In this document: one piece after another, positions 1 to 64,000 of the stretch
How positions within the stretch are numbered: position 1 is the first letter of the stretch
Layout: every line of letters begins with the position of its first letter
Source of the DNA: a virus
Lineage: Duplodnaviria; Caudoviricetes
Reading direction: 5' to 3' (one strand)
DNA length: 64,000 bases
Virus record (IMG/VR): IMGVR_UViG_3300033075_000428
Span: 96,001 to 160,000 of that record
Notes under the pieces: generated by a model
Seen by the model: only the letters and a program-made list of their open reading frames with translations
What the model was told of the DNA's origin: nothing
Database searches by the model: none
Translations under genes and position numbers: made by a program

Positions 1-281
1 TCACTCTTGAGAAGGTCAAGGAAATGATTACACATCAAACAGATGTGTACAAGTGGGAGTTCTTGTTCATTGGAGCTAATCAAGACGCTGTTTTGTCTGG
101 GGCTAGTCTGGGTATTCGCGCAAACAATACTATGGCGTTCACCGTTGACAACGATAGTAACAGCAGAATGTACTCGAGAGCCAGTGCGATTACTAGTAAC
201 TATGCAGCAACTGGTGTCATCGACGTTCCAGCTGACCAAGATGCTGACACTGTGGTTAGTTCAACAACGAGCAACACGTAA
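1..281 (+). CDS. C-terminal part of vWA-domain protein (starts before window)
   Basis: WEFLFIGANQDA motif typical of the C-terminal half of phage/bacterial vWA proteins; frame appears open to the window edge. Confidence 0.65.
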   Translation, partial: TLEKVKEMITHQTDVYKWEFLFIGANQDAVLSGASLGIRANNTMAFTVDNDSNSRMYSRASAITSNYAATGVIDVPADQDADTVVSSTTSNT

Positions 282-286
282 CCGCT

Positions 287-586
287 ATGAACCCGAAACA
301 AGTTCAACGTGTCATCAATAACACTCGTAACTTGATTGTTCCACTAGCTTCTCAACCTGAGGAGCTAGTGGCAATTCAAGAGACAATTGATACTCTCAAG
401 AGTTCTCTTGAACTGATACATCTACAGAATAGATTGATTCAAAAACAACGTGAATTAATCTTCTATTTGAATGTATTGTATCGGAGTGATGAAAAGGAAA
501 CGCAACTTGCAATAGAGATTGAAGCTCTCGAGAACAAGATTTCAGAGTTGACAAAACTGGAAGAGCAACATGAGAAAGTTAACTAG
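287..586 (+). CDS. hypothetical coiled-coil protein
   Basis: 99-aa ORF packed between neighbours; heptad-rich; TAG stop. Confidence 0.6.
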   Translation: MNPKQVQRVINNTRNLIVPLASQPEELVAIQETIDTLKSSLELIHLQNRLIQKQRELIFYLNVLYRSDEKETQLAIEIEALENKISELTKLEEQHEKVN

Positions 587-773
587 AGCAGACAGGAGAA
601 GGATTCGTATGCTCAAGTTCAAGAAGCGATGCAAGAATCTTGGTCTTGAACCTGATACCAAAATCTATCATGCGTATCTTTCCCATGGGAAGCCATGTTC
701 TTGTTGGGCTTGTAGACACGAGAAGTACAAGCGCACTGCGGACGAACCACCATTTCTAAACGAGGAAGACTAG
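570..773 (+). CDS. small basic protein with PCSCWAC zinc-binding motif
   Basis: Arg/Lys-rich with HGKPCSCWAC, a common small phage protein pattern; TAG stop. Confidence 0.6.
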   Translation: MRKLTRADRRRIRMLKFKKRCKNLGLEPDTKIYHAYLSHGKPCSCWACRHEKYKRTADEPPFLNEED

Positions 774-775
774 TC

Positions 776-1294
776 ATGAAGAAACTTCTGAGTTTCTGTC
801 TGATGATTGTTGTCGCTACAACGATGGCACTCTCACAAACCCAATCTGATTTCGCAGACTTCTTGCGAGGGGATTGTTCAGCGTTTTTGGTAACAGACTT
901 CGGCCTTACGTTCGAGCGTACTGACCGAATCATCCAAGCAAAGGGACTGTTACTCAAGAACACGTTTATGAAGAAGATTGAAGACTCTGAACGTGGCACC
1001 CTAGAACATAAGGTCGGAGTTTGGGAGAACCTTGATGGTTCCCTAACGATGATTGTGATGTTCGACCAAACAAACGCAAGTTGGTTTGTGACTTTCTCAA
1101 TGAAAGCTCGTTCGGTGAAAGAAGCGAAGAAAATGACGAAGGACGCTCTGGCTATCTTGGAGAAGTCATACCCTGAACCGAAGATTAAGGACATGTTCAC
1201 GAAAGTGTGTGAAACACACATTCTATGCGCTGACCTGAAGGTTGCAGATGACAACGTGATCATGGTTCTCCTCAAGAAGAAATTGGCTGACTAG
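776..1294 (+). CDS. hypothetical exported protein
   Basis: N-terminal signal peptide MKKLLSFCLMIVVATTMALS-Q; TAG stop directly followed by in-frame ATG. Confidence 0.65.
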   Translation: MKKLLSFCLMIVVATTMALSQTQSDFADFLRGDCSAFLVTDFGLTFERTDRIIQAKGLLLKNTFMKKIEDSERGTLEHKVGVWENLDGSLTMIVMFDQTNASWFVTFSMKARSVKEAKKMTKDALAILEKSYPEPKIKDMFTKVCETHILCADLKVADDNVIMVLLKKKLAD

Positions 1295-1756
1295 ATGAAA
1301 GCACCAATCATTATTGACCCGTCAATTCTAGAGAAGATTAAATATGGCCTAGTAACAATGATTACTAGGCCATTATTGGACTCTAACTGTCTTGACATCT
1401 ATTCAGTATTGTGGATCAGACCAGCGTTCAACCACGACAACTATGCTCTGCTCCAGACACGAACAATGGAGAAAGCAAAGCTGAATAATCCATTCGGAGA
1501 AGTGGGTGACGTTATCTTCGTATCATCGAAGACCAAACAAGGGTTTGAGACTATTACTGCAAAAGTAACTGATACATGTTTGGTGAATACATCAACGATA
1601 TCACAACAACAGATACTTGCTTGTGGATTCATCTCAGAGAATGACTTCCAAAAGTACTGGGACAAGACCTACCCCAAGTGTTCTTGGCAGGATAAACCGT
1701 ATGTCTGGTTGGCACAAATCAAGTTTAAAGAAGACCTAATACAGTTTCGTCAGTAA
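1295..1756 (+). CDS. ASCH/PUA-like domain protein
   Basis: TR..., PFGEVGD, 'ISQQQILACGF', 'FQKYWD...WQDKPYVW' pattern of phage ASCH-like proteins. Confidence 0.55.
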   Translation: MKAPIIIDPSILEKIKYGLVTMITRPLLDSNCLDIYSVLWIRPAFNHDNYALLQTRTMEKAKLNNPFGEVGDVIFVSSKTKQGFETITAKVTDTCLVNTSTISQQQILACGFISENDFQKYWDKTYPKCSWQDKPYVWLAQIKFKEDLIQFRQ

Positions 1757-1764
1757 GGAAGACC

Positions 1765-2130
1765 ATGAAATCGTCGCTAAACAAAGAAGAGATTGACAAG
1801 ATATCAACGGACATTGCGAACAACCTGAGAGTATCAATTGATACGACCGTGATATCCGATATCATTCGATTTAGAACCACTGTCCAACCCCTGAAGTGGT
1901 CAGTGGATGAGCAAGGTGTATATCATGCTAGTGACTTCAACGGAGCGATTCGTTACAGCCTAGACCAACGACCAACGTTGACGTGGTTTGCACAGATTAC
2001 TCAAGCGATGAGAACGTTCGATACCCCCGAGTTTCAGATATCTGAACATGAGACACTAAGACAAGCACAAGAAAACTGTGAAGAGTACAGGAGAGGTTTG
2101 ATTCTCCCGCTAATCATCTTCAACGGTTAA
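1765..2130 (+). CDS. hypothetical protein
   Basis: 121-aa ORF with AAGGA RBS; last gene before the convergence point. Confidence 0.6.
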   Translation: MKSSLNKEEIDKISTDIANNLRVSIDTTVISDIIRFRTTVQPLKWSVDEQGVYHASDFNGAIRYSLDQRPTLTWFAQITQAMRTFDTPEFQISEHETLRQAQENCEEYRRGLILPLIIFNG

Positions 2131-2411
2131 GCACCCTGTTCGGTAGGTGCGTGTGTCGTGCATTCGGTGAACACCATCTCCAGTCCGTTAAGCCCTTCCC
2201 TCAACGACGCTATGGCCTTTAGTGCGGCTTCAGCCGCTTCCTTGGGGGAAACTGCGTCTGGTGCCCTGTTACTTATAGTCAGGCTGACCTTATTCACGTA
2301 AGAGGCCAACGTGGTCATGTCTGCTAATAGCTCATTGAACTGACCAGGGAGTTGTCCTATTTTGCTGAACGGCAACACGAATGAGACTTGAAAGTCTTGG
2401 GTAGGCTGCAT
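2127..2411 (-). CDS. hypothetical protein
   Basis: 94-aa ORF, convergent 4-nt overlap with previous gene. Confidence 0.55.
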   Translation of the reverse strand: MQPTQDFQVSFVLPFSKIGQLPGQFNELLADMTTLASYVNKVSLTISNRAPDAVSPKEAAEAALKAIASLREGLNGLEMVFTECTTHAPTEQGA

Positions 2412-2435
2412 TGTTTAACTCTTCAGTAACTGTTC

Positions 2436-2774
2436 TCAGCTACTTGTATCTATGTTGTTGAAAGAAACAGAAGGAGACATGTTGTCATTGGATTCAGTCC
2501 CGTCTTCTTTTGATTTTTTACTGAGCTCTGAAGTCACCAAGCTAAGTCGAGCAACGTCCCCCACTGTGATAGGTATTGCACAGGAAAAGAAGCTCCGTAC
2601 CTTCCCCTTGGGTACTTCTAACAATCGGGCTATCTCCTCTTGTGAGAGTGAGAATTCATCCATTACCTTGTGAACGTTTTCAATGAACTGAAGCTGGTAG
2701 AACAGGCTCAACCTATCTTCACGAGACATTTGTTTCAAAACCGTCGTGAGGAGTTTCTGCTGTTCTGGCTTCAT
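2436..2774 (-). CDS. XRE-like HTH protein
   Basis: LSQEEIARLLEVPKGKVRSF helix-turn-helix. Confidence 0.55.
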   Translation of the reverse strand: MKPEQQKLLTTVLKQMSREDRLSLFYQLQFIENVHKVMDEFSLSQEEIARLLEVPKGKVRSFFSCAIPITVGDVARLSLVTSELSKKSKEDGTESNDNMSPSVSFNNIDTSS

Positions 2775-2874
2775 CTACATGTGACAGACGTTGGTCAACG
2801 GAGAATACAGATAAAACCGTCGTGTGTACAGAATTCACTGAAGACCAGAAAATAGTGTGGACTGGGGAGAATAC

Positions 2875-2907
2875 AAAAATCCCCTCAGTGAGTTAACACT
2901 GAGGGGA
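2875..2907 (-). terminator. intrinsic terminator
   Basis: 11-bp stem TCCCCTCAGTG/CACTGAGGGGA followed by U-tract on - strand, after 2925..3353. Confidence 0.8.
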
Positions 2908-2924
2908 CTTAAGGTGACTCCATT

Positions 2925-3353
2925 TTATTGGAGCGAGAAGACGAATGCGTTCTGGTCACGAGTACGTCCAGCAACAAGCGGGACGAAATCTTCCTTGGAA
3001 GTCTCTGGGAGAACTTCCTTAGGAACGTTGTTCAGGACGACACGAAGCCAGTTACCAAACTGACGAACCGATGTGCCCGAAGCTGCTTCTGCAACTTCTT
3101 GTCCTTCCACGGGTTCAGCTGGCTGAATCACTTTCAGCTTCACAGCCTTCTTCTCCGTGTCGTACAGTACTTCGACCTTTGAGTGGTCGACGATCCCAGC
3201 CTTCTCTGCAAGGTCTGGTGTGAGGAGCAAGACGCACATTTCACGTCCTTCTCCGCCGTCCTTCTTTGCCGTCTTCGCACGCTTGTACTTGACGATGTTG
3301 GAAGGTGCTGTACGCGTTCCACGCGTTGTTGTGGCTTTTGTCCAAGTAGACAT
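2925..3353 (-). CDS. hypothetical, possible AbrB-like swapped-hairpin DNA-binding protein
   Basis: TAGGAG RBS; 'LLTPDLAEKAGIVDHSKVEVLYD' resembles AbrB/MraZ fold; basic N-terminus. Confidence 0.55.
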   Translation of the reverse strand: MSTWTKATTTRGTRTAPSNIVKYKRAKTAKKDGGEGREMCVLLLTPDLAEKAGIVDHSKVEVLYDTEKKAVKLKVIQPAEPVEGQEVAEAASGTSVRQFGNWLRVVLNNVPKEVLPETSKEDFVPLVAGRTRDQNAFVFSLQ

Positions 3354-3484
3354 GACGAACTCCTAGAGAAATGAGAGAGAAAATTACCCTGAAGTGGGTT
3401 GTTTCGAGTCGAGAGGAAAACTTCTAGGTTGCGCCCGATGGACGCGTCTTTTGGGGTCAGCCGTTGTCAAAGAACTACAGTACA

Positions 3485-3513
3485 AATATCGGGGTTTTCA
3501 ACTCTTTGGGCAA
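3485..3513 (-). promoter_or_regulatory. putative sigma70-type (early) promoter
   Basis: TTGCCC-N17-GATATT preceded by TTTTTG; near-identical context at 34454-34482. Confidence 0.45.
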
Positions 3514-3662
3514 CAAAAATTTTGAAGCGATTCAATTTTCTTTGCAACCCAAGTAGGGGAGGGGAGTTAGCTCTGGTTCCCCGAGGGGAAGGGGGGGTTT
3601 AGCTCCAAGGCCAGCCGTCTGACCTTCCTGCCCCCGAAGGGCAGCCGTTAACCTACAGAAGC

Positions 3663-3691
3663 AATATAGCGGTCTCTAGTTCCCTAGGCAA
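3663..3691 (-). promoter_or_regulatory. putative sigma70-type promoter
   Basis: TTGCCT-N17-TATATT with upstream A/T tract, adjacent to the palindrome array. Confidence 0.5.
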
Positions 3692-3712
3692 GAACTTTTT
3701 TGAAAAAGAACA

Positions 3713-3998
3713 CAAGCCCTTTAAGTAAAGGAGTTACGTAGGCTCTAGTAGCTAACCGCCTTTAACTAAAGGGCTTAGAGAAAGCTGGCATAAGACCTTT
3801 AGATAAAGGGCTTAGTACGAAAAGACGTTAACCCTCTTTAGATACAGGGCTTAGTATAGCCCTCTATTAGAGCTAGAGTAGTTGAGGTTAAGAACTTTAC
3901 GTAAAGGGACTTACAAGGATTCTCTGTAAGACCTTTAATAGAAGGAACTTAGGAGAAGAAGAGGATACTAGTTAACTCCCTTTAGATAAAGGGACTTA
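3713..3998. repeat. array of 7 imperfect 24-26 bp palindromes (TAAS-N1-3-CCTTTA-NN-TAAAGG-N1-2-STTA)
   Basis: copies start at 3713, 3753, 3791, 3829, 3889, 3927, 3973. Confidence 0.85.
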
Positions 3999-4201
3999 GC
4001 TCAGCGTTCTATAGGCTCTCTAGGTCTGTCCTAAGGAACGGGTTCAAGGGTTAATACAGCTAGAATTAGGACTCGTCCTAGGGGTCGCTAGGCTCCTTGT
4101 AGGCGTTCTAGCGCCCCTAGCTGGTCGCCTAGCTCCTCTGGCTCCCCTATAGCCGTCGACTACTAAATCCTCTATAGAGCGTAGTAGTACCCTCTATAGG
4201 T

Positions 4202-4294
4202 CGTACTATTAGAGTAGTATCCTATTAGGCTAGTAGTAATAGCGGCGATAGAACGTACTACTAGGGTAGTATCCTATTAGGCTAGTAGTAATAG
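4202..4294. repeat. 41-bp direct repeat, 2 copies
   Basis: CGTACTAYTAGRGTAGTATCCTATTAGGCTAGTAGTAATAG at 4202-4242 and 4254-4294, 2 mismatches. Confidence 0.85.
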
Positions 4295-4340
4295 GTCTCT
4301 AATAGCGCTATATAGCGTCCCGTTCTAAGGGTCTCAATAC

Positions 4341-4371
4341 AAAATACCCCGCTCCTGTGAAAGCGGGGTAT
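4341..4371 (-). terminator. intrinsic terminator
   Basis: ATACCCCGCT/AGCGGGGTAT stem plus U-tract downstream of 4419..4682. Confidence 0.75.
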
Positions 4372-4418
4372 CGTGGTTCGCCAAAACCACGGGAGTCTAG
4401 CTGATATGCACGACCAGC

Positions 4419-4682
4419 TTACGACGGAACTTCTTCAGTGCTGTCCTTCTTGATTCCTCGGTTAGCTAGTCTCGTGATTTCAGACTTCACCGATTGAATC
4501 GCTTCTTGAATACGCTCTTCTTGTGCTGTTGTCAGAACAGCGTTCAGGTCTTCTGGCGCACCGAGTAACTCGTGCATCGAAGCGTTCTCGAGGATACTCA
4601 GAAGGTTCTTGAAGATACGAGACTTGGTCTTCAGCTTCGTACGCAATTCAGGTACCACGTCAAGTGGATTATATTTCGACAT
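4419..4682 (-). CDS. hypothetical protein
   Basis: 87-aa ORF with GGAG RBS and downstream terminator. Confidence 0.65.
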   Translation of the reverse strand: MSKYNPLDVVPELRTKLKTKSRIFKNLLSILENASMHELLGAPEDLNAVLTTAQEERIQEAIQSVKSEITRLANRGIKKDSTEEVPS

Positions 4683-4856
4683 GACAAAATCTCCAAACAG
4701 TAGTGAAAATCGTTACGCTGTCAGCTAATGTCGTTGCTGACCGCTTATGAATGTATATAACGTATAGGTCTATAACTTTGTAACCAACTTTACGCTTACT
4801 GCTAGCATAAATTTTTGTGCCTCAGTTTCTAATACTGTCGGTTTTGTAACCTATAC

Positions 4857-4888
4857 AAGAATCCCCCATGTGTTCATGAGGGATTCTT
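4857..4888 (-). terminator. probable terminator hairpin
   Basis: AAGAATCCC.CATG/CATG.GGGATTCTT just after stop of 4897..5271. Confidence 0.6.
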
Positions 4889-4896
4889 TGTGTGAG

Positions 4897-5271
4897 TCAA
4901 TCGAGACACCAGATGTCAGACACTTCTTTCAAGCTGAGTGGTAGTGGCGTTCCACGATATAATGCCTGTCGAGTCTTTGCTCTAAACCGTTTGTTAGCGT
5001 AATGCTTCCAATGCTGTCTATAGCTTGATGAACCGCCAGTTTTCCACCACCACTCTTTCTTCTTGTAGTGTTCATACCAAACGTTGGTCTTTCCTTCGAT
5101 AAGGTAACGACCACGACAAGTTACCTTCGCTCTTCTTGGAGATATTGTACCCCAACGAGTGAAGTAATTATGCTCAAAGAAGATGGAGTAATCAAGGATC
5201 ATGTTGTCCTCAATCTCTACTCCAGATTCAAGATGCTTGTGCGGTAGTCTGCGACGATAGGTGCGAGACAT
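4897..5271 (-). CDS. small basic phage protein (MSRTYRR... type)
   Basis: AGGAG RBS; Arg/Trp-rich; C-terminal 'NKRFRAKTRQAL' typical of this phage family. Confidence 0.65.
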   Translation of the reverse strand: MSRTYRRRLPHKHLESGVEIEDNMILDYSIFFEHNYFTRWGTISPRRAKVTCRGRYLIEGKTNVWYEHYKKKEWWWKTGGSSSYRQHWKHYANKRFRAKTRQALYRGTPLPLSLKEVSDIWCLD

Positions 5272-5340
5272 GGATACAACTCCTGTTAGTGTAGTTAGTA
5301 TCTCATAGCTGGCTCCTTTCGTGCTGACAAAGGTTGGTGG

Positions 5341-5817
5341 TTAGGGGTCAAGAAGTTTTCCCATCAAATCAGTTACTGACGGTGTATGTACTGGTGCGAA
5401 CACTTGGGTATAGAACAAAACGTTCCGAAGTGTCTCACTCTGTGGGTGATGGTTGATGAGCTCTTTAGCCTGAAGCTCTGACATCACAAAGTATGCTAAG
5501 AGTGTTTCTTCAGGGACAAGGTCGAACTCAATGTTCTGCGTCTGTGTTCGGTCATTGAAAATCTTTACGATTCGTTCAGCGAACTCCCTGATGCTCACGA
5601 GTCTCTTGTGCAAGAATGCGAAGTCCTCGGACGTCAGGTCGTCGAATGTTGTATCAGTGTTAAAGTAAAGAGGGAGAAGTATGTTTTCTAGATAGGTTAC
5701 ATTGATGAATGGTAAATCTTCCTGTTCAAACTTCTCATTGGTTGTATCGCTCATTATGTGCCTCAGTGATGAATCCTCTCCTGTTATTGAAACCCTATCG
5801 GAGAGAATCTTTATCAT
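5341..5817 (-). CDS. hypothetical protein (similar to 13632..14171)
   Basis: 158-aa ORF; shares T.ED..F...RL...R segment with 13632..14171. Confidence 0.6.
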   Translation of the reverse strand: MIKILSDRVSITGEDSSLRHIMSDTTNEKFEQEDLPFINVTYLENILLPLYFNTDTTFDDLTSEDFAFLHKRLVSIREFAERIVKIFNDRTQTQNIEFDLVPEETLLAYFVMSELQAKELINHHPQSETLRNVLFYTQVFAPVHTPSVTDLMGKLLDP

Positions 5818-5838
5818 GACAAGTTCTTGTCTGCGGCA

Positions 5839-6261
5839 TTAATGAACAGTTATGTTTGAGTCACTATTGTGAATCAACTCCTCACGAACTACTTTCTTGT
5901 GGTGTCCCAAGAAAAGAAGCATGTTATCCTCAAAGAACGATTTGACTTCTGGAAATGGAAAATCTTCAGCCAGCGTTACTGACTGCATTGTCTTGTGTAG
6001 CTCATCAAATACCAGTGAGATGATATAACACAATTCATATAAGTCCATTCGAGAAGCAGACAATAGACTTCTGACTTGTTCCTTCACTGTGTCAACACGT
6101 TCCATACGCTCACTGATGTCTCGAGCTTTCACCTTATCAGCGATTTCGCTTGTGGATTCAATGTTGAACACGTTACAAATGTATTTCTCAAGCAGCATTG
6201 TGTACGCAACAGCTGGTGTGGTCAGCTGAGTTACATCTGGTTCATCAACTTGGTCTTGCAT
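5839..6261 (-). CDS. hypothetical protein (similar to 13632..14171)
   Basis: 140-aa ORF; shares ER...L.S...E..Y....F...H.T segment. Confidence 0.6.
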   Translation of the reverse strand: MQDQVDEPDVTQLTTPAVAYTMLLEKYICNVFNIESTSEIADKVKARDISERMERVDTVKEQVRSLLSASRMDLYELCYIISLVFDELHKTMQSVTLAEDFPFPEVKSFFEDNMLLFLGHHKKVVREELIHNSDSNITVH

Positions 6262-6281
6262 TTTACAACTTCATTAAATAT

Positions 6282-6320
6282 GTTAAGCCCAACAACTAGG
6301 GGGGAATTGTCGGGCTTAAC
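6282..6320 (-). terminator. hairpin/terminator after tmRNA
   Basis: GTTAAGCCC.ACAA/TTGT.GGGCTTAAC stem. Confidence 0.55.
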
Positions 6321-6347
6321 ACGAGGCAACGGAAAACAAAAATTGAG

Positions 6348-6765
6348 TGGACGTGGGGGGAGTCGAACCCCCGTCCGAACATCGGTCTATCTCATGGAAT
6401 TACAATCATCGGTCTCAGTTAGTAAGTACTATCATCATTACGTCGAGACCTTCATGATGACGCCCGTCAGTTTGATCATGTCCTACACACGAGCAGTACG
6501 GATTCAACTCCTGTGTAGTAAGTTCATAATGGAGCCTTGACTCCTGCGACACGATGTTCAACTACCTATGAACTAATGCTGACATCGTGGTATCAAACAG
6601 CCTGAGCGTATTGATACTGGGGAACATTAGCCTCTGGGTAGAGGTTAATGACCTTAGCTTGCTTGTTGCCAGTTATGGCTTGTCCAGTTGTATTTACATG
6701 CTCCACCAGACTAGCATGGATTGCCACTTCGACTTCTCTTTGCCCGTCGAAACCTTTACACGCCC
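6348..6765 (-). ncRNA. ssrA: tmRNA; tag ORF 6670..6593 encodes (A)GNKQAKVINLYPEANVPQYQYAQAV*
   Basis: 5' GGGCGTGTAAAGGTTTCGACGGG; 3' GACGGGGGTTCGACTCCCCCCACGTCCA; acceptor stem with G3-U70 Ala determinant; ATAACT resume signal. Confidence 0.93.
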
Positions 6766-6789
6766 AATTTTCAAAGTACTGACATACAC

Positions 6790-6797
6790 TAGAACGA
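6790..6797 (-). promoter_or_regulatory. recurrent intergenic motif TCGTTCTA (putative phage-sigma promoter element)
   Basis: TCGTTCT also at 9516, 17511, 22641, 24126, 31431, 55714, 63636, 63843, all intergenic and on the coding strand. Confidence 0.55.
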
Positions 6798-6804
6798 GGG
6801 TGTT

Positions 6805-7038
6805 CTAGGAAGAAGTTTTCTCAGGTTGCTCTAAATAGTCGGTGCATAATTTCAACTGCTCGAATGGTAGCCGTGTAGCTACTATTCTGTTGTCAAAGAA
6901 ATGAAACTCTGTACCAATAAGTTCTGGTTGAGAAGTCTCAAAGTATATTGGTATAGCAAACATAACCTGCGCTAGATTTACCATAACAGACTTCCCATCC
7001 TGAACTGCTGTAGTCAATATGAAATTGAAGTTCTTCAT
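6805..7038 (-). CDS. hypothetical protein
   Basis: 77-aa ORF, ATGA overlap with upstream gene. Confidence 0.6.
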   Translation of the reverse strand: MKNFNFILTTAVQDGKSVMVNLAQVMFAIPIYFETSQPELIGTEFHFFDNRIVATRLPFEQLKLCTDYLEQPEKTSS

Positions 7039-7238
7039 AGTGTCTCGTTCAGTAACTGCTTACCATTCTTTGATTCATTCTTGGACTTCTCAAGGATGAA
7101 AGTCTGAAGTCCATCTGGAGCACCTGAGTGACTCTTGATTGTCCAACCCTGACTGAGCATTGGAGTCACTTTTGAATCAACTTCATTTGACTGGCAAGAA
7201 ACGATTGTTTGTTGCATGTTATTTTCCTCGTGTGTCAT
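7035..7238 (-). CDS. hypothetical protein
   Basis: 67-aa ORF, coupled overlaps; 'LSQGW.I....FILEK' small-domain pattern. Confidence 0.6.
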   Translation of the reverse strand: MTHEENNMQQTIVSCQSNEVDSKVTPMLSQGWTIKSHSGAPDGLQTFILEKSKNESKNGKQLLNETL

Positions 7239-7768
7239 GAGTACATAAGGTAAAGAGCGTATGCTATACTTGACAGTACTGAGAACGTAATCAAGTGCGC
7301 ACCACTCGGTGTTTTGTGGAAAAGCCTGCTAATGAACCCATAGGGAGTCCACCACAGCCAGTAAAAGTTCCCTGCGTTCCAAAGTGCTTTGGGGGACATT
7401 GCGTCGCCTATGAAGTAGTAGAGCATGTCACAGACACCCCACCACCATAGCCAAAGGAACCCAAGCACCCAAGACCATTCGTGTGTTTCAGAGAAGAGGT
7501 AGTGACACAACATGAGTTGGTACCCTACTTGGAGAACACGATAGACCGTTACGAACTTGTCTACCTTTCTTGCCATTGAAAAGCCCAAGATGTCAAACGT
7601 TGCAAAGTTTACAACGCACAGCCAAACTAACAAAGGGTATGGGAAACTATTGATGGAGCTTACAAGCATAGCAAGTAAGCTAAGCATGTAGAAAGAACTA
7701 GCGGTCTCAGAAATAATGAGACTATAGAATCTCTTTAGACCATCAAAGATGTTTGTGAAGATGTTCAC
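7235..7768 (-). CDS. multi-pass membrane protein
   Basis: several hydrophobic Trp-rich segments. Confidence 0.65.
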   Translation of the reverse strand: MNIFTNIFDGLKRFYSLIISETASSFYMLSLLAMLVSSINSFPYPLLVWLCVVNFATFDILGFSMARKVDKFVTVYRVLQVGYQLMLCHYLFSETHEWSWVLGFLWLWWWGVCDMLYYFIGDAMSPKALWNAGNFYWLWWTPYGFISRLFHKTPSGAHLITFSVLSSIAYALYLMYS

Positions 7769-7791
7769 AATGCCTTCTTGAAACGTAACGG

Positions 7792-8928
7792 TTAATCAAT
7801 GTTATTGTTGACAACCCATAGGACGGTTACTATTGAAACTACTAAGGATAAGAAAAATGCGAGCACTACGAAGCCAGTAGTTGGTTCTACTTCCAAGTAA
7901 GAGAACTCAACAAACTCTCTCCGCTTGAACTGTCGATTGATTTGTTTGTCACTATAGCTGATGAAATCATAAAGGTTCAAACAGTCCTTCCCATTGTCAA
8001 GAAGGTAGTTGCGCAAATCTATCTTCAACCGTTCTGACTTTGACCACGAGAACACGTCTGCCCACTTCACCTTGTTGTAGTTGTTACTATCAACACCGAT
8101 ACAAACGACTAGCTCATTCTTGTTCCCACCCTGCCAATACGACTGTTGATACAACGCGGCTTCTGGAGGAACATTTGCGAAGTAGAGTATGAACATCCTG
8201 CATTGCTTCGAAGGTCCAATTCTACCATTCAAACGACGAAGTTGCCAGTCTGAGTAGTTGAAATAGGGATTGTTCTTCGGTGCACCAAGAATCGTTGGTT
8301 GTTGCCAGTTCTTCTGAATCTCAGGATAGTCGAACAGGTGATAACGCTTTATCTCATTGTCACCAACACGCTCAAAGTGAAGTATCGACTGGTCAGCTGG
8401 CTTGATGTAGTTGGTGTAACTCTCGCTAAACGCTAACGGGTAAGAGCGTTCATTGACACCGTCCCAACGTGTGAGATACATGTTACCATCTTGTAGATAG
8501 TAATCTCTGTCCATGTCAACAAAGTGTTGATTATTGAACAGAGAGACAAGAGTACTGTAGAGTTGTTTCGAGCAAGAAAGGGTGGTTCCCTGAGTAGTTT
8601 CAATCTCCCAATGCTCTGGGTGATTCTGACGGTAAGAACAGTCATAGTAAACAGTGTGTGCTGTCTTACCAGAACCAACTGTCTTTGAGCACATCTTACT
8701 TATCCATTCATCCCACTCTTCATAGTACCTTGCTTCTTTCACGAGAGAACCTTTGTACTCAACGTCATTCCTCATGCTGTTGGAAGCACAGGATTTGAAC
8801 CCAAAGATTACAACCAAGCAGACAGCAAACGGGAAGAAGTATTCCCACAATGCTGTCTGCTTTGGAAACCATCGCCACAGTATGAATACTGCAATGAGTG
8901 GGAGTATTAGGCTGAAGTAGATAGACAT
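7792..8928 (-). CDS. membrane protein with large extracytoplasmic domain
   Basis: two N-terminal and one C-terminal TM segment; WQGGNKNELVV motif; typically paired with LemA-like neighbour in phages. Confidence 0.7.
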   Translation of the reverse strand: MSIYFSLILPLIAVFILWRWFPKQTALWEYFFPFAVCLVVIFGFKSCASNSMRNDVEYKGSLVKEARYYEEWDEWISKMCSKTVGSGKTAHTVYYDCSYRQNHPEHWEIETTQGTTLSCSKQLYSTLVSLFNNQHFVDMDRDYYLQDGNMYLTRWDGVNERSYPLAFSESYTNYIKPADQSILHFERVGDNEIKRYHLFDYPEIQKNWQQPTILGAPKNNPYFNYSDWQLRRLNGRIGPSKQCRMFILYFANVPPEAALYQQSYWQGGNKNELVVCIGVDSNNYNKVKWADVFSWSKSERLKIDLRNYLLDNGKDCLNLYDFISYSDKQINRQFKRREFVEFSYLEVEPTTGFVVLAFFLSLVVSIVTVLWVVNNNID

Positions 8929-9464
8929 CAGAATACTTTGGTGTCGTTCTCTTGACGAGTACGATAAGTGTCCTCTGTCTTGGCTGATGTGATGACCTTG
9001 ATGTCAATCGGTGGTCTACCACCAACGAACAGCGAAGAGGGAAACTTCATCAACAAGTTCTTGTGCTCACGATTCAAATCAATCAGTGCCTGTTGCTCAA
9101 TGAAGAAGCCCTGACGCTCAGCTTCTATGGATGCTGAAAGGTCACGATACAGAGATACGTCGAAGTTGGGATTGCTTTCTTGAATCCACTTCATTAGCTG
9201 TCCACCACCGTCGTTGTATCTGGCTGACATGATGTCTTTGTAAATCTGCCCAAATGAGCTCTTGTACTGCTCACTCACTTGAGCCTTCTGAGAGATGATT
9301 TTCCACATCTTGTCATAGTACGCTTCACATGACTTCTGCTTCGCTTCGATTGTATTGCGAAGTGAAATCTCAGTGTTCGACGCTGAGAAGTAATTCGCAA
9401 CGATTATCAGCATAAAGAACACTGATACTGCTGCAATGGTGATGGCTGTTGTTTTCTTCATCAA
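8928..9464 (-). CDS. LemA-like membrane-anchored protein
   Basis: N-terminal TM; 'WIQESNPN', 'IEAER..F', 'FPS.LF' helical-bundle motifs. Confidence 0.65.
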   Translation of the reverse strand: MMKKTTAITIAAVSVFFMLIIVANYFSASNTEISLRNTIEAKQKSCEAYYDKMWKIISQKAQVSEQYKSSFGQIYKDIMSARYNDGGGQLMKWIQESNPNFDVSLYRDLSASIEAERQGFFIEQQALIDLNREHKNLLMKFPSSLFVGGRPPIDIKVITSAKTEDTYRTRQENDTKVF

Positions 9465-9541
9465 GTCCCTCTGTTAAAATATTCTGGGTCGAACCAGTGA
9501 TTACGAAGACCACATAGAACGACCCAGATTTTGTTCGTGAC

Positions 9542-9883
9542 TTACTCAGCCCAACGAGTTGGTTCAATCCGTTGGACTAAACTTACTGCAAGGCGAAAAG
9601 AGCTCATCTGTGTTTCCTCACAGAAGCATGCGGTAGCAGTGAGCTGATTGTCTAAGTCAGGCTCATTGAAGAACGCAACGCTATTGCCACTATCATGCAA
9701 TTGTGTCGTAGCCAGCATGAGCTTGTTTTCCGTCTTCACATCCAGAAAGACAATCGTCTCATTGTTCCACTCACGAAACTCTTCTGGAAATTTCAGAGCG
9801 TAACTTGCCAATGCGTGTGCTCCTTGAACATATCGATAATGATGCGGAAGGTCTCGACGAATCAAGACATACATCTTTTTCAT
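9542..9883 (-). CDS. peptidyl-tRNA hydrolase 2 (Pth2)-like
   Basis: KMYVLIRRDL, QGAHA, IVFL, EPDL...TATA; start at 9883 overlaps upstream stop (ATGA). Confidence 0.8.
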   Translation of the reverse strand: MKKMYVLIRRDLPHHYRYVQGAHALASYALKFPEEFREWNNETIVFLDVKTENKLMLATTQLHDSGNSVAFFNEPDLDNQLTATACFCEETQMSSFRLAVSLVQRIEPTRWAE

Positions 9884-10488
9884 TTCGATTCGTCTGCTGT
9901 GTTTTCCACCACAAGGTCTTCCCGACGAATGTTCGTATTGTGAGGAAATACGTAATTCGGGTGAGACAGGAGCCAATGCGCGAATGCTTCACCACGAGCT
10001 TCTTTCCACAACGCATCCTGTTCTTCTCGTGTTGGAACAACAATTGGAGTTGGGTCACCAAACTCAAGTGAGTCATGAATAGTTATGACAACTTTCCACT
10101 GTTGCGGGGTCAACCGATTTGTGAAGTTCGGTACTTCAACTTTGTGGTATGGTGTTCCACTACGAAGTGAATACGCCAAGTTGAAAATACGGAAAGCAGT
10201 ACAGCAGCTGTAATGCGCATTCTCGATAGCGAAGTACTCTCTGTTCATCTCACTATATGTACTGAGAGGAATAGGATTAGCAAGTGTACCGTCTTCCTTA
10301 GTGATTCCAGCAACTTGACGAAGTGCTTCGTACACTGAGTTGATTTCAAGAAGCTTGTCAAGCCTCTCTCCTGGAAGCTCAACAGATTCAAAATACATCT
10401 TCAATGCATTTTTCGTGTTGTTCTCTCTGTTCAATCGAATGAATCTCGTAAGGAACTTGATTACATTCTTTGCTTGTTCTCTCGTCAT
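9880..10488 (-). CDS. hypothetical protein coupled to Pth2
   Basis: 202-aa ORF; R..NLAYSLRSG.PY.KVE motif; stop overlaps Pth2 start. Confidence 0.7.
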   Translation of the reverse strand: MTREQAKNVIKFLTRFIRLNRENNTKNALKMYFESVELPGERLDKLLEINSVYEALRQVAGITKEDGTLANPIPLSTYSEMNREYFAIENAHYSCCTAFRIFNLAYSLRSGTPYHKVEVPNFTNRLTPQQWKVVITIHDSLEFGDPTPIVVPTREEQDALWKEARGEAFAHWLLSHPNYVFPHNTNIRREDLVVENTADESK

Positions 10489-10515
10489 GATTGTACCCTT
10501 TGGGTGTGTTGAAAA

Positions 10516-10590
10516 TTAAACAGTTTCAAAGACATTACCAACATGCCCCAATGGAGGGTCACGAGTTGAGTTCTATGTGAAGAAGTTCAT
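10516..10590 (-). other. leader mini-ORF MNFFT(amber)NSTRDPPLGHVGNVFETV
   Basis: GAGGA RBS 4 nt before ATG at 10590; TAG at 10575-10573; frame open to TAA at 10518-10516. Confidence 0.5.
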
Positions 10591-10618
10591 GTGTTCCTCA
10601 TTGTGAAAATTGAACGTG

Positions 10619-10691
10619 TTCCCTGTGCTGGAATTGAACCAGCGCGGTCATGAATTTAGAGTTCACCGCTCTACCACTGAGCTAACAGGGA
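10619..10691 (-). tRNA. amber suppressor tRNA (anticodon CUA)
   Basis: cloverleaf: acceptor TCCCTGT/ACAGGGA, D arm GCTC-AGTGGTA-GAGC, anticodon arm GTGAA-CTCTAAA-TTCAT, T arm GCTGG-TTCAATT-CCAGC; CCA not encoded. Confidence 0.9.
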
Positions 10692-10695
10692 ATAT

Positions 10696-10734
10696 AAAAA
10701 GCCCAACGTGCTTCGTGGAAGAGAACGTTGGGCT
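10696..10734 (-). terminator. terminator/attenuator directly upstream of suppressor tRNA
   Basis: AGCCCAACGT/ACGTTGGGCT stem followed by U-tract, a few nt before tRNA 5' end. Confidence 0.65.
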
Positions 10735-10826
10735 CGCGATAAACAGAATTCTAATGTCTATCTAGGCATTCAAGGGGTCTGTCTGGGTCATGTTGATTGA
10801 TGGATTTGCGTGCATGAACATCGGGG

Positions 10827-11150
10827 TCAGCATTTTCGTTTAGCAGTCGAGGTGCTGACCTTGCTCTTTATAACGATCGTGTGCGTGAAATATGAGTACC
10901 GTGGGTCATCAGCACCAACAATCCACACAACGTCTGACAAGGAGTAGAGTTCTGAGATTTCTTCTTCTTCTGAAGGAATATCCCAAGGAGTATCCTTAAG
11001 ATAGGTCTTGACCCCTTCGACGATGTTAGCGACAATTTGTCGGTCGATAGAACCAGTGATGCGATTCTTCCGATATCGGACAACGCTGAGAGAGATAATT
11101 TCATCCATGGAGAAGAATCCTGAGCATATAGAAGAGCGCACCAAAAGCAA
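10827..11150 (-). CDS. hypothetical protein (likely start MDEIISL near 11108)
   Basis: ORF filling the space between terminators. Confidence 0.5.
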   Translation of the reverse strand: MLLVRSSICSGFFSMDEIISLSVVRYRKNRITGSIDRQIVANIVEGVKTYLKDTPWDIPSEEEEISELYSLSDVVWIVGADDPRYSYFTHTIVIKSKVSTSTAKRKC

Positions 11151-11224
11151 TGGCGAGTGTGATAACCTTTGCTACGGCAGAACCAACGTTTGGTTTAGTT
11201 GACATAGGTACAATGTTTGAGTTG

Positions 11225-11264
11225 AAAGAAAATCGTCAGCGTTAGAGTTACCCAACGCTGACGA
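11225..11264 (-). terminator. intrinsic terminator
   Basis: 11-bp stem TCGTCAGCGTT/AACGCTGACGA plus TTTTCTTTC. Confidence 0.75.
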
Positions 11265-11314
11265 AGGCATCTCCACCACTTGCATTTATGGGGATGCAAG
11301 AAACCTAAGAAACA

Positions 11315-11464
11315 GTCACAAGGTTGTCAGAGTAATCAAACGGGAATCCTACCGCAGACGTTATCGCTAACAGTCTTTTCCACTAACTTCCTCTGAGTAG
11401 CTGGGAACGAGTTACCGTAGTGGTTAGCTACTTGACCAAGAGGCAGGCCAACAGTCTTTGTGAC
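11315..11464 (-). ncRNA. putative structured RNA of unknown class
   Basis: closing stem GTCACAA/TTGTGAC; internal CCTCT/AGAGG and AGTAGCT/AGCTACT helices; begins 3 nt after tRNA-Lys. Confidence 0.35.
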
Positions 11465-11467
11465 AAG

Positions 11468-11540
11468 TACTCCCTACTGGGGTTGAACCAGTGACCCACG
11501 GCTTAAAAGACCGTTGCTCTACCAGCTGAGCTAAAGGAGT
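11468..11540 (-). tRNA. tRNA-Lys(UUU)
   Basis: cloverleaf; anticodon arm ACGGT-CTTTTAA-GCCGT. Confidence 0.92.
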
Positions 11541-11549
11541 ATATGTGAT

Positions 11550-11675
11550 TCATGAAAAGAACAACATCCAGACGAGAACAAACAACAAGGCAAACAGAGG
11601 TATTGAGAATAGAAGCACACCGTGAAGTGTAGCAGTACCAGTCACCTTATCCCCTGTAAATCCCTCATTCTGCAT
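11550..11675 (-). CDS. 41-aa single-TM peptide (below ORF-track cutoff)
   Basis: GAGG RBS; MQNEGFTGDKVTGTATLHGVLLFSIPLFALLFVLVWMLFFS. Confidence 0.55.
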   Translation of the reverse strand: MQNEGFTGDKVTGTATLHGVLLFSIPLFALLFVLVWMLFFS

Positions 11676-11701
11676 GTTTTCAATCCTCTATCTTAACTTA
11701 G

Positions 11702-11775
11702 TGGAGCCTGATGGGTTTGAACCATCGACCTGCCGATTATGAGTCGGATGCTCTAACCAGCTGAGCTAAGACTCC
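11702..11775 (-). tRNA. tRNA(CAU), probably Ile2 rather than Met
   Basis: cloverleaf; CGA-CTCATAA-TCG anticodon arm and overall body resemble tRNA-Ile2. Confidence 0.88.
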
Positions 11776-12206
11776 TTGTTCCAGTTTCCACCATAGTCTA
11801 CAATACGTAGCTTATTCGTGGAAGTAACACCGAATGAATCAATCTTCCCTTCAACAAGGGAGCTATTTGCAGAACAAACATACATTACAGTCTTGTCAAA
11901 TTCCACATGCCCTTGTGGTTCATTGAACGAGTGCTGACCTGCTAAAGATTTTACCTCAGGCTGAACGGAGAACAACCCTAGAGGAAATGTGAAGTACGTT
12001 GGATTAAGACGTGTTTCCAACGAGAATGGTGCGTCGAAAAACACGTCAGCTGTCTTGTCTCGATATTGCTTCCAAACCTTACGCTCTTGCAAGTTGCTTA
12101 GCAATCCAAGTAAGAAAAGCTTGGTGTTACTAAGTCTTGGGAATTTGAATGCTAAGCCAAAAGCAAATATGACAAAGCGATAGCTTCCTATAAGCATCTT
12201 GGGCAT
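11766..12206 (-). CDS. hypothetical, possible minimal kinase-like fold
   Basis: GS.R.V, AFKFP, N..E..VW, RIVDYG (DFG-like); stop overlaps tRNA 5' end. Confidence 0.5.
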   Translation of the reverse strand: MPKMLIGSYRFVIFAFGLAFKFPRLSNTKLFLLGLLSNLQERKVWKQYRDKTADVFFDAPFSLETRLNPTYFTFPLGLFSVQPEVKSLAGQHSFNEPQGHVEFDKTVMYVCSANSSLVEGKIDSFGVTSTNKLRIVDYGGNWNKES

Positions 12207-12211
12207 TCAAG

Positions 12212-12652
12212 TTAAGAAGAGCGAAGCTGAAGATAAAGCTCTGGGTTGGTGACATGAATCGAATGTGCCTCAGCGAATCCACGCTGGAATCTTTGGTCTA
12301 CTGGAGAGAAGTAGATTGCCTTGTCGTCTGCTGTGTATTCAGCAGGGAAGTAGAACACGCAACGCTCAATCGGCACAACAGAGTTGGTGTCTGTCGTGAT
12401 GTACCCGATACCGTGTTGTTTCGTCTGGTTGTTGTTAACAACGAGCAACCCAACAACAACGTGCTTTTCATTCTTCACATACGTCCCACCACTGCCACCT
12501 GGTTTAACAAACTCAGACTGGAATTCGATTGTGTCACCAAGGTCAAATTCAAGTGTTGGAAGTGGCTGTCCTTCACAAGTCAGACAATCTTGCTCGTTGG
12601 TATATTCTGCATGGCAGATTTCGCATTCCCAGACATGACGTTCAATTGGCAT
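12212..12652 (-). CDS. hypothetical protein with N-terminal zinc finger
   Basis: CEIC...CLTC. Confidence 0.6.
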   Translation of the reverse strand: MPIERHVWECEICHAEYTNEQDCLTCEGQPLPTLEFDLGDTIEFQSEFVKPGGSGGTYVKNEKHVVVGLLVVNNNQTKQHGIGYITTDTNSVVPIERCVFYFPAEYTADDKAIYFSPVDQRFQRGFAEAHSIHVTNPELYLQLRSS

Positions 12653-12654
12653 TG

Positions 12655-12966
12655 TTACACGTTGTAGAACTGTTGTACAAACGATTTATGGTATTCAAGG
12701 AATTCACGTTGTAAGAAGTGAATGGTCTCACTTCGGTCAACTCCTTCATCGAACAAGAACGATTTTGTTCCGTTATGAAATTCCTCGTAAGCAGAAGCTA
12801 GGAAGTACTCACGACGGCAGAGTCTTGGTTCAGCATGGTCAAGACAGATAAACCCAATCTTAACTCGTGTTCTCCCACCAAGAGTCTTGACGTTAACGAA
12901 AGCAAAGTAGTATTCAAACTCATCTACTTCATGTCGCTCCCACAATATCGCAAGTAATCCTCTCAT
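12655..12966 (-). CDS. hypothetical protein
   Basis: tightly packed 103-aa ORF. Confidence 0.55.
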   Translation of the reverse strand: MRGLLAILWERHEVDEFEYYFAFVNVKTLGGRTRVKIGFICLDHAEPRLCRREYFLASAYEEFHNGTKSFLFDEGVDRSETIHFLQREFLEYHKSFVQQFYNV

Positions 12967-12968
12967 GA

Positions 12969-13541
12969 TTACGAGGTGATTGTTGGGTTGAGAAGTTTGA
13001 TTTCATCACAGACGTTAAGCTCCAGTGCCTCTTGGGCAGTCAGCCAAACGTCAACCTTGGTTAAGAGCTTCTTCGAAATGACGTCTAGCGGAAGCTTCGT
13101 GGTCTTCTGATAGTGTTCTAACATCCGTCTGTGAGAATTGTCTACTTCAACACGGGAAGATATCAGGTCATGAAAGTTACCCGAAGGTGCCCAAGAGAAT
13201 GTATGCGACATAATGCTTGTGTTCGGTGTCAATACACGATGCTTTCCTTGGAGGAAAATCATGAATGCAGCTGAACAAATTTGACCCATGCCTATCGTAT
13301 GAACAGGGATTGCGCTACCTTCCATTGCGTCAATGATAGCGAATCCACAAGAAAGGTCACCACCAGGGGAATTGACCACGATGTGCAAAGTCTTATGCAT
13401 GTGCTTCTTGCCTTGTGTGAGATTCATCTCAAACAACCAAGAGACGCATTCCCTACAACTATCATCGTTGATTTCTCCCATAAGCATGAATACACCGCTA
13501 TCTTTCAATGAAGAATAGGAGGTTTCATCTGGTGTTGTCAT
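12969..13541 (-). CDS. clpP: ClpP-like ATP-dependent protease proteolytic subunit
   Basis: NSPGG, AIIDAM, catalytic Ser (CSAA), His (MSH), Asp (DVWLTAQEALELNVCDEI). Confidence 0.9.
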   Translation of the reverse strand: MTTPDETSYSSLKDSGVFMLMGEINDDSCRECVSWLFEMNLTQGKKHMHKTLHIVVNSPGGDLSCGFAIIDAMEGSAIPVHTIGMGQICSAAFMIFLQGKHRVLTPNTSIMSHTFSWAPSGNFHDLISSRVEVDNSHRRMLEHYQKTTKLPLDVISKKLLTKVDVWLTAQEALELNVCDEIKLLNPTITS

Positions 13542-13631
13542 GTAGAATGCTCCTGATTGTAAGCTTAGTCGTATGGTCTTGAAACCATTTACAAAGCGAC
13601 AATCAACACAGTAAACTTTTGCGTTGTACTG

Positions 13632-14171
13632 TTAGACGTTCGACGTTATCAAGTCTTTGAATTCGTCGAGTTCCCAAGGTTTTGGGACATCCTCTTGCAG
13701 GAAGTACTCGTGTGGCGAGAACTTGATATGTGCTACAGAGGTCTTTATGAACGCTACATATTCCTTACTAAAGGACTCTTCTTTCTCTTTTGTAGCGACT
13801 TCTTGTACCACTGTAGTGTGCACTCTACCGAACATGAACGCAAGCGCATACCAGATTTCCCATATGCTGATATTTGAGTTCTCAGGTAATGAGGACTGCT
13901 CGCTAATGAGACGTTGAAAAGCTTCGATTAAGCGTCGCGAGATGTTCAAACGTTCGTTGTAAAAGTCCAAGTCTTCTTGTGTCCAAGACTCTGGGTCTTT
14001 GTTCTGTGTAATGCTAGTTTGAACAAGCAATGCTGCATCCATTGCCTCTACGGAAGGTTTAAACTTACCAGCGAGCAACATCATGTTCTTCTGTAAGTCT
14101 TCAATCTGGCGCTGTAACTCACGCTTCCCTGGAGTGGCTTTCGTGTTCACCTTACTTGTTCTGCTGGACAT
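13632..14171 (-). CDS. hypothetical protein
   Basis: 179-aa ORF, AAGGA RBS. Confidence 0.65.
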   Translation of the reverse strand: MSSRTSKVNTKATPGKRELQRQIEDLQKNMMLLAGKFKPSVEAMDAALLVQTSITQNKDPESWTQEDLDFYNERLNISRRLIEAFQRLISEQSSLPENSNISIWEIWYALAFMFGRVHTTVVQEVATKEKEESFSKEYVAFIKTSVAHIKFSPHEYFLQEDVPKPWELDEFKDLITSNV

Positions 14172-14205
14172 TGTTGGTCTTTCCTTGTGTGATGTTTAGT
14201 CGTGA

Positions 14206-14691
14206 TTAGTCGTCATTCGTATCAAACTCATCGATAGACTTCCTCTGCTTTGCTATTTCAAGTAGCATTTCAGCAGAACGTTTCTCTCGAGAGAGTACTT
14301 GAATCTTGTCTTCAATGTCTCGAATTAGCTTTCGTAGTGTTTTCTCCGCTGTCATGGCCTCAACGTTGAGACCTTCAAGATGCGTCTGTATTTCAGATTC
14401 ATTATCCAACGGGAGCAATAGGTCATCTGTTATCACTGTACGCGGGTGACGTGGAGGGGAGTCACTATTATCAATCAACCCATCGGTAAACTGTTTTACT
14501 TCAGCGAAACGTTCTTCATTACGCGTTCTTTTGCGACTTGCTGCAATTGACTGTCTAGTCTTTACATCCAAAGTATTTATGCGATAACGCACAGCGTTAT
14601 ACGTTAGTCCTAGTTCTTCTGCTATTTCATATGCAGTCTTGCCTTGAGCCGCAAGTTTAACTATCTTTCCCAAGATTTGGTCAACAGCCAT
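14206..14691 (-). CDS. HTH DNA-binding protein with coiled coil
   Basis: GKTAYEIAEELGLTYNAVRYRI. Confidence 0.7.
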   Translation of the reverse strand: MAVDQILGKIVKLAAQGKTAYEIAEELGLTYNAVRYRINTLDVKTRQSIAASRKRTRNEERFAEVKQFTDGLIDNSDSPPRHPRTVITDDLLLPLDNESEIQTHLEGLNVEAMTAEKTLRKLIRDIEDKIQVLSREKRSAEMLLEIAKQRKSIDEFDTNDD

Positions 14692-14692
14692 G

Positions 14693-15196
14693 TTACTCTC
14701 TCATTCCACGAATATAGGAAAACAACTGCTCTTTTGTAATTGGAAGCGAACGTATGACGTCTCGAACAGTGGCGTGATGGTGTATCATCGCTTTCAACGG
14801 TATGGTGATTTCTTCACCGAGTTCCACCGAGGGTGATTCGACCAGCAATTTACAGTACTCAGTGACACGAACATATGACCTGTCAACTTGTTTTGAAATG
14901 TCACGAAGAGAGATGTTCGACTTGTACATGGAATAGATGTACAGTATCTCCAAACAAGTAATGTGTCTCTTACGAAGATACGTGAAAATCTTCTTCCAAG
15001 TCTCCTCTGGAAAGGCACGTTGTACCTGTTCTGGTAGGTCTTTGTAGTACTCAAAGTTGAAGTGTTCTAATACCTTCTTGACTTCAGAGAACGAGCCGTT
15101 GTTTACCAGTGCTCGACAACAGGAAACGAGGACTTCAATTTGTGGCGGTGTCCAAGACTTTTTTATGAACGTGACGTGTTTAACTGGTTGACTCAT
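14693..15196 (-). CDS. hypothetical, possible HTH
   Basis: SLRDISKQVDRSYVRV. Confidence 0.55.
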   Translation of the reverse strand: MSQPVKHVTFIKKSWTPPQIEVLVSCCRALVNNGSFSEVKKVLEHFNFEYYKDLPEQVQRAFPEETWKKIFTYLRKRHITCLEILYIYSMYKSNISLRDISKQVDRSYVRVTEYCKLLVESPSVELGEEITIPLKAMIHHHATVRDVIRSLPITKEQLFSYIRGMRE

Positions 15197-16757
15197 CTAG
15201 CTCTCTTGTTTTTGCTTTGTTAATCTTAGTATCGTCCCAATTCGACTTTGGAACGATTGTCAGCGTCTTCTTAGCACGAGTCACTGCAACATACAGTAGA
15301 TTTTTCTCCTGCTGTATTTGCCATGGTAGTGATGCATGTTTGCTCGGGAATAGGTCTGGACGTATAATGAATACGTTATCAGCTTCTAGTCCTTTTGACT
15401 TATGCGCTGTTGAAAGAACGATTCCTTCTACGTTATCAGAGAACATGCGTTCTATTTCTTCCGTCATCTTGCTAACGTATGCTCGGTCATATCTGGTCTT
15501 CTCTGTGGTGGAACCACCTGAGGAGATACCGTTGAGAACAGACCGATAAATCTTACACTTCTCTTCTGCACCGTCAATCTGGTTGAGAATCTTCACCCTA
15601 AGTACTTCGTCATTACCAACTCTGGACATTGTAGAATGCAAGTTGGATATCAACTTGTCAAAGTAGTCGAATATGTCCTGAGGGAATGATGGTGAAATCT
15701 TCTCAATCTCTGTGATAAGTTCCCGTCCAATGTCACTTCCACGTATTATTGCAATACGTCCATTGCCTATCAGTTGAAAGTATAGTGTGACCAACGGTGA
15801 GTTATTGCGACAAATAACCCAATCTCTCGTCTGTGGGTTGAGCGTTCCAGCAATTACAACTTCACCATCAATCTGTGTCTCTGACTCTTGGATGTGAGGG
15901 ACAATTGTTTGTGCGTGTTTAACAATGCTCTTTGCACAACGATAGCAGATTGACAATGGAAGTTCAACTGTGTCAGGTAAGTTCTTGAGGATGTTGTAGC
16001 TCTCAGGGTCGGCGCCAGCGAAACCGTAAATCGACTGATATGGGTCTCCAACTGCTATCAGTCTGCCTGAACGTGGCTTCAAGATATTGCGAGCAATTTC
16101 AATCTGAATGCGATTCAAGTCCTGAGCTTCGTCCACGAAGACGAAGTCGTACACACGGGGAAATAGCTCTTCTTTGAGTGGTACATACAGCATGTCACTG
16201 AAATCAAACGTCTGCTTATTTGACACGCTATTGTTGAACAACGCTTTAGCATGAATCAACTCCATTCCCGTTACGGGAAGGATTAGATGCTTCGCCATTA
16301 TGTCCATCATTCCCTTCTCAGAAGGGTCGTTGGTCATCTTCATCAGATTGACCATCTTCATCAACGTCTGTCCATAGTTGTATGAAGTGGTCTTCGCATC
16401 TTTGAACTGACGAGTGAATTGAGCTAACTCCCATTTCGGAGACATTACATCCCAAAACAGACGTTGAAGCTTCTTGTCTTCAAGTTTCGCACTATGGTAA
16501 CGTGATTTCAGGTATCTCCACCCAAGTGAGTGAAGAGTTGAAACTTCAACGAATGGCGGTACCTTAGGTCGTAGCTCTTCAACAATGTGTTTGTTGAATG
16601 CAAGGAACAGAATCTTCTTGTCAGTGGGTAGTAAGGTCAACGCATTTACAATGGTTGTTGTCTTCCCAGAACCAGCTACAGCGGAGATTACAGCATTGCC
16701 CCGCTCTTGTTGTATGAAGTCAAAAACCCTTTGCTGGTACTTTGAAGGTTTGAACAC
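15180..16757 (-). CDS. UvrD/Rep-like SF1 helicase
   Basis: AVAGSGKTT, VDEAQD, VGDPYQSIYGFAGA, STAHKSKGLE, LYVAVTRA. Confidence 0.92.
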   Translation of the reverse strand: MFKPSKYQQRVFDFIQQERGNAVISAVAGSGKTTTIVNALTLLPTDKKILFLAFNKHIVEELRPKVPPFVEVSTLHSLGWRYLKSRYHSAKLEDKKLQRLFWDVMSPKWELAQFTRQFKDAKTTSYNYGQTLMKMVNLMKMTNDPSEKGMMDIMAKHLILPVTGMELIHAKALFNNSVSNKQTFDFSDMLYVPLKEELFPRVYDFVFVDEAQDLNRIQIEIARNILKPRSGRLIAVGDPYQSIYGFAGADPESYNILKNLPDTVELPLSICYRCAKSIVKHAQTIVPHIQESETQIDGEVVIAGTLNPQTRDWVICRNNSPLVTLYFQLIGNGRIAIIRGSDIGRELITEIEKISPSFPQDIFDYFDKLISNLHSTMSRVGNDEVLRVKILNQIDGAEEKCKIYRSVLNGISSGGSTTEKTRYDRAYVSKMTEEIERMFSDNVEGIVLSTAHKSKGLEADNVFIIRPDLFPSKHASLPWQIQQEKNLLYVAVTRAKKTLTIVPKSNWDDTKINKAKTRELDESTS

Positions 16758-16766
16758 GTAGGAACC

Positions 16767-17258
16767 TTAGTTTAGACAGAGGATTTGTTCACCTATCGGT
16801 GATTTGAAAACTTCATAGCTGTCAGGAAGTCTGCGTACCGAGAGTACGAAATCAAGTATTGAGAACTGAATTGGATGCACGGTTATACAACGTTTGCTAG
16901 TGTTGCTCCTGATTGTGAATGTCCTCTGCTTTGCAATCCTCATGAAGTTGTCTACCAGCGTCATGATTATCAACTGGTCTCTTTGAGAAATCATGTTTAT
17001 GTCAAGGGCACTAAGCCCACGATAGTACTCGTTTGGTTGACAGTTCCTCTCATAATACTCCCTATCAACAGAGAATATTTCTAGCATCTCGTCTTCAGTG
17101 AGAACTAAGGTGTGTTGAACATTCTTCTTCGTGAGGGTATTTGGTGTCACGTTCGATGCGAAACGCAATACACCGAATGGGTCTAGAATGACACTAGCGA
17201 AGAGATAGTCCTGAAGACTCTGAACAAACTGTTCCGAACGATAGATAACAACTCTCAT
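16767..17258 (-). CDS. hypothetical protein
   Basis: 163-aa ORF in operon. Confidence 0.6.
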   Translation of the reverse strand: MRVVIYRSEQFVQSLQDYLFASVILDPFGVLRFASNVTPNTLTKKNVQHTLVLTEDEMLEIFSVDREYYERNCQPNEYYRGLSALDINMISQRDQLIIMTLVDNFMRIAKQRTFTIRSNTSKRCITVHPIQFSILDFVLSVRRLPDSYEVFKSPIGEQILCLN

Positions 17259-17485
17259 AAGCTGTTAGTAATTGGCAGTTCGAATAGTGGGCTAATCAAT
17301 AAGCACTTGATGCCTTGTGTTTGTCGATTCTCTGTCCGAACATAGTAACACGTGGTTGGGTCGCCACTTACCTGATAGTGTCGAATGCGTGACACTATCC
17401 CAATGTGTCCATTGTGGCGTGCTTCTTTCGGGTCGAGAGTCTTCTTGATGAGTACTCTGTCCCCTACTTCAAAGATGATTTTCAT
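17255..17485 (-). CDS. small SH3/KOW-like protein
   Basis: FEVGDRV.I...G.IGIV; GAGG RBS. Confidence 0.55.
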   Translation of the reverse strand: MKIIFEVGDRVLIKKTLDPKEARHNGHIGIVSRIRHYQVSGDPTTCYYVRTENRQTQGIKCLLISPLFELPITNSL

Positions 17486-17541
17486 AAGACCTCACTATAT
17501 TGTGAGTCTTAGAACGAGGAACACAGAGCTAGGAGTGCTTA

Positions 17542-17973
17542 CTACTTGACAGTTCCTATTGTCACCCCGACAACAATGCCTAAACCAGCACCAACGAGAC
17601 CGCCAACAATACCCCACAGAACAGGAGACTGCCAGAACGTTGGCTTATTTAGCTCTGCTAACTTTTGGTAATTCAGTTCATTGACCTTGTAAAGTTCAAT
17701 CTGTTGAGACTGCTTTACAATGATTGAATCGTTAAGACGCACAAGTGATTGAAGGTCGTTAACTTGTGAACGGTAGAGAGCTAGCAATGTATCACGTACG
17801 AGCACTTTTGCTTCTAGAAGCTTGATGCCATTTGTGAGCCCAAGCACTTCCTGTTTCGTGAAATAGTAATATTTCGTTGTGTCAGCAGAAGCAGGAACGG
17901 TGGCGAACCCTGCGACTTGTGCAGAGCAAGTTACTGACAACGCTGAGAAGAGAACTAAGAGGATTGTTTTCAC
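17542..17973 (-). CDS. exported coiled-coil protein with C-terminal TM (spanin-like)
   Basis: signal peptide ending SA-Q, coiled coil, Gly-rich C-terminal TM. Confidence 0.55.
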   Translation of the reverse strand: MKTILLVLFSALSVTCSAQVAGFATVPASADTTKYYYFTKQEVLGLTNGIKLLEAKVLVRDTLLALYRSQVNDLQSLVRLNDSIIVKQSQQIELYKVNELNYQKLAELNKPTFWQSPVLWGIVGGLVGAGLGIVVGVTIGTVK

Positions 17974-18338
17974 TTGTTCTTCTCCGCGAAAGTTTTCAAG
18001 AACATGAACCCATTGTCTGGGTTTGTTTCTTTTGGCACCACAACATTTAGTACATTCTTCTCGTACTTTGATATTGTCTGTCCACGCTCTTCTATCTTTG
18101 ATTTCAAAGAGTCACTCTGATTCTTTAGGACAGCAATTTCTCGTGACAGAGCACGGATACTATCCTGTGTCATCCTAATCTCTCGTAGCACATCTTCCTT
18201 TGTATCCGCGAATAGCGAGCGAACAGCGTTTGTCAGGAACATGAGGATGAAGAGCGTCAACAGCCCAAGAGCTATCCACTTGACAATCTGCAGTGCGTTC
18301 TTCTTAACGAAGTCTCTGCTGTCTTCAACAACTGGCAT
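17970..18338 (-). CDS. N-terminal TM plus coiled coil (i-spanin-like)
   Basis: single TM then heptad repeats; overlaps next gene. Confidence 0.55.
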   Translation of the reverse strand: MPVVEDSRDFVKKNALQIVKWIALGLLTLFILMFLTNAVRSLFADTKEDVLREIRMTQDSIRALSREIAVLKNQSDSLKSKIEERGQTISKYEKNVLNVVVPKETNPDNGFMFLKTFAEKNK

Positions 18339-18344
18339 ACATTC

Positions 18345-19028
18345 TCAACTGTGTTTGTTTATACGAACTGGTTTCGTCTGGTTTAAAAGCTCGTAGACGA
18401 ATTGGGTAATGGTCGGAGGGGAAACGTTGCTTGAATGGGTAAAAGCCTCTACAACTTCCCTGAGCGTCAGCGGAGAGTCAAGTGTAACAATCTTCGGTGC
18501 TCGGACGCTATCCTTGATTGTAGAATTCAAGATGTCCATGAACTGACTAGACGGAGAACTCTTCAAGTGATTAGGAAGCGCAAGGTAGAAGTTCAATACA
18601 TTTCTTCGTGACACAGTTCCATCTTCTGTTCTCAAAGAAGATGTGTCTACCTCACTACGCAAATACGACAAACCAACGTGTGCGGTTGAACGGATTAATG
18701 AGTGAAACGCTGTGAATGTTACAGGCAATGGATACTGTATGACAGTATTGAATACACGTTCTGCCTGCTCGTAAAACGGAGTAAAGTACTGACGATAGCG
18801 TTCAATAACTTCTGATTTACACTCAGGGTCGTCCAGAAGGTCTTTGATAATCTCGAGTGTTTTCCTGAACTCAATCACGTCTGAATTCAATGAGTACATC
18901 AAACGAAAGTATGTGTCCTCAGGTAGTGCCTCGAGACCTTGTTTGCTAAGGTTGAAGATAAGCTGGGAACACATCATTACGTGAATTGACCTGTTGTACT
19001 CTTCATAGATTGGTAAGATGTCGTCCAT
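18345..19028 (-). CDS. hypothetical protein
   Basis: 227-aa ORF. Confidence 0.65.
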   Translation of the reverse strand: MDDILPIYEEYNRSIHVMMCSQLIFNLSKQGLEALPEDTYFRLMYSLNSDVIEFRKTLEIIKDLLDDPECKSEVIERYRQYFTPFYEQAERVFNTVIQYPLPVTFTAFHSLIRSTAHVGLSYLRSEVDTSSLRTEDGTVSRRNVLNFYLALPNHLKSSPSSQFMDILNSTIKDSVRAPKIVTLDSPLTLREVVEAFTHSSNVSPPTITQFVYELLNQTKPVRINKHS

Positions 19029-19207
19029 TAGTCTTTGTCCTCAGACTTTGTCAGTACTCTTGTTAATATGTGTATCGCAAGACACAACAGAAACCATAGA
19101 CCAAGGGTGTCAGAATGAAGTAGCATGTAAGCTACACCACCATAGATAAGTATGCTGATACTAAGCATCAACATGATGTAGCTAATGACGAAGAATATTT
19201 TACGCAT
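19028..19207 (-). CDS. 59-aa two-TM membrane protein (below ORF-track cutoff; holin-like topology)
   Basis: MRKIFFVISYIMLMLSISILIYGGVAYMLLHSDTLGLWFLLCLAIHILTRVLTKSEDKD; overlaps terL stop and next start. Confidence 0.6.
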   Translation of the reverse strand: MRKIFFVISYIMLMLSISILIYGGVAYMLLHSDTLGLWFLLCLAIHILTRVLTKSEDKD

Positions 19208-22200
19208 TTCTCTCCCGTTCTTGTCTACGTTTCTTGAATCTCTCGATTATGTCAGCGTCTTCATCCGAAATAACACTTGGAACAAAACTCTCTTGTTTTT
19301 CCGCTCTCAATTCGTCATCATCGTCTCCAGAGAGAAGTTCGTCCATTAACTCCTGCTGACTTAGGGCAGAAGGACGATGCTGCATGAAAAACTCTTCTTC
19401 CATTATCAACGTGTTGAGAGCACCACAAACACCGTCAGCGCAGTCCTTTCGACCTTTCAATCCATCAGACGCTTTCAACGGGTGGTCAACTTTTCGCTTT
19501 GCTGGGTCATGAATCAAATCTGTTAGCTCAGTAAGCAGATTAGCATCTTCGTAAAACTCGATTCTTCGGTCAAGAATCGCCTCTTTCAAATTGATGTACG
19601 GAAGGTCTGTTTTGTCCACTGAAAGAAGTTCTGAAGCAAACCCCATCCCCTTGAATAGCTGTCGCATGTACGTTGATTGGTAACCGTCTGTTGTCACCTT
19701 CACGATATTGATACCAACTCGGTCACGAAGGTCTTTAATGAACTCAACCATCTTCGTCAATGGTAGCTCTTTCCCTGGAAGTCCAATCGCACGCAAGTTG
19801 AAGTCAACACGGAATGCTTGTTTAAGCTTCGTGATGGTTACCCCATCGATGTTTGTTTCTTCAACCAATTTGTTCTCAGAATTGTATACCATAGCGAGTC
19901 CAAATGCGTCATTAGTAACACCAATATCGATATGAACTGCTCTTGGCTGAGAGTATCCGACTAGAGCAAAGTATGCTTCTAATTTTTCCATGTCGATGAA
20001 GTCGAATACCGATTGCTGTGGATTGTCGAAGTCAAGCTGAACAGGGTACGAAGTGAACGGTGATGACCAAGGTTTCCCGTTGATATTCGTTACAAAGCAT
20101 TCACGAAGGTATGTTCTGTTCTTGATAAGGTTGATGTCGCTGAACGTTGATTTACCAGCAACGTCACGAATGGAGATGTCAAGATCTTTTACAAAAGTAT
20201 CATAGTAAGCATCAGGTACCTCAACGATTTCGAATCCTTCTGGTGCTTCTTCATCTGGCTCAAGTATCTTTGAATCACGATACTGATTACCTATCATGAC
20301 TCTAAAATACTTACCACTATAGATGCCTTGGTGCTCTTTGAACTTCCAAATTGGTTCATCAATGATATATGTCTTGGGATTTGACTTATTCTTCTCAATG
20401 TGTAATTCAAGAAATGATGCTTTCTCATTCTTTGAAGATACAATGAATAGCTGTCCAGGGATGCGACCACCCTTCGTCATGTAGCGTGATTCCATACGAC
20501 GATAGATAGAATTGTAAGTCTTCATAATCTGTGATGAAGATATATCATCTCCTTGGAAGAAGAAGTTAGCCTCATCAACAAGTGCGGAGAATGTATCATG
20601 ACCCAATGAGTGAGAAGCACGAGAACCAACGACAATACCAATATTCTTTGGAAACTGTATAGTGTTATCTGAACGTGTTGGTTTACGACGTTCAGAAAAG
20701 AACGGACTTGTCTCTAACATTGTCTTCAGCTTAGCAAATCCAACGTCACCACTCAACTTCAAAGTCACGTTGAATATTGCAAACATCATAAAACTTCCTG
20801 GTGTCAGGTTGTAATATTGCTGTGGGTTGCGAAGACAAAGTAGCTTGTGCATATGGTAGAGTAGTGCTCCTACAGCGATTGTACTCTTGCCCAACCCAAT
20901 CCCACCAGTCATGCAATTTTTTACCACAATAAAGCTCTCATTTAAAACATAGTTGTGCTCCTCATCAGCAGTAAAGTTGTATACATCTTCAAACCCATCA
21001 AACTCTATAGACACTACTTTGTGGTTAAAATTCTTTACATAGTCATATGGCTTCTCTATCTCCATCTTTCTCATTTTGGAGAATAAACCAGAAGCTGAAC
21101 ACTTCAGCTTTTCAGCTAATTGATGAAGTGTCATCTTACCATTTTCAGTAAGAGTCTTGTCAATTAGTTCTCTCGTAATATCATCACGTCTATTTGGATG
21201 ATTCTTGTTGAACTCTTTTGTTCTCTCACTTTGTTTCTTTCGGTCTTCTAGCGAACGGTCTGACTTCCAGTACTCTGACATCCGCTTGGCTTGTCCTGAA
21301 GAGGACATGTAGTTACCAATCTTCTCTGCTCGAATCTTTCTGGAGTTGACATACTTCTCGTCTTGAGACCTATGAAGTAGGTCAGTTCCTTTCTTGCTGT
21401 TTTCTTTGACTATCTGTAGCGCCTTCTCATCTCTGTTCTTGACCATGTCATTGAACTTATTGAGATTGCTTATAGAAACTGATTTACCATGTTCAGAAGC
21501 TAGCCACTTCTTATGTGCTTCCCTGAGAGTCTTAGTAAAATGTTCTGTTCTCTTAAGAAAGCTCATTCTTCCATTATTACGAAGAATAGGAATCATCTTT
21601 TCTTTATAGTCTTTGCTCTGCCATCTCTCTTTCGACATTTTACTATGCAATACTAGATGTTCAACAGCATCCATTCTAACTATGTTAGTAGGATTGTTGT
21701 CATATCTATTGATATTAATATGATGTCTAACCGTTCCTGAAGAACGCTCATACACGTTATGTCGTAAATTATGTTCATCAGCAAGATGATGAGCCCAAGT
21801 CCAAGTTCCATCGTAAGGATTGAAGATTTGAGTATAGTACTTTTTAGTCCACTTTGGATTTGTACTCTTGTTTATTATTTCTTCTCTGAAATTCACAGAA
21901 AGTAACGAGTCTCCTGGCTTCAGGTCTCTGAGTTTGATTTCAGTTCCGTCCCTCAAGATGAACTTATGGTCTGGAGTTGCTCGAATAACGGAACCATTAT
22001 CTAGCGTAAGCTTCCAAACTTCTGCATTCTCCCGTGTCTTCATTGGTGCCCAAGCACGACAAATCTTGGGCTTCTTGTTTTTCAAGTCCATTGAGTACAC
22101 ATAGAAGTCTTCTCCTGCTTCAGCGAGGGACTTCATAGTCTTCACAGTACCATCAGCGAGTACCACTTCTGTGTCACCAGTAAAGCAAACTTCTATCACA

Positions 22201-22562
22201 CCAGCATTGGGATCCAAAAATCTCTTCAAGTGATGAAGCCAACGAGGGTACAGAGCACCGTTTCCGAGGGTGTTTCCAAGGTAATAGGGGTCTTGGAAGA
22301 AGTCTTCAATTGATGCTGGCTGAGTGTCGTAGTCGACGCTGGTCAACTCATACAGAGTCTGGCTTGTGCCAGAGCTAAAGTGTTCTTCAAGAATTAGTTC
22401 AACGGCTAATCTCTCTTCTTCAGAGAGACTATTCAATGCGGCTAGAATTCTATTGAGGTCTCTCTCACCGAGTATGTCACCAAGCTTGTTATTGAAGTCT
22501 TCAGTCGTAACGTCCCTGACGTGTGCATCAATAATCAAGGGTTTTGATTTTCTCTTTGGCAC
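19200..22562 (-). CDS. terL: terminase large subunit, intein-containing (start uncertain: GTG 22562 preferred, longest ATG 22640)
   Basis: Walker A TGGIGLGKST, Walker B LVDEANF, nuclease HIDIG...D, DG.QS, KVDHP...KDCAD. Confidence 0.88.
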   Translation of the reverse strand: MPKRKSKPLIIDAHVRDVTTEDFNNKLGDILGERDLNRILAALNSLSEEERLAVELILEEHFSSGTSQTLYELTSVDYDTQPASIEDFFQDPYYLGNTLGNGALYPRWLHHLKRFLDPNAGVIEVCFTGDTEVVLADGTVKTMKSLAEAGEDFYVYSMDLKNKKPKICRAWAPMKTRENAEVWKLTLDNGSVIRATPDHKFILRDGTEIKLRDLKPGDSLLSVNFREEIINKSTNPKWTKKYYTQIFNPYDGTWTWAHHLADEHNLRHNVYERSSGTVRHHININRYDNNPTNIVRMDAVEHLVLHSKMSKERWQSKDYKEKMIPILRNNGRMSFLKRTEHFTKTLREAHKKWLASEHGKSVSISNLNKFNDMVKNRDEKALQIVKENSKKGTDLLHRSQDEKYVNSRKIRAEKIGNYMSSSGQAKRMSEYWKSDRSLEDRKKQSERTKEFNKNHPNRRDDITRELIDKTLTENGKMTLHQLAEKLKCSASGLFSKMRKMEIEKPYDYVKNFNHKVVSIEFDGFEDVYNFTADEEHNYVLNESFIVVKNCMTGGIGLGKSTIAVGALLYHMHKLLCLRNPQQYYNLTPGSFMMFAIFNVTLKLSGDVGFAKLKTMLETSPFFSERRKPTRSDNTIQFPKNIGIVVGSRASHSLGHDTFSALVDEANFFFQGDDISSSQIMKTYNSIYRRMESRYMTKGGRIPGQLFIVSSKNEKASFLELHIEKNKSNPKTYIIDEPIWKFKEHQGIYSGKYFRVMIGNQYRDSKILEPDEEAPEGFEIVEVPDAYYDTFVKDLDISIRDVAGKSTFSDINLIKNRTYLRECFVTNINGKPWSSPFTSYPVQLDFDNPQQSVFDFIDMEKLEAYFALVGYSQPRAVHIDIGVTNDAFGLAMVYNSENKLVEETNIDGVTITKLKQAFRVDFNLRAIGLPGKELPLTKMVEFIKDLRDRVGINIVKVTTDGYQSTYMRQLFKGMGFASELLSVDKTDLPYINLKEAILDRRIEFYEDANLLTELTDLIHDPAKRKVDHPLKASDGLKGRKDCADGVCGALNTLIMEEEFFMQHRPSALSQQELMDELLSGDDDDELRAEKQESFVPSVISDEDADIIERFKKRRQERERNA
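20916..22187 (-). mobile_element. 424-aa intein with HNH homing endonuclease in terL
   Basis: CFTGDTEV start, ATPDHKF block B, HH...D..N HNH motif, ends VVKN before +1 Cys. Confidence 0.88.
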
Positions 22563-22673
22563 TGTTACCAATCTAGGAAAATTGTGTTCTCTACAATAGA
22601 AACTGGGCACAACAGTACCAATGACTGCTATGCCCAGCATAGAACGAATCTATTTCCTACGAGTTGTGCTACA

Positions 22674-24110
22674 TCAGAACGACACGTAACACCGAGTTGC
22701 TGCTGATTCAACGACGAATTCCAATCCACGCTTCTTGGCAACAAGCTCCATGATGTCCTTGATTTCGGCAGCGGAATAGTCCTTGAATCGTGATTGTGCT
22801 TTCTTCACAGTCACTGAGCTCTCACCTGCATCCTTACGTCGAATGAGGTACTCATAGAGTTGAGTCTCAATTTCAGTAGTGAACGCTTGATTGTTGCCAG
22901 ACTTCTTTTTCTTCGTATCTTCAACCGTTGGAATGACATCTTCTTGATACGAGTTAGGAACCACTACGTCGGTGTCACGCTCTGAATCGTCAGGTGACTT
23001 GAGCTTGCCAATCAATGGTTTCTTAATCTTGACGACAACGTTTGTAGGTGAAGCAGACTTGTCTTCAATTTGAATATACTTTGAGTTGCCACTGTTTCCA
23101 CAAAGGTCAATCAGCATCTCAACAATCGACTTTGAAGACACTCCCTTGAACCTTGACTGCATATTCTTCACAGTAACGGTGGTTAGACCACGTTTCACTG
23201 CACCCTCAAGATAGTTGATGAGGTCAGAGTAGAACAGAGTTCCGACAACTGAGCTATTCGTACCTTCTACCACTGGTGGTTGAGAACGCTTCTTGGCTGT
23301 TGGTCTACCAGTGTTGATGAAGTTCTTCTCAAGGTCAGCAATCGAGATGTAGGTGGTTGGCAAGGTGTATTGGCGGTCAACTTCCCCCAGAACACGATAC
23401 TTACACACCCGCATCTTCGTAGCATCGTGCAGTGGAACCGCAACTACGTCTGCTGGGTCAACTTCGATAATCATGATTCTGTCTCCAGAACCTGAGAAGC
23501 TGTTCACATAGGATTGTGTACCAACGTGAAGTCCTCGTGAGCACTCCTGCCTATTGTTTGCGTCAACGTGCGCACGAAGCATCTCAACAATCGAACCGAC
23601 ACGGTTGTCAATCTTGTTTGTGTGCTTGTCACGATAGTTACTGGTGACTGCTTTGTATGCCAAAAATGTGCCACGGTCTGTTAGTGGCAACTTGTGGTCG
23701 AGGAAGTCGAAGAGATTCGTGCGTGATTCGTCACTTGGGTTCTCTCCAAGACGCTTTGAGAAGAGTCGATAAATCTTCTTTGGGTCATCCTTCAACGAGG
23801 AATCCAAAATCCGACTACACAGAGACATAGGGATTTCAACGTTGTTCTTCCAGAACAACTTCCCATCACGCAAGTTGAACTCATCTTCCGTCTGCTCTCG
23901 GACGATGATTGCTCTGTTCACCAAGACAGCTGTGTCCTTCCACTGCTTCTTGAGCAGAGACGCACAAATGTCATTGAACAAGTTATGTGACGACGGCAGA
24001 GTCATTGTCTGCCCGTCAGGGAAAGCGAACGTCACAGACGCACGAGTAATCACGAAAGCGGGTTCAACGCTTAGGTCTAATGCCATTGTCTCACCTAGGT
24101 TTAGTTTCAA
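22674..24110 (-). CDS. rIIB: rIIB-like lysis inhibition protein
   Basis: ENPS..S...LFDFL, GTFLAYKAV, CSRGLHVG, VDPADVVAVP, KMRVCKYRV. Confidence 0.85.
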   Translation of the reverse strand: MKLNLGETMALDLSVEPAFVITRASVTFAFPDGQTMTLPSSHNLFNDICASLLKKQWKDTAVLVNRAIIVREQTEDEFNLRDGKLFWKNNVEIPMSLCSRILDSSLKDDPKKIYRLFSKRLGENPSDESRTNLFDFLDHKLPLTDRGTFLAYKAVTSNYRDKHTNKIDNRVGSIVEMLRAHVDANNRQECSRGLHVGTQSYVNSFSGSGDRIMIIEVDPADVVAVPLHDATKMRVCKYRVLGEVDRQYTLPTTYISIADLEKNFINTGRPTAKKRSQPPVVEGTNSSVVGTLFYSDLINYLEGAVKRGLTTVTVKNMQSRFKGVSSKSIVEMLIDLCGNSGNSKYIQIEDKSASPTNVVVKIKKPLIGKLKSPDDSERDTDVVVPNSYQEDVIPTVEDTKKKKSGNNQAFTTEIETQLYEYLIRRKDAGESSVTVKKAQSRFKDYSAAEIKDIMELVAKKRGLEFVVESAATRCYVSF

Positions 24111-24152
24111 ACACGAGTGAATTAGAGAACGAAAAACTCTGTGTACAGTTTG

Positions 24153-24377
24153 TTAGGACTGCTTGTTTCTTCTGCGCTGTTCTTCTTCCATGACAAGTGC
24201 TGAGCCAAGAAACAAGAACCCTGCGATGCATAATAGGAAGTATCCAGACAATGTCTCTGTGAACTTCTGACCATGCATAATCAGTGGCAAAGATTCTATT
24301 CCAAAGAATACAGAACCAAGAATCATTGAAGAAACTTCAACGAGAAACAACACTCGTCTCAGTGATTCTTTAGTCAT
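24153..24377 (-). CDS. small two-TM membrane protein
   Basis: two hydrophobic segments and basic tail. Confidence 0.6.
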   Translation of the reverse strand: MTKESLRRVLFLVEVSSMILGSVFFGIESLPLIMHGQKFTETLSGYFLLCIAGFLFLGSALVMEEEQRRRNKQS

Positions 24378-27015
24378 CTTCTTCCTCAGATTCAGAGTTG
24401 AAGTCCTCAGGTGTGAACATCTCTATCTGCGAGTAATCCAAGCACAGAGAGTCGCGAGTGTTCTTGGTGTTTAAGAATGCTTCCCAAAATACAAGGAACT
24501 CAGACGGTGAGATAATCGCTGGGAAAACGTTTCGTATTCCACCGAATATGATGTTCAACCGCCAAGAGACGAAATGAAACTCATCAACAATCTGCTTCCC
24601 AAATTGGGACAGTTTCTGGGAACACTCTGCAATTAACAGTCGTGACCCTTCGTTTCTATTTGACATCTTGTTTGTGAAGTCGAACTGATGAAGGAAGTAA
24701 AGGGAAAAGATTAGCCGCTTGCCCTCGACACTGATTTTCTTTCCACCTTTCTTCAGTTTCAGTGCTTGTTTGACAATAGTTGGAGTTGAGTTCCCAAGAC
24801 GTAACTCAATTGACTCCAAATCCTTTACTAAACTATTAATCAGGTGGAGAGATTTGTCCAGAGTCGGTTTTACCGCACCACCTGTTATCCTGTTGAAGAC
24901 ACCAAGGAATGAGTTACTTCTTCCCCAGTTCAGCAGGAGGAACTCAGCGCACTCTCTGATTAATTCATCAGGAGCATTTGCGAGTTGCTTCAACGCGTAT
25001 TCATGGAGTGACATCGCATTCTTCTGCTTCCGAAGGAACGGGAGCATATGTTTGCGAACACCAACCATCTTGTATCCAGTTATGAATGGAACAAGCTCAT
25101 TGAACGAGTAGAACCGAAGATTCGAAGCATAGCTGTTACCGCAATTTCCAGTGTTACTAGACAAGACTTCACTACAGGTATTGAATATACCACCATCTTT
25201 GTCAAAGTAGTCTCTTGAGTCAAAGTCAATGAAGTCCTTGAATAACTCATCCATTGGGAACGTTACATTGTTGTATGAGAGACAACAATACAGAAATGAG
25301 TTATTGGCAGAGAATGCTTGGATTGTCTCGCTCTGCTTAATCCAGTTACCTGTACTAGAGAGTGAAGAGTAATTGTGATAATCCTTCTGCTCAATAGTTT
25401 TGATACCATTGTGACCTTGTTCTGGTTTCAGTGGACGCATTTCTTCCAACTCAGACAAGTAGAAAAATCTACTCCCATGAAGTTGGTCTAGTGAATAGGT
25501 CTCAATGATTCGGGACAATAGCTCAAAGTTCTGCAATGTCTTGCGACGAACCCATGGATTATTAGGCAGTGTCTCGTCTGGCAGTTCAACAGGGGTGATG
25601 ACGTTCACCATCGTTTGGTTTAACGCCTGATATCCTGGGAGAGTTTTACCATCTTGACGCACTGTCGTGTTTGTTTCCAGAACATGGTTGAACAAGCTTC
25701 GAATACGAGAGATGATGTATCGATTTGAAGTCTTGTCACCGCTTGTTCTACAAAGGTCGTCAACAACATAGAAATTGAACTTCTTCTCTGTAAAGCTAAC
25801 TCGATTTTCATTGACGCTATTCGTCAGAGTCTTCAGGTATTCATCTCTGCACCAGAATTTGGAGAGTGATAATCCACCGTTTCTTTGAAGATAAATTTGA
25901 CTCCATACCTTGTGGTCATTCCATGTTACTTCAGAATTATAGTCGGAGTAAAGGTCAAATAGACCGAAGCTATTGCGATTGTATTCCACAATTGCTTCTT
26001 CAAACGTCGCGCTGTTTGCTACCTTCGATGCTCCAAATTCAACTGCGTCTTGCAGGAAAGTGGTGAGCCTCTCAGTAAGAAACTGAACGACACGGTCTCG
26101 ATATTGAATTGACTCACGAGACGCTGAAATCTGAAAATCACCAATTTGACATTTCAGGACAATTACATAATTGTTGATTAGGTAATTGGTCTGAAGTCTT
26201 TTTCCACTCTTCGTCGTGACGTACTTTGGAATTTCAATCTTACTGTCATCAACGATGTAAGGGATATTCCCCATCACAGCGACAATCAAGTCTCTGTCTG
26301 ACGACAAGAAGTCAGTTAGACCGTCACCATCAAGAATAACCCCCAGTTCATTGCTGAAGATTGGTTCTGAATATTCATCGTACTTTGTGAGAGTTACTGA
26401 GTTAACAATAGGTGGTACATCGAAGAACGCACCAAGCTGTTCTACTGTTTGCTGTAATGTTTTGAAATCAGAAACCTGAACAGGAACACGAATCTCTAGT
26501 CCTGTTTCCTCATCAGTTGGTACTTCAGAAATCTTCGTGATTTTGCCATTCTGTGTCTCATCGATATACGACAAGTACGTTGTTTTCGTACCATCTTTGT
26601 ATGAGACAATGGTAAATGTGTCTGTGTACGCAAACGCCGACTTACTCCCAATGCCAAGGAATCCAGTCTGTGTGTTAGTCTCTCGTTTGGTTGAAGAACC
26701 ATAGTAGGCGAACACTTCCCAAATCTGCTGTTGGTCAAGTGACTTGCCATAGTCACGAATCTTCAACTCAGGGTCAAGTTGGTTCGGTAGTGTGACTTTG
26801 ATTGGTTTATCAGGAGTACCAGCGTCAACGTGTGCGTCGACTGCATTGGTCATGTACTCACGAACAACTGCAAGAATCTTGTTCGAGTACAGCTGGTCTC
26901 TCAGAATGGAGAGGATGTGTGACTGATTATCCTGCTTGATGCCGTATTGAATCTCATCGCCAATCTTTGGCTTCAGATTCGTTGCCACTACGTCATGCTC
27001 AATCACTGCTTTCAT
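24370..27015 (-). CDS. rIIA: rIIA-like protein (GHKL ATPase N-terminus)
   Basis: LYSNKILAVVREYMTNAVDAH, IRDYG, YGSSTK, GFLGIGSKS, ASRE. Confidence 0.9.
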   Translation of the reverse strand: MKAVIEHDVVATNLKPKIGDEIQYGIKQDNQSHILSILRDQLYSNKILAVVREYMTNAVDAHVDAGTPDKPIKVTLPNQLDPELKIRDYGKSLDQQQIWEVFAYYGSSTKRETNTQTGFLGIGSKSAFAYTDTFTIVSYKDGTKTTYLSYIDETQNGKITKISEVPTDEETGLEIRVPVQVSDFKTLQQTVEQLGAFFDVPPIVNSVTLTKYDEYSEPIFSNELGVILDGDGLTDFLSSDRDLIVAVMGNIPYIVDDSKIEIPKYVTTKSGKRLQTNYLINNYVIVLKCQIGDFQISASRESIQYRDRVVQFLTERLTTFLQDAVEFGASKVANSATFEEAIVEYNRNSFGLFDLYSDYNSEVTWNDHKVWSQIYLQRNGGLSLSKFWCRDEYLKTLTNSVNENRVSFTEKKFNFYVVDDLCRTSGDKTSNRYIISRIRSLFNHVLETNTTVRQDGKTLPGYQALNQTMVNVITPVELPDETLPNNPWVRRKTLQNFELLSRIIETYSLDQLHGSRFFYLSELEEMRPLKPEQGHNGIKTIEQKDYHNYSSLSSTGNWIKQSETIQAFSANNSFLYCCLSYNNVTFPMDELFKDFIDFDSRDYFDKDGGIFNTCSEVLSSNTGNCGNSYASNLRFYSFNELVPFITGYKMVGVRKHMLPFLRKQKNAMSLHEYALKQLANAPDELIRECAEFLLLNWGRSNSFLGVFNRITGGAVKPTLDKSLHLINSLVKDLESIELRLGNSTPTIVKQALKLKKGGKKISVEGKRLIFSLYFLHQFDFTNKMSNRNEGSRLLIAECSQKLSQFGKQIVDEFHFVSWRLNIIFGGIRNVFPAIISPSEFLVFWEAFLNTKNTRDSLCLDYSQIEMFTPEDFNSESEEEDD

Positions 27016-27125
27016 CGTTGCTCCCGTGTGTGGTAATTCCTACACAGGATGGAACGTGGGCTCTAGGTTAAGGCTGGTCTATACGGTGATAGAAAGGTAG
27101 ACAGCGGGTCTGAGCTTGATTCTTA

Positions 27126-27611
27126 TCAAGTCGACAAGATTGACCAAAATTCGATTTTGGTACGAGAAAGACCGAAAACCCAGTTCTTATCTTCAAAGTA
27201 AAAGAGTGTTTGAAGATTCTTTGTATCAGCGGCTCTACCCCAAACAGAGATGAGGTATCTTGACTGTTCTCTTGAGAGTTCTTTCAAGAGTTCTTCAAAC
27301 GAAGATACCTTGAAGAATGTGAAAAGCTCAGTCTCAGAGATGAAGAACTTTGGATAGGAGCTATCACCTAAACGTTCGACGGCAAATCCCCAAAAGAAGA
27401 ACGGTATAAACTGACTCTTATGCACCGCACAGTACTTTGAAGACTGGCGCATTGAAGTAACAGGTATCTTCTTAAGGAACTTTATCTTCGTTGCACCTGA
27501 ACTTACTACCTTACCACTCTCAATTACTCCGTTGTCTTCTTGCTTACTCTTCTCTGCCAAACGTTTGTCGGTATTGTAGGTCATTTGTTGTGTCACTATT
27601 GAAGATGTCAT
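27126..27611 (-). CDS. hypothetical protein
   Basis: 161-aa ORF, ATGA overlap. Confidence 0.55.
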   Translation of the reverse strand: MTSSIVTQQMTYNTDKRLAEKSKQEDNGVIESGKVVSSGATKIKFLKKIPVTSMRQSSKYCAVHKSQFIPFFFWGFAVERLGDSSYPKFFISETELFTFFKVSSFEELLKELSREQSRYLISVWGRAADTKNLQTLFYFEDKNWVFGLSRTKIEFWSILST

Positions 27612-28345
27612 TTGGGGAATACCGTGAAAGCTTTATTGGAAAGTACTAAACCAGTAAGACCAGCGCAAGAGTTGATTCGGTCGAATATCAACGGGTCTTC
27701 TGATAGTGACTTATTATAATCATCTTCCTGACAGTAATCAGCGCACAAACAACCGATGATATTTTTCTTCTCGTCAAACAGTGGTGCCAGTATTAGCACT
27801 TCAGTATGAGAGTTCTCAAGAAAATTACGAGCAAATCCAAGCTGGAGTTCACCAGTCAAAATTGTGTAAACCGAATTCACAAAAACGTTCTTCGTTGTTG
27901 TGATTGAATGCTCAACAGCTATTCGACTATTGTTCATTGGTTCAATAGGGAACAAGCATAACATGATGTCCCAGAGTCTGGTAATTGGCACACCTTGAAC
28001 ATTCTGTCCTTGATAGGCGATACCACGTCCACAGACTTCAAACGTATTCGTTATTCTCCAAGCAGAAGAATTTGGTAGGAACGTTCCACCATTGTGGAAT
28101 TGGTAGATGTAAACACGGTCTGCATCAATGACCGCGCGAAGTTCTATCAAGAGGTTGTTAATCTGCTCGTGCTGTGACGTGAATGTCTTCCAAGGAAGTG
28201 CTGGTGCTGAACCCTTTTCCATAGTGCTCTTGGCAAAGAGCTTATAGAGACGTTCACGGAAAAGGCTGACGAGACCGATAAAGATGAATGCAAGTGCAAT
28301 ACCTAAAACATCTTTCGTCTCTTTTACTAGTTCTAATAGTTCCAC
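27608..28345 (-). CDS. single-TM plus GAF-like domain protein (T4 holin T-like architecture)
   Basis: N-terminal TM; ADRVYIYQFHNG; PLF...IIGCLCADY. Confidence 0.6.
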   Translation of the reverse strand: MELLELVKETKDVLGIALAFIFIGLVSLFRERLYKLFAKSTMEKGSAPALPWKTFTSQHEQINNLLIELRAVIDADRVYIYQFHNGGTFLPNSSAWRITNTFEVCGRGIAYQGQNVQGVPITRLWDIMLCLFPIEPMNNSRIAVEHSITTTKNVFVNSVYTILTGELQLGFARNFLENSHTEVLILAPLFDEKKNIIGCLCADYCQEDDYNKSLSEDPLIFDRINSCAGLTGLVLSNKAFTVFPK

Positions 28346-28371
28346 TGAGACATTTGAATACTAGACAATGC

Positions 28372-28923
28372 TTATTTGTGTTCTTTTATAACGCTAAGAA
28401 TTAGCTTCGAAACGTCAACTACTTTTTGTCGCTGTTCTTTTGTCATCACTGTTACCTTATCCGTTTCTGATAGCTTGTGTAGCTGGTCAGGATTGAATAG
28501 GGAATCCAGCTTGTTCATCAAGTTCTTGACGTTCACATTGTTTGATGTGTTCTCCAAAAATCTGAGGGACTCATTCATAGACGTTTGAATTGACAAGAAT
28601 AGCGGCATGAGCTCTTCATCAGACTTGGAATCGATATTCGCATGGGAATACAATCGAGACTCAATCTTGTCCATTGCGTCAAGCAATCTTGATACCCGTT
28701 GCATCTGCTTGTACACTACAAGTGCCATGAAGCCATTCAGATTACTCTTGAATGAACTCAATAGCTTTTCCATATGCTGCACTTCGCTGACTGTCGCTGG
28801 TTTGCCATTGATATACCCAATGACTTTTCTTAACGAAACAATGTCAACTTCTTCTGGGTCAGCTTGGTGAGTATGTACTGGTAATTGTGGAAGTTGCTCT
28901 TCATTATCATCAATAGTCGTCAT
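28372..28923 (-). CDS. helical hypothetical protein, similar to dUTPase N-terminal extension
   Basis: IE..L....ID..S.E.L...F/Y......E.L pattern shared with 29338..30210. Confidence 0.6.
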   Translation of the reverse strand: MTTIDDNEEQLPQLPVHTHQADPEEVDIVSLRKVIGYINGKPATVSEVQHMEKLLSSFKSNLNGFMALVVYKQMQRVSRLLDAMDKIESRLYSHANIDSKSDEELMPLFLSIQTSMNESLRFLENTSNNVNVKNLMNKLDSLFNPDQLHKLSETDKVTVMTKEQRQKVVDVSKLILSVIKEHK

Positions 28924-29266
28924 CTGTGCTTCCGTTTGTCGAAATTGAAGACTTGTTTACCAGACCAAGCAAAATCTCACTGTTAAGCTCTTTTGTCTTC
29001 CTCATAATGTGTTCAAACGATTCTGAATCAATGCTATTGATTAGCTCTCGTAGAATCAAAAATGAAGAGTAAGAAAGATAAATCTTGCCAAGATTGAATG
29101 CATGTCGCTCACTCTTGGTTGAATCATGCTTCCTTATTACAGCAACACGGCCTGAATCTGGAAACTCTAAAATCTCAAAAATCAAACTCTTGTTGTCATT
29201 GAGAGGTATTGTCTCTTTGAATAAGAGGGTAATGACCTTCTCACGTTGTGCAAAATCTTTGTTCAT
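28910..29266 (-). CDS. hypothetical protein
   Basis: 118-aa ORF with AGGA RBS. Confidence 0.55.
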   Translation of the reverse strand: MNKDFAQREKVITLLFKETIPLNDNKSLIFEILEFPDSGRVAVIRKHDSTKSERHAFNLGKIYLSYSSFLILRELINSIDSESFEHIMRKTKELNSEILLGLVNKSSISTNGSTDDDY

Positions 29267-29337
29267 TGTACAATCCTAGGGTATTATCTGTTACGGTACA
29301 CACTAGGATAAAACGCAATGAAGCCAGATTTTACAGA

Positions 29338-30210
29338 TTACTTGTACCCAGTTGAACCTAGACCACCACGGGACTCTTTTCTGCCAAATGACGGTGACGT
29401 CTGCTCGAGGAATACGACTTCAGGAGAGTTCTTTACGATTGTCATCTGAGCAATTCTACTGCCTTCTTCAATCACAAATACATCCTTGTGCGAGACGTTC
29501 GTGATGATAAGCCACAAGTGGTCATCCTTACCGCAATAGTCCTCATCAATGATACTGACACCAGTTGGGAACGCTAGTCCCTTTGAAGCTAACCCAGAAC
29601 GGATTCGTACTTCATAGTGATAGCCAGGTGGAGTCTGGATGATAAGTCCTGTGTTAATCTTCGCTGTTGACAAATGTGGAATCTCCAATCTCGTTGGAGT
29701 ACAAATGTCATATGCTTCTGACTGTGGTGTTGCCTTCCGAGGCATTGGAATCTGGAACGTGTTGTATATCTTGACGGGTAACGTACCGTCGGGAATCAAC
29801 CCTGTGTCTACTGACTTCGGCAGGAATGATGACTGGGTGATGCTGGCGATTGAACGCTGGTTGATTCGGGAGACAATATCACGAATCATCGCCAGTTCTT
29901 CCATGAACCTATCACTTGATTTACTGTAGAACTCAACAAGACTCTCGGTGGAAATCTTGTCAATGTCCTTTTCAATCTTACCTTCGATTGCAGACAAAAG
30001 TTCTTCCATGGCGGTCAGCTTATCAACCTTGTGATTGATGAGTGCCAGAAAGATGAGATGAATCTTGTCTACTTGATTGTCTAGAACTGAAGCAAATAGT
30101 TCATCTGCATGCTTGAACTCCTTGTCACTCATCGCTCTGAGTTTATCCAAGAAGGAGCTATCCACTACTAGTTGTTTGTCTAATACACCCATACTTCTCC
30201 TAGTTAACAA
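29338..30210 (-). CDS. dut: trimeric dUTPase with ~130-aa helical N-terminal extension
   Basis: motifs AYDI, RSGLA, IIDEDYCG, RIAQM, RGGLGSTG. Confidence 0.88.
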   Translation of the reverse strand: MLTRRSMGVLDKQLVVDSSFLDKLRAMSDKEFKHADELFASVLDNQVDKIHLIFLALINHKVDKLTAMEELLSAIEGKIEKDIDKISTESLVEFYSKSSDRFMEELAMIRDIVSRINQRSIASITQSSFLPKSVDTGLIPDGTLPVKIYNTFQIPMPRKATPQSEAYDICTPTRLEIPHLSTAKINTGLIIQTPPGYHYEVRIRSGLASKGLAFPTGVSIIDEDYCGKDDHLWLIITNVSHKDVFVIEEGSRIAQMTIVKNSPEVVFLEQTSPSFGRKESRGGLGSTGYK

Positions 30211-31409
30211 TTGTCTAAATCAAGCTCTTCATCTTCAATGGGACTTTCATCCTGCCCATTGTTCTCAAGGAAGTTAGCCAGACCTTTTGTAATCAAGTCT
30301 TTGAACATTGGAATGTTCATGTACTTTTGAGCCTGATTGTTCAATGCCTTTCTGACAGTAACTTCTGTGGTGTGGAAGTGACTTGAAAGCTTGTTGATAT
30401 TGAACTCTTTGTTCGTCATTGCATAGAGGAATATCTCGACTTCCTTGTTCATCTTCAGGAAGTCTTTGTGACGGGGTATCGACACAGTCCTTCCACCGAG
30501 TATTGATACCAAGTCAAGTATCTTCTCAGGACCAAACACATAGTACAAATCAGTGAACCCAGGGTACTTGTCTTCGAGTTGGACAAGTTGTAGGAAGAAC
30601 TTGTCTAGTATCACAAGTTGTTCTCCTTCTTTTGTAGACCTTACCGAAATCGGAGAATGCTCTTTCAAGTCTTCTCGTGAAGCCAGCGCAATGGAACAAC
30701 GGAAACAAACAAGAGCCTTTGTATAAAGGCTCAGACACTTCTGCCGAGTGTAGACCCAGTCATTCTCTTTGAAGATTTGAATCACTTCACGAGGCTTCAA
30801 CCGTCCATCATCACAGTTCTGATATAGGGTGATTATCAGATGTGAGATGATTGGCTTTTCTTCTTCAGTGAAGTGCGATGAAAGAGTGCGAATACTATTG
30901 AGAAGCATGGTCTCATTGATTGCGCTCTGCGGGGTGTTGTAATGAAACTCTGAGCTAATCTCGTCTAGGTTTAGCTTCTCACCCTCGATTGAAACCATTG
31001 AGTTTTTGTAGTCATAGAAGTTCTTTCGATAATGAGTATACATGCCAAGAACAATGCGCTTATCAAAGTACGCATACATTCTTTTCTCATTCTCGAAAAT
31101 CAATCTCTTGCTTGATAGGTCATCGATGAGTGTCTCATATGCCCATGAGAATAGCTCTTCAAAGACTTCATTCCCACCTGTATATGAAAACCGCTTGTCA
31201 CTCTTTGAAAGGAAAGAATTGGCAAGCGGTATACAACCTATCTTGATACGTTCGAATGCTTCAGCATCGTTCTGCTTCTGGAATAGCTCATAGTCATCAA
31301 AGAACGTCTTCAAGAACTTGTAGTTCACTTCAATCGAACGGAAGTGCTTCATCACTGTTCTTAGTGACGCGGTCTTTTTCCAGAAAACGATATTGTGTTT
31401 CGTGCTCAA
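30204..31409 (-). CDS. sigma-factor-like protein with C-terminal Mor-like domain
   Basis: region-2-like EELFSWAYETL...YAYFDKRI.LGM...YRK; FGPEKILDLVSILGGRTVSIP followed by HTH. Confidence 0.55.
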   Translation of the reverse strand: MSTKHNIVFWKKTASLRTVMKHFRSIEVNYKFLKTFFDDYELFQKQNDAEAFERIKIGCIPLANSFLSKSDKRFSYTGGNEVFEELFSWAYETLIDDLSSKRLIFENEKRMYAYFDKRIVLGMYTHYRKNFYDYKNSMVSIEGEKLNLDEISSEFHYNTPQSAINETMLLNSIRTLSSHFTEEEKPIISHLIITLYQNCDDGRLKPREVIQIFKENDWVYTRQKCLSLYTKALVCFRCSIALASREDLKEHSPISVRSTKEGEQLVILDKFFLQLVQLEDKYPGFTDLYYVFGPEKILDLVSILGGRTVSIPRHKDFLKMNKEVEIFLYAMTNKEFNINKLSSHFHTTEVTVRKALNNQAQKYMNIPMFKDLITKGLANFLENNGQDESPIEDEELDLDNC

Positions 31410-31498
31410 AATGTATTTGGTCTAGTAATAAGAACGAATCAATCTTCTTAAACTACCCAAACACCAAAGTGAGTGTGATGGTAGGCTCACTACATTGA

Positions 31499-32845
31499 TT
31501 ACTTGTCTGTTCTGAGTCTCAAGAATACTCCGAATCGCAAAGCTCCATCCTTCGTAATCTCTTGGAATTCTGCTTCGACAATCTGCCCAATCAACTTGTT
31601 GCCCTTGTGTAGGTACATGTAGTATACACGCTGGGTCTCACTAAATCCTGAACCAACGAAAGAAGTTTCTCCACTTGGACTCTGCAACTCAACGGAACCT
31701 AGAGAGCAAGTGAGCTTCTGTAACTCGCTGACAGGAACTCCAAACTCTTCACTACACTTCTGAATCAACTTGGCGGACGGTGGTTTGCTGAACTTCTTGT
31801 CACCGTCTTTAACTGCAATGATTGGTAGGTCTTCAGTTTGAACTGGTTTGTCCTTAACCCAAAACTCAGAACGAATGTTCTCATATTGGGATGACAAATC
31901 CTTGAACACTGAGCCTTCAAATCCCTGCTTCACAAACTCTCGTGTTGCTGAGATTGCTTCTTCCTTCGTCCTGATTATCTTTTGTTCAACACGAATGACA
32001 TTGTCAAAGCTCTTGCCCTGAAAGAGAAGGCTAATTTGTTTGCTTCTCTCACGCTGTGAACGTTCACTCTTTGCTGCAAGTAACTCATCGATAGACAGAC
32101 AGTCAAAAACATGGAAGTTCAGAGACAGCCTATCTGGGTGGTCAAACTTGCTTGAGGCGATTGAACTGGTATCATTCCAGTTTGTTGCAAGTAACTCACC
32201 ATCGAAAACAATGCCTGTGTCCAAAAATGGTTTCAGTTGCTCGATGATGTGCTGAACATTACCGAAGTAGAACTCCTTCAACTGCCTGCTCAACGCAACA
32301 TAGATTCCTGGAGTTTGGCTAAAGATAACGCATCGGAATCCATCCATCTTTGGTTCAGCAACCCATGTTGACCCATTGTCAAGAAACTCCCATGATTTTC
32401 TTGGTGAAGCAAGTTGTACCCCCCAACTGCTCTTCAGCGAGGGGTACACTTTTGCTATTGTTGTCTTTCCAACACCACTTACAAACTCCTTGTTCAGGAA
32501 CTTGTTGAACCAAGCACGAATGTTGTTGTCAGCAATTGATGTCTGAAAAGCTGCAATGGCACGGAGTGCCATATTGCCAGTCAGGTCTCGTGTTCTGAGT
32601 TTATCAGTCAATGAGACAAATGAACCCCACAGTTCATCTTCAGTACTGAAGGGAGAAAATACAGAGTCAGGTTCAATGACAGGAGCGGAGATTCCGAGTG
32701 TTATGAAAGGATTGAAGACAATTTCTGAAGTGACACGTAAGAACTCATTGTCCTTGATGGCAAGTAGAATCGTTTCCTTTTCTTTCCGCGAATTGGTATT
32801 CTCACACTCATTGAGTGCGTCAATGAACTCTGTTAGTCTGTTCAT
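31499..32845 (-). CDS. lig: ATP-dependent DNA ligase
   Basis: EPKMDGFR, FDGEL, FHVFD, FEGSVFK, VGSGF, LRFGVF..LRTDK. Confidence 0.93.
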   Translation of the reverse strand: MNRLTEFIDALNECENTNSRKEKETILLAIKDNEFLRVTSEIVFNPFITLGISAPVIEPDSVFSPFSTEDELWGSFVSLTDKLRTRDLTGNMALRAIAAFQTSIADNNIRAWFNKFLNKEFVSGVGKTTIAKVYPSLKSSWGVQLASPRKSWEFLDNGSTWVAEPKMDGFRCVIFSQTPGIYVALSRQLKEFYFGNVQHIIEQLKPFLDTGIVFDGELLATNWNDTSSIASSKFDHPDRLSLNFHVFDCLSIDELLAAKSERSQRERSKQISLLFQGKSFDNVIRVEQKIIRTKEEAISATREFVKQGFEGSVFKDLSSQYENIRSEFWVKDKPVQTEDLPIIAVKDGDKKFSKPPSAKLIQKCSEEFGVPVSELQKLTCSLGSVELQSPSGETSFVGSGFSETQRVYYMYLHKGNKLIGQIVEAEFQEITKDGALRFGVFLRLRTDK

Positions 32846-33282
32846 TTTCTCTTTCTGAAGGGTTCTAGTCCATTAATTACTGCGTTTACAAACTCCTCGG
32901 AACCACGCTGATAGGTTCTCAGAATCTTGTCGTATACTCTCAACGCTCCAAGATTTCTGCCCATGACGTCATCAACCATGATGTTGTACGTTAGGTACGG
33001 ATTCTTCTCAAAGAGATGCTCTGCACACATCACTGGTGCTGTTGTTGACAAGATACCAACGAGGTATCCGAACAACATTGGGTCAACACCTTGTGAGTTA
33101 ACGATGTAACAATCAACGTTGAAAACTGATTCCTCACGCTTGCTAATTGCATCAACAAGAAGTATGAAGTCTAGGTCATTCTTGAGTGGTGCAACTTTAA
33201 TCATGAGGTCAACAGTATCCTCAAATTGACTTTGGATAATCTGAGGTACTGTTGTGTCGTTTCCGAGATAAAGGATGTTCAT
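32842..33282 (-). CDS. hypothetical, weak nucleoside deoxyribosyltransferase-like
   Basis: D.YIVN....D....GY..G spacing, but the catalytic Glu is not evident. Confidence 0.4.
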   Translation of the reverse strand: MNILYLGNDTTVPQIIQSQFEDTVDLMIKVAPLKNDLDFILLVDAISKREESVFNVDCYIVNSQGVDPMLFGYLVGILSTTAPVMCAEHLFEKNPYLTYNIMVDDVMGRNLGALRVYDKILRTYQRGSEEFVNAVINGLEPFRKRK

Positions 33283-34106
33283 GCAAGCCCTGAAATCAAA
33301 TCGTACTGGTTCAGTACAGAACGAATTCTGCGCTTGTACTCTTCTAGCTGAAGCATAGGAAGGCCAAGAATCTGAGCCAGCAGAGTTGGTGGAATGTAAC
33401 CGTCCTTTGTGTTCCGTGGACGTGTTTGCTTTGACCGATGGCGCAAGAACGCTTCAGCGACTTCTTCAGAGGGATTGAGACACTCTTGGAAATAGCGTGT
33501 GATGCCTGGACAATATGGTTCATGGAAACGTGAAAGCGTTAACTCAACCACTTGCAGGTCGAACGTGGATTGAAAATCTTGGAAGGCATCAAACGCATCA
33601 CCAACGTCGATTGAACGACTAGTGTTGCCTGAGTACTCCAAGTCTTCATCTGTCGTCTCCGTACCAACGGACAATGATGTTTCAACAAGCGAAGTGTCAG
33701 GGCGACGAGTGTAGAACCCAACCAAATCCTTCACAATATTGGTTGCCATCGTACGAATGGACGCACGAAGTTGTGCCTGATTAAATACCCGCATCTCGTC
33801 AAATCTCTTGGAGATTACACGACAAACGTGTGAGTTAATCTCTTGCACATAGTCCTCAGAATCCATGACACGGTTGTTTCTGCCAATAACGATATGGCGA
33901 AACATCGGTTGGAACTCCTTGATTACTCGGTCGGTGAACTCTTCAATTGTCAGGTGTTCATTGCTGACGACGGGTGTTGTTGCCTTCTGCGTCACTGCAC
34001 GCTTCACCCCTGAGCGTACCTTTTCGACTTTCCGTTTGCTTGCCTGTGGTTTCGCAGTAGAAACCCAATTTTCTTCCTCTTCCCTGTTAAGCTGCTCGAC
34101 TGACAT
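33279..34106 (-). CDS. ECF/sigma70-like phage sigma factor
   Basis: DSEDYVQE...LRASIRTMATNIVKDL (region 2); C-terminal LAQILGL...YKRRIR HTH. Confidence 0.65.
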   Translation of the reverse strand: MSVEQLNREEEENWVSTAKPQASKRKVEKVRSGVKRAVTQKATTPVVSNEHLTIEEFTDRVIKEFQPMFRHIVIGRNNRVMDSEDYVQEINSHVCRVISKRFDEMRVFNQAQLRASIRTMATNIVKDLVGFYTRRPDTSLVETSLSVGTETTDEDLEYSGNTSRSIDVGDAFDAFQDFQSTFDLQVVELTLSRFHEPYCPGITRYFQECLNPSEEVAEAFLRHRSKQTRPRNTKDGYIPPTLLAQILGLPMLQLEEYKRRIRSVLNQYDLISGLA

Positions 34107-34153
34107 TTGGAACCCCTGAAATGAAAGTATTGAAATGTGCCTAGACCTTGTGA

Positions 34154-34420
34154 CTATCGTATCTCAAAGAGAACGACACCACAATATGAAAACCTGCTTG
34201 AGCTTCCCACCCTAAGGTATTCACGTTGAGTAGTTTTGACATCACCCTTCTTTAGTGTAACAACAATTTTCTGCGGCAATGGGTCTTGCTTCCGAATCAG
34301 TAATTCGTCACGTGTGAATGACAGAAGACTGGCTCCAGACTGCTTTAGTGTCTCCACACTTACGTTGAGTAGCAGGGAAACGAGACGTGATTCAACACTG
34401 AACGTAAGGGACAATTCCAT
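34154..34420 (-). CDS. hypothetical protein
   Basis: 88-aa ORF downstream of putative promoter. Confidence 0.4.
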   Translation of the reverse strand: MELSLTFSVESRLVSLLLNVSVETLKQSGASLLSFTRDELLIRKQDPLPQKIVVTLKKGDVKTTQREYLRVGSSSRFSYCGVVLFEIR

Positions 34421-34453
34421 GGAGGCAAAACCTATGCGTTAAGAAAGCCTACG

Positions 34454-34482
34454 AATATCGGGCTTTTCTTTTTTACTCGCAA
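34454..34482 (-). promoter_or_regulatory. putative sigma70-type promoter upstream of sigma gene
   Basis: TTGCGA-N17-GATATT in the same TTTTTGTTGC-N16-CCCGATATTYGTA context as 3485-3513; overlaps a hairpin. Confidence 0.45.
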
Positions 34483-34624
34483 CAAAAAGTTGACAAACCT
34501 GCTAAATGCGTGTTTCTAGCATCGTGCTAAGTTGTCAGACCCCTTGTTATGCTGAGAAAACTCGGAAAATGCCACAGCTAGTCTCGAGGTATACTGTGTT
34601 GTATAATACATACACAGCATTGTT

Positions 34625-35575
34625 TTACGAGTTTCTGCTGAACTTCTTTTCAGTTGTAAACCTTTGAAGTATTTTAGAGCGGACATCATCATTACTCACG
34701 ATTGTGGTACAAGACACAAGTTCCTGAAACTTCTCTCTTCCAACTGACTCTGGGTCGTGTTCTCTTGGTAGGTTCACAATCCCGCAACTAACTCCTAAGT
34801 TTAGGAATTTCTGTTGATAGGTCATCTTCTGTTCCATGCTGACGTCTCCGTCTAACGCAAGCTTTACAACTCTGTACTTTCTTGCAATCAAATGAAGCTG
34901 TGTCAACGATAGAAACTTTCCGAGAAGAGCAAGTGCGGTTTTCCCAGCTGAAATAGCGGAGAAAACGCCTTCACAAATTATGGGAACTTCTTGTGAAGGG
35001 ACGAAGTCGATGTTGAAGATTACATGTGATTTATTCTCCTTTGGGTTCAGATACTTCGGCAAAGTAGAAGTATAGGAACGAGCGGAGTAATAGACACAAC
35101 GCCTGTCGGCGTTATAAAACGGAACAACGACTCTTCCCTCGAGTCTACCTAAACCAACCCTCATGTCGTAATGAGACACTGTCTCAGGACTGAATCCTCG
35201 ATATTCAGTGAGATATCGATAGGCCTCGAGACCATTCTTCACTGGATACGAAAGTTCATCTATGTTGAAGTAATGGAGTGACGTTACCTTGTGGTCAACA
35301 GCTTCCAAAAGATGCTTGAGTTCCCCTGTTGTAGCATTGGAAACCTTGTACATCTCGATGAAAGGAAATAGCTTGCTAGCCTTTCCTTTCGTACCACAAC
35401 GGTAGCAGTTGAAAAGGTCTTTCTCAATGTTGATGTAAAGATGGAACTTCGTGTCTTTACGTTTCTCTGGGGACTTGTCTATTCGAACGTGTTCACAATA
35501 TGGACAGCAGAGACGAATCTCTCCATTCGATGCTTGGAGAACTTTGCCTGTAGCGGTTAATTGCTGAAGATTCAA
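34625..35575 (-). CDS. DNA primase (Zn finger plus TOPRIM)
   Basis: CPYC...CYRC, KYLNP, ICEGVFSA, LDGD, DP. Confidence 0.88.
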   Translation of the reverse strand: MNLQQLTATGKVLQASNGEIRLCCPYCEHVRIDKSPEKRKDTKFHLYINIEKDLFNCYRCGTKGKASKLFPFIEMYKVSNATTGELKHLLEAVDHKVTSLHYFNIDELSYPVKNGLEAYRYLTEYRGFSPETVSHYDMRVGLGRLEGRVVVPFYNADRRCVYYSARSYTSTLPKYLNPKENKSHVIFNIDFVPSQEVPIICEGVFSAISAGKTALALLGKFLSLTQLHLIARKYRVVKLALDGDVSMEQKMTYQQKFLNLGVSCGIVNLPREHDPESVGREKFQELVSCTTIVSNDDVRSKILQRFTTEKKFSRNS

Positions 35576-35608
35576 GACGGATACTTTCCGAGAAGTTACT
35601 GTGTGAAC

Positions 35609-36304
35609 TTAGAAAGATTCTATGCTAGATATCGCACTCTCATATCTAGGCTTCAAGAACTGTTCGACTTCTCTTTTCCTCTCTCTCAACTCACACATAA
35701 GGTCTGGATTGATGACTGAGATAGCACCATTCGTTAACTTATTGAGTTCTCGATCACGTTGTAGACATACGTCCATTCCAGTAGTGAAGACCTTATGCAT
35801 ATGAGTGTTCCCTGAGAAGATTTCATCATAGCAGAAGTAGACAAGGTCTAGCATATCACAGAATTTCATGACTTCCCATGCGGGCTGTGTATGAGCCTTC
35901 TTCTCTTGAAGAATGTACATAGAGTATGATTTCAGTACTTCATTACCAGAGAACTGTTCGTTGACGAACCTTGTCTCAACGTCTTCTTGATAGTACTTTG
36001 AAGACTTGAATGGATAAGGAATATCCCCTACGTAAGCTTCTTCCAAATCATGAAAGAGTGAATAGCGCATGGCTGTCTCTGTGTTAATCTTCGGACAATT
36101 GGACAGAGACTCTAACTCTTCAGGTTCGCATTCTGCTATCTTTTCTCGTAACCGTTTGTTATAGTCATCACAAATCATCATCGTGAGCATTGTCACTCGA
36201 TACGAGTGGTCTGCAACATTTTGCTCTTTGTTGTTACGGAGATTAGAAAATCGGTTGATGTTCGATAACGTCTGAATGACGCTGAAAGCACTATCGATGC
36301 TCAT
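35609..36304 (-). CDS. HD-domain 5'-deoxynucleotidase (YfbR-like)
   Basis: RF...QNVADHSYRV, HDLEE..GDIP.P.K, K.CD.LD. Confidence 0.85.
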   Translation of the reverse strand: MSIDSAFSVIQTLSNINRFSNLRNNKEQNVADHSYRVTMLTMMICDDYNKRLREKIAECEPEELESLSNCPKINTETAMRYSLFHDLEEAYVGDIPYPFKSSKYYQEDVETRFVNEQFSGNEVLKSYSMYILQEKKAHTQPAWEVMKFCDMLDLVYFCYDEIFSGNTHMHKVFTTGMDVCLQRDRELNKLTNGAISVINPDLMCELRERKREVEQFLKPRYESAISSIESF

Positions 36305-36759
36305 TACATATCCTCTTGTTCTCCTTCACCACCCATTGGTGAAAAGAGACTCTGGACAACTTGGGCTAAGCCCAATTCATACAGTGTCTTGGCTTCCAAT
36401 GGGTCAGAAAAATTTGCCTCTACGGAGAACGAGCCATCCTCAATACGGTTAACTGTCACCATAGCAAAGCCTGTTGCAGTGCTCAAAGTTTTAAGAGCGG
36501 CTGCAATCGCTTCTGAATTGGTGGTGACACCCTCACTCCCGACAAGAATACCAGACAAGTGACTTGGTTCTTCTTGAACAGTAGGTTCGGCAGTGGCTTG
36601 CTTACGCTGACGGAGTGACTTCTTGCCAGAAGTGCTGTCAGTGATGAATGCTGCTATGAACACTACAGTACCTAATACAAAAAGGAGCAGTACTGCAAAC
36701 CCACAAAAATGCCAGAAGGATTGAAAGATGAACTGTAAGATATCCATGTATTGCTCCAA
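36304..36759 (-). CDS. single-TM hypothetical protein
   Basis: ILQFIFQSFWHFCG N-terminal TM pattern. Confidence 0.6.
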   Translation of the reverse strand: MEQYMDILQFIFQSFWHFCGFAVLLLFVLGTVVFIAAFITDSTSGKKSLRQRKQATAEPTVQEEPSHLSGILVGSEGVTTNSEAIAAALKTLSTATGFAMVTVNRIEDGSFSVEANFSDPLEAKTLYELGLAQVVQSLFSPMGGEGEQEDM

Positions 36760-36763
36760 ATAG

Positions 36764-36827
36764 ATAATGGTTCTTCTGAAGTGAACGACTTTATTTGGTT
36801 AAAGTCAGAATTCAGAAGAACCATTAT
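36764..36827. repeat. 17-bp perfect inverted repeat with inner hairpin
   Basis: ATAATGGTTCTTCTGAA...TTCAGAAGAACCATTAT. Confidence 0.75.
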
Positions 36828-36848
36828 AACTGGGAACGACTCAGTCAG

Positions 36849-38375
36849 TTAGTATGTTGGGTGTGTAATTCGGTCATCCTCTTGGAATAACGAAGTTTCC
36901 CTGTCAACGCGCAATGGTACATGCTTGTTTTCAATACCCTTACGCATCTTTGCAGTATACAATCGCATCGTACCGTTTGCTGCTTCTTCTGCTGTTTGGT
37001 TAAGCGAGATGACACCGTGTGCAATGTGAACCTTCTTTGAAGACTCAGCAAGGTGACGCTTAACGATTGTGTCAACTTCCCAAGCTTCAACCTTTGGTTG
37101 AGAAGCACTCAACATGGCAGAGTTGTATTCCTTTGACAAGGCAACCAAGTCAGCATAAATAGTACCACCATCATCGTACAATGAACCCTTTGTACCTGTT
37201 GATGGAAGCATGTTGTCAGCGTAGTCAACGATAATCAAATCAGGTCGGAAGTGGAAGGTGTTCCGAAGTCTTGAAAGGTGAGAACGGAGAGCATTTACAC
37301 TGACAGTACCAGGGTCAAAGTACTTGATGTGTAGCTTCTTACTAAACGTACTAATTTGGTGCATCCAGCTTTCAAACTCAGCTGGAGCCATATTCAATAG
37401 CATCTCGTGCTTGAGTCCTGTCAATCGTGAAATGACCTTAAATAGGATCTCCTCCTCTGGAACTTCAAGCGAGTAAAATACAACATTGCGTCCTTGAATC
37501 ATATTCGCGGCTGCAATGTTTGCTAGCAACGTAGTCTTGCCACGTCCTGGAGGAGCAACCAGTACGTACAAGAACTTCCGATACATTCCACCGAGGAGAT
37601 ACTTATCAAGTGTTGGGAATGACGTAGTCAGGGTGTTTTCAGGAGAGTATTCTTCGCGATAAAGACGCTGGAGCTTCAGGTAGTCGTTTTCAAAGCTCAG
37701 GCCAAGGTCTACCTCAAATCCAGAGTTGACCGCCTTCTCAACAAGTGCTATAGAGCTTTCAAGGTTTTCGTCTTTGTCAAGAAGGTCAACGATTTTGAGT
37801 ACTGCGTTCTTAATATTCTGGCGTTGTGCAAATCGAAGAACCTTATTCTTGATGAAAGCAATGTCGTCAAGATCCATGCTGTAGATGTCTTCAATCGTCG
37901 TGAGCATGGTATAGACTGCTTCTTCATTCATCTTCCCAATCTTGGCTTGGTCAACCAAATGGGAGTTTAGATTCGCCTTGTCTGGAATTTGCCGATACGT
38001 ATTGTAGTACTGAATGATGTTCTTGTAAATGAACTGGTAGTAGAAGGACTCAAAGTACGACGGCTTGACAAGGTCGGAACCAAAGAGACAAAGGAACTGT
38101 TGGTCTCTCACTGTCATTGACAGAATCTTCTTCTGAAACTCCATCGAATAGTCGAACTTTGTTTCAGGCATCTGGTCACTCGTCATCGTTGGTGCGGTAT
38201 AGGGCAACGTCGGAGTAACTGTTGTCGACTCAGGTGAGATGATTGGCGACCCAATTTGGGTGATGTTGAATCCAGCTATTGGTTGAGGGGCGGACGCAAC
38301 TGATTGGGCGAATTGTTCTTGGATGAAACCTTGTTCTAGTTCCTGTAGCGTTTGGTCAGTCATTTCTTCAAGCAT
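36849..38375 (-). CDS. dnaB: DnaB-like replicative helicase
   Basis: APPGRGKT, SLEV, IIVDYAD, SASQ, AES..K, KMRKG. Confidence 0.9.
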   Translation of the reverse strand: MLEEMTDQTLQELEQGFIQEQFAQSVASAPQPIAGFNITQIGSPIISPESTTVTPTLPYTAPTMTSDQMPETKFDYSMEFQKKILSMTVRDQQFLCLFGSDLVKPSYFESFYYQFIYKNIIQYYNTYRQIPDKANLNSHLVDQAKIGKMNEEAVYTMLTTIEDIYSMDLDDIAFIKNKVLRFAQRQNIKNAVLKIVDLLDKDENLESSIALVEKAVNSGFEVDLGLSFENDYLKLQRLYREEYSPENTLTTSFPTLDKYLLGGMYRKFLYVLVAPPGRGKTTLLANIAAANMIQGRNVVFYSLEVPEEEILFKVISRLTGLKHEMLLNMAPAEFESWMHQISTFSKKLHIKYFDPGTVSVNALRSHLSRLRNTFHFRPDLIIVDYADNMLPSTGTKGSLYDDGGTIYADLVALSKEYNSAMLSASQPKVEAWEVDTIVKRHLAESSKKVHIAHGVISLNQTAEEAANGTMRLYTAKMRKGIENKHVPLRVDRETSLFQEDDRITHPTY

Positions 38376-39930
38376 TTTGTGGTTCCAAAGTTGTCTCTTG
38401 CCGTGCGTTCACAAGAGATGTGATAAACGTTCCTAACTCTTCCATTCCAGAATAGACCTTGTACGAGTGTCTCAAGTATGATTCCTTGCGAAGCTCTGAG
38501 TGCTTGCGAAGATATGCATGATGAGTGTCATTGAAGTCAATGATGTAGACTCGAGAAGTAGTTGCGCTCTTCGTCAGTGCACGTGCTGGACGTTGAATGT
38601 TCTTTACTTCCGATTTACCACCAGCACCCATGAGGATAATACCATCAAGCGTTGGTAGGTCACGACCTTCGTCAAATACACTCGAACCTATGAGAACCTT
38701 ATAACGTTTCTCAGCAAACCAAGACTCATATGGAAAGTCTTCTGGATACTGAATATACTTTTTCTTGTCGTGTGTGAACGTAGAGACAGCAAAGTCCTCT
38801 TGTAATTCTTTGTACAGTTCAGGAGTGTACGCTGATAGAATGCCAAATTTTGCTGAGACGAAAATTGTCTCTGGTATGTCTTCTGCAATCAACTCGAGTA
38901 GCTTGAATCCATGCTCTAGACGTACAACGGACAATAAAGTAGAGAAGTCTAGCTGGGAAAGGCGAATTGCTAGTTTTGAAGCAAGTACATTACGCTCTTG
39001 GTTCTTGACGATGAACCTATTGTATACTTTGTGGTAGTCTTCCATAAAGTATGTTGGCAATGAACTCATCTGGTAATTCAGGAAGAAGACATTGGGTTCA
39101 GCGATGAATCCTTTGTCAATCAGAAACTGAGTTGTGACCTGCATGATAACTTGATGAAAGTATCCAAGCAACACTGCGTCTGATGGGTTTTCAAGATTTG
39201 CCTGACCACCACGAAAGGGTGTACCGCTAACACCAATGGTGTATTCAGTATGAGAACAGCGTTCTGCCAGAAACTGGTAACTGTCTGAACCAAGATGGTG
39301 TACTTCGTCGATGATGATGCAGTTGATTTTGTCGAAGAACTCTTCATACTGCTCATCACGAGCCATGTTGTAAAGTGTATCTATGATGCCAACAAACACC
39401 TTATTCTTCACTTCTTTCTTACCGTCACCAAGCTTACCAACGCTTTCTACCCCACGGAGTATTAAACGATCATATGTCTGGTGCATGAGCATCTTGTCAG
39501 GAACAACAATCAGAATGTTCCCCTTGAACTCATCCTTATGTGTTAGAATCTTCGTTAGCCCTGCGAAAACCTCAGTCTTACCACCACGTGTAGGTATCCA
39601 AAGTATGCCACGCTTCCACATTAAGCACTTACGTATTGCGTTCGATTGGTACTCTCGCATTGAGATACCATCAAGCAAATCAACTGGCACTGCTTCAACG
39701 TTTGTGTCTGGCTTTGTTCGCTTGTCCTTTACAGTAATGAAGTCCAAGTCCTCGAGCAGTGGCATCAATCCTGAGAGGAACATTGGATATTTGCCATCCT
39801 TAACGAACTCCGTTGTAACCACATCATCACGAACCATTTCGTGAAGCGTCAACCTGGACTTGACTAATCCAAGCTCTTCCTGGGAGAAAGAAGACATCTT
39901 CGCCCAAGTATTTTCAACTGTGATTTTCAT
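38368..39930 (-). CDS. SF2 DEAH helicase (UvsW-like)
   Basis: REYQ, PTRGGKT, DEVH, SGTP, EGRDLP, Q..AR. Confidence 0.88.
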   Translation of the reverse strand: MKITVENTWAKMSSFSQEELGLVKSRLTLHEMVRDDVVTTEFVKDGKYPMFLSGLMPLLEDLDFITVKDKRTKPDTNVEAVPVDLLDGISMREYQSNAIRKCLMWKRGILWIPTRGGKTEVFAGLTKILTHKDEFKGNILIVVPDKMLMHQTYDRLILRGVESVGKLGDGKKEVKNKVFVGIIDTLYNMARDEQYEEFFDKINCIIIDEVHHLGSDSYQFLAERCSHTEYTIGVSGTPFRGGQANLENPSDAVLLGYFHQVIMQVTTQFLIDKGFIAEPNVFFLNYQMSSLPTYFMEDYHKVYNRFIVKNQERNVLASKLAIRLSQLDFSTLLSVVRLEHGFKLLELIAEDIPETIFVSAKFGILSAYTPELYKELQEDFAVSTFTHDKKKYIQYPEDFPYESWFAEKRYKVLIGSSVFDEGRDLPTLDGIILMGAGGKSEVKNIQRPARALTKSATTSRVYIIDFNDTHHAYLRKHSELRKESYLRHSYKVYSGMEELGTFITSLVNARQETTLEPQNA

Positions 39931-39953
39931 GCGGACTCGCTAGTGGGAGGCAA

Positions 39954-40745
39954 TCAAGACTGAGACATGATGTCTCTTTGATGGTTAAGCTTGTCAGACA
40001 ACAAGTTGTTGTACACTAAGTATGACAAGCGAACCAATGACGCAGACAGTTTCTCATTCTCACAAACAGGGAACACTACAGCATGCTGAGAAATCAATGG
40101 TTGTTCTGACGATGAACTAAACTTGTGATAGAGTTCTTCATACTTCAATAGGATACGCTTCCTGTCTTGTATCTTTAGGTTGTCTAGCTCATCAATATTC
40201 TCACGTTCACTTGAGAACTTCGGATACAAGTTTGAGTCTACAAAGAACACAGTAAGATGTGGAGTTGGTGGTTGAATCAACTTGTATTCAACAGACCAGA
40301 TAAGCTCTTCGGGGATGTTGTTCAATGTCGTCGGGTACACTAGATTGCTAAACCAATATCGGTCGCACAATGCAACACCCTGTTGCGCAATGTGCTCAAG
40401 AATCATCGGGTATGTCAACGCATGTGACAATGCGTGTGACAGAATCTTCTGTTGAATAGTGGCGTTTGGAAGTCTGGTAATCTTGACCAGATTCATATGG
40501 TCTTGCTTGTTGGGGAAGGTGAACACCCGAGAACTAACGTTGGTAACCGTCTTGAGTGCATGTGAGAACAGCTTTACTAGTGTTGATTTCCCTAGCTTAT
40601 CAGCACCCTCGAATACGATTAGTTTTCCAGCAAATGCAGTTGGTCTCGAAAACGGTACCTGACGTTCAAGTTCTTCCAATGCAAGTTGCTCATCAATGCT
40701 AAAATACTCATTTTGAGTAAATTCGTTTGGCAAATCACTAGACAT
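39954..40745 (-). CDS. tmk: thymidylate kinase-like dNMP kinase
   Basis: IVFEGADKLGKST, FP, LCDRYWFSNLVY. Confidence 0.85.
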   Translation of the reverse strand: MSSDLPNEFTQNEYFSIDEQLALEELERQVPFSRPTAFAGKLIVFEGADKLGKSTLVKLFSHALKTVTNVSSRVFTFPNKQDHMNLVKITRLPNATIQQKILSHALSHALTYPMILEHIAQQGVALCDRYWFSNLVYPTTLNNIPEELIWSVEYKLIQPPTPHLTVFFVDSNLYPKFSSERENIDELDNLKIQDRKRILLKYEELYHKFSSSSEQPLISQHAVVFPVCENEKLSASLVRLSYLVYNNLLSDKLNHQRDIMSQS

Positions 40746-43700
40746 TTAGACTCTCTCTTTTAGGTTCAACTTAAATTCAATTTTGTCGCCAGCGTTAATG
40801 AACTGGTTCACATTGTCTACTGATTCTTCGGAAGTCGATATTTCGGTGACTTCAACATCATAGGCCATTGCAAGCCTCTTGACGATGTCTTGTAAGTCCT
40901 GTTCGAATCCTGAACCTTCCATGTGGTAAGAACCATCATCATGCTTCTCAATCTCAAGCTCACAAGCTCCACCCCAAGAAGAACCAATTTCAACGTCACA
41001 CCGTAGGGGCATTCCGTTAAGCCATTGGTAACGCTCTTGTGGAATGGTCTCCATATGGAGTTTGAAGACGTCATAAATCTGAATCAATTCCGATGGGAAT
41101 ACATCAACTTCAATTGAGTCATGAACTGTGCCTATCATCTTAGAACGTAAACCAGTATTCCAGATATGCTCTTGAATACGGAGTGTCGCATCAAACGTCA
41201 AGTCGGAGTTATGCACGAAGACACCAGAAGCAAGAGCAAAGTTGTGGTACTCATCTACGCTGATATCGTAAACACTTATCTCTTCTTTTGAAGAAATCAA
41301 TGATACTGTATCAATCTTTACTGTTTGACTACTACCCAGTTCACAAACACCAGAAAGTTCATGCCCCCTAGTCAGATTTTGAGCTTCACAATAAGTCCCA
41401 TCTGTGAGAAGAAACAAATGATCAGGCGTGCAAGTCACAGTCTGACCACTGATGAGTGATACAGAGCATAGGATGGTAACAGACGTAGTTTTTCTTGCTG
41501 AATGACCCTTCCCAAAAACTATGTTTCCAGACTTATCAGAGGATAGTACACGGAAGTCTGTGACACCGACAAGGTCTTCTATTTTTACGAAACTATGTAG
41601 TCCACCCTCTGTGATAACTATTATCTCAGTGTCACCTGTGAAACAGGATGTCGACTGAATAGGAGAATTTTGAGCTTCTCGTTCACTCTTCAACACTTCA
41701 AACTTCTGTTTTGAATCAATGGAACGAAGCCATCTTCTTCTACCGAATGGTGTTGTCACATACTTATTCGCACGAAGAAACTTATGTTGTTCGTTGATCC
41801 AAGACTTCACATTTGGAAATCCCTTGAAGAAGTAGTCAATGTACGTCTGTGCTTCATCTATGGAGATTCCTAGTTCCTCAGAGAGTGACTTGGATTGCTT
41901 ACCGTAGAGAATGCCGAACACAACAGCCTTCGCACTCTTACGCTCTTTCTTCGAGACTTGCTCAACAGGCTTATTGAAGATTCGTCCAGCAGTTAGTGCG
42001 TGAACGTCTAGTCCCTCTTTGTATGCAGAGATGAATCCATCGTCATTTGCTAGAGCACCGATGACACGTACTTCAAGCTGTGAATAGTCAGCCGCCATAA
42101 TCAGACCACCAGTTTCAGCGAACCGCGATGACACAAGACGCTTAACGTCAGTGTTCCCTGAAGGAAGTGTATGGAAGTAACTCGACAGTCTTCCTGTTGC
42201 AGTGCCGATGACGTTGTAGTCAGGTAGGTACATCCCAGTTTCAGGGTGTAGACTCTCAGGTTCTGACAACGGCTCAAGATATGTTGACAGAATCTTGACG
42301 AGGCCACGTAAGCTAGATATGATTTGAGCTATCTTCTTGGCTTCACGAGAGACTCGAATGTCATCAGTCTTGAGAATTATCTGGAGTGCTGACTCAGCCA
42401 CAGAAGGTTTGTTTCCTTCTGTCATCTCGACAACAGGACAGTGGAGATAATTTGGCGAGTAGAACAGTTCCTGAAGTTGTAACAAGCTATTTGGGTTGAA
42501 TTCAAACTTCTTCTTTTCAGCTGTCTTGTTTACAATGAAGGTTTCAACAGTCGGTAGTTTCTTTAGACCTTCACGGAAAAACTCAATGTTCTCTGTATAC
42601 TTCGTTATGAGAACATCTCGTTGAGCCCAATCAATCTGAATTCCTTCTGTTTCCAGTGCAATGAATACAGGGATGCTTCGTAGAAGGAACTGATAGCCAT
42701 CGGTCTTGTACTCCCTCATTCTCTTGTCAAGAGCCTCGAATAACAACAACGTTGCTATAGCATCCAATGCACCGTATGTTGAAATCGTTGTGTACTTAAC
42801 GTTGAAGAAGTGTCGGTCTTTTTTCAGTCGATGGCTGTTCAATTGCTCGTGTAAGTCTTTCTCCCATGTCATGTCGAATCCGAGCACCAGACGGGAAAGG
42901 TCTTTCAGGTTTAGGTCAATGCCACTGTCTCGACGAGCACCAAAGATATAGTAGCCCATGTAAAGTGTATCGGCATAAATCTTAAAGTCCTGAATTGGAA
43001 TGTTCAAGTGCTTATGACACCACTTCAAGTCGAAGATGATGTTGTGGCCAACAATAGGTATTGTCCTGAGTATCTTCCGTACACACTGGTTAACTAAATC
43101 TGTATGCTCTACCGTGATTAGAAGTTCAGGATGTTCAACGCCAACGAAGAAACCTTCTCGTGTCTCAGGGTCGGAGAAGCAATAGCCAATAATCTTGCTG
43201 TCAGGAAGGTTCCATTCCAGATTCTTAGTCTCGATGTCGAAGACAACGTATGGGAAGTTTCCATTCTTGTATCTCGTAATTAAGTCTGTTGTGTATTCCA
43301 AAAACTCCCAAGGCTCCAGCACACGAGACTTAATCTGCGACGAGACGTCAGAAACTCCAGAGACTTTGTTGCTTATGTTCTGAAGTATCTGAATGAACTT
43401 CTCATGATAAGAGAAGTTCATCATCACGTACGTTGGAGATGGTATCGGGATAATTGGAAGTGCTAACTGTGTGCCATCTGGGAGACCAAATGACACTGGG
43501 TACTCATTGCCTGCAATTGACAAGATTCCTGACTCATTACTGGGCAGGAATAGCTTTGTGGCGGTTGAACCACAGGTAATAACATAGCGCAACGAGTTCT
43601 TAAACCGTTGAAACTCATACTGCAGGTGGGTGGAGGCACACAGTTGAACTGATTGCTCTGGTGGTGCGGCAAGCTTGCCTGAGAATACGTTCTGTCCTTC

Positions 43701-43973
43701 GTATGAGATGCACTTCGTCAGAGAAGTGAAGTATATGTCTTCTGGTTTGAATCCAACTTTAGTCAGTGAAGTGATGAGCAAATCAGCACTATCGCCAACC
43801 ATGAGTTCACCACGCTCGTCTTCTGTTCGATTTGGGGATTCTACAATCACCATTACCTTTGGTGAGAGTTGTCCTTTACCTGAAATAGCGATAGTCTTAG
43901 CGCAATTCGACAGTGCGCACCATTTTGAGGAGGAACACCGTGAAGATTCTTTCCCGACGATTGGTAAGTCCAT
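40746..43973 (-). CDS. polA: family A DNA polymerase with N-terminal UDG-like domain, 3'-5' exonuclease and mini-intein
   Basis: FDIET, GHNIIFD, TGRLSS, DYSQLE, RKSAKAVVFGILYG, VHDS. Confidence 0.93.
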   Translation of the reverse strand: MDLPIVGKESSRCSSSKWCALSNCAKTIAISGKGQLSPKVMVIVESPNRTEDERGELMVGDSADLLITSLTKVGFKPEDIYFTSLTKCISYEGQNVFSGKLAAPPEQSVQLCASTHLQYEFQRFKNSLRYVITCGSTATKLFLPSNESGILSIAGNEYPVSFGLPDGTQLALPIIPIPSPTYVMMNFSYHEKFIQILQNISNKVSGVSDVSSQIKSRVLEPWEFLEYTTDLITRYKNGNFPYVVFDIETKNLEWNLPDSKIIGYCFSDPETREGFFVGVEHPELLITVEHTDLVNQCVRKILRTIPIVGHNIIFDLKWCHKHLNIPIQDFKIYADTLYMGYYIFGARRDSGIDLNLKDLSRLVLGFDMTWEKDLHEQLNSHRLKKDRHFFNVKYTTISTYGALDAIATLLLFEALDKRMREYKTDGYQFLLRSIPVFIALETEGIQIDWAQRDVLITKYTENIEFFREGLKKLPTVETFIVNKTAEKKKFEFNPNSLLQLQELFYSPNYLHCPVVEMTEGNKPSVAESALQIILKTDDIRVSREAKKIAQIISSLRGLVKILSTYLEPLSEPESLHPETGMYLPDYNVIGTATGRLSSYFHTLPSGNTDVKRLVSSRFAETGGLIMAADYSQLEVRVIGALANDDGFISAYKEGLDVHALTAGRIFNKPVEQVSKKERKSAKAVVFGILYGKQSKSLSEELGISIDEAQTYIDYFFKGFPNVKSWINEQHKFLRANKYVTTPFGRRRWLRSIDSKQKFEVLKSEREAQNSPIQSTSCFTGDTEIIVITEGGLHSFVKIEDLVGVTDFRVLSSDKSGNIVFGKGHSARKTTSVTILCSVSLISGQTVTCTPDHLFLLTDGTYCEAQNLTRGHELSGVCELGSSQTVKIDTVSLISSKEEISVYDISVDEYHNFALASGVFVHNSDLTFDATLRIQEHIWNTGLRSKMIGTVHDSIEVDVFPSELIQIYDVFKLHMETIPQERYQWLNGMPLRCDVEIGSSWGGACELEIEKHDDGSYHMEGSGFEQDLQDIVKRLAMAYDVEVTEISTSEESVDNVNQFINAGDKIEFKLNLKERV
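41208..41645 (-). mobile_element. 146-aa mini-intein in DNA polymerase
   Basis: CFTGDTE...CTPDH...VYDISV..YHNFAL..GVFVHN/S. Confidence 0.9.
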
Positions 43974-44318
43974 TTAGCTTAGTAGTGTGGTGAGCTTGGC
44001 GACTTCTTCATATGAAGGTCGTAGACAAACAGAGTCAGTTTCAAAGTCGAGAACAATGGTGCTAGTTTCTACCCAAGGGACAACGTTGGTCTTTACGAGT
44101 AAGATGCCAACGGCTTGTTGAACAAGTTCCGTGGTGCTCCCCTTGTAGACCATTTCAATGAGCTTCCTGTCAAGGAGCGACAACGGGGAAGAATGATTGG
44201 GAATTTGGGCTAGAACTGCCTTGACGTTCTTCGCATGAGTTAATGAGTCAACGGACTCATGAAACTCTTCAACATGTGAACCAAGTGTTGACTGGTCAAG
44301 TCGCATAAATCGAGCCAA
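43974..44318 (-). CDS. hypothetical protein
   Basis: ORF abutting polymerase start. Confidence 0.55.
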   Translation of the reverse strand: MARFMRLDQSTLGSHVEEFHESVDSLTHAKNVKAVLAQIPNHSSPLSLLDRKLIEMVYKGSTTELVQQAVGILLVKTNVVPWVETSTIVLDFETDSVCLRPSYEEVAKLTTLLS

Positions 44319-44745
44319 CGTGAATCAGTAACTCAGGGTTGACATCTTTGTAGAAGATTTGGGTATTGTGCTCTTCAACGTCTTCCTCAGTCATGCGGAT
44401 TATTCCGTAGCACCCACAATGTTCAACGAAGTGAACAACATAGACGTCATCAATTGATGGGCTATGGGTCATGTCGTCAAGGTCATTTGACATCAATACC
44501 AAGTCACCAGTGAAAATGAACTCACCAGTTGTCTTGTATGGTATCTGTGTACTCGTTGAAACAAAGATTTTGTCAAAGGTATCTTGGTCTTTGAACTGTA
44601 TGCTGTCCCCTGTGATGGAAGCGAAACCCTCTTGTAATAGGTCTTCAAGTGTCTTATGAATGTAGTTGCCATCTTCAAGCAACTGGTAGAATTTATCCGA
44701 CAACGGCAAAAGTGTTTGCTCTGAACCAAGCATCAAAGACTCCAA
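44296..44745 (-). CDS. hypothetical acidic protein
   Basis: 149-aa ORF in operon. Confidence 0.55.
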   Translation of the reverse strand: MESLMLGSEQTLLPLSDKFYQLLEDGNYIHKTLEDLLQEGFASITGDSIQFKDQDTFDKIFVSTSTQIPYKTTGEFIFTGDLVLMSNDLDDMTHSPSIDDVYVVHFVEHCGCYGIIRMTEEDVEEHNTQIFYKDVNPELLIHVGSIYAT

Positions 44746-44748
44746 GGT

Positions 44749-46560
44749 TTATCCCAAGACAAGTGTTGTTACATCATTTTCACGCAAAAGAGAAATCTCC
44801 CCATTGAAGTACTCATAAGCTATTTCGTTGTGCGTGATAACGAACGTTGAGTACGTCAATCCTATTATGTTCCGAAGCATCTCCAGTACATGGATGATTC
44901 CTTCGCTGTCGATGCCCTCGAACACTTCGTCTAGAACGAGCAAATTTGTGTTTACGGAACTAACACTAAGAACTAAATCACGTAGCGAAAGCTGTATGGC
45001 GAGGTCAACACGACGTTGTTCACCCCCTGAATGGTCTGTGTAGTCTGAGATTCTACCATTCTGATTATGAATCAACTTGATATTGAGTTTTGAAACTTCA
45101 CTGTCTTCATTGATACCAGAATCAAAGAAGATGGTTTCTGAGGAGAATAGGTATTCAGAATAGATGATGAGTCTTGAGTTCAAGAACTCAATGTCCTTGT
45201 TCAACAGATAAGCTTGGATACCCTTCGGTGAGAAGATTTTATCAAGCTGCAATCTGTCTTGTATAATAAGTTCTTTCTCTTTGAAGTTCTCAGAGAGATG
45301 TACTGACTGTTCAACGAATGCCTGAATGTCTCTACCAATGTTCTGCAGTTGTTCTTCCAACAGGCTGATTTGACTTCGGATAGACGCTTCGTAACCACGA
45401 AACCGCTGAAGCTCATTTAAGTTCGTCATTCTTCTTTGGTTGAGTGAACGCAATGCTTGTTCTTCATTCTGAAGTTCGCTATAGATTGCATTCTTCTTTC
45501 CTTTGATGACTTCTAATTCATCTTTCTTCTTGGTTCCTGAAGCTGTCAGGTCAGACAACTCGTTGTAGAGTCGGTCACGTTCAGATTTCAAAGAAACCAA
45601 TTCCTCTTCAGTTGCTTGGGAGAGCACTGAATGACATGAGTTACACCGTGTAATAGGGTTGTCTATGCGTGATGACACGATGGTGTATCGAGAATTCTTG
45701 CTGTGATAGGACTCTTTGAGACCAATCAACTCAGTATTGATTTGTTCCAACTGAGTGTCGAATGCTGGAATACTGTTACGTAGGTTCTGTATCTTCTCTT
45801 GCAGTTGTTGCTCTTCTGTGTTGATAGTTTCAAGCCCACTTTCCAGTGTACTGATTGTCTCACTGCTACCTGAAGAGGAAAGTGAAGACTGGAGTGAAGA
45901 AATTTTCTCTGTGATTTCCCTTCCTGATTGCTTCTTTGAAGTTATCAGATGCTGGGTTGAATTTATCGAGGACTCAATGCTACTGAGTTCGCTTCTCGCA
46001 ACATCTAGTTCCTTCTTGTTCAGCTCACGTGCCTTCTCCCAGATTGCATTGTTTCGAATGTTCTGGATTGTTTCACGACGTGCAGTGTCCTTCAGTTGGC
46101 TGAATCTATTCTTAAGTCCCTGTTCAAGAATGATTATCGAGTTGAACATGTCTTGCTCAATTCGGATAATCGAATCAATCAGCGTCTGACTAGCCTTCGT
46201 TGTATGCTGGCTCTTGTCTTCATCGTTGATGAAGATTCGTATGTTATTCTTGAACTTCTTGTGTTTACGGTAGCGTTCAATTCGATAAGTAACATTGTCG
46301 AGAACAAAGGAGAGTATGACGCTACAATCCTTCTCAGCCTTGTAGTTAATGACTTCGTCTGCTGTTTTGCCCTTTGGTGTTGAACCGAAGATACACCAAC
46401 TGATAGCCGCAAATAGGTTAGATTTTCCAGCACCATTGCTTCGTGTCAATGAGTTGTCAAGATTCTCTCCCTTGACAAGTATCATGCCCTGTTCAAAGGT
46501 AAGTTCAACTGCTCCTATTGTTAGGAAGTTGTTTATCTGCAGACTTTGGAATTCAATCAC
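44749..46560 (-). CDS. sbcC: SbcC/Rad50-like ATPase (gp46-like)
   Basis: NGAGKS, coiled coils with CNSC zinc hook, SGGE, LDEVF, ITH. Confidence 0.92.
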   Translation of the reverse strand: MIEFQSLQINNFLTIGAVELTFEQGMILVKGENLDNSLTRSNGAGKSNLFAAISWCIFGSTPKGKTADEVINYKAEKDCSVILSFVLDNVTYRIERYRKHKKFKNNIRIFINDEDKSQHTTKASQTLIDSIIRIEQDMFNSIIILEQGLKNRFSQLKDTARRETIQNIRNNAIWEKARELNKKELDVARSELSSIESSINSTQHLITSKKQSGREITEKISSLQSSLSSSGSSETISTLESGLETINTEEQQLQEKIQNLRNSIPAFDTQLEQINTELIGLKESYHSKNSRYTIVSSRIDNPITRCNSCHSVLSQATEEELVSLKSERDRLYNELSDLTASGTKKKDELEVIKGKKNAIYSELQNEEQALRSLNQRRMTNLNELQRFRGYEASIRSQISLLEEQLQNIGRDIQAFVEQSVHLSENFKEKELIIQDRLQLDKIFSPKGIQAYLLNKDIEFLNSRLIIYSEYLFSSETIFFDSGINEDSEVSKLNIKLIHNQNGRISDYTDHSGGEQRRVDLAIQLSLRDLVLSVSSVNTNLLVLDEVFEGIDSEGIIHVLEMLRNIIGLTYSTFVITHNEIAYEYFNGEISLLRENDVTTLVLG

Positions 46561-47675
46561 AACAGTTGCTTGGCTTGAGTGAGTAATTTTAGTCCTAGGT
46601 TCTTGACGTTCTCCTGCCCTGTGAAGACATTATCCATGTATGTACCAAAGGTCTCTTCAAACGAGATAGCCTCAACGTCAAGTTGTAGACCAACGGTTTT
46701 ATCAGACTCCTCTTTTGTCACCAGACCAGAAGACGATAGGATTCTCGAAGCGACAAATCTTTCAAGAGCCTTCTGAATAGTCGCTTTGTCCTCGTTCTTG
46801 TGTATGTGATTGTAAATCACACAGCAGTTGTCTTCCAATGAATCAATGTCAGACAGGGAGAATGCCTTGACAATACGAGGACTAATGTAATTGGGTATTA
46901 GCTCCGTGGTCTTCTTTTCAGTATCGATTAACCACACACCACGACGCAAGTCATAGTCAAACTCTGTTACAGTAAACTGTTGTAAGCTTCCTGGGAGAAT
47001 GACATTTGTGAACGGACGCTGAGGCACATGGTGATGTCCGTTGAACGCAAAGGTAAAGTTCTTACTCAAGAATGATGTATCAACTACTTTCTTTGAACTA
47101 CCATGTTCAAGTTTGAATGGTGAGAATCCAGTTGGTGTACGGGACACAGAGTCAATTACACCATGGATTGTCAAGTGTCCGAAGAACAGTTTGGTGTTCT
47201 GTTCACAGCGTTTTAGAGCTTGCGCAACTGACTCGTAGGCTTCCTCGTCGTGGAGGAAATACGGTGCTAGAACCATGCTGAATCCATCGCACTCAATCAC
47301 TTCTGTCTGCTTTATCAACTGAAATGGCGGAAGCTTCTCCAACCAATCGATTGAACAGATTGACCTGTCCGTTGAGATGAAGTCGTGGTTTCCAAGCAAA
47401 ACGTAGTGTGGTATTTCAAGCGAACATCTTCTGGCGAAGTTCGTCATGGAAGTTGTACACGCTGAAATAGCCTTTGCCTCAATGGAACCTTGACTCTTGT
47501 AAAGGTCACCACCGTTGACGATGATGTCAGGACTGTGCTCGTCAATCAGGTTGATTATCCACTCATGAAGAGCGATGGTATAATCAAGTCGAGTCGAGTA
47601 CCCAGAATTGGAAGGGTGAGAAAAGTCACCAGTGTTACCAAAATGGGTATCAGTATAGAACAGAATCTTTGACAT
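46557..47675 (-). CDS. sbcD: SbcD/Mre11-like nuclease (gp47-like)
   Basis: DTHFG, GGDL, GNHD, FGH, GHHH, PGS. Confidence 0.9.
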   Translation of the reverse strand: MSKILFYTDTHFGNTGDFSHPSNSGYSTRLDYTIALHEWIINLIDEHSPDIIVNGGDLYKSQGSIEAKAISACTTSMTNFARRCSLEIPHYVLLGNHDFISTDRSICSIDWLEKLPPFQLIKQTEVIECDGFSMVLAPYFLHDEEAYESVAQALKRCEQNTKLFFGHLTIHGVIDSVSRTPTGFSPFKLEHGSSKKVVDTSFLSKNFTFAFNGHHHVPQRPFTNVILPGSLQQFTVTEFDYDLRRGVWLIDTEKKTTELIPNYISPRIVKAFSLSDIDSLEDNCCVIYNHIHKNEDKATIQKALERFVASRILSSSGLVTKEESDKTVGLQLDVEAISFEETFGTYMDNVFTGQENVKNLGLKLLTQAKQLL

Positions 47676-47686
47676 TGCGTGTTCTC

Positions 47687-48634
47687 TTAGTGAAGTGCTC
47701 TCAACACAGGATGAGTGAGTATCGGAGTGAGAGAGTTGAACTCATACTTTCTGAAGTACTGTTCAACATTTTGATGGTTGAACTGATGAGTCCTCTGTAT
47801 CGCATTGGACACAAGAACCTTTGGTTCCCTTGTGTACTCCAATTCAGAGAGGTCTACCAACTTGTAGTTTAGCTCGAGTTGCTTGACAACTTCAGGATTG
47901 CATAGCTTGTGGGGCACTGTGTCTGGCTTTTGATTCTTCCCGTAGTCGATGACGTCTTGCACTGTATATGAATTCAGCACATTTATCATCTTCTTGATTG
48001 ACTTCTCACCAAATCCAGACAACGGCTTCTTGATATTGTCGTGACCACCCAACATCGCGAGGAAACAGACCATCGACTCAACTGGAATCTCAAATGTCTC
48101 AACAAAGTTCTCTGCTGTTACAAAGCTTTGAACCGTTGGACGGAAAAGACTGATTGTCTTCGATACCATCTGAGACCAATCACCATCGTCCGAAATCAGA
48201 ATCGTTGGTTGGTTCGAAACGTCGAATGTTCTTGCAAAGAGGAATGCTAAGTCATCAGCTTCATAGCTTGGGCAAGACAATACATGCACACCCATGTGCT
48301 CTAAAATCTCTGGGACAAGAAGCTTCTGCTCTGAGTACAGTTCGCTGTTTGATTTGTCTAGACCTTCAATCTTCTCATTCCAAACAGATTGCTCCTTCTC
48401 AGTCTTGAACTTGTATTCAGGGTAGAGTTGGACACGCTTGCTCTTTCCACCGCCAAGCAGAAAGAAGATTCTCTCTGGTCGGTAGGTTGAAAGTGCATTG
48501 AGATAACTTCCGATGCTCTTGATTGCAGCATACACAACCCCTGTGTGAATGCCATCTCGTGTTTTCATCGTAAGAAGTGTCTTTGCGTACAGAGCACGAT
48601 GAAGAACCATGTCCCCGTCTATAACAAGATTCAT
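47687..48634 (-). CDS. 5'-3' exonuclease / flap endonuclease
   Basis: IDGD, YPEYK, YEADD, SDDGDWSQ, DNI..GFGEK. Confidence 0.88.
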   Translation of the reverse strand: MNLVIDGDMVLHRALYAKTLLTMKTRDGIHTGVVYAAIKSIGSYLNALSTYRPERIFFLLGGGKSKRVQLYPEYKFKTEKEQSVWNEKIEGLDKSNSELYSEQKLLVPEILEHMGVHVLSCPSYEADDLAFLFARTFDVSNQPTILISDDGDWSQMVSKTISLFRPTVQSFVTAENFVETFEIPVESMVCFLAMLGGHDNIKKPLSGFGEKSIKKMINVLNSYTVQDVIDYGKNQKPDTVPHKLCNPEVVKQLELNYKLVDLSELEYTREPKVLVSNAIQRTHQFNHQNVEQYFRKYEFNSLTPILTHPVLRALH

Positions 48635-48645
48635 GTGGTGCTTTC

Positions 48646-49836
48646 TTAGTCTTCTGGCTCTTCAGAAACGTCTTCAGGCAAGTCGGGTGAGATTGCAGCA
48701 GAGCTCACACCACCAAGAGCAGAGACCTTGAGAGTAGTCTTCAACGAAGAGTATTTTCCACTCTTCTCTAAGAAGGATTTTTCCAAATCAACTAGTCGAT
48801 TAACTAGCGTTGGATATGCACGGTACATGTACTGATAGCATAACGAGCAAACATAGTGGTAGAGGTCTTTATCCTGCTTCATCGATTCAATGACCGTTGC
48901 AGCAGAACGGAATGACTTCTCGATTCCTGGGATGAATGTGATTCCGTTGCTTCGCACGTCAAAGATTCCGTATGTCTTGGCGAACCATTGAATGGACGAG
49001 ATGCCATCGAATCCACCATTAAAGTAGTGGTCAACTTCAACCCAGTTGTGTGGTGGTGATTGCTTACTCTTCTCAAGTACCAGTCTAACCTTGTGCCCAA
49101 CTAGTCGCTCGTCTTGCATGATAGCGGCTCCACGTCGCACATACAGACGAACTGTAGCGTAGTGCTTCATTGCGTGACCGCCAACGGAGTCAACTCCCCC
49201 ACCATAAGAGCCAATCTTGTCTCGAACTTGCGAGACAAGAATGACTATTACTTTGTTTTGACTAAAGAACTTCGTTGCTGTTTTCAACCACATTGACATC
49301 AGACGTGGCTTCTCTGCCATACCTGAACCAATAAACTTGCCCTTGGTTGTATTCTCGAGTTCCTGTCTTGTTGGAGCAACTGTGATTGTATCCCAGTCAA
49401 CCATCATGCGGAGTTCAGGAGCAGTTTCTCGCAACTTCGTGATAGTGCGGGAAATCAAGTTGACACCGTCTTCAAAACAATCAGGCTCCGACATCAACAA
49501 ATTGTCAAGGTCTACACCAATGTGCTGAGCACGGTCTTTATCAATTGCTGACTCACTTTCCAAAAGCTGAAGTACACCATTGTCAGCATACGCCTTTTGG
49601 AATTGGGTCATCATGTGATAGGTGAGTGTTGATTTACCTGCGGCTTCTTCACCGAAGATTTCATACATTCGACCAAAAAATAACCCACCACCAAGGATAA
49701 AGTCCAAGCCCTCAACACCAGTACTTACTGGTTCCTTCAACTCTGAATTTCCAGCCTCTGACCCACGAGAGACATCCATTTTTAGGTCTTTGGCTATCTT
49801 CTTGAGTTCGTCTTTGTGGGTGTCAATTGCCTTCAT
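48646..49836 (-). CDS. recA: RecA/UvsX recombinase
   Basis: STG...LD..LGGG, EIFGEEAAGKST, SQVRDKIG, GGHAMKHYATVRL; start taken at MKAIDT. Confidence 0.92.
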   Translation of the reverse strand: MKAIDTHKDELKKIAKDLKMDVSRGSEAGNSELKEPVSTGVEGLDFILGGGLFFGRMYEIFGEEAAGKSTLTYHMMTQFQKAYADNGVLQLLESESAIDKDRAQHIGVDLDNLLMSEPDCFEDGVNLISRTITKLRETAPELRMMVDWDTITVAPTRQELENTTKGKFIGSGMAEKPRLMSMWLKTATKFFSQNKVIVILVSQVRDKIGSYGGGVDSVGGHAMKHYATVRLYVRRGAAIMQDERLVGHKVRLVLEKSKQSPPHNWVEVDHYFNGGFDGISSIQWFAKTYGIFDVRSNGITFIPGIEKSFRSAATVIESMKQDKDLYHYVCSLCYQYMYRAYPTLVNRLVDLEKSFLEKSGKYSSLKTTLKVSALGGVSSAAISPDLPEDVSEEPED

Positions 49837-49837
49837 T

Positions 49838-51124
49838 TTATCCTCTAATCTTGGAAATTGCGTCTCCGCATTCTGTATCATAGATACAGATTAGGCATTC
49901 TTTGCGCTGTGGGTTGAACACCGTCTGGTCTGCGAAACATGCTGGGCTAGAGTCTGGTTTCCGAATACCCTTTGCTGCCAACGTTGCGTCAACACCAGAA
50001 GGTTGAGTCACCGAAGCCATCTGTTGAACTGGTGGTTGTTGCGGCATTGCCACTTGTGGAAGTGGCGCTGGTTGAGGTGCTGACATCTGTTCAACAGCGG
50101 AAGGTTGCGCTTGAGGTGCTGATGGTGCTGGCTGAGTGAATTGAACTGGCGGTGCCACTGGTTGCTGTTGCACAGGTGGTGCATATGTCTGAGCAGGAGG
50201 CTGGGCAACTGGTGGGTACTGTGGCTGTGCTGGTGGCTGTTGTTGGACAGGCTGCTGATACTGAGGGGCTGGTGGAGTTGCGGTTTGACCTGGGAACGTA
50301 TTCCAATTCTCAGGATTAGCTGGTGGTTGCTGGCTTGGGTAGCTAGCTGGGACAGCAGAGTGTGCTACACTTGACTGTGCTGCAGAAAGAAGGTACTTGA
50401 TTTTGTCTTCAAGTAGTCTTGCCGACTGCATGATGCGTCCATAGATTCTATCATCTGGATACTTGTAAATCTCACTGAGATTGTACATGTTAGCCAGAGC
50501 GTTGTGAATCATCTGTTCGTCTTCAAACAGAGGTGTTTGGACTGGAACTACTTCACGGTCATAGCTAATCTTTTCACCCTTCTGGACACGTGTAATCTTA
50601 ACATCTCGTCCCGTGAATGGGTCAGTAATGTTGCCAAAATCAGGATCCATACACTTTGAGTATACCCAGTCCAGTGTTGTTTGCTGTGTCTCGAAAATGA
50701 TAGGAAGCGTTGGGTCGATTGGATACTTCTCTACGTTTGTGTTCGTTGTTGACCGCACCAGTGCGTTCATAAATGCTACTGGCTGTGGCTTTAGCTTTTC
50801 AAAGAACTTATCCAGACCACTTCCTCTGTACCGATTCATGACTTCCAGAATTGGGCAACTTACTCGATGCTCTGGATATGTCAATTCAATACAGGTATGA
50901 TATGTGGTTTCACCAGTCTTCTCTGGGTCTGGTACACCCCAGATGCGCCAAACCTTGAATCCCAACAAACCTTCTGAAGAATACGGTGGGAGAATCCGAA
51001 CCCTGTGGAGACCATTCGACGAAACCTTGAATCTCCGATACTTTTGATTCGAACCGTAGCTCTGAGCGGCTGCAGCCGCTTGCTTGGCAACTTCGTTGTT
51101 GATTTGAAATGGTTGGTAAGCCAT
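49838..51124 (-). CDS. single-stranded DNA-binding protein (gp32-like) with P/Q-rich linker
   Basis: RVRILPP, CPI, DFGNITDPFTGRDV; position next to recA. Confidence 0.75.
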   Translation of the reverse strand: MAYQPFQINNEVAKQAAAAAQSYGSNQKYRRFKVSSNGLHRVRILPPYSSEGLLGFKVWRIWGVPDPEKTGETTYHTCIELTYPEHRVSCPILEVMNRYRGSGLDKFFEKLKPQPVAFMNALVRSTTNTNVEKYPIDPTLPIIFETQQTTLDWVYSKCMDPDFGNITDPFTGRDVKITRVQKGEKISYDREVVPVQTPLFEDEQMIHNALANMYNLSEIYKYPDDRIYGRIMQSARLLEDKIKYLLSAAQSSVAHSAVPASYPSQQPPANPENWNTFPGQTATPPAPQYQQPVQQQPPAQPQYPPVAQPPAQTYAPPVQQQPVAPPVQFTQPAPSAPQAQPSAVEQMSAPQPAPLPQVAMPQQPPVQQMASVTQPSGVDATLAAKGIRKPDSSPACFADQTVFNPQRKECLICIYDTECGDAISKIRG

Positions 51125-51136
51125 GTTGGGATTTCC

Positions 51137-52291
51137 TTAGATGATTGGTTGGTTGTTAAGTTCTGTGTGTTCTTTGATGTTCTTCAAGAAACGGGCATCA
51201 ACAGCTTGCTGGAGATATGAGTTGGACACTGCGCTAGAACAATAGGTATTGAACTGGGAGTACAATGAGTTCTTTGTGTTGAGGTCAAAGGTCTTGTCCT
51301 TGAATATCAGTTCAAGGAATGGAATCGAGAAGTAGATTGCAATCGGGCAATTTGAACGAGTCTTCAACAGCGAAAGGAATTCTCCAGCCGCTATAGCAAG
51401 AGTGTCATGTGCTTCACGAACGGACTTCGCATTGAAGTATGTATCAAGACGATGCTTGTACTGTGTGAACAGTTGGTCATATTCACCCAACGTACAGCCA
51501 GAAAATGGCATGTGGTTCTTTGGGTTGAACTTACTGTTCTCAGTAACTTGTTCTTCTTTCACTGCGTAAATCTTGTCAAGCACATTGTAGTACTTGTCAT
51601 ACACATGCAGGGACTGGGTGTGATGAGTATAGGTACCGACTTCTAAGTTGACACAGCCAGCAACGAACTCTTGAATTGCGGAAAACTCAAAGAAATTGAT
51701 ACCACTGAATCCCCAGATGAGGTCATTGCTTCGATTGAAGACACTCATATTGAGCTTATTGTCTCGAACAAGGAACGACATAAACACATTGCAAGCTACA
51801 TCTATCCCAGGTTGATGGTCGATTGGTGGGTAAGAGATAGTGATGAATGCGCGACGTGTTGTCTTGTCATTGCGAAGAAGCTCGATACAGTGTTGCAACT
51901 GGTCAAATGTACCTGTGATTGGGCTTGGGAAAGCTCGTAGACGCACACCATAAGCAGAACGCCAAGTGTTGCCGTGGTCGTCTGAAAACTGTGGTGCTCG
52001 CTTCAAGAACGGAGTGAGATACTTTAGTTCATTGGAACCACCAAGAACCCAAAGGGTCTCAGCAATCTGGGCGATGACATTGGCACCACGCTCAGGGCAA
52101 CGGATGATTCTATCTCTGGGGTCACTCGCCATGAGTGTTACAGACAACAATTCCTTTGTCTCACCAGCACGACTAGGAACAGTCTGTCCATAGTTCGTCA
52201 TGGTGTTAGTCACTTGGTGAAGAAGGTCAGTCAGTCCGACACCCTCAAATGTACCACCAATGAAATTGTCTTCTGCGGGTTCTTGTGTCAT
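51137..52291 (-). CDS. thymidylate synthase homolog, probable dUMP hydroxymethylase (start uncertain, 52291 or 52351)
   Basis: ETLW, YG.RLR, DQ, TRRA, catalytic C, RSNDLIWG...N (Asn = dUMP specificity), SLHVY; context of 5hmdU-modifying enzymes. Confidence 0.82.
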   Translation of the reverse strand: MTQEPAEDNFIGGTFEGVGLTDLLHQVTNTMTNYGQTVPSRAGETKELLSVTLMASDPRDRIIRCPERGANVIAQIAETLWVLGGSNELKYLTPFLKRAPQFSDDHGNTWRSAYGVRLRAFPSPITGTFDQLQHCIELLRNDKTTRRAFITISYPPIDHQPGIDVACNVFMSFLVRDNKLNMSVFNRSNDLIWGFSGINFFEFSAIQEFVAGCVNLEVGTYTHHTQSLHVYDKYYNVLDKIYAVKEEQVTENSKFNPKNHMPFSGCTLGEYDQLFTQYKHRLDTYFNAKSVREAHDTLAIAAGEFLSLLKTRSNCPIAIYFSIPFLELIFKDKTFDLNTKNSLYSQFNTYCSSAVSNSYLQQAVDARFLKNIKEHTELNNQPII

Positions 52292-52433
52292 GTTATCAAT
52301 CTTGGGTTGGGATATTGGGAAAGGTTTGGAATTCTGAAATATCTCCCTCATATCAGAAATCAATATTTCAAGAGGATTGTCACTTGTATCATTATCAAAT
52401 TCAACAACATACTTACGAGACACAAGTGGCGCA

Positions 52434-52895
52434 TCAAGATTCTTCGGGAAATGCGTCTTGGTTGAGGAACTCTGCGTCGTCGTATTGGTTTTCAGAGATT
52501 CCACGAAGGGAAACGATTTCTTCAATCTTATCTTTGGTAATAGGCTCATAGTCTTTCCGTGAATAAACAACGCCTTCGGGGGAAATGTAGTAGTACGTAG
52601 TAACGATATATCCCTTGCAAACTGCATCGTCAATGATTCGTAACTCCTTACTCTTGATTCTTGAGTTACCGATTATCATCGTTGGTGTAAGATGCTTTAG
52701 CAGGAAAAGTGATTTGCCCTTCGTGGCATCGTATTTAGCATTGCCGTCAATTTCAACCACAGCACAACGGAACTTTGGCACAATTACAAAATGCTCTGCT
52801 GGGATGACTTCTCCGTTACGATAAGTCTCTGAGCCATTGGATAATCTTGCGATTAGATGACTCATCTTGCTGTAGAGTTTTCCTTCGTGAATCAC
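52434..52895 (-). CDS. hypothetical protein
   Basis: 153-aa ORF with acidic tail. Confidence 0.55.
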   Translation of the reverse strand: MIHEGKLYSKMSHLIARLSNGSETYRNGEVIPAEHFVIVPKFRCAVVEIDGNAKYDATKGKSLFLLKHLTPTMIIGNSRIKSKELRIIDDAVCKGYIVTTYYYISPEGVVYSRKDYEPITKDKIEEIVSLRGISENQYDDAEFLNQDAFPEES

Positions 52896-52996
52896 AGGGA
52901 ACCTATTTGGTTGGTGAGGACAGTCTCACTTTGCATTCGCCTAGGGAGAGAACGTGCGAAATTCTCTTAAGAACTTAGCTATTTGCAATCACGAGA

Positions 52997-53443
52997 TTAG
53001 GTAGAGTGGTGTTCGAGTAGTTCCAATTGAACAAACTGCTCGAAATATTGCATTGCTGCAAGGGTCGCGGGAGAACTGGGCACGTAGCTATTGGCGTAGA
53101 CCACTCGGGTAATTCCAACTTGAATGATAGCCTTGATACAACCTTCGCATGGTTGATGGGTAACATAGATAGTGCATCCGTCAAGACAAATTCTGGACGC
53201 AACGAGTAGAGCGTTGAGTTCTGCGTGAACGCATCTAACACATCGCTGTTGGTCGTTGAGTAAGCATCCGACATCCAAGCAATGTGGAGTGTTTTTTGGC
53301 GAGCCATTGTACCCTGTTGAGATGATTCTGTTGTTAGTATCGACTAAAACTGCACCAACTTTCAGTCTCTGACACGTTGACCGTGTTGAAACTTGGTGAG
53401 CTATGCCCATGAACATCTCATCGAACGAAGGTCTTGCCGACAT
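52997..53443 (-). CDS. dCMP deaminase
   Basis: RSTC.R..VGA, GYNG, HAELNA, PCEGC. Confidence 0.93.
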   Translation of the reverse strand: MSARPSFDEMFMGIAHQVSTRSTCQRLKVGAVLVDTNNRIISTGYNGSPKNTPHCLDVGCLLNDQQRCVRCVHAELNALLVASRICLDGCTIYVTHQPCEGCIKAIIQVGITRVVYANSYVPSSPATLAAMQYFEQFVQLELLEHHST

Positions 53444-53478
53444 AATCTTATGAAACTCAAAATTTTAGCGGTATCACA

Positions 53479-54420
53479 CTAGTAATTTCTGCGTCTACCC
53501 GTCCCACGGGCGATGTTGAAGTACTTTCTCGCTTCACAGAAAACGCTCTCAACGTTGTTCATCGACAGATATGGTTGATTGCTATATGCAGCACGATAGT
53601 AGATTTCCATCCAGTCCTTTCCTGTTCGGTCACGAAGCTTATTGAACATCTCTTCTTGACGCATCCATGTTCTCTTGATGTACTCGGCAAGCACTTTTCT
53701 ATTTGGTGTCGGGTCATTGTACATCTCTTGGAGTGACTGTATTGTCCCTGGGCCGACAGTTGCTAGGTCATGGTTGTCATCAAGCTTGTAAACAAAGTAA
53801 TGCGGTCTACAGTAAGTTAGGTCTTGAACAATCTCAGAAGCTAAGAACTCACCAATCAACCGAACCTTTGAAAGTGTCTTCACAGCTTCCTGCAAAGAAC
53901 TAGCCATTCGTAGCTCATTGTGAATGTCATCGATGTTCTTTGATACGAAGTCAAACATCAAGAGGAACTGAGCATGTTTGTCCTTACGGTATTCAGGGTC
54001 GAATTTCATCTGAGTGACGGTGTAAGCTGGGTTCCACAGCTTAACACCTTTCGCCATCTTTGAGTCCAGTACACGCTCGTAGAACTTCCAATCAAAGGTT
54101 CTTGGCTCAAGCACAGGGAACAGAATATCAAACGTGTTGTGGAGATTAAAGACACGTCCGATGATTAGGTTGAAGAGCTTTTCCTCTGGAGGTATTGTTT
54201 CCTTTGAACAGATGCGCTCAATGAGGTGGATACTTGTTTTGTCTAGTTCACGATACACGTTGGTGAACTTATACGCCTGAAGCAATGGATTCGTTGTCCA
54301 TGGCTTCGGCATCCCAAGCACAAAGCGGTTATGCCATACAAGTTGTCTGTCGTAAACGAATTCAAAGAGGTCATCCAATGTTGGCATGAACTCTTCAGGA
54401 AGCATTGCGTTGAGTGCCAT
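53479..54420 (-). CDS. 5-hmdU DNA kinase helical domain (aGPT-Pplase1 family)
   Basis: DRQ.VW..R...KPWT.NPLL..YKFTNVYRELD, R.FN, GPG, E..FCE..KY. Confidence 0.85.
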   Translation of the reverse strand: MALNAMLPEEFMPTLDDLFEFVYDRQLVWHNRFVLGMPKPWTTNPLLQAYKFTNVYRELDKTSIHLIERICSKETIPPEEKLFNLIIGRVFNLHNTFDILFPVLEPRTFDWKFYERVLDSKMAKGVKLWNPAYTVTQMKFDPEYRKDKHAQFLLMFDFVSKNIDDIHNELRMASSLQEAVKTLSKVRLIGEFLASEIVQDLTYCRPHYFVYKLDDNHDLATVGPGTIQSLQEMYNDPTPNRKVLAEYIKRTWMRQEEMFNKLRDRTGKDWMEIYYRAAYSNQPYLSMNNVESVFCEARKYFNIARGTGRRRNY

Positions 54421-54421
54421 G

Positions 54422-54853
54422 TTAGCTTGTGATATACTGTGGTGGTACGAATTCCCTTGGAAGAATGATGTTCTGTGGGATTGATTCGTAAATACTGAAG
54501 AAGACTTGTTGCATCTGCTCTATTGTAAATCCAGCAATTCCAGTTCCTATCTTCGTCATGAAGAACTTCATATTTGGATTAGTTCCAGCGATAATACAGA
54601 GCGTACTGACTTGATTCTCAATGTCTTTGAGCGTGATTCCAACAGTACCTGTTAGGTCAACTGTCATGATTGCGTAGCACTTTCCTTGGAATCCTATTGG
54701 GTTTCCTAACACTGCTCCAAAATGGTCAAGACACGTTCTAGCTAGTCCTGCTCCGTGTCTACCAGAGGTGTTGCTACCAAATACAATGTAAGTGCCCTGA
54801 CCGTGAATGTCTTCATGGTCTAAGAATTCAGGAGTGAAGACTGAGCGCATCAT
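54422..54853 (-). CDS. macro-like phage protein (FGSN..G.HGAG family)
   Basis: IVFGSNTSGRHGAGLA, G..YAI.T, F.MTKIGTGIAG, LPREF. Confidence 0.75.
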   Translation of the reverse strand: MMRSVFTPEFLDHEDIHGQGTYIVFGSNTSGRHGAGLARTCLDHFGAVLGNPIGFQGKCYAIMTVDLTGTVGITLKDIENQVSTLCIIAGTNPNMKFFMTKIGTGIAGFTIEQMQQVFFSIYESIPQNIILPREFVPPQYITS

Positions 54854-55428
54854 GTCCTTGCAGAGTGTCGCATGACAGAATCCATAATGGACTCAACAAT
54901 TCTAGCTGAGTCTGCTGGCGTATCATTCTTGACAAGGTTTGGAAAGTATGTGGACTCTTCAATGATGTTCTTATACTTTGTTTTCCTTCCCTTCAAGAAC
55001 TGCTCCTTCTGATTGATTCCTTTTTCTTTCCTCTGCTCACGACGTTGCGCTAGCACTTCGTCAGAACAGGTTAGAATGAACATCATAAGTGATGTGTTGG
55101 GGAGAGTGCGAAGATGATTGAAGAAGTTTTGTTGAAACAATCGGTCTCCCTCAAAGAGAACCACAATCTTCTGCTGTGGTGGAAGAGTAGATAGATGCGT
55201 TGCGAACTTGCGTCCATCTCTAAGAGCTATCATGGACAAGCGGTCTGTCCCAAGGAAAGCATTATCCACATTGTAGATGCCAAGTACAAATATCCCACCT
55301 TGATGCTTTGTGCCGCGAATTAAGTCGAACTGAAAGTCAGTTCCCTCACCCAACTGTGGAAGTATCTGTTGCATGATGTTAGTCTTGCCAGTACCAGGCT
55401 CACCACCGATTGCAATGTATGTAATCAT
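54850..55428 (-). CDS. P-loop nucleotide kinase associated with 5hmdU modification
   Basis: GGEPGTGKT, VLG.Y, F.GTDRLSM, FEGDRL. Confidence 0.8.
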   Translation of the reverse strand: MITYIAIGGEPGTGKTNIMQQILPQLGEGTDFQFDLIRGTKHQGGIFVLGIYNVDNAFLGTDRLSMIALRDGRKFATHLSTLPPQQKIVVLFEGDRLFQQNFFNHLRTLPNTSLMMFILTCSDEVLAQRREQRKEKGINQKEQFLKGRKTKYKNIIEESTYFPNLVKNDTPADSARIVESIMDSVMRHSART

Positions 55429-55679
55429 CGTATTCCAGAGAGTTGTTCTAGTATGCGCTTGCTGAAGGGCTTCTGTTCTGAGAAGCCAGTGAATCCACGG
55501 TTATCGTGGTAAATCTCGGTGATGGTGAGATTCCTATTATCCACGAATACTATACGCTTATTCCCATGTTGGAATAGTATTCTAGGAACAATAGAAGACA
55601 CAGAAAAAACAAGGTCTTGCTCTTCTGTGTCTTGTAAAAGTAACCAATCTTGGTCTTCGAACAATACTGTCACTGACAC
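55425..55679 (-). CDS. hypothetical protein
   Basis: 84-aa ORF, ATGA overlap. Confidence 0.5.
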   Translation of the reverse strand: MSVTVLFEDQDWLLLQDTEEQDLVFSVSSIVPRILFQHGNKRIVFVDNRNLTITEIYHDNRGFTGFSEQKPFSKRILEQLSGIR

Positions 55680-55730
55680 AACCAGCTTTCATGAATCCGT
55701 TTGGAAAGCTGGTAGAACGAATAACCTGTG

Positions 55731-56597
55731 TTACTCGCTAAAGAACTCGCAGTAGAAACCAGAATTGCCGAATGATATCAGGCGCACATACTTTGCGGCG
55801 TTCACAGTTCGTACTTCTGTTGTATTGTTAGCAACAGAAAGTGTCTGGTCATACGCATATGTGTAACCATCTTGTGAGTCCGACAAGATGATTTGAATGG
55901 TGGAACCAGTGGTGTTCTGAATTGAAAGCTTATTGAACTGCTCAAAGCTTGTCTTAATCAGATGCTCATTGGGTGAGGTGTCCCGATGCTTGTATGAAGC
56001 TAGAATGTTCTGGGCAGGTGACGTGTCAGGGACAAAGTAGAACAGAAGCAAGAACGATCCGTCAGCATAATTGATTGTTCCAGCAATGAGGTTCTTACCT
56101 GTTAATCTGCCACGATAGTCATCAACATAGTTTTCAGTTACCCCATCGAACTTTACTTTGAACGTCACGGAACCAGGAGTAATATTCGTCTCTGGCAGTT
56201 GACCGCGATACTTAGTGATGCTAGTAGCAACTGCTACCGAGGTATCATAGTTTGTTACTTGGTAAGGACCAACGGGAGCGTAACTGTAATTACCAGTAAT
56301 AGTAGAAGCATTGTCTGGTGCTGTGCCTGTAAATGTCAACGTCCAAGCACCAGTATAGTAGTTAATGGTTCCTGTTACAGCAGTCCCAGACAGTACACCC
56401 AAACCATCGTCTGTAATTGCTACTGGTGTAGTGGAAACTGTTGCTGTAAAAGCGCACGTTGTTGGTTTAACAACCTTTTGTGCAAGTGTACCAGAGAATA
56501 CTAGGATAACACCATCTGGACTTGAAGAAAGTGTCTCACTGGTTACGTTGGTAACTGCAGCAAACGAGGGAGTTTTTACTATCTTGATATCAGACAT
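55731..56597 (-). CDS. Gly/Thr-rich beta protein, probable virion structural protein (paralog of next)
   Basis: two internal repeats D(D/N)G.G.L.G...GTINY..G. Confidence 0.7.
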   Translation of the reverse strand: MSDIKIVKTPSFAAVTNVTSETLSSSPDGVILVFSGTLAQKVVKPTTCAFTATVSTTPVAITDDGLGVLSGTAVTGTINYYTGAWTLTFTGTAPDNASTITGNYSYAPVGPYQVTNYDTSVAVATSITKYRGQLPETNITPGSVTFKVKFDGVTENYVDDYRGRLTGKNLIAGTINYADGSFLLLFYFVPDTSPAQNILASYKHRDTSPNEHLIKTSFEQFNKLSIQNTTGSTIQIILSDSQDGYTYAYDQTLSVANNTTEVRTVNAAKYVRLISFGNSGFYCEFFSE

Positions 56598-56622
56598 TGG
56601 TGTTCCTATGAGTATTGTTCTT

Positions 56623-56662
56623 AAAACAGAATAGCACCGCCATTTACATGACAGTGCTATTC
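56623..56662 (-). terminator. probable terminator
   Basis: GAATAGCAC/GTGCTATTC stem plus TGTTTT. Confidence 0.55.
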
Positions 56663-56697
56663 CGCTTCAGGGTATTCCATTCTCTCTAGGAGTGGAA

Positions 56698-57543
56698 TTA
56701 AACCATCGTTGCTACCACTTCAAGTGAATCGCCAGTGGAAACTACACGATATGCCTTGTTGGTTTCAACAGCAAAGACCTTTGCAGTTGCTCCAGCAGGA
56801 ATATTGAAGTAGTCAACTGCTGTGTAGGTCACTTCGTCTGGCGACGAGTAGAGGAAACCTTTGACAGCGCCATCTTGGCGAGACTGGATAGAAATCGTAT
56901 TGATGTCGTCAGCCAACTTTGCAACTACTTCTTCGTGAGTTTCCGTATCACGATGCTTGTAGGTGCAAGTCATTGCTGCAACGTCAGGCGGTGTCGAGAA
57001 GTAGAACTTGAAGTATCCATCAAAGTAATTGATGAATCCAGACGACAAGTTACTTCCTGTCAACTTACCTAACTTGTCCTCTGTGAAGGTCACAGGAGAC
57101 GAAGAGAAGTTGATTGAAAACGTGACGGAACCTGGAACGATATGCTTCTTTGGCAAGAAACCTTCGTACACAGTCACGCCAGCGGCACCTGTTACACCAG
57201 TGGAACCAGCAGTAACTTGGAATGGACCGACAAGTGCATATGAATACGAGCAAGTAATTGCAGTCGCATTGTCAGGAGCACCACCAGTGAAGTCTAGCAC
57301 CAGAGCACCAGTAAGGTAGTTAATCGTGCCAGAAACAAGTCCAGCGCCAGTTAACACACCCTTACCATTGTCAGTTGCTGTCTTCGCGGTACCGTCTGTC
57401 CACTTCACAAGCACAGAGCCAGGAACTACTGGCTTGTTCGCGAGTGTCACAGAGAAGTTCACAAGCGTGTTGTCACCAGTGCCGACAGATTCATTCACAG
57501 CATTGGATGCAGCAGCAAACTTCTTGGTTTGAATACGAGACAT
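56698..57543 (-). CDS. Gly/Thr-rich beta protein, probable virion structural protein
   Basis: colinear paralog of 55731..56597 (APDNA..IT..YSYA.VGP.QVT; YKHRDT); AAAGGA RBS. Confidence 0.72.
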   Translation of the reverse strand: MSRIQTKKFAAASNAVNESVGTGDNTLVNFSVTLANKPVVPGSVLVKWTDGTAKTATDNGKGVLTGAGLVSGTINYLTGALVLDFTGGAPDNATAITCSYSYALVGPFQVTAGSTGVTGAAGVTVYEGFLPKKHIVPGSVTFSINFSSSPVTFTEDKLGKLTGSNLSSGFINYFDGYFKFYFSTPPDVAAMTCTYKHRDTETHEEVVAKLADDINTISIQSRQDGAVKGFLYSSPDEVTYTAVDYFNIPAGATAKVFAVETNKAYRVVSTGDSLEVVATMV

Positions 57544-57585
57544 TAGTAAATCCTTTCTTGGTTAAGAGTTTTGTACAAGAATGGA

Positions 57586-58065
57586 TTACTGACGTGCGTA
57601 CATGTTAGCAAACTTCTCCAAATGCTCACGGCCAATCTTCAACAGAGCAGTTGCGATCAGTTCAGACTTCTTCCATTCGGTGATTTCGTCAGAAGTCTTC
57701 GTGCGGGTCGAACCCGTACCTTCGTTGACATAGAAGACGTCAACGTTACCATCTTGATAAAGATGTACTTCTACATACTTTTCTGGAGTGTCCTTCATGT
57801 ACATGATGAATTGTACACGACCGTTACCTTCACGCACGCCTTGACCAGACGTTACGAAATCAGCATGGTCGATAACAGCACCCTTGTACGTCGTCTTGCT
57901 CTTCAACAGCTTTGCAACTTGACCCATTGCAGCGAAGAAGATGAATCCCTTACCAGAAATCTTTTCATTCGTTGGCTTGCGTCCTGCAACCAGCGCATCT
58001 GCAATCTTGCCTGTCGGCGTATTGCTTTCGATTAGCTCACGTAGTGTGGGCATAGTTAACTCCAA
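57586..58065 (-). CDS. hypothetical protein
   Basis: GGAG RBS before MPTLREL; 159-aa ORF. Confidence 0.65.
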   Translation of the reverse strand: MELTMPTLRELIESNTPTGKIADALVAGRKPTNEKISGKGFIFFAAMGQVAKLLKSKTTYKGAVIDHADFVTSGQGVREGNGRVQFIMYMKDTPEKYVEVHLYQDGNVDVFYVNEGTGSTRTKTSDEITEWKKSELIATALLKIGREHLEKFANMYARQ

Positions 58066-58181
58066 AATTGTTTAGTCATTGCTGACCGTGAAACGTTGTG
58101 AACTATTATGACTTGCGGTTACAACGTTTTGTGCGAGCAATAAAGTTCAAAACTTTCTGAGGATAGAATCCATATCTGATT

Positions 58182-59147
58182 CTATAGCTCCCAGTATTTG
58201 GAGTACTTGTTCAACTTTTTGTCTGTGTAGTTTTCTGACAACAGACTGGCGTCGAATGTCTCTCGACGAAAGTCCCAGAGAACAGACCAATCGACACCTG
58301 ATTTTACTCTAGATTGAAGTTCACGTATCTCTTTGGCTTGACGCTCAAGATAATACCCAATCCAACGCTTCTTGATTTTGTATTTCTTGTAAGCACAGAG
58401 TGTGGTTTCGATGCTCCAGATGTTGTCGTTTGGGCGATACTTCTCAATCAAGGTCTTCAACTTCCCAAACTCAGCGTTCAGAAACTGAAGTGACTCCTTA
58501 TCAATCTTCTTTTTGTCAAAGTGATTCATCAAGTCATCTTGCCCAAGAGCGAAGCACAGTCCATTTCTAGAACTCTCCGCATTAGCTAGGTCAAGCTCAG
58601 TTGGAATGAGTGGAATGCCTGTTGTGACATTCACCGCTTCCAAGTATACGAACATTCTGAACCTTCCGAACCACTTGACCTTCGAAAAATGCTTGAATGC
58701 GTTATTGTATGTTTCCATACTGTTCGCACCAGTCAACTCTCGATACTTCATGAGTTGTGTACCTTGCCCAACCAACTCAGAATAGCTCTTCACTACATCA
58801 ACGAATTGGTTTCTGGAACGTATCCAAAGGCAGTCAGACTGGAAAATAGTCTTGTCCTTATTGGCGTACCACCAACGTTCAAGACGATTGAAGTCAATGT
58901 TCTCAAAATCTGGGAACTCGTTGTACATGTAGAAAACAGTAGGAGCGCAATAACATGTAGCTGTTAAGAATGCTATCCATAACCGTTGTTCGATGTTCAA
59001 CTCATAACGGTCACAGATGTAGTCAAGAAGTGGATTCTGGGGGTCAACGTCCTTGAACTTCATTGACTCATCATGGTACTTGAAGAACTCCAAGACTCTG
59101 TTCTCATACGGGAACAACGCTTGCACGTCAGATTGTAGTTCTGTCAT
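58182..59147 (-). CDS. amino acid:DNA transferase (aGPT-Pplase2/AADT family)
   Basis: DVDP, EQRLW.AFL, FGRF..F.YLE, S.RNGL, ETTLCAYKK, GYY. Confidence 0.85.
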   Translation of the reverse strand: MTELQSDVQALFPYENRVLEFFKYHDESMKFKDVDPQNPLLDYICDRYELNIEQRLWIAFLTATCYCAPTVFYMYNEFPDFENIDFNRLERWWYANKDKTIFQSDCLWIRSRNQFVDVVKSYSELVGQGTQLMKYRELTGANSMETYNNAFKHFSKVKWFGRFRMFVYLEAVNVTTGIPLIPTELDLANAESSRNGLCFALGQDDLMNHFDKKKIDKESLQFLNAEFGKLKTLIEKYRPNDNIWSIETTLCAYKKYKIKKRWIGYYLERQAKEIRELQSRVKSGVDWSVLWDFRRETFDASLLSENYTDKKLNKYSKYWEL

Positions 59148-59800
59148 TCAGCACCACGGATTAAACTCTGTGCAATTATTGGCTCTAGTATAGGAAGTGA
59201 TGTGCAATCAACTCCTAATGCTCGCTTAAAGATGTCTTTTGTTGATGCCCAATACACAGTCTGCTGGTCTTCAGTAACGTGATAGTACAATGGACGAAAT
59301 TTGTTTCTTAGTAGTACAATCGTACCATTGCTAGTGTAAGCACCAGCGAATGAACAATTCTCACGTATGACGTTTTCAGGGTGTTGAGGGTCGATCTTGA
59401 CCCGAACAAGGAACATCTCTCCGTCATTGTCTGTCTGCATTGGCTGTTGTAGTTGAATCTCCATTTCCTCTTTCGTGGCCATGGAGATAACACCATTGAA
59501 CGTCAATGCCTCACCACTGACAACCAATGGTTGATTGTTCTCAATCTGGTGGTAGTCACCGCTTGTTGAATACCTTGTGTGCCCAAGAATAGCTCGTGGG
59601 ACAATAGGCAACTGCTTCAGGGAGATGAGTGCGTCGGTCAACTCCAAGAATCGCTCTACATGAATAACAGCGTTGTTATCATAGTATGCGTATCCAAAAG
59701 AGTGTAGGCCACGTATCTTAGCTTCATTGAAAAGCTTCTGCATATTGTGAATATGCGTCTTGCTTGGTGCATTCGTGACGTAGCCAATTACTCCACACAT
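59144..59800 (-). CDS. stand-alone class II (Ntn) glutamine amidotransferase
   Basis: MCGVIG, RGLHSFG, GHTRYSTSG, NNQPL, FNGVI, TDNDGE, RPL. Confidence 0.88.
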   Translation of the reverse strand: MCGVIGYVTNAPSKTHIHNMQKLFNEAKIRGLHSFGYAYYDNNAVIHVERFLELTDALISLKQLPIVPRAILGHTRYSTSGDYHQIENNQPLVVSGEALTFNGVISMATKEEMEIQLQQPMQTDNDGEMFLVRVKIDPQHPENVIRENCSFAGAYTSNGTIVLLRNKFRPLYYHVTEDQQTVYWASTKDIFKRALGVDCTSLPILEPIIAQSLIRGAE

Positions 59801-59803
59801 TGG

Positions 59804-60415
59804 TTAAACTCCTGTCTCGAGAAACGAGTCAACAGGAATGGGCTTGAACTTGTTTGAAATTGAGTCGAACTCAGTTCTACACTTTCCAAGATACTGGTTT
59901 CTTCTGCGAGTTGAGATTGGATTCTCATCTGTATCATACACAGAAGAGCTCAGTGCCTCTGATTTCAAAGTGTCCATATCAACATATGGAGCTACCTTGA
60001 TATCATATACAAGCTCATCATTCGTTGTTGCAATTGGCAAGAATCCAAGCTTGGCATAGAATGCGATAGCTCCTGGATTCTCCTTCAATACTTTCCATGT
60101 TAGACGTGTTAGTCCTTTAGCAACTGCTTCTTGTATGCCACGATTCATGAGCTCACGAGCAATGCCACGCCCTTGTGATTCAGGAGCTACATACACATAG
60201 TACATGTTAGCATAAGTTGACTTCAAGTGCATTGCAGCGTAGAAGCCAACAATCTTTCCGTCTTCAATTGCGATTAGTGGCGGAGTATTCTTCCAACCTT
60301 CATAGCGTACCCACACAAACGGGAACTCCTTGAGGAACTTCCAAGAGCTTTTCTTAACAAGCTGTGCAAGTTCAGCCTCATGTGTGTCTTTGTCAGCTGT
60401 TACATACTCAATCAT
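59804..60415 (-). CDS. GNAT-family acetyltransferase
   Basis: VAPESQGRGIARELM (motif A), N..AIAFYAKLGF. Confidence 0.9.
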   Translation of the reverse strand: MIEYVTADKDTHEAELAQLVKKSSWKFLKEFPFVWVRYEGWKNTPPLIAIEDGKIVGFYAAMHLKSTYANMYYVYVAPESQGRGIARELMNRGIQEAVAKGLTRLTWKVLKENPGAIAFYAKLGFLPIATTNDELVYDIKVAPYVDMDTLKSEALSSSVYDTDENPISTRRRNQYLGKCRTEFDSISNKFKPIPVDSFLETGV

Positions 60416-61080
60416 AATGACCTCAAATTATTAAGCAGTTCTGTCACTTTGACGATAGCTTGTTTTCTTCCGTCTTCAAATATCGAACGTTCCTGTATCT
60501 TAGGAACTGTATATTCACCAATCACAAGGAAACTCTCTTGGTCACAAACGTGGGGTACTGAGCAGAGATTAATATAGTGCTGTGTGGCTAACAGAGTTAT
60601 CTCTACCAATACAGTGCACAATTCCTCAAGTGAGGGATGTATGAGAATCTTTGCTGTATCCTCATCTGAGTTCTTGTTTCTCAAAAGTCCAATCAACGAC
60701 TCAATCTGTTCCTCTGTAACACTGCTTGAACCTTCACGAAGGTTCTCAGACATCCACTCCAGAGTAACAGAAACAAGGCATTCAGACAAGTGGTGCCGTA
60801 ATGAACGAATCTCTGCGGGGTGGTCTTCAACGTCATTCGGGGCTACACACCATTCAAGTATCGAACCACGTCTGAAACACTTGACATATGAACCCATCTC
60901 ATATGGCTTCACTGCGTTGTTCTGCATGAAGTCAAACAGCTGGTGTTGGTAGTCCGCTCGTAAGATAGGCTGTGGTTCCAACGGGTCTTTCGACCTCATG
61001 TCACCAAGTGAAAGTAGCCAGAATGACTCGATGTCTTCGATGTTGTCAAAGATGTATTGAAGTTTCTCAACTGAGGTCAT
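60412..61080 (-). CDS. hypothetical protein
   Basis: 222-aa ORF, ATGA overlaps on both sides. Confidence 0.6.
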   Translation of the reverse strand: MTSVEKLQYIFDNIEDIESFWLLSLGDMRSKDPLEPQPILRADYQHQLFDFMQNNAVKPYEMGSYVKCFRRGSILEWCVAPNDVEDHPAEIRSLRHHLSECLVSVTLEWMSENLREGSSSVTEEQIESLIGLLRNKNSDEDTAKILIHPSLEELCTVLVEITLLATQHYINLCSVPHVCDQESFLVIGEYTVPKIQERSIFEDGRKQAIVKVTELLNNLRSL

Positions 61081-61376
61081 GAATGAACTTTCATATAGAC
61101 ATCTACCAAACTCTTGACTCGCTGTATTGAAATGAATGCAGGAAGACTTAGGTGAGGGACGCTACAGTCATCCTGTTTGCGGCTACCAAAGTTTCTCGCT
61201 GTACGATGTCTACTGAATCGTAGCTTTACAATCGTCTCATTTTGTTCTTTTGTCTTGATTTCTACGTACAAAGAACCTGTCTCCAACAGCTTCGTTGAAA
61301 TCAGGAACCCACGTGAACGAACGTATGTCATTAACTCAATGAGATGCTTTTCTGCAAAATCGTTGATTGGTTTCAT
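61077..61376 (-). CDS. hypothetical protein
   Basis: TGSLY....LRFSRH small phage domain. Confidence 0.6.
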   Translation of the reverse strand: MKPINDFAEKHLIELMTYVRSRGFLISTKLLETGSLYVEIKTKEQNETIVKLRFSRHRTARNFGSRKQDDCSVPHLSLPAFISIQRVKSLVDVYMKVHS

Positions 61377-61381
61377 GACAT

Positions 61382-62194
61382 TTATGATTGTCCATGTAGG
61401 CTGTATCCAGTGTCAAGAAAGAACCTGCTAATCATCTTCGTGTCTTGTGACATTGACGTTGCGATATAGCTCTTCAGGTATGAGATTGCCAATGGATTAA
61501 ATACTGACATCCCATTCAATAAACCTTCGGTAAAGACGAAGTCACCTTCGGGTGTTCGCTTGAACTTCTTCCCAGCGTCACAATACTGATTGTACGAGCA
61601 CTTGGCAATTAACTCAGGCAAGGTAATTTGCTGTCCGTCGTTGAACATTAACCCGTGCTGAGTTAACTGCTTATTGAATACTTTAGCAGTTGCAACAGTG
61701 TCATGCCAAGAGTCATGTGCACCAGTGTGTTCCTCACCAAGATAATCCTTGACAGCAGACGTCAGATTCCTCGGGTTGAACTTCTTGTACACGGTACAAG
61801 CGTCCAGTGAACCAATGTACCGTGGGAAGTATTCATTACACCGAGCAAACTCTTCACGAAGCATTGGTATGTCAAACTCGTCAGAGTTAAATCCTACAAT
61901 GACACTGTCCTCAAGGACACTGACCAGAGTTGGTATCAAATCACGGAACTTTGGTTTCCCAAAAACTGTCTCAACAGTTATGTTGTGAATTGGGTTCGGC
62001 ATGAACGGTACACCTGGGTCTACCAGAGTGTCAAACGAGTATGACCCATTCTCAAATCCAGCACCCACACCAATGAGTGAAATCTGAAGAATGCTATCTT
62101 CAGGGATGCTCAGTCCAGTTGTCTCAACGTCTAGTGTCACTAGCTTTGAGATGTTGAACCTAAGACATAGTTCCTTCATTGATTCAATGTTCAT
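61382..62194 (-). CDS. DEDDh 3'-5' exonuclease (Pol III epsilon-like)
   Basis: LDVETTG, GFNSDEFD, AHDSWHD. Confidence 0.9.
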   Translation of the reverse strand: MNIESMKELCLRFNISKLVTLDVETTGLSIPEDSILQISLIGVGAGFENGSYSFDTLVDPGVPFMPNPIHNITVETVFGKPKFRDLIPTLVSVLEDSVIVGFNSDEFDIPMLREEFARCNEYFPRYIGSLDACTVYKKFNPRNLTSAVKDYLGEEHTGAHDSWHDTVATAKVFNKQLTQHGLMFNDGQQITLPELIAKCSYNQYCDAGKKFKRTPEGDFVFTEGLLNGMSVFNPLAISYLKSYIATSMSQDTKMISRFFLDTGYSLHGQS

Positions 62195-62732
62195 CTTCGC
62201 CTTCTTGGGTTGATAGCACGTCTTTCACTGGTAGAGCAGGAACGACGGTTTCGCCATTGAAGAACTGGTCAAGCCCAACAGACTTGAAATCGTCTTCTGT
62301 CCACTCAACATGCTGTCCAGGGAGTTCCACTCCAGTCACCAGACTTCTACGCTTCAGCTGGTCGATACTGAAACAGGTCTTGCCGTTGTCTTTCGAGAAC
62401 ACTGATGGATTCCGCTTGTTCTGCCAACAGTGATTCCCACCCATATAGTCACTGATGTCAAGCCATTCGTCAGGGTGGTTGGTCAGTGGAGTAATATTCT
62501 TGAACGTAGCTAACGCTACTACAACTTCAAGTACCTCGAACAACGACACACCATCAATTGCGGCTCCATGAATCTTCGTCACAATGTCAAGAACGTTAAC
62601 CGCAAATGATGCTGTAACTTCAAACTCTGGATTGTCAGAATCATAGAATCCAGCGAGTTTGAGTTCATTCTTAGCGTGTTGACGAATCTTGTCAAATGGG
62701 ATAGAGTCACTGTAGTTTAGTGGTTCAGGCAT
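62184..62732 (-). CDS. hypothetical phage protein
   Basis: HA..EL, TPLT..PDEW, WQNKR...VF; start taken at MPEPL. Confidence 0.65.
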   Translation of the reverse strand: MPEPLNYSDSIPFDKIRQHAKNELKLAGFYDSDNPEFEVTASFAVNVLDIVTKIHGAAIDGVSLFEVLEVVVALATFKNITPLTNHPDEWLDISDYMGGNHCWQNKRNPSVFSKDNGKTCFSIDQLKRRSLVTGVELPGQHVEWTEDDFKSVGLDQFFNGETVVPALPVKDVLSTQEGEDEH

Positions 62733-62928
62733 TGAGCACGTCCAGTATATCTGATTTTGTAAACAGAACATCCTCGTGTGGACTCGTACCATCGTTAAAA
62801 TGATAGTTGTCCTGAGGGAAGTCCACCCAAATCCAATCGTCCCCTTGGAATACTCTCTGTTGTAGCTCACCAGACGTGGGGTGTTTCCTGAACAGGAACT
62901 TCACGATGTTTCTTACAACAGTGTCCAT
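62725..62928 (-). CDS. hypothetical protein
   Basis: 67-aa ORF bridging neighbours with short overlaps. Confidence 0.5.
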   Translation of the reverse strand: MDTVVRNIVKFLFRKHPTSGELQQRVFQGDDWIWVDFPQDNYHFNDGTSPHEDVLFTKSDILDVLNA

Positions 62929-63578
62929 TTGCGTACCAGTGATTCATACTTGAATGGGTTAGTAGAGGGTTCGATTGAAGATAGTTCCTTTATCATCTCA
63001 TCATAAGAGTACAATTCTGATGTCATGATTTCACTATCAATCAGTAGTTGTACTGATTGTCTTGAACCAATCATTGTCCCAGAGTTGAAGTCAAAGTGCT
63101 CGAATAGTGGTGTGAGCATTGGAATCATCTCATTCTTTATGATTGAGAGCTTCAATGACATCAACTCGTACTCAAACGGAAGTGTCTCTCCAACTGGTGT
63201 TCTGCTTTCCTCAGCAGTCAGATACTTATCAAGCTTATCACACTGTTGGTGCAATGAGTTCAGCAAATGAGCAAGTCTCAACAACATGACACGAGAGTTC
63301 GTCACTTGGTCACAGTATATGTCATTGTTACGAGTTGATAGTATCTCATTCTTTCGTACGAGATTATTCATCTCATCAGCAACACTACGTCCTGTGTACT
63401 GTTCACTGTTAGATTCACCAGAATCAGTGACGTGCTCAAGAGCATCAGTCATTGACGCTAATACCTTCTCATGAACCTGCATCTGCTCTTCCAGCATGTC
63501 TTTCGTGTATTCACCCTCACCAACAGGGTGCTTCCTCTTGTCCCCAGACGAGAACAATGTTGACAGGAATTTAAACAT
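62913..63578 (-). CDS. hypothetical protein
   Basis: 221-aa ORF, AGGA RBS, downstream of TCGTTCTA motif. Confidence 0.65.
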   Translation of the reverse strand: MFKFLSTLFSSGDKRKHPVGEGEYTKDMLEEQMQVHEKVLASMTDALEHVTDSGESNSEQYTGRSVADEMNNLVRKNEILSTRNNDIYCDQVTNSRVMLLRLAHLLNSLHQQCDKLDKYLTAEESRTPVGETLPFEYELMSLKLSIIKNEMIPMLTPLFEHFDFNSGTMIGSRQSVQLLIDSEIMTSELYSYDEMIKELSSIEPSTNPFKYESLVRKWTLL

Positions 63579-64000
63579 CTGATTGTCCTACAGTTAGTTT
63601 GATACCATTGACATTCATCACGAGCGAGTGGGAGTAGAACGAACGTTACGGACAACTGTTACTATCAGGGTGATAGTAGAGTGACTCTGGTGGTAACCTT
63701 CCTCTTTCCTCTGCACTCCTATCTCCTTTCAGTCTATAGGAAATTATTCTATAAGAATAGAATAATTATCTCTAATAGTCAGGAGTAAGAACTCTCGTAC
63801 TACGTACTCGAGTTACTTACTCCTGAAAGAGACAGATACAATAGAACGAATAACTACTCATATAGTAACTACGTTACAGATATATAGCGTCTCATTTTTA
63901 GCGTCTCAAATCAAAAGTACCAAATTCAAAATCAAAGACACAAAATCCAATCTCAGTCGTATCAAAACAAAGTCAACAAACCAATTCAAATTCAAATCTC

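What the first reader, a model, noticed from the sequence alone, without database searches (positions are those of the whole stretch)
9542..10691. Amber-readthrough sensor: suppressor tRNA, MNFFT(amber)..RDPP leader, unknown gene and Pth2
Seen: 29 nt after the CUA-anticodon tRNA is a mini-ORF with a GAGGA RBS, MNFFT-TAG. Its readthrough frame continues NSTRDPPLGHVGNVFETV-TAA and ends 27 nt before a 202-aa gene that is ATGA-coupled to a Pth2-like hydrolase. Established: R-A/G-P-P type motifs are ribosome-arrest sequences and diprolines stall ribosomes; Pth recycles dropped-off peptidyl-tRNA; very short minigenes promote drop-off. Inference: the leader reports on amber suppression or RF1 shortage. 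Only a ribosome reading through UAG reaches RDPP and stalls, switching expression of the downstream rescue genes.
Basis: partly seen in the sequence, partly recalled or inferred. Interest (0 to 1): 0.85.

Follow-up and report, generated by a model that had tools for sequence, protein, structure and literature searches.

The report
Amber-readthrough-gated stalling leader in phage
A large phage with the normal genetic code has, right after its own UAG-reading tRNA, a tiny leader gene whose ribosome-stalling Arg-Asp-Pro-Pro motif is reached only if that UAG is read through. The same design recurs in about 30 other phage loci, with the leader's stop codon always matching the tRNA, so it looks like a natural, apparently unpublished sensor of stop-codon suppression.

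Summary
On the minus strand lie tRNA(CUA), a GAGGA ribosome-binding site, a leader reading MNFFT-UAG-NSTRDPP...-UAA, a 202-aa gene, and a Pth2-fold gene that overlaps it by ATGA.

- **Recurrence.** About 30 distinct phage or metagenome loci carry a leader with an early suppressible stop followed in frame by R/K-x-P-(P or stop), just upstream of homologues of the same gene pair.
- **Peptide-level selection.** Arg and Pro codons vary synonymously between loci.
- **Fixed position.** The motif mostly sits 61-70 nt before the next start codon. The RNA just after it usually pairs with that gene's ribosome-binding site and AUG.
- **Stop matches tRNA.** Leaders use UAG where the neighbouring tRNA is CUA (25 loci). 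They use UAA, with a different terminator, where it is UUA (2 independent loci). There are no mismatches.
- **Absent without a suppressor.** Twelve loci without a suppressor tRNA nearby have no such leader.

This pattern occurs once in the phage's 380 kb (both strands). RDPP is a published arrest-permissive RAPP variant.

Not shown: stalling itself, and what the two proteins do. The Pth2 catalytic motif has diverged and the 202-aa protein has no known fold. I found no publication. This scan has already noted the same design in at least 42 other genomes.

The parts
10696..10734 (-). Terminator-like hairpin (stem 10734-10725 / 10709-10700) plus U-run, ending 5 nt before the tRNA
   Evidence: -20.3 kcal/mol, z -4.9. 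Sequence read. The scan missed it because the loop is longer than 8 nt.
10619..10691 (-). Amber suppressor tRNA, anticodon CUA, class I, discriminator A, no encoded CCA
   Evidence: ARAGORN, cta. (Rfam RF00005, 63.8 bits).
10595..10599 (-). Ribosome-binding site GAGGA of the leader, 4 nt before its ATG
   Evidence: read directly.
10516..10590 (-). Leader ORF: MNFFT-UAG-NSTRDPPLGHVGNVFETV-UAA
   Evidence: Unique hit of the leader pattern in the genome.
10573..10575 (-). In-frame UAG (codon 6), followed by A
   Evidence: A homologous early stop is present in all related leaders.
10552..10563 (-). CGT GAC CCT CCA = R-D-P-P, the putative arrest core (Pro codon CCT in the P site, CCA in the A site)
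   Evidence: RDPP reported as arrest-permissive in PMC12992588. The motif is kept with synonymous codons in relatives.
10547..10564 (-). 5' strand of the masking helix (UCGUGACCCU and UUGGG); it overlaps the R-D-P codons
   Evidence: minimum-free-energy structure; duplex -15.2 kcal/mol, reached by 0.9% of local control windows.
10485..10504 (-). 3' strand of the masking helix: CCCAA-AGGG (ribosome-binding site of the 202-aa gene) and UCAUGA (its start codon)
9880..10488 (-). 202-aa protein of unknown family. Its conserved core (about residues 85-155) is shared with the 97-139-aa proteins that occupy this position in related loci.
   Evidence: alignment A3. No Pfam, PHROG, PDB or fold match.
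9542..9883 (-). 113-aa Pth2-fold protein, translationally coupled to the 202-aa gene by an ATGA overlap
   Evidence: PDB 2zv3, E 1.8e-5; pLDDT 88; TM 0.72 to archaeal and human Pth2.

Best explanation
The leader is a cis-acting translational switch that reports whether the phage's amber suppressor tRNA is working.

OFF state. Ribosomes start at the leader AUG and are released by RF1 at UAG (codon 6). The R-D-P codons and the following UUGGG stay paired with the ribosome-binding site (AGGG) and the AUG of the 202-aa gene. That gene and the ATGA-coupled Pth2-like gene are therefore poorly translated.

ON state. Charged tRNA(CUA) decodes the UAG. The ribosome goes on six codons to R-D-P-P and stalls in the manner of RAPP-type arrest peptides, with peptidyl-tRNA(Pro) in the P site and Pro-tRNA in the A site. 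Its footprint holds the 5' strand of the helix open, so the ribosome-binding site and AUG about 66 nt downstream become available.

Shown here: the anatomy, its conservation, the match between leader stop codon and tRNA anticodon, and the predicted pairing. Inferred: the stall itself, the direction of regulation, and the role of the products. I take the products to be a peptidyl-tRNA-hydrolase-type enzyme and a partner that deal with peptidyl-tRNA or stalled ribosomes produced when stop codons are suppressed.
For: 1. Anatomy in the window.

2. Specificity: the leader pattern occurs once in 380,706 nt of the phage's own genome (shuffles give 0.4). It occurs 10 times in 153,916 nt of related loci, always in front of the operon.

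3. Conservation across very divergent loci. The Pth2-like proteins are 30-54% identical and the unknown proteins about 20%. Examples of leaders:
- L004 MTY*VNRARSPP...
- L010 ML*SFLNKTRAP*
- L015 MIWT*ARAPP*
- L030 MRY*GRDPP...
- L037 MY*IRPP*
- L038 ML*NPRGP*
- L060 MTAFYFP*IRDPPF*
- L055 MT*GFDKQRAPP...
- a two-stop subfamily such as L031 ML*ISGFT*IQVFKPP*
.

4. Peptide-level selection: Arg is encoded by CGT, CGA, CGG, AGA and AGG, and Pro by all four CCN codons.

5. System-level covariation:
- 25 distinct TAG leaders lie within about 2.5 kb of a tRNA(CUA).
- Two independent TAA leaders lie next to a tRNA(UUA): L039 MT[TAA]ITSGFT[TAA]ILPWLLKPP[TGA] and L061 MLHFW[TAA]IYNRGPP... Both end in a stop other than TAA.
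- L039 also has an in-frame TAA in its Pth2-like gene, at the site where other lineages have an in-frame TAG.
- There are no mismatches.
- 12 Pth2-like loci without a suppressor tRNA on the stretch have no leader, even with a relaxed pattern.
.

6. Position: the distance from the arrest P site to the next ATG is 52-78 nt, mostly 61-70, whether or not the leader ORF continues past the motif.

7. Masking of the ribosome-binding site:
- Minimum-free-energy folds pair the segment after the motif with the ribosome-binding site and AUG.
- Duplex energies beat at least 99% of local control windows in 8 of 11 loci.
- Modelling a ribosome at the arrest site raises the unpaired probability of the ribosome-binding site and AUG from a mean of 0.33-0.34 to 0.49. 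A ribosome at the stop codon does not (Wilcoxon p 0.006-0.008).

8. Published work: RAPP and RGPP arrest ribosomes. RDPP and RSPP are partly permissive and are depleted from proteomes (PMC12992588; PMC10951233).
Against: - No experiment exists. Stalling on a 12-residue nascent chain with RDPP, which is only partly permissive in ApdA and ApdP, is not assured.
- In the window itself the RNA evidence is modest. The hairpin has z -1.58 and the whole leader z -0.70. The modelled opening is only 0.35 to 0.47, and a ribosome at the UAG already gives 0.44.
- Four of 12 loci show no modelled opening.
- Some leaders lack the second Pro or the Arg: L042 KPL-stop, L047 RSPS, and the KPP subfamily.
- In L069 the leader is fused in frame to the unknown protein, so unmasking of a ribosome-binding site cannot be the whole story there.
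- The Pth2-like proteins lack the D-A-G-x-T stretch of archaeal Pth2, so hydrolase activity is unproven.
Confidence: 0.8

Rival explanations
1. Readthrough-coupled translation without a true arrest. Any ribosome that passes the UAG simply translates through the masking helix and, in this window, terminates 27 nt before the next ATG. That opens the helix or allows re-initiation. R-x-P-P would only slow the ribosome.
For: - In the window, L004, L030 and L035 the leader runs on over the pairing region and ends 9-28 nt before the next start.
- RDPP and RSPP are only partly permissive for arrest.
- Modelled opening by a stalled ribosome is small in the window.
Against: - In most loci the leader ends at the motif itself, 58-72 nt before the next start. 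That is too far for re-initiation.
- The motif is conserved at the peptide level, not the RNA level.
- Its distance to the next ATG is constant whether or not the ORF continues.
Confidence: 0.12
2. Transcriptional attenuation of the tna type. Early release at UAG leaves naked leader RNA on which Rho terminates. A ribosome that reads through and stalls blocks Rho, so the operon is transcribed. In many relatives the operon includes the suppressor tRNA downstream.
For: - An engineered TAG in the tna leader makes downstream transcription depend on suppression (Liu et al. 2011, as described in PMC6412442).
- In at least 15 relatives the tRNA(CUA) lies downstream of the operon. This would give positive feedback.
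Against: - Specific pairing of the post-motif segment with the ribosome-binding site and AUG is significant in most loci.
- The spacer is only about 60 nt and AT-rich, with no evident C-rich Rho loading site.
- In this window the tRNA is upstream, not downstream.
- This mechanism could act alongside the translational switch.
Confidence: 0.1
3. The leader senses the host's release-factor-1 level or activity rather than the phage tRNA.
For: Readthrough at UAG depends on the tRNA/RF1 ratio, so low RF1 would also switch it on. This follows from established knowledge of termination competition.
Against: - UAA-type leaders, whose stop is read by both RF1 and RF2, occur exactly where the neighbouring tRNA has anticodon UUA.
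- Leaders are absent from loci without a suppressor tRNA nearby.
- A suppressor tRNA lies within about 2.5 kb in every locus long enough to show one.
Confidence: 0.06
4. A chance mini-ORF in a tRNA-gene spacer, with no function.
For: Short ORFs are common. The fold of the window's leader is not significant on its own.
Against: One hit in 380 kb of the phage's own genome against about 30 homologous leaders elsewhere, plus stop-anticodon covariation.
Confidence: 0.01

Closest known systems
RAPP/RGPP-type regulatory arrest peptides (ApdA, ApdP, ApcA; SecM with RAGP; Streptomyces RAPP/RGPP upstream ORFs). PMC7897499, PMC10951233, PMC10987492, PMC12992588.
   Same: - A short upstream ORF ending in, or containing, R-(A/G/D/S)-P-P.
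- The arrest is expected with the third residue in the P site and Pro in the A site.
- A downstream gene in the same direction whose ribosome-binding site is masked by RNA that the stalled ribosome would open.
   Different: - The known examples are secreted or membrane 'monitoring substrates', released by Sec/YidC pulling. Their input is protein-export activity.
- Here the nascent chain is only 6-30 residues and has no signal sequence.
- The motif is placed behind an in-frame stop codon, so the input is stop-codon suppression.
- The output genes are a Pth2-fold protein and an unknown protein.
- The element is phage-borne.
Engineered amber-gated leader switches (TAG placed in the tna leader; Liu, Qi, Yanofsky and Arkin 2011, reviewed in PMC6412442)
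   Same: Expression of downstream genes requires a suppressor tRNA to read a UAG inside a leader peptide that ends in a stalling sequence.
   Different: - That device is synthetic.
- It acts through Rho-dependent transcription termination.
- It uses TnaC and tryptophan.
- The element here is natural, apparently acts on translation, and is matched to a phage tRNA.
prfB (RF2) autoregulatory in-frame UGA (recalled from textbook knowledge, not tested here)
   Same: An early in-frame stop codon acts as a sensor of the competition between termination and an alternative decoding event.
   Different: prfB uses a +1 frameshift, senses the release factor that it encodes, and has no arrest peptide and no suppressor tRNA.
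PepNL of E. coli (PMC11890864)
   Same: A very short nascent peptide stalls the ribosome, and stop-codon readthrough by a tRNA changes the outcome.
   Different: The logic is reversed. In PepNL readthrough of UGA by Trp-tRNA prevents the stall. Here readthrough is needed to reach the stall.
Code-change modules of stop-codon-recoded phages (Borges et al., bioRxiv 10.1101/2021.08.26.457843)
   Same: Phage-borne suppressor tRNAs. Some relatives of this module are in TAG-recoded phages, whose Pth2-like genes carry an in-frame TAG.
   Different: - This phage is not recoded.
- That paper does not contain the words 'leader' or 'hydrolase'.

Membership tests
RAPP-like ribosome arrest peptides | Core motif R-(A/G, partly D/S)-P-P near the end of a small upstream ORF | tested here: met
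   RDPP at 10552-10563. RDPP and RSPP are reported as partly permissive and depleted from proteomes (PMC12992588). Relatives carry RAPP, RGPP, RSPP, RDPP, RPP, RAP-stop and KPP.
RAPP-like ribosome arrest peptides | Demonstrated elongation arrest with Pro-tRNA in the A site (toeprint, peptidyl-tRNA accumulation) | not testable with these tools
   Needs in vitro translation with the suppressor tRNA.
RAPP-like ribosome arrest peptides | Downstream gene in the same direction whose ribosome-binding site is masked by RNA that the stalled ribosome opens | tested here: met
   - In silico only.
- Window helix 10547-10564 / 10485-10504: duplex -15.2 kcal/mol, reached by 0.9% of control windows; the fold itself has z of only -1.58.
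- Across 12 loci, modelled opening at the arrest site has p 0.006-0.008.
RAPP-like ribosome arrest peptides | N-terminal signal or membrane segment, so that the export machinery releases the arrest (monitoring substrate) | tested here: not met
   The nascent chain at the motif is 12 residues (MNFFT-x-NSTRDP) with no hydrophobic segment. It therefore works like these peptides but is not a Sec/YidC monitor.
Pth2 peptidyl-tRNA hydrolase (PF01981) | Pfam gathering score | tested here: not met
   18.9 bits against a cut-off of 23.
Pth2 peptidyl-tRNA hydrolase (PF01981) | Profile-level homology and fold | tested here: met
   - The family profile hits PDB 2zv3 at E 1.8e-5.
- The AlphaFold model has pLDDT 88.1.
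- Foldseek matches archaeal and human Pth2 at TM 0.70-0.74, probability 1.00.
Pth2 peptidyl-tRNA hydrolase (PF01981) | Conservation of the catalytic stretch (D-A-G-x-T region and the G-K loop; residue roles recalled from memory) | tested here: inconclusive
   - In the HMM alignment the phage family has an invariant E-P-D where 2zv3 has D-A-G-H-T.
- It also has a 2-residue deletion in the G-K-G-K loop.
- Invariant in the family: R9, Q20, H23, W39, N41, E74, P75, D76, T82.
Amber suppressor tRNA | Canonical cloverleaf with anticodon CUA | tested here: met
Amber suppressor tRNA | Aminoacylation and amino-acid identity | not testable with these tools
   - The tRNAs of the related loci are too diverse to assign an identity.
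- In-frame TAGs in the Pth2-like genes align with E, D or G in other members.
Stop-codon-recoded (code 15) phage | Many genes interrupted by in-frame TAG; low coding density under the standard code | tested here: not met
   - Under the standard code, 196 minus-strand ORFs of at least 120 aa cover 156 kb of 190 kb.
- TAG ends 12 of those 196.
- Candidate TAG-joined ORFs are antisense or adjacent genes.

The most novel reading that the evidence does not exclude
The leader is a natural sensor of genetic-code state, and it is also a 'monitoring substrate' for its own output. The unknown protein and the Pth2-fold protein would resolve the short peptidyl-tRNA on the stalled leader ribosome, and on similar stalls caused by suppression. 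That would reset the switch and hold the side effects of stop-codon suppression in balance. The in-frame TAG or TAA inside the Pth2-like gene in some lineages would be a second lock in the same loop. Such a module would explain why standard-code phages keep 'orphan' suppressor tRNAs, and how code switching can be staged safely.
Probability: 0.25. Interest if true: 0.95.

Novelty: new variant of a known kind. Interest (0 to 1): 0.86.

Why it matters
- **A target for orphan suppressor tRNAs.** Suppressor tRNAs in phages that use the standard code have had no known target. This gives them a conserved one.
- **A new input for arrest peptides.** RAPP-type stalling peptides are known so far as monitors of protein export. 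Here the input is decoding of a stop codon.
- **A new protein pair tied to suppression.** A Pth2-fold enzyme and an unknown partner are linked to both amber and ochre suppression. This bears on how phages evolve and stage stop-codon recoding.
- **A natural counterpart of an engineered device.** Synthetic biologists built amber-gated leader switches. This compact natural part could serve as a reporter of suppressor efficiency.
- **Testable.** Everything here can be checked with simple reporter fusions and toeprinting.

Tried and rejected
- **GenBank phages.** blastn of the region found only generic tRNA similarity.
- **First protein searches.** Single-protein pattern scans of IMG/VR found nothing. 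The word-index search found only the 202-aa protein itself. The full HMMER scan gave two distant relatives, which opened the comparison.
- **Leader RNA fold alone.** Not significant for the whole leader (z -0.70). The promoter scan found nothing on the coding strand.
- **The 202-aa protein.** No Pfam, PHROG, PDB-profile, Atlas or VIA-align match that stands above noise. The model's pLDDT is only 66. The best PDB-profile row, an RqcH/FbpA-type protein at E 0.55, is not significant.
- **Is this phage recoded?** Rejected.
No result.
- **Amino-acid identity of the tRNA.** Could not be assigned from the alignment.
- **A conserved third gene in the operon.** None. The next genes differ between loci: Ogg-HhH, AdoMet decarboxylase, unknowns.
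- **Nearest relative of the 202-aa protein (L001-L003).** It has no Pth2-like gene, no suppressor tRNA and no leader on the DNA available.
Full report
**What is in the window**

The window is bases 96001-160000 of a single 190,353-bp contig with 44% G+C. Nearly all genes are on the minus strand. The surrounding genes are those of a large lytic phage: RIIA, DNA polymerase, UvsX-like recombinase, helicases and thymidylate synthase.

The minus strand reads, in order:
- a strong terminator-like hairpin (10700-10734, -20.3 kcal/mol, z -4.9) followed by a U-run;
- a canonical tRNA with anticodon CUA (10619-10691; Rfam 63.8 bits);
- 28 nt further on, GAGGA and the ATG at 10590;
- the frame M-N-F-F-T, then UAG (10575-10573), then N-S-T-R-D-P-P-L-G-H-V-G-N-V-F-E-T-V, then UAA (10518-10516);
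- 27 nt later, the ATG (10488) of a 202-aa ORF;
- an ATGA overlap at 9883 with a 113-aa ORF.

**The phage is not recoded**

Under the standard code, 196 minus-strand ORFs of at least 120 aa cover 156 kb. TAG ends 12 of them. Candidate ORF pairs joined by a TAG turned out to be antisense frames or adjacent genes. Apart from ordinary TAG stop codons, the leader is the only evident target of the suppressor tRNA in this genome.

**Finding relatives**

GenBank phages and single-protein scans gave nothing. A full HMMER scan found two distant relatives of the 202-aa protein.

- One relative (P0003, loci L004-L009) sits in the same arrangement: tRNA(CUA), then AGGA, then ATG ACA TAC TAG ... CGA GCG AGG TCA CCT CCA ... 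TAA (MTY*VNRARSPP...). A 131-aa homologue follows, overlapped by a 99-aa homologue of the 113-aa protein.
- The other relative (P0002, L001-L003) has no suppressor tRNA, no leader and no Pth2-like gene on the DNA available.

Alignment-based scans with the 113-aa family then brought in about 60 more loci.

**The leader is conserved as a peptide**

A leader with a ribosome-binding site lies upstream of the homologous gene pair in about 30 distinct loci. It has 1-8 sense codons, an in-frame suppressible stop, and then R/K-x-P-(P or stop). Examples:
- ML*SFLNKTRAP*
- MIWT*ARAPP*
- MRY*GRDPP...
- MY*IRPP*
- ML*NPRGP*
- MTAFYFP*IRDPPF*
- MT*GFDKQRAPP...
- MR*NKEYG*LIRGPP*
- a subfamily with two stops, such as ML*ISGFT*IQVFKPP* and MM*ITSGFT*...FRPP*

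Arg is encoded by CGT, CGA, CGG, AGA and AGG, and Pro by all four CCN codons. The constraint is therefore on the peptide, not on an RNA word.

The pattern occurs once in both strands of the phage's own genome. Shuffles give 0.4. It occurs ten times in 154 kb of non-redundant related DNA, always in front of the operon.

Eleven of 12 first UAGs are followed by a purine. From memory (Bossi 1983; Miller and Albertini 1983), that context favours amber suppression.

**The stop codon follows the tRNA**

In every locus long enough to show it, a suppressor tRNA lies within about 2.5 kb.

- 25 distinct TAG leaders go with tRNA(CUA).
- Two independent loci have tRNA(UUA), and their leaders use TAA as the internal stop and a different stop as terminator.
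  - L039 carries the whole ochre module on one 1.3-kb contig. Its leader is MT[TAA]ITSGFT[TAA]ILPWLLKPP[TGA]. The unknown protein follows, then a Pth2-like gene with an in-frame TAA at codon 34, then tRNA(UUA).
  - L061/L062 have MLHFW[TAA]IYNRGPP..., ended by TAG.
- In several amber lineages the Pth2-like gene has an in-frame TAG at that same codon.
- Twelve Pth2-like loci without a suppressor tRNA on the stretch have no such leader, even with a relaxed pattern.

I saw no mismatch. This is the strongest argument that the element reads out suppressor activity rather than, say, the RF1 level.

**How the stall could switch the genes**

The distance from the putative P-site Pro codon to the next ATG is 52-78 nt, mostly 61-70. 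This holds whether the leader ends at the motif or runs on.

Minimum-free-energy folds pair the 10-15 nt at or just after the motif with the ribosome-binding site and often the AUG of the next gene. L010, for example, pairs GUGAUUAUACUC with GAGUAUAGUCAU. In the window, UCGUGACCCU and UUGGG pair with CCCAA-AGGG and UCAUGA.

- Duplex energies beat at least 99% of local control windows in 8 of 11 loci. The window's duplex is -15.2 kcal/mol, reached by 0.9% of controls.
- I modelled a ribosome footprint of -12 to +15 nt. Placed at the arrest site, it raises the mean unpaired probability of the ribosome-binding site and AUG from 0.33 to 0.49. Placed at the stop codon, it gives 0.34 (Wilcoxon p 0.006-0.008).

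The window itself is a weak case. Its modelled opening goes from 0.35 to 0.47, a ribosome at the UAG already gives 0.44, and the hairpin has z -1.58. Four loci show no modelled opening.

**Link to known arrest peptides**

RAPP and RGPP cores stall ribosomes with the third residue in the P site and Pro in the A site. They tolerate varied and short N-terminal parts and are refractory to EF-P. RDPP and RSPP are partly permissive substitutions in ApdA and ApdP, and are among the tetrapeptides most depleted from bacterial proteomes (PMC12992588; PMC10951233 and PMC7897499).

The window's RDPP and L004's RSPP are therefore plausible, if weaker, arrest cores. The known family members are export monitors with signal sequences. 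This leader has none, so it works like them without being one of them.

**The output genes**

The 113-aa family gives a profile hit to archaeal Pth2 (PDB 2zv3, E 1.8e-5). Its model is confident (pLDDT 88) and matches Pth2 structures at TM 0.70-0.74.

The D-A-G-x-T stretch is replaced by an invariant E-P-D, and the G-K loop is shortened. Hydrolase activity is therefore likely but not assured.

The 202-aa protein shares only a helical core of about 70 residues with the 97-139-aa proteins at this position elsewhere. It has no detectable family or fold. The third gene of the operon is not conserved.

Phage tmRNA genes lie close to the module in the window, L001, L004 and L033. That fits a cluster of translation-repair genes.

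**Rival mechanisms**

- Plain readthrough coupling without arrest fits the long leaders. It does not fit the majority, which end at the motif about 60 nt from the next start.
- A Rho-dependent, tna-like mechanism has a synthetic precedent. It could act in addition, especially where the tRNA lies downstream of the operon.
- An RF1 sensor is disfavoured by the ochre loci.

**Novelty**

Full-text searches found no description of a natural leader gated by a suppressor tRNA, or of this Pth2-like module. The main survey of phage recoding contains neither 'leader' nor 'hydrolase'.

The closest published items are the RAPP arrest peptides, the engineered amber-gated tna leader, and PepNL, where readthrough prevents the stall rather than enabling it.

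This scan's own notebook shows that other agents reached the same reading on at least 42 other genomes. Those are unchecked AI notes and I did not count them as evidence. Everything above was derived here.

Noticed in passing
window 6345-6765 (-): Phage-encoded tmRNA (Rfam 100.4 bits) with tag GNKQAKVINLYPEANVPQYQYAQAV, which ends in AQAV rather than the usual ALAA. tmRNA genes also lie near the module in L001, L004 and L033.
   Followed up: partly
window 10696-10734 (-): A strong terminator-like hairpin plus U-run ends only 5 nt before the suppressor tRNA. No promoter-like site was found between them, so how the tRNA and leader are transcribed is open.
   Followed up: partly
window 776-1294 and 1295-1756 (+): Two plus-strand ORFs (172 and 153 aa) lie in the same frame, separated only by TAG followed directly by ATG. 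Amber suppression would fuse them.
   Followed up: no
window 17542-17973 (-): This gene ends in a tandem TAG TAA. Other TAG-terminated genes in the window would gain 20-49 residues on readthrough.
   Followed up: no
L004 6692-8075: A 1.4-kb stretch after the Pth2-like gene has no ORF under the standard code or with TAG read as sense. It lies upstream of an HNH-like gene and may be a structured RNA or an intron.
   Followed up: no
L033 2388-2550 and L040 1-165: A GC-rich segment of about 160 nt, conserved between the two loci, lies between the 3' end of a tmRNA and the leader. It may be an unannotated RNA.
   Followed up: no
L069 1944-2483: The leader (MNHFY-TAG-LNRSRGPP...) is fused in frame to the unknown protein. 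Here the TAG and the RGPP motif are inside the protein-coding gene itself.
   Followed up: partly
L010, L011, L019-L025, L028/L029 (TAG); L027/L039 (TAA): The Pth2-like gene carries an in-frame suppressible stop at one conserved codon (after E-H-T or E-Y-P). This is a second lock that matches the local suppressor type.
   Followed up: yes

Follow-up and report, generated by a model that had tools for sequence, protein, structure and literature searches.

A glutamine amidotransferase paired with an amino acid:DNA transferase as a candidate route to 5-aminomethyl-dU in phage DNA

Three tightly coupled genes in the 190,353-bp genome of an uncultured phage encode a GNAT N-acyltransferase, a standalone class-II (Ntn) glutamine amidotransferase (GATase) and an amino acid:DNA transferase (AADT). 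The last two probably act together, as the subunits of one glutamine-dependent amidotransferase that takes a DNA base as acceptor, yielding 5-aminomethyl-dU, which the GNAT would then acylate. The genes lie in a window of 64,000 nucleotides (the whole stretch of DNA covered by the initial annotation), and both they and their coupling are read directly from its sequence. On the minus strand, the GNAT stop codon TAA is followed by three nucleotides (cca) and then by the ATG of the GATase, whose own TGA stop overlaps the ATG of the AADT (ATGA). The ORF listing and the minus-strand sequence thus confirm the coordinates and spacing given in the initial annotation, and its three family assignments held when checked against Pfam, with all matches above the curated cut-offs. 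The coupled genes are, in order of transcription:

60412-61080, minus strand, ORF for a 222-aa protein, with a stop codon that overlaps the GNAT start (ATGA)
59804-60415, minus strand, GNAT N-acyltransferase, 203 aa (PF00583, 1.9e-20)
59144-59800, minus strand, standalone class-II (Ntn) GATase, 218 aa (PF13522 GATase_6, 3.4e-10)
58182-59147, minus strand, AADT of aGPT-Pplase clade 2, 321 aa (PF18724 ADDT, 3.7e-17)

The overlap at the GNAT start indicates that the coupling extends beyond the trio, and the 222-aa protein is a possible further member of the operon that could alter the end product. It is kept upstream of the GNAT in two related loci, L051 (58%) and L052 (41%). Searches of Pfam, PHROGs and NCBIfam gave no match for it, the protein atlas returned nothing usable, and a scan for promoters and terminators around the operon produced signals at background level only. 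The C-terminal ends of the enzymes encoded in the window have no tail in common.

The GATase had been described as a bare Ntn domain of about 218 residues with an intact Cys2 and no synthase domain. This description is borne out: PF13522 is its only Pfam match, with no second (synthase) domain in cis, and the sequence starts with MCGVIGY, placing the cysteine directly after the initiator Met as an N-terminal nucleophile. It is also the sole GATase_6 match in the complete genome. Cys2 is invariant in 19 homologues as well as in two natural GATase-AADT fusion proteins, and the 19 homologues further share R30-G31, R76-Y77-x-T79-S80-G81-D82, N88-N89-Q90-P91, N102-G103 and N125-D126. The best PDB profile match is Bacillus subtilis PurF (1ao0, 5e-8), and in the HMMER alignment to 1ao0 residues R76, N102-G103 and D126 of the GATase align with R73, N101-G102 and D127 of PurF. 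The AF2 model (pLDDT 94) has the four-layer Ntn fold, and its top Foldseek matches are the glutaminase domains of GlmS, GFAT and PurF (1xff, 1ao0 and 3ooj, E ~1e-10, TM ~0.75). The GATase therefore resembles PurF and GlmS in its nucleophile, its Asn-Gly oxyanion hole, its fold, and the Arg and Asp that in those enzymes anchor the α-carboxylate and α-amino group of free glutamine. In PurF, glutamine-derived ammonia displaces a phosphate-type leaving group, and we propose that the phage GATase is likewise a glutaminase subunit, feeding ammonia to the AADT. In contrast to PurF and GlmS, the acceptor here is a separate polypeptide of unrelated, all-helical fold, proposed to act on a flipped-out DNA base, and it is fused to the GATase in only two of the relatives found.

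The closest characterised reference for the AADT comes from Pseudomonas phage PaMx11, whose 5-acetylaminomethyl-dU pathway comprises gp46 (AADT/PUGT), gp47 (FAD-dependent N-α-GlyT oxidase), gp48 (acetyltransferase), gp49 (5-HMUDK), gp50 and gp51 (dUMP hydroxymethylase) (PMC8989533, PMC11472151). The present AADT is a single-copy gene in the complete genome and scores 63.3 bits against PF18724, for which the cut-off is 26.2. Its E247, T248 and C251 align with the catalytic E243, T244 and C247 of gp46 and with their M6 gp51 equivalents, and these residues of the ETxLC motif are invariant across the AADT clade. The family profile gave no match among PDB sequences, and gp46 was recovered by fold search alone: with the AF2 model (pLDDT 91.6) as query, the top three Foldseek matches were the gp46 structures 8z2n/8z2m (probability 1.0, TM 0.55-0.60), which share the all-helical gp46/PUGT fold. 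The glycine-binding W146 and K150 of gp46 are replaced by F163 and V167. The serine-using ViI-like enzyme likewise lacks the Trp and Lys, so these substitutions argue against gp46-type glycine binding only. We propose that the AADT is the acceptor subunit, converting 5-phosphomethyl-dU in DNA to 5-aminomethyl-dU. The methylene intermediate of the M6 AADT accepts outside nucleophiles (PMC8989533).

The pairing of the two proteins is strict. Upstream sequence is present in 41 related metagenomic loci (37 from IMG/VR and four further contigs), and every one of them has a GATase immediately before its AADT. The phage backbones involved are very different, from P22-like podovirus contigs and 60-kb contigs to the present 190-kb genome. 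Two single-ORF fusions, P0121 and P0122, carry the GATase at the N terminus and the AADT at the C terminus, the standard layout of class-II amidotransferases. The conservation, the residues and the fusions are all direct readings of the sequences. The expectation that both GATase and GNAT would accompany AADTs was thus fully borne out for the GATase and only partly for the GNAT, which is found in 24 of the 41 loci and is, judging from gene content, an optional add-on to the pair. Among 50,697 cultured phage genomes, GATase homologues occur in only 32; among the matches listed, no GATase-bearing phage comes from the host groups that dominate the AADT matches and no cultured relative has the GATase-AADT pair, and a megablast search with the locus gave no match in this set. 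The related loci were retrieved with the AADT as query, and the GATase alone as query retrieved none.

A predicted complex of GATase and AADT, as the initial annotation had envisaged, gave ipSAE values of 0.85, 0.89 and 0.85 as compared with 0.00 for the best control; 58 of 80 solved complexes attain the ipSAE mark applied, as do 2 of 110 mismatched pairs. At least 95% of contacts recur between runs, with partner pLDDT values of at least 90. On the AADT, the predicted interface comprises residues 47-53, 76-85 and 283-289, and its motifs DRYELNxEQR, NEFPD and GVDWSVLWDFR are invariant in the clade and absent from the M6, PaMx11 and ViI-like AADTs. In the linear sequence, these segments do no more than border the helices in which the gp46 pocket residues lie. 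The GATase side includes the active-site-adjacent residues 1, 28-33, 77 and 79, and its interface motifs are I29/R30 and S186/T187. A search by sequence found no solved complex resembling this one.

These data bear on the possibility that the genes are neighbours without a common function, the GATase being an auxiliary metabolic gene and the GNAT an unrelated acetyltransferase. Some phages without an AADT do encode bare GATases, PaP3-type Pseudomonas phages with their GlmS-like proteins among them, and GNATs are widespread in phages. Against this stand the invariable adjacency over varied backbones, the fusions, the translational coupling and the contrast between the complex model and its controls; we regard the unlinked reading as very improbable, and on the conservation and fusion data it appears close to refuted.

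Adjacency, fusion and predicted interface would fit a covalent route too, in which the AADT would join glutamine or a γ-glutamyl compound through its side-chain nitrogen and the Ntn domain would hydrolyse the amide, leaving glutamate and 5-aminomethyl-dU with no free ammonia. The precedent is EgtC, the ergothioneine Ntn amidohydrolase, which is likewise class-II GATase-like and standalone, is about 230 residues long and has the same Cys/Arg/Asn-Gly/Asp set; it trims a γ-glutamyl group without a partner synthase and appears at rank 38 among the Foldseek matches of the GATase. The phage GATase, in contrast, is always paired or fused with the AADT, and its nearest sequence and fold matches are the glutaminase domains of true amidotransferases (PurF, GlmS and GFAT). 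Amide nitrogens are poor nucleophiles, which would make the glutamine side chain an unpromising partner for the methylene intermediate here. Finally, the side of the modelled GATase that bears the active site appears to face the AADT and not to be open to DNA, an arrangement that would favour channelling over the handling of an adduct tethered to DNA. The trimming hydrolase put forward in the initial annotation as an alternative thus retains its conserved-residue likeness to EgtC and fits less well than ammonia supply; we consider the covalent route quite unlikely.

Ammonia supply by the GATase would generate a primary amine, a substrate suited to the third member of the trio. PaMx11 gp48, which acetylates 5-aminomethyl-dU only, matches the GNAT in a tblastn search of the genome (32% over 88 aa, E 1e-7). 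The GNAT is also related to a family of small GNATs found in related cassettes (hhalign 90%, E 1.4e-6), which in turn matches gp48 (hhalign 97.3%, E 1.8e-11). It carries a QGRGIA acetyl-CoA motif, and its orthologues in L051 and L052 occupy the corresponding place. The homology to gp48 is at the family level, and the present protein is about 70 aa longer at its C terminus. We propose that it adds an acyl group to the 5-aminomethyl amine, the product being 5-acetylaminomethyl-dU or a related base.

A further alternative is that the AADT installs an amine or amino acid from the cellular pool (glutamine or glutamate through the α-amine, serine or a polyamine), that the GATase remodels the adduct, for example from glutaminyl to glutamyl, or acts later, and that the GNAT caps the remaining amine. 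Every AADT characterised to date takes free amino acids or diamines (glycine, serine, putrescine and 1,3-diaminopropane), and α-glutamylthymidine is known from Bacillus phage SP10. Several points speak against such a scheme. The invariant Asp126, whose counterpart holds the free α-amino group in PurF and GlmS, would be without a role on an N-α-linked residue; amidation of a carboxylate would require an ATP-dependent synthetase, and the complete genome has no Amidoligase_2 match; and gp48-type GNATs were inactive on the secondary amine of N-α-glycinylthymidine. A downstream tailoring enzyme would also hardly be expected to be so strictly paired with the AADT, or fused to it, and other tailoring enzymes assort freely (PMC8989533). 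On balance, installation of a pool amine seems unlikely.

Ammonia transfer to the AADT would depend on a supply of 5-phosphomethyl-dU, for which four further genes in the window are candidates:

54850-55428, minus strand, P-loop kinase, 192 aa (weak AAA_18 match only)
53479-54420, minus strand, HMUDK_hel helical protein, 313 aa (PF18723, 2.8e-51)
52997-53443, minus strand, dCMP deaminase, which supplies dUMP (PF00383, 1.9e-26)
51137-52633, minus strand, thymidylate-synthase homologue, 498 aa (PF00303, 7.5e-22, residues 180-357)

Among the characterised phages tested, the best matches of the thymidylate-synthase homologue are M6 gp58 and PaMx11 gp51 (E 1e-30), and it is probably a dUMP hydroxymethylase acting as a pre-replicative source of 5-hmdU. 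The P-loop kinase is probably the 5-hmdU DNA kinase that makes 5-phosphomethyl-dU: its homologues lie directly after the AADT in 23 related loci, and its family profile matches the 5-HMUDK M6 gp54 (hhalign 94.6%, E 6.5e-8). PF18748 (HMUDK_HMUD1) has no match in the complete genome. The HMUDK_hel protein is matched in tblastn searches by M6 gp55 and PaMx11 gp50; M6 gp55 is dispensable for glycinylation in vitro (PMC8989533).

No PLP, radical-SAM or flavin enzyme had been seen in the window, and for PALP, Radical_SAM and DAO this now extends to the complete genome, in which none has a match (DAO searched at E 0.1 or below). Likewise, tblastn searches of the genome with the tailoring enzymes of M6 and PaMx11, including the FAD enzyme gp47, and with the PALP-domain protein of S118 (ViI-like) gave no match; gp48, among the same PaMx11 queries, did match, through the GNAT. 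Matches to Tet_JBP (PF12851) and ParB (PF02195) are also absent from the complete genome, and both families are present in most of the related loci. Divergent relatives carry an additional radical-SAM enzyme, so the amine is perhaps not always the end point.

Taken together, we infer the following sequence of events. The phage would replicate with 5-hydroxymethyl-dU provided by the dCMP deaminase and the thymidylate-synthase-like hydroxymethylase, and the P-loop kinase, perhaps aided by the HMUDK_hel protein, would convert this base to 5-phosphomethyl-dU. The AADT would then flip the base out, Cys251 would add to C6, and departure of the phosphate would leave an exocyclic methylene, a mechanism established only for M6 gp51 and PaMx11 gp46. 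The docked GATase would hydrolyse free glutamine at Cys2 and pass the ammonia to the methylene, giving 5-aminomethyl-dU in one step in place of the two-step PaMx11 route, in which glycine is added and then cleaved by an FAD-dependent lyase. Acylation of the new primary amine by the GNAT would most simply give 5-acetylaminomethyl-dU. The core of this scheme, with the GATase as the glutaminase subunit of the AADT, had been put forward in the initial annotation; we infer complex formation, transfer of ammonia and the two products from in silico support, namely the pairing in 41 of 41 loci, the two fusions, the ipSAE of 0.85, the intact PurF-type active site, GNATs homologous to gp48 and a genome free of detectable FAD, PLP or radical-SAM tailoring genes. 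A more far-reaching version seems unlikely as a whole: that the pair is the first glutamine amidotransferase with a polymeric-DNA base as acceptor, a split, occasionally fused, ammonia-tunnelling enzyme acting on pre-replicative 5-hmdU, and that the enlarged GNAT and the translationally coupled products of ORFs 60412-61080 and 61077-61376 lead to an undescribed acyl-aminomethyl base and not simply to 5-acetylaminomethyl-dU.

The closest parallel is the PaMx11 pathway. Shared with it are a thymidylate-synthase-like hydroxymethylase, a remotely similar P-loop kinase, an HMUDK_hel protein related to gp50, an AADT that agrees in fold and in the catalytic Glu/Thr/Cys, and a GNAT of the gp48 kind; the end product here is probably, as in PaMx11, an acylated 5-aminomethyl-dU. 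The gp47-type FAD enzyme is absent here, however, and an AADT-tied class-II GATase stands in its place. The nitrogen would accordingly differ in origin, coming from glycine in PaMx11 and, as proposed here, from the glutamine amide, which would save one step. The second parallel is with the ParB-dependent TET/JBP (5mYOX) thymidine-hypermodification cassettes of metaviromes (PMC13229309; also in PMC8989533), which have the same core of GATase, AADT and P-loop kinase, many with a small gp48-like GNAT, and in which most of the AADT homologues found reside (38-55% identity). There, TET/JBP and ParB generate 5-hmU after replication, whereas the present genome lacks both and has a probable dUMP hydroxymethylase together with a dCMP deaminase, a supply by which every T could in principle be replaced. 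The co-occurrence of GATase, kinase and AADT is already published, with the GATase referred to as "hypermodification machinery" and assigned no function (PMC8989533, PMC13229309). What is new here is the combination of the GATase-AADT module with a dUMP hydroxymethylase supply instead of TET/JBP.

The module thus pairs both with TET/JBP and with a dUMP hydroxymethylase as the source of 5-hmU. Thymidine hypermodifications shield phage genomes from nucleases, restriction enzymes included, and each new enzymatic step among them is a tool for site-specific DNA chemistry. If the proposed function is correct, DNA would join the acceptors of the amidotransferase superfamily, and there would be an explanation for a gene pair that hundreds of phage contigs from marine and freshwater sources carry. 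It would also mean that two proteins, driven by glutamine, place a primary amine on DNA thymidines in a single step, offering a simple enzymatic amination of 5-hmdU DNA.

The virus record is complete (190,353 bp, with direct terminal repeats), the window covering its bases 96001-160000, and the open reading frames (ORFs) for a GNAT, a class-II glutamine amidotransferase (GATase) and an amino acid:DNA transferase (AADT) follow one another in head-to-tail order along the minus strand, preceded by a further coupled ORF.

60412-61080, minus strand: ORF upstream of GNAT, overlapping the GNAT start (ATGA)
59804-60415, minus strand: GNAT, 203 aa (Pfam GNAT, 1.9e-20)
59144-59800, minus strand: GATase, 218 aa (Pfam GATase_6, 3.4e-10), second domain absent
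58182-59147, minus strand: AADT, 321 aa (Pfam ADDT, 3.7e-17)

The tight coupling described in the initial annotation is seen directly in the sequence: only 'cca' separates the GNAT stop TAA from the GATase ATG (the protein begins MCGVIGY), and the TGA stop of the GATase and the AADT start codon share the sequence ATGA. All three proposed families were matched in Pfam, and GATase_6 is the sole Pfam domain in the 218 residues, in agreement with a bare GATase lacking a synthase domain. Just upstream of the modification operon, a 228-aa protein (62184-62870, minus strand) has a domain match to PF25185 (Tad3, an inhibitor of type I Thoeris; 2.1e-21) and is probably an anti-defence gene product. Downstream of the AADT lie two paralogues of 288 and 281 aa (55731-57543, minus strand), the shorter matching part of phrog_6128; the pair keeps this position in L051 and L052, two related metagenomic loci.

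Residues C2, R30-G31, R76, N102-G103 and D126 are common to 19 aligned GATases, and a profile alignment equates C2, R30, R76, N102-G103 and D126 with Cys1, Arg26, Arg73, Asn101-Gly102 and Asp127 of Bacillus subtilis PurF; Cys2 is intact, as annotated. Judged from these alignments, the conserved set comprises the nucleophile and oxyanion hole as well as the residues that anchor free glutamine by its alpha-carboxylate and alpha-amino group. The best matches of the GATase AF2 model (pLDDT 94) were the glutaminase domains of GlmS, GFAT and PurF. A covalent variant, in which glutamine would be joined via its amide nitrogen and then trimmed, is in our view quite unlikely; EgtC, a trimming hydrolase, ranked 38th among the structural matches. 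The only structural match of the AADT model (pLDDT 91.6) was to crystal structures of the PaMx11 AADT gp46, whose catalytic and pocket residues have been set out previously (PMC11472151). AADT E247/T248/C251 align with gp46 E243/T244/C247, and D35, K272, E273 and E276 with pocket residues D24, K261, D262 and E265. The window AADT differs in having F163 and V167 where gp46 holds glycine with W146 and K150, which is weak evidence because a ViI-like serine enzyme also differs at these positions. The methylene intermediate of the M6 AADT gp51 has been shown to take outside nucleophiles (PMC8989533), which makes ammonia plausible as a partner on chemical grounds.

The AADT query retrieved 43 IMG/VR loci (38-52% identity), and a GATase homologue (33-44% identity) lies directly upstream of the AADT in 37/37 of those retaining upstream sequence; the other six are cut there by a contig edge and were left out of the count. 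Four more contigs from another collection contain the same pair, giving 41/41. The co-occurrence of AADTs with both GATase and GNAT, suggested for survey by the initial annotation, thus held in every locus for the GATase, but the GNAT lies inside the cassette in only 24/41 loci, in three different positions. The GNAT is an optional cap, and GATase, AADT and kinase form the core. L051 and L052, whose AADTs are 75% and 72% identical to that of the window, share its gene order (unknown, GNAT, GATase, AADT, three unknowns). The other loci are mostly small P22-like podovirus contigs with the gene order ParB-like, Tet_JBP, GATase, small GNAT, AADT, P-loop kinase, terminase; an alternative layout places the kinase ahead of the GATase and has no GNAT. 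Clustered at 50% identity, the GATase family numbers at least 361 representatives (E ≤1e-30), the best 150 of which are 170-258 aa long, and the AADT clade has 682 homologues (E ≤1e-5).

In the two most divergent GATase-AADT loci (L039:9088-10704 and L042:9665-10924), a radical-SAM gene comes after an AADT that is extended at its C-terminus, pointing to additional amine tailoring in some phages. On the 62.7-kb contig of L055 (8041-10990), the genes after the pair encode a 441-aa protein carrying a low-molecular-weight phosphatase domain, then a P-loop protein and an NAD-dependent epimerase; gp32, RecA and 5'-3' exonuclease genes surround the pair, much as in the window. The called start (6408) of the GATase at L056:6357-6986 looks wrong; tblastn aligns residue 1 of the window GATase farther upstream, at 6357, in an overlap with the GNAT gene's end.

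A search for longer GATase homologues identified two relatives of 642 and 671 aa, each a single ORF on its own contig, with an N-terminal GATase_6 and a C-terminal ADDT domain. Both begin MCGI, keep the RYSTSG, NNQP, NG and ND motifs, and retain the AADT E..C motif together with versions of DRYELNxEQR, NEFPD and GVDWSVLWDFR. An N-terminal GATase followed by its acceptor domain is the usual class-II amidotransferase layout. That the genes are merely neighbours with no common function is highly improbable given these fusions and the invariant adjacency of the pair.

Structure prediction of the GATase-AADT complex, with family alignments supplied for both chains, gave ipSAE values of 0.85, 0.89 and 0.85, against 0.00 for the best of three controls. 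The 0.85 mark is attained by 58/80 solved complexes and 2/110 mismatched pairs, a calibration that is only rough here because we used alignments of our own making. Contacts agree by at least 95% between runs, with partner pLDDT of at least 90, and the model supports binding. No solved AADT complex was found by sequence, and the prediction is thus unlikely to reproduce a structure already known. The predicted AADT contacts (residues 47-53, 76-85 and 283-289) fall within DRYELNxEQR, NEFPD and GVDWSVLWDFR, which are invariant across the window AADT's clade and missing in the M6, PaMx11 and ViI-like AADTs, all of which are without a GATase. These segments flank, in sequence, the helices bearing the gp46 pocket residues, and the predicted GATase contacts include residues 1, 28-33, 77 and 79, adjoining the active site.

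The genome also encodes a putative route to the 5-hmdU substrate.

51137-52633, minus strand: thymidylate-synthase homologue, resembling dUMP hydroxymethylases of phages M6 and PaMx11
52997-53443, minus strand: dCMP deaminase
53479-54420, minus strand: HMUDK_hel protein (2.8e-51), homologue of M6 gp55 and PaMx11 gp50
54850-55428, minus strand: P-loop protein, 192 aa

The P-loop family matches the M6 kinase gp54 (94.6%, E 6.5e-8). In the 498-aa thymidylate-synthase homologue the TS domain spans residues 180-357 only, leaving ~180 N-terminal and ~140 C-terminal residues without a family match. A 143-aa protein encoded between the HMUDK_hel and P-loop genes (54422-54853, minus strand) matches the N-terminal domain of NCBIfam NF049995, 'A1S_2505 family phage non-structural protein' (8.4e-31), and has no match in Pfam. 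AADT and GATase are each single copy. The absence of PLP, radical-SAM and flavin enzymes noted for the window extends to the complete genome, where no Radical_SAM, DAO-type flavoenzyme or PALP-type PLP enzyme was found, nor any Tet_JBP, ParB or amidoligase; PALP includes the M6 PLP enzyme gp52 and a PALP-domain protein adjoining the AADT in the ViI-like phage S118. Neither the S118 protein nor any tailoring enzyme of M6 or PaMx11 had a tblastn match in the genome. As profile and tblastn searches were both empty, tailoring genes of the families tested do not lie elsewhere in the genome.

Compared with the PaMx11 pathway, every part except the FAD lyase has a counterpart, the kinase a candidate one, and in place of the lyase the window has a GATase predicted to bind the AADT, most simply explained as a non-orthologous replacement. 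Ammonia from glutamine would attack the AADT methylene intermediate to give 5-aminomethyl-dU directly, which the GNAT would afterwards acylate. PaMx11 gp48 acetylates 5-aminomethyl-dU, not N-alpha-glycinylthymidine (PMC8989533), and finds the window GNAT in a tblastn search (E 1e-7, 32% over 88 aa); the small GNATs of the cassettes match, as a family, both gp48 (97.3% probability, E 1.8e-11) and the window GNAT (90%, E 1.4e-6). That the GATase instead acts downstream to remodel the product is unlikely. The direct ammonia route with subsequent acylation, proposed in the initial annotation, is the reading we consider probable, and it is well supported in silico by the pairing, fusions, complex model and active sites.

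Unknown 'amidoligase and glutaminotransferase' genes have been reported adjoining kinase and AADT (Lee et al. 2021, PMC8989533), and a 2026 T-dioxygenase paper (PMC13229309) and its preprint describe GATases, P-loop kinases and AADTs as 'consistently linked' with ParB-dependent enzymes. Neither of the two papers gives the GATase a function, and we found no published function for an AADT-linked GATase in the literature searched. Among cultured phages, the 1075-aa family-A DNA polymerase (40746-43973, minus strand) is closest to those of the Maribacter phages Colly and Molly (33% identity), with SPO1-like Bacillus phages next, a kinship that hints at a marine Bacteroidota host. The feature is real and its proposed pathway a variation on a known kind, with a hypothetical mechanism well supported by sequence comparison and modelling. 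Particular to this virus are its large genome with such distant cultured polymerase relatives, a larger GNAT and the unknown gene coupled to it, and an apparently pre-replicative 5-hmdU supply instead of TET/JBP and ParB.
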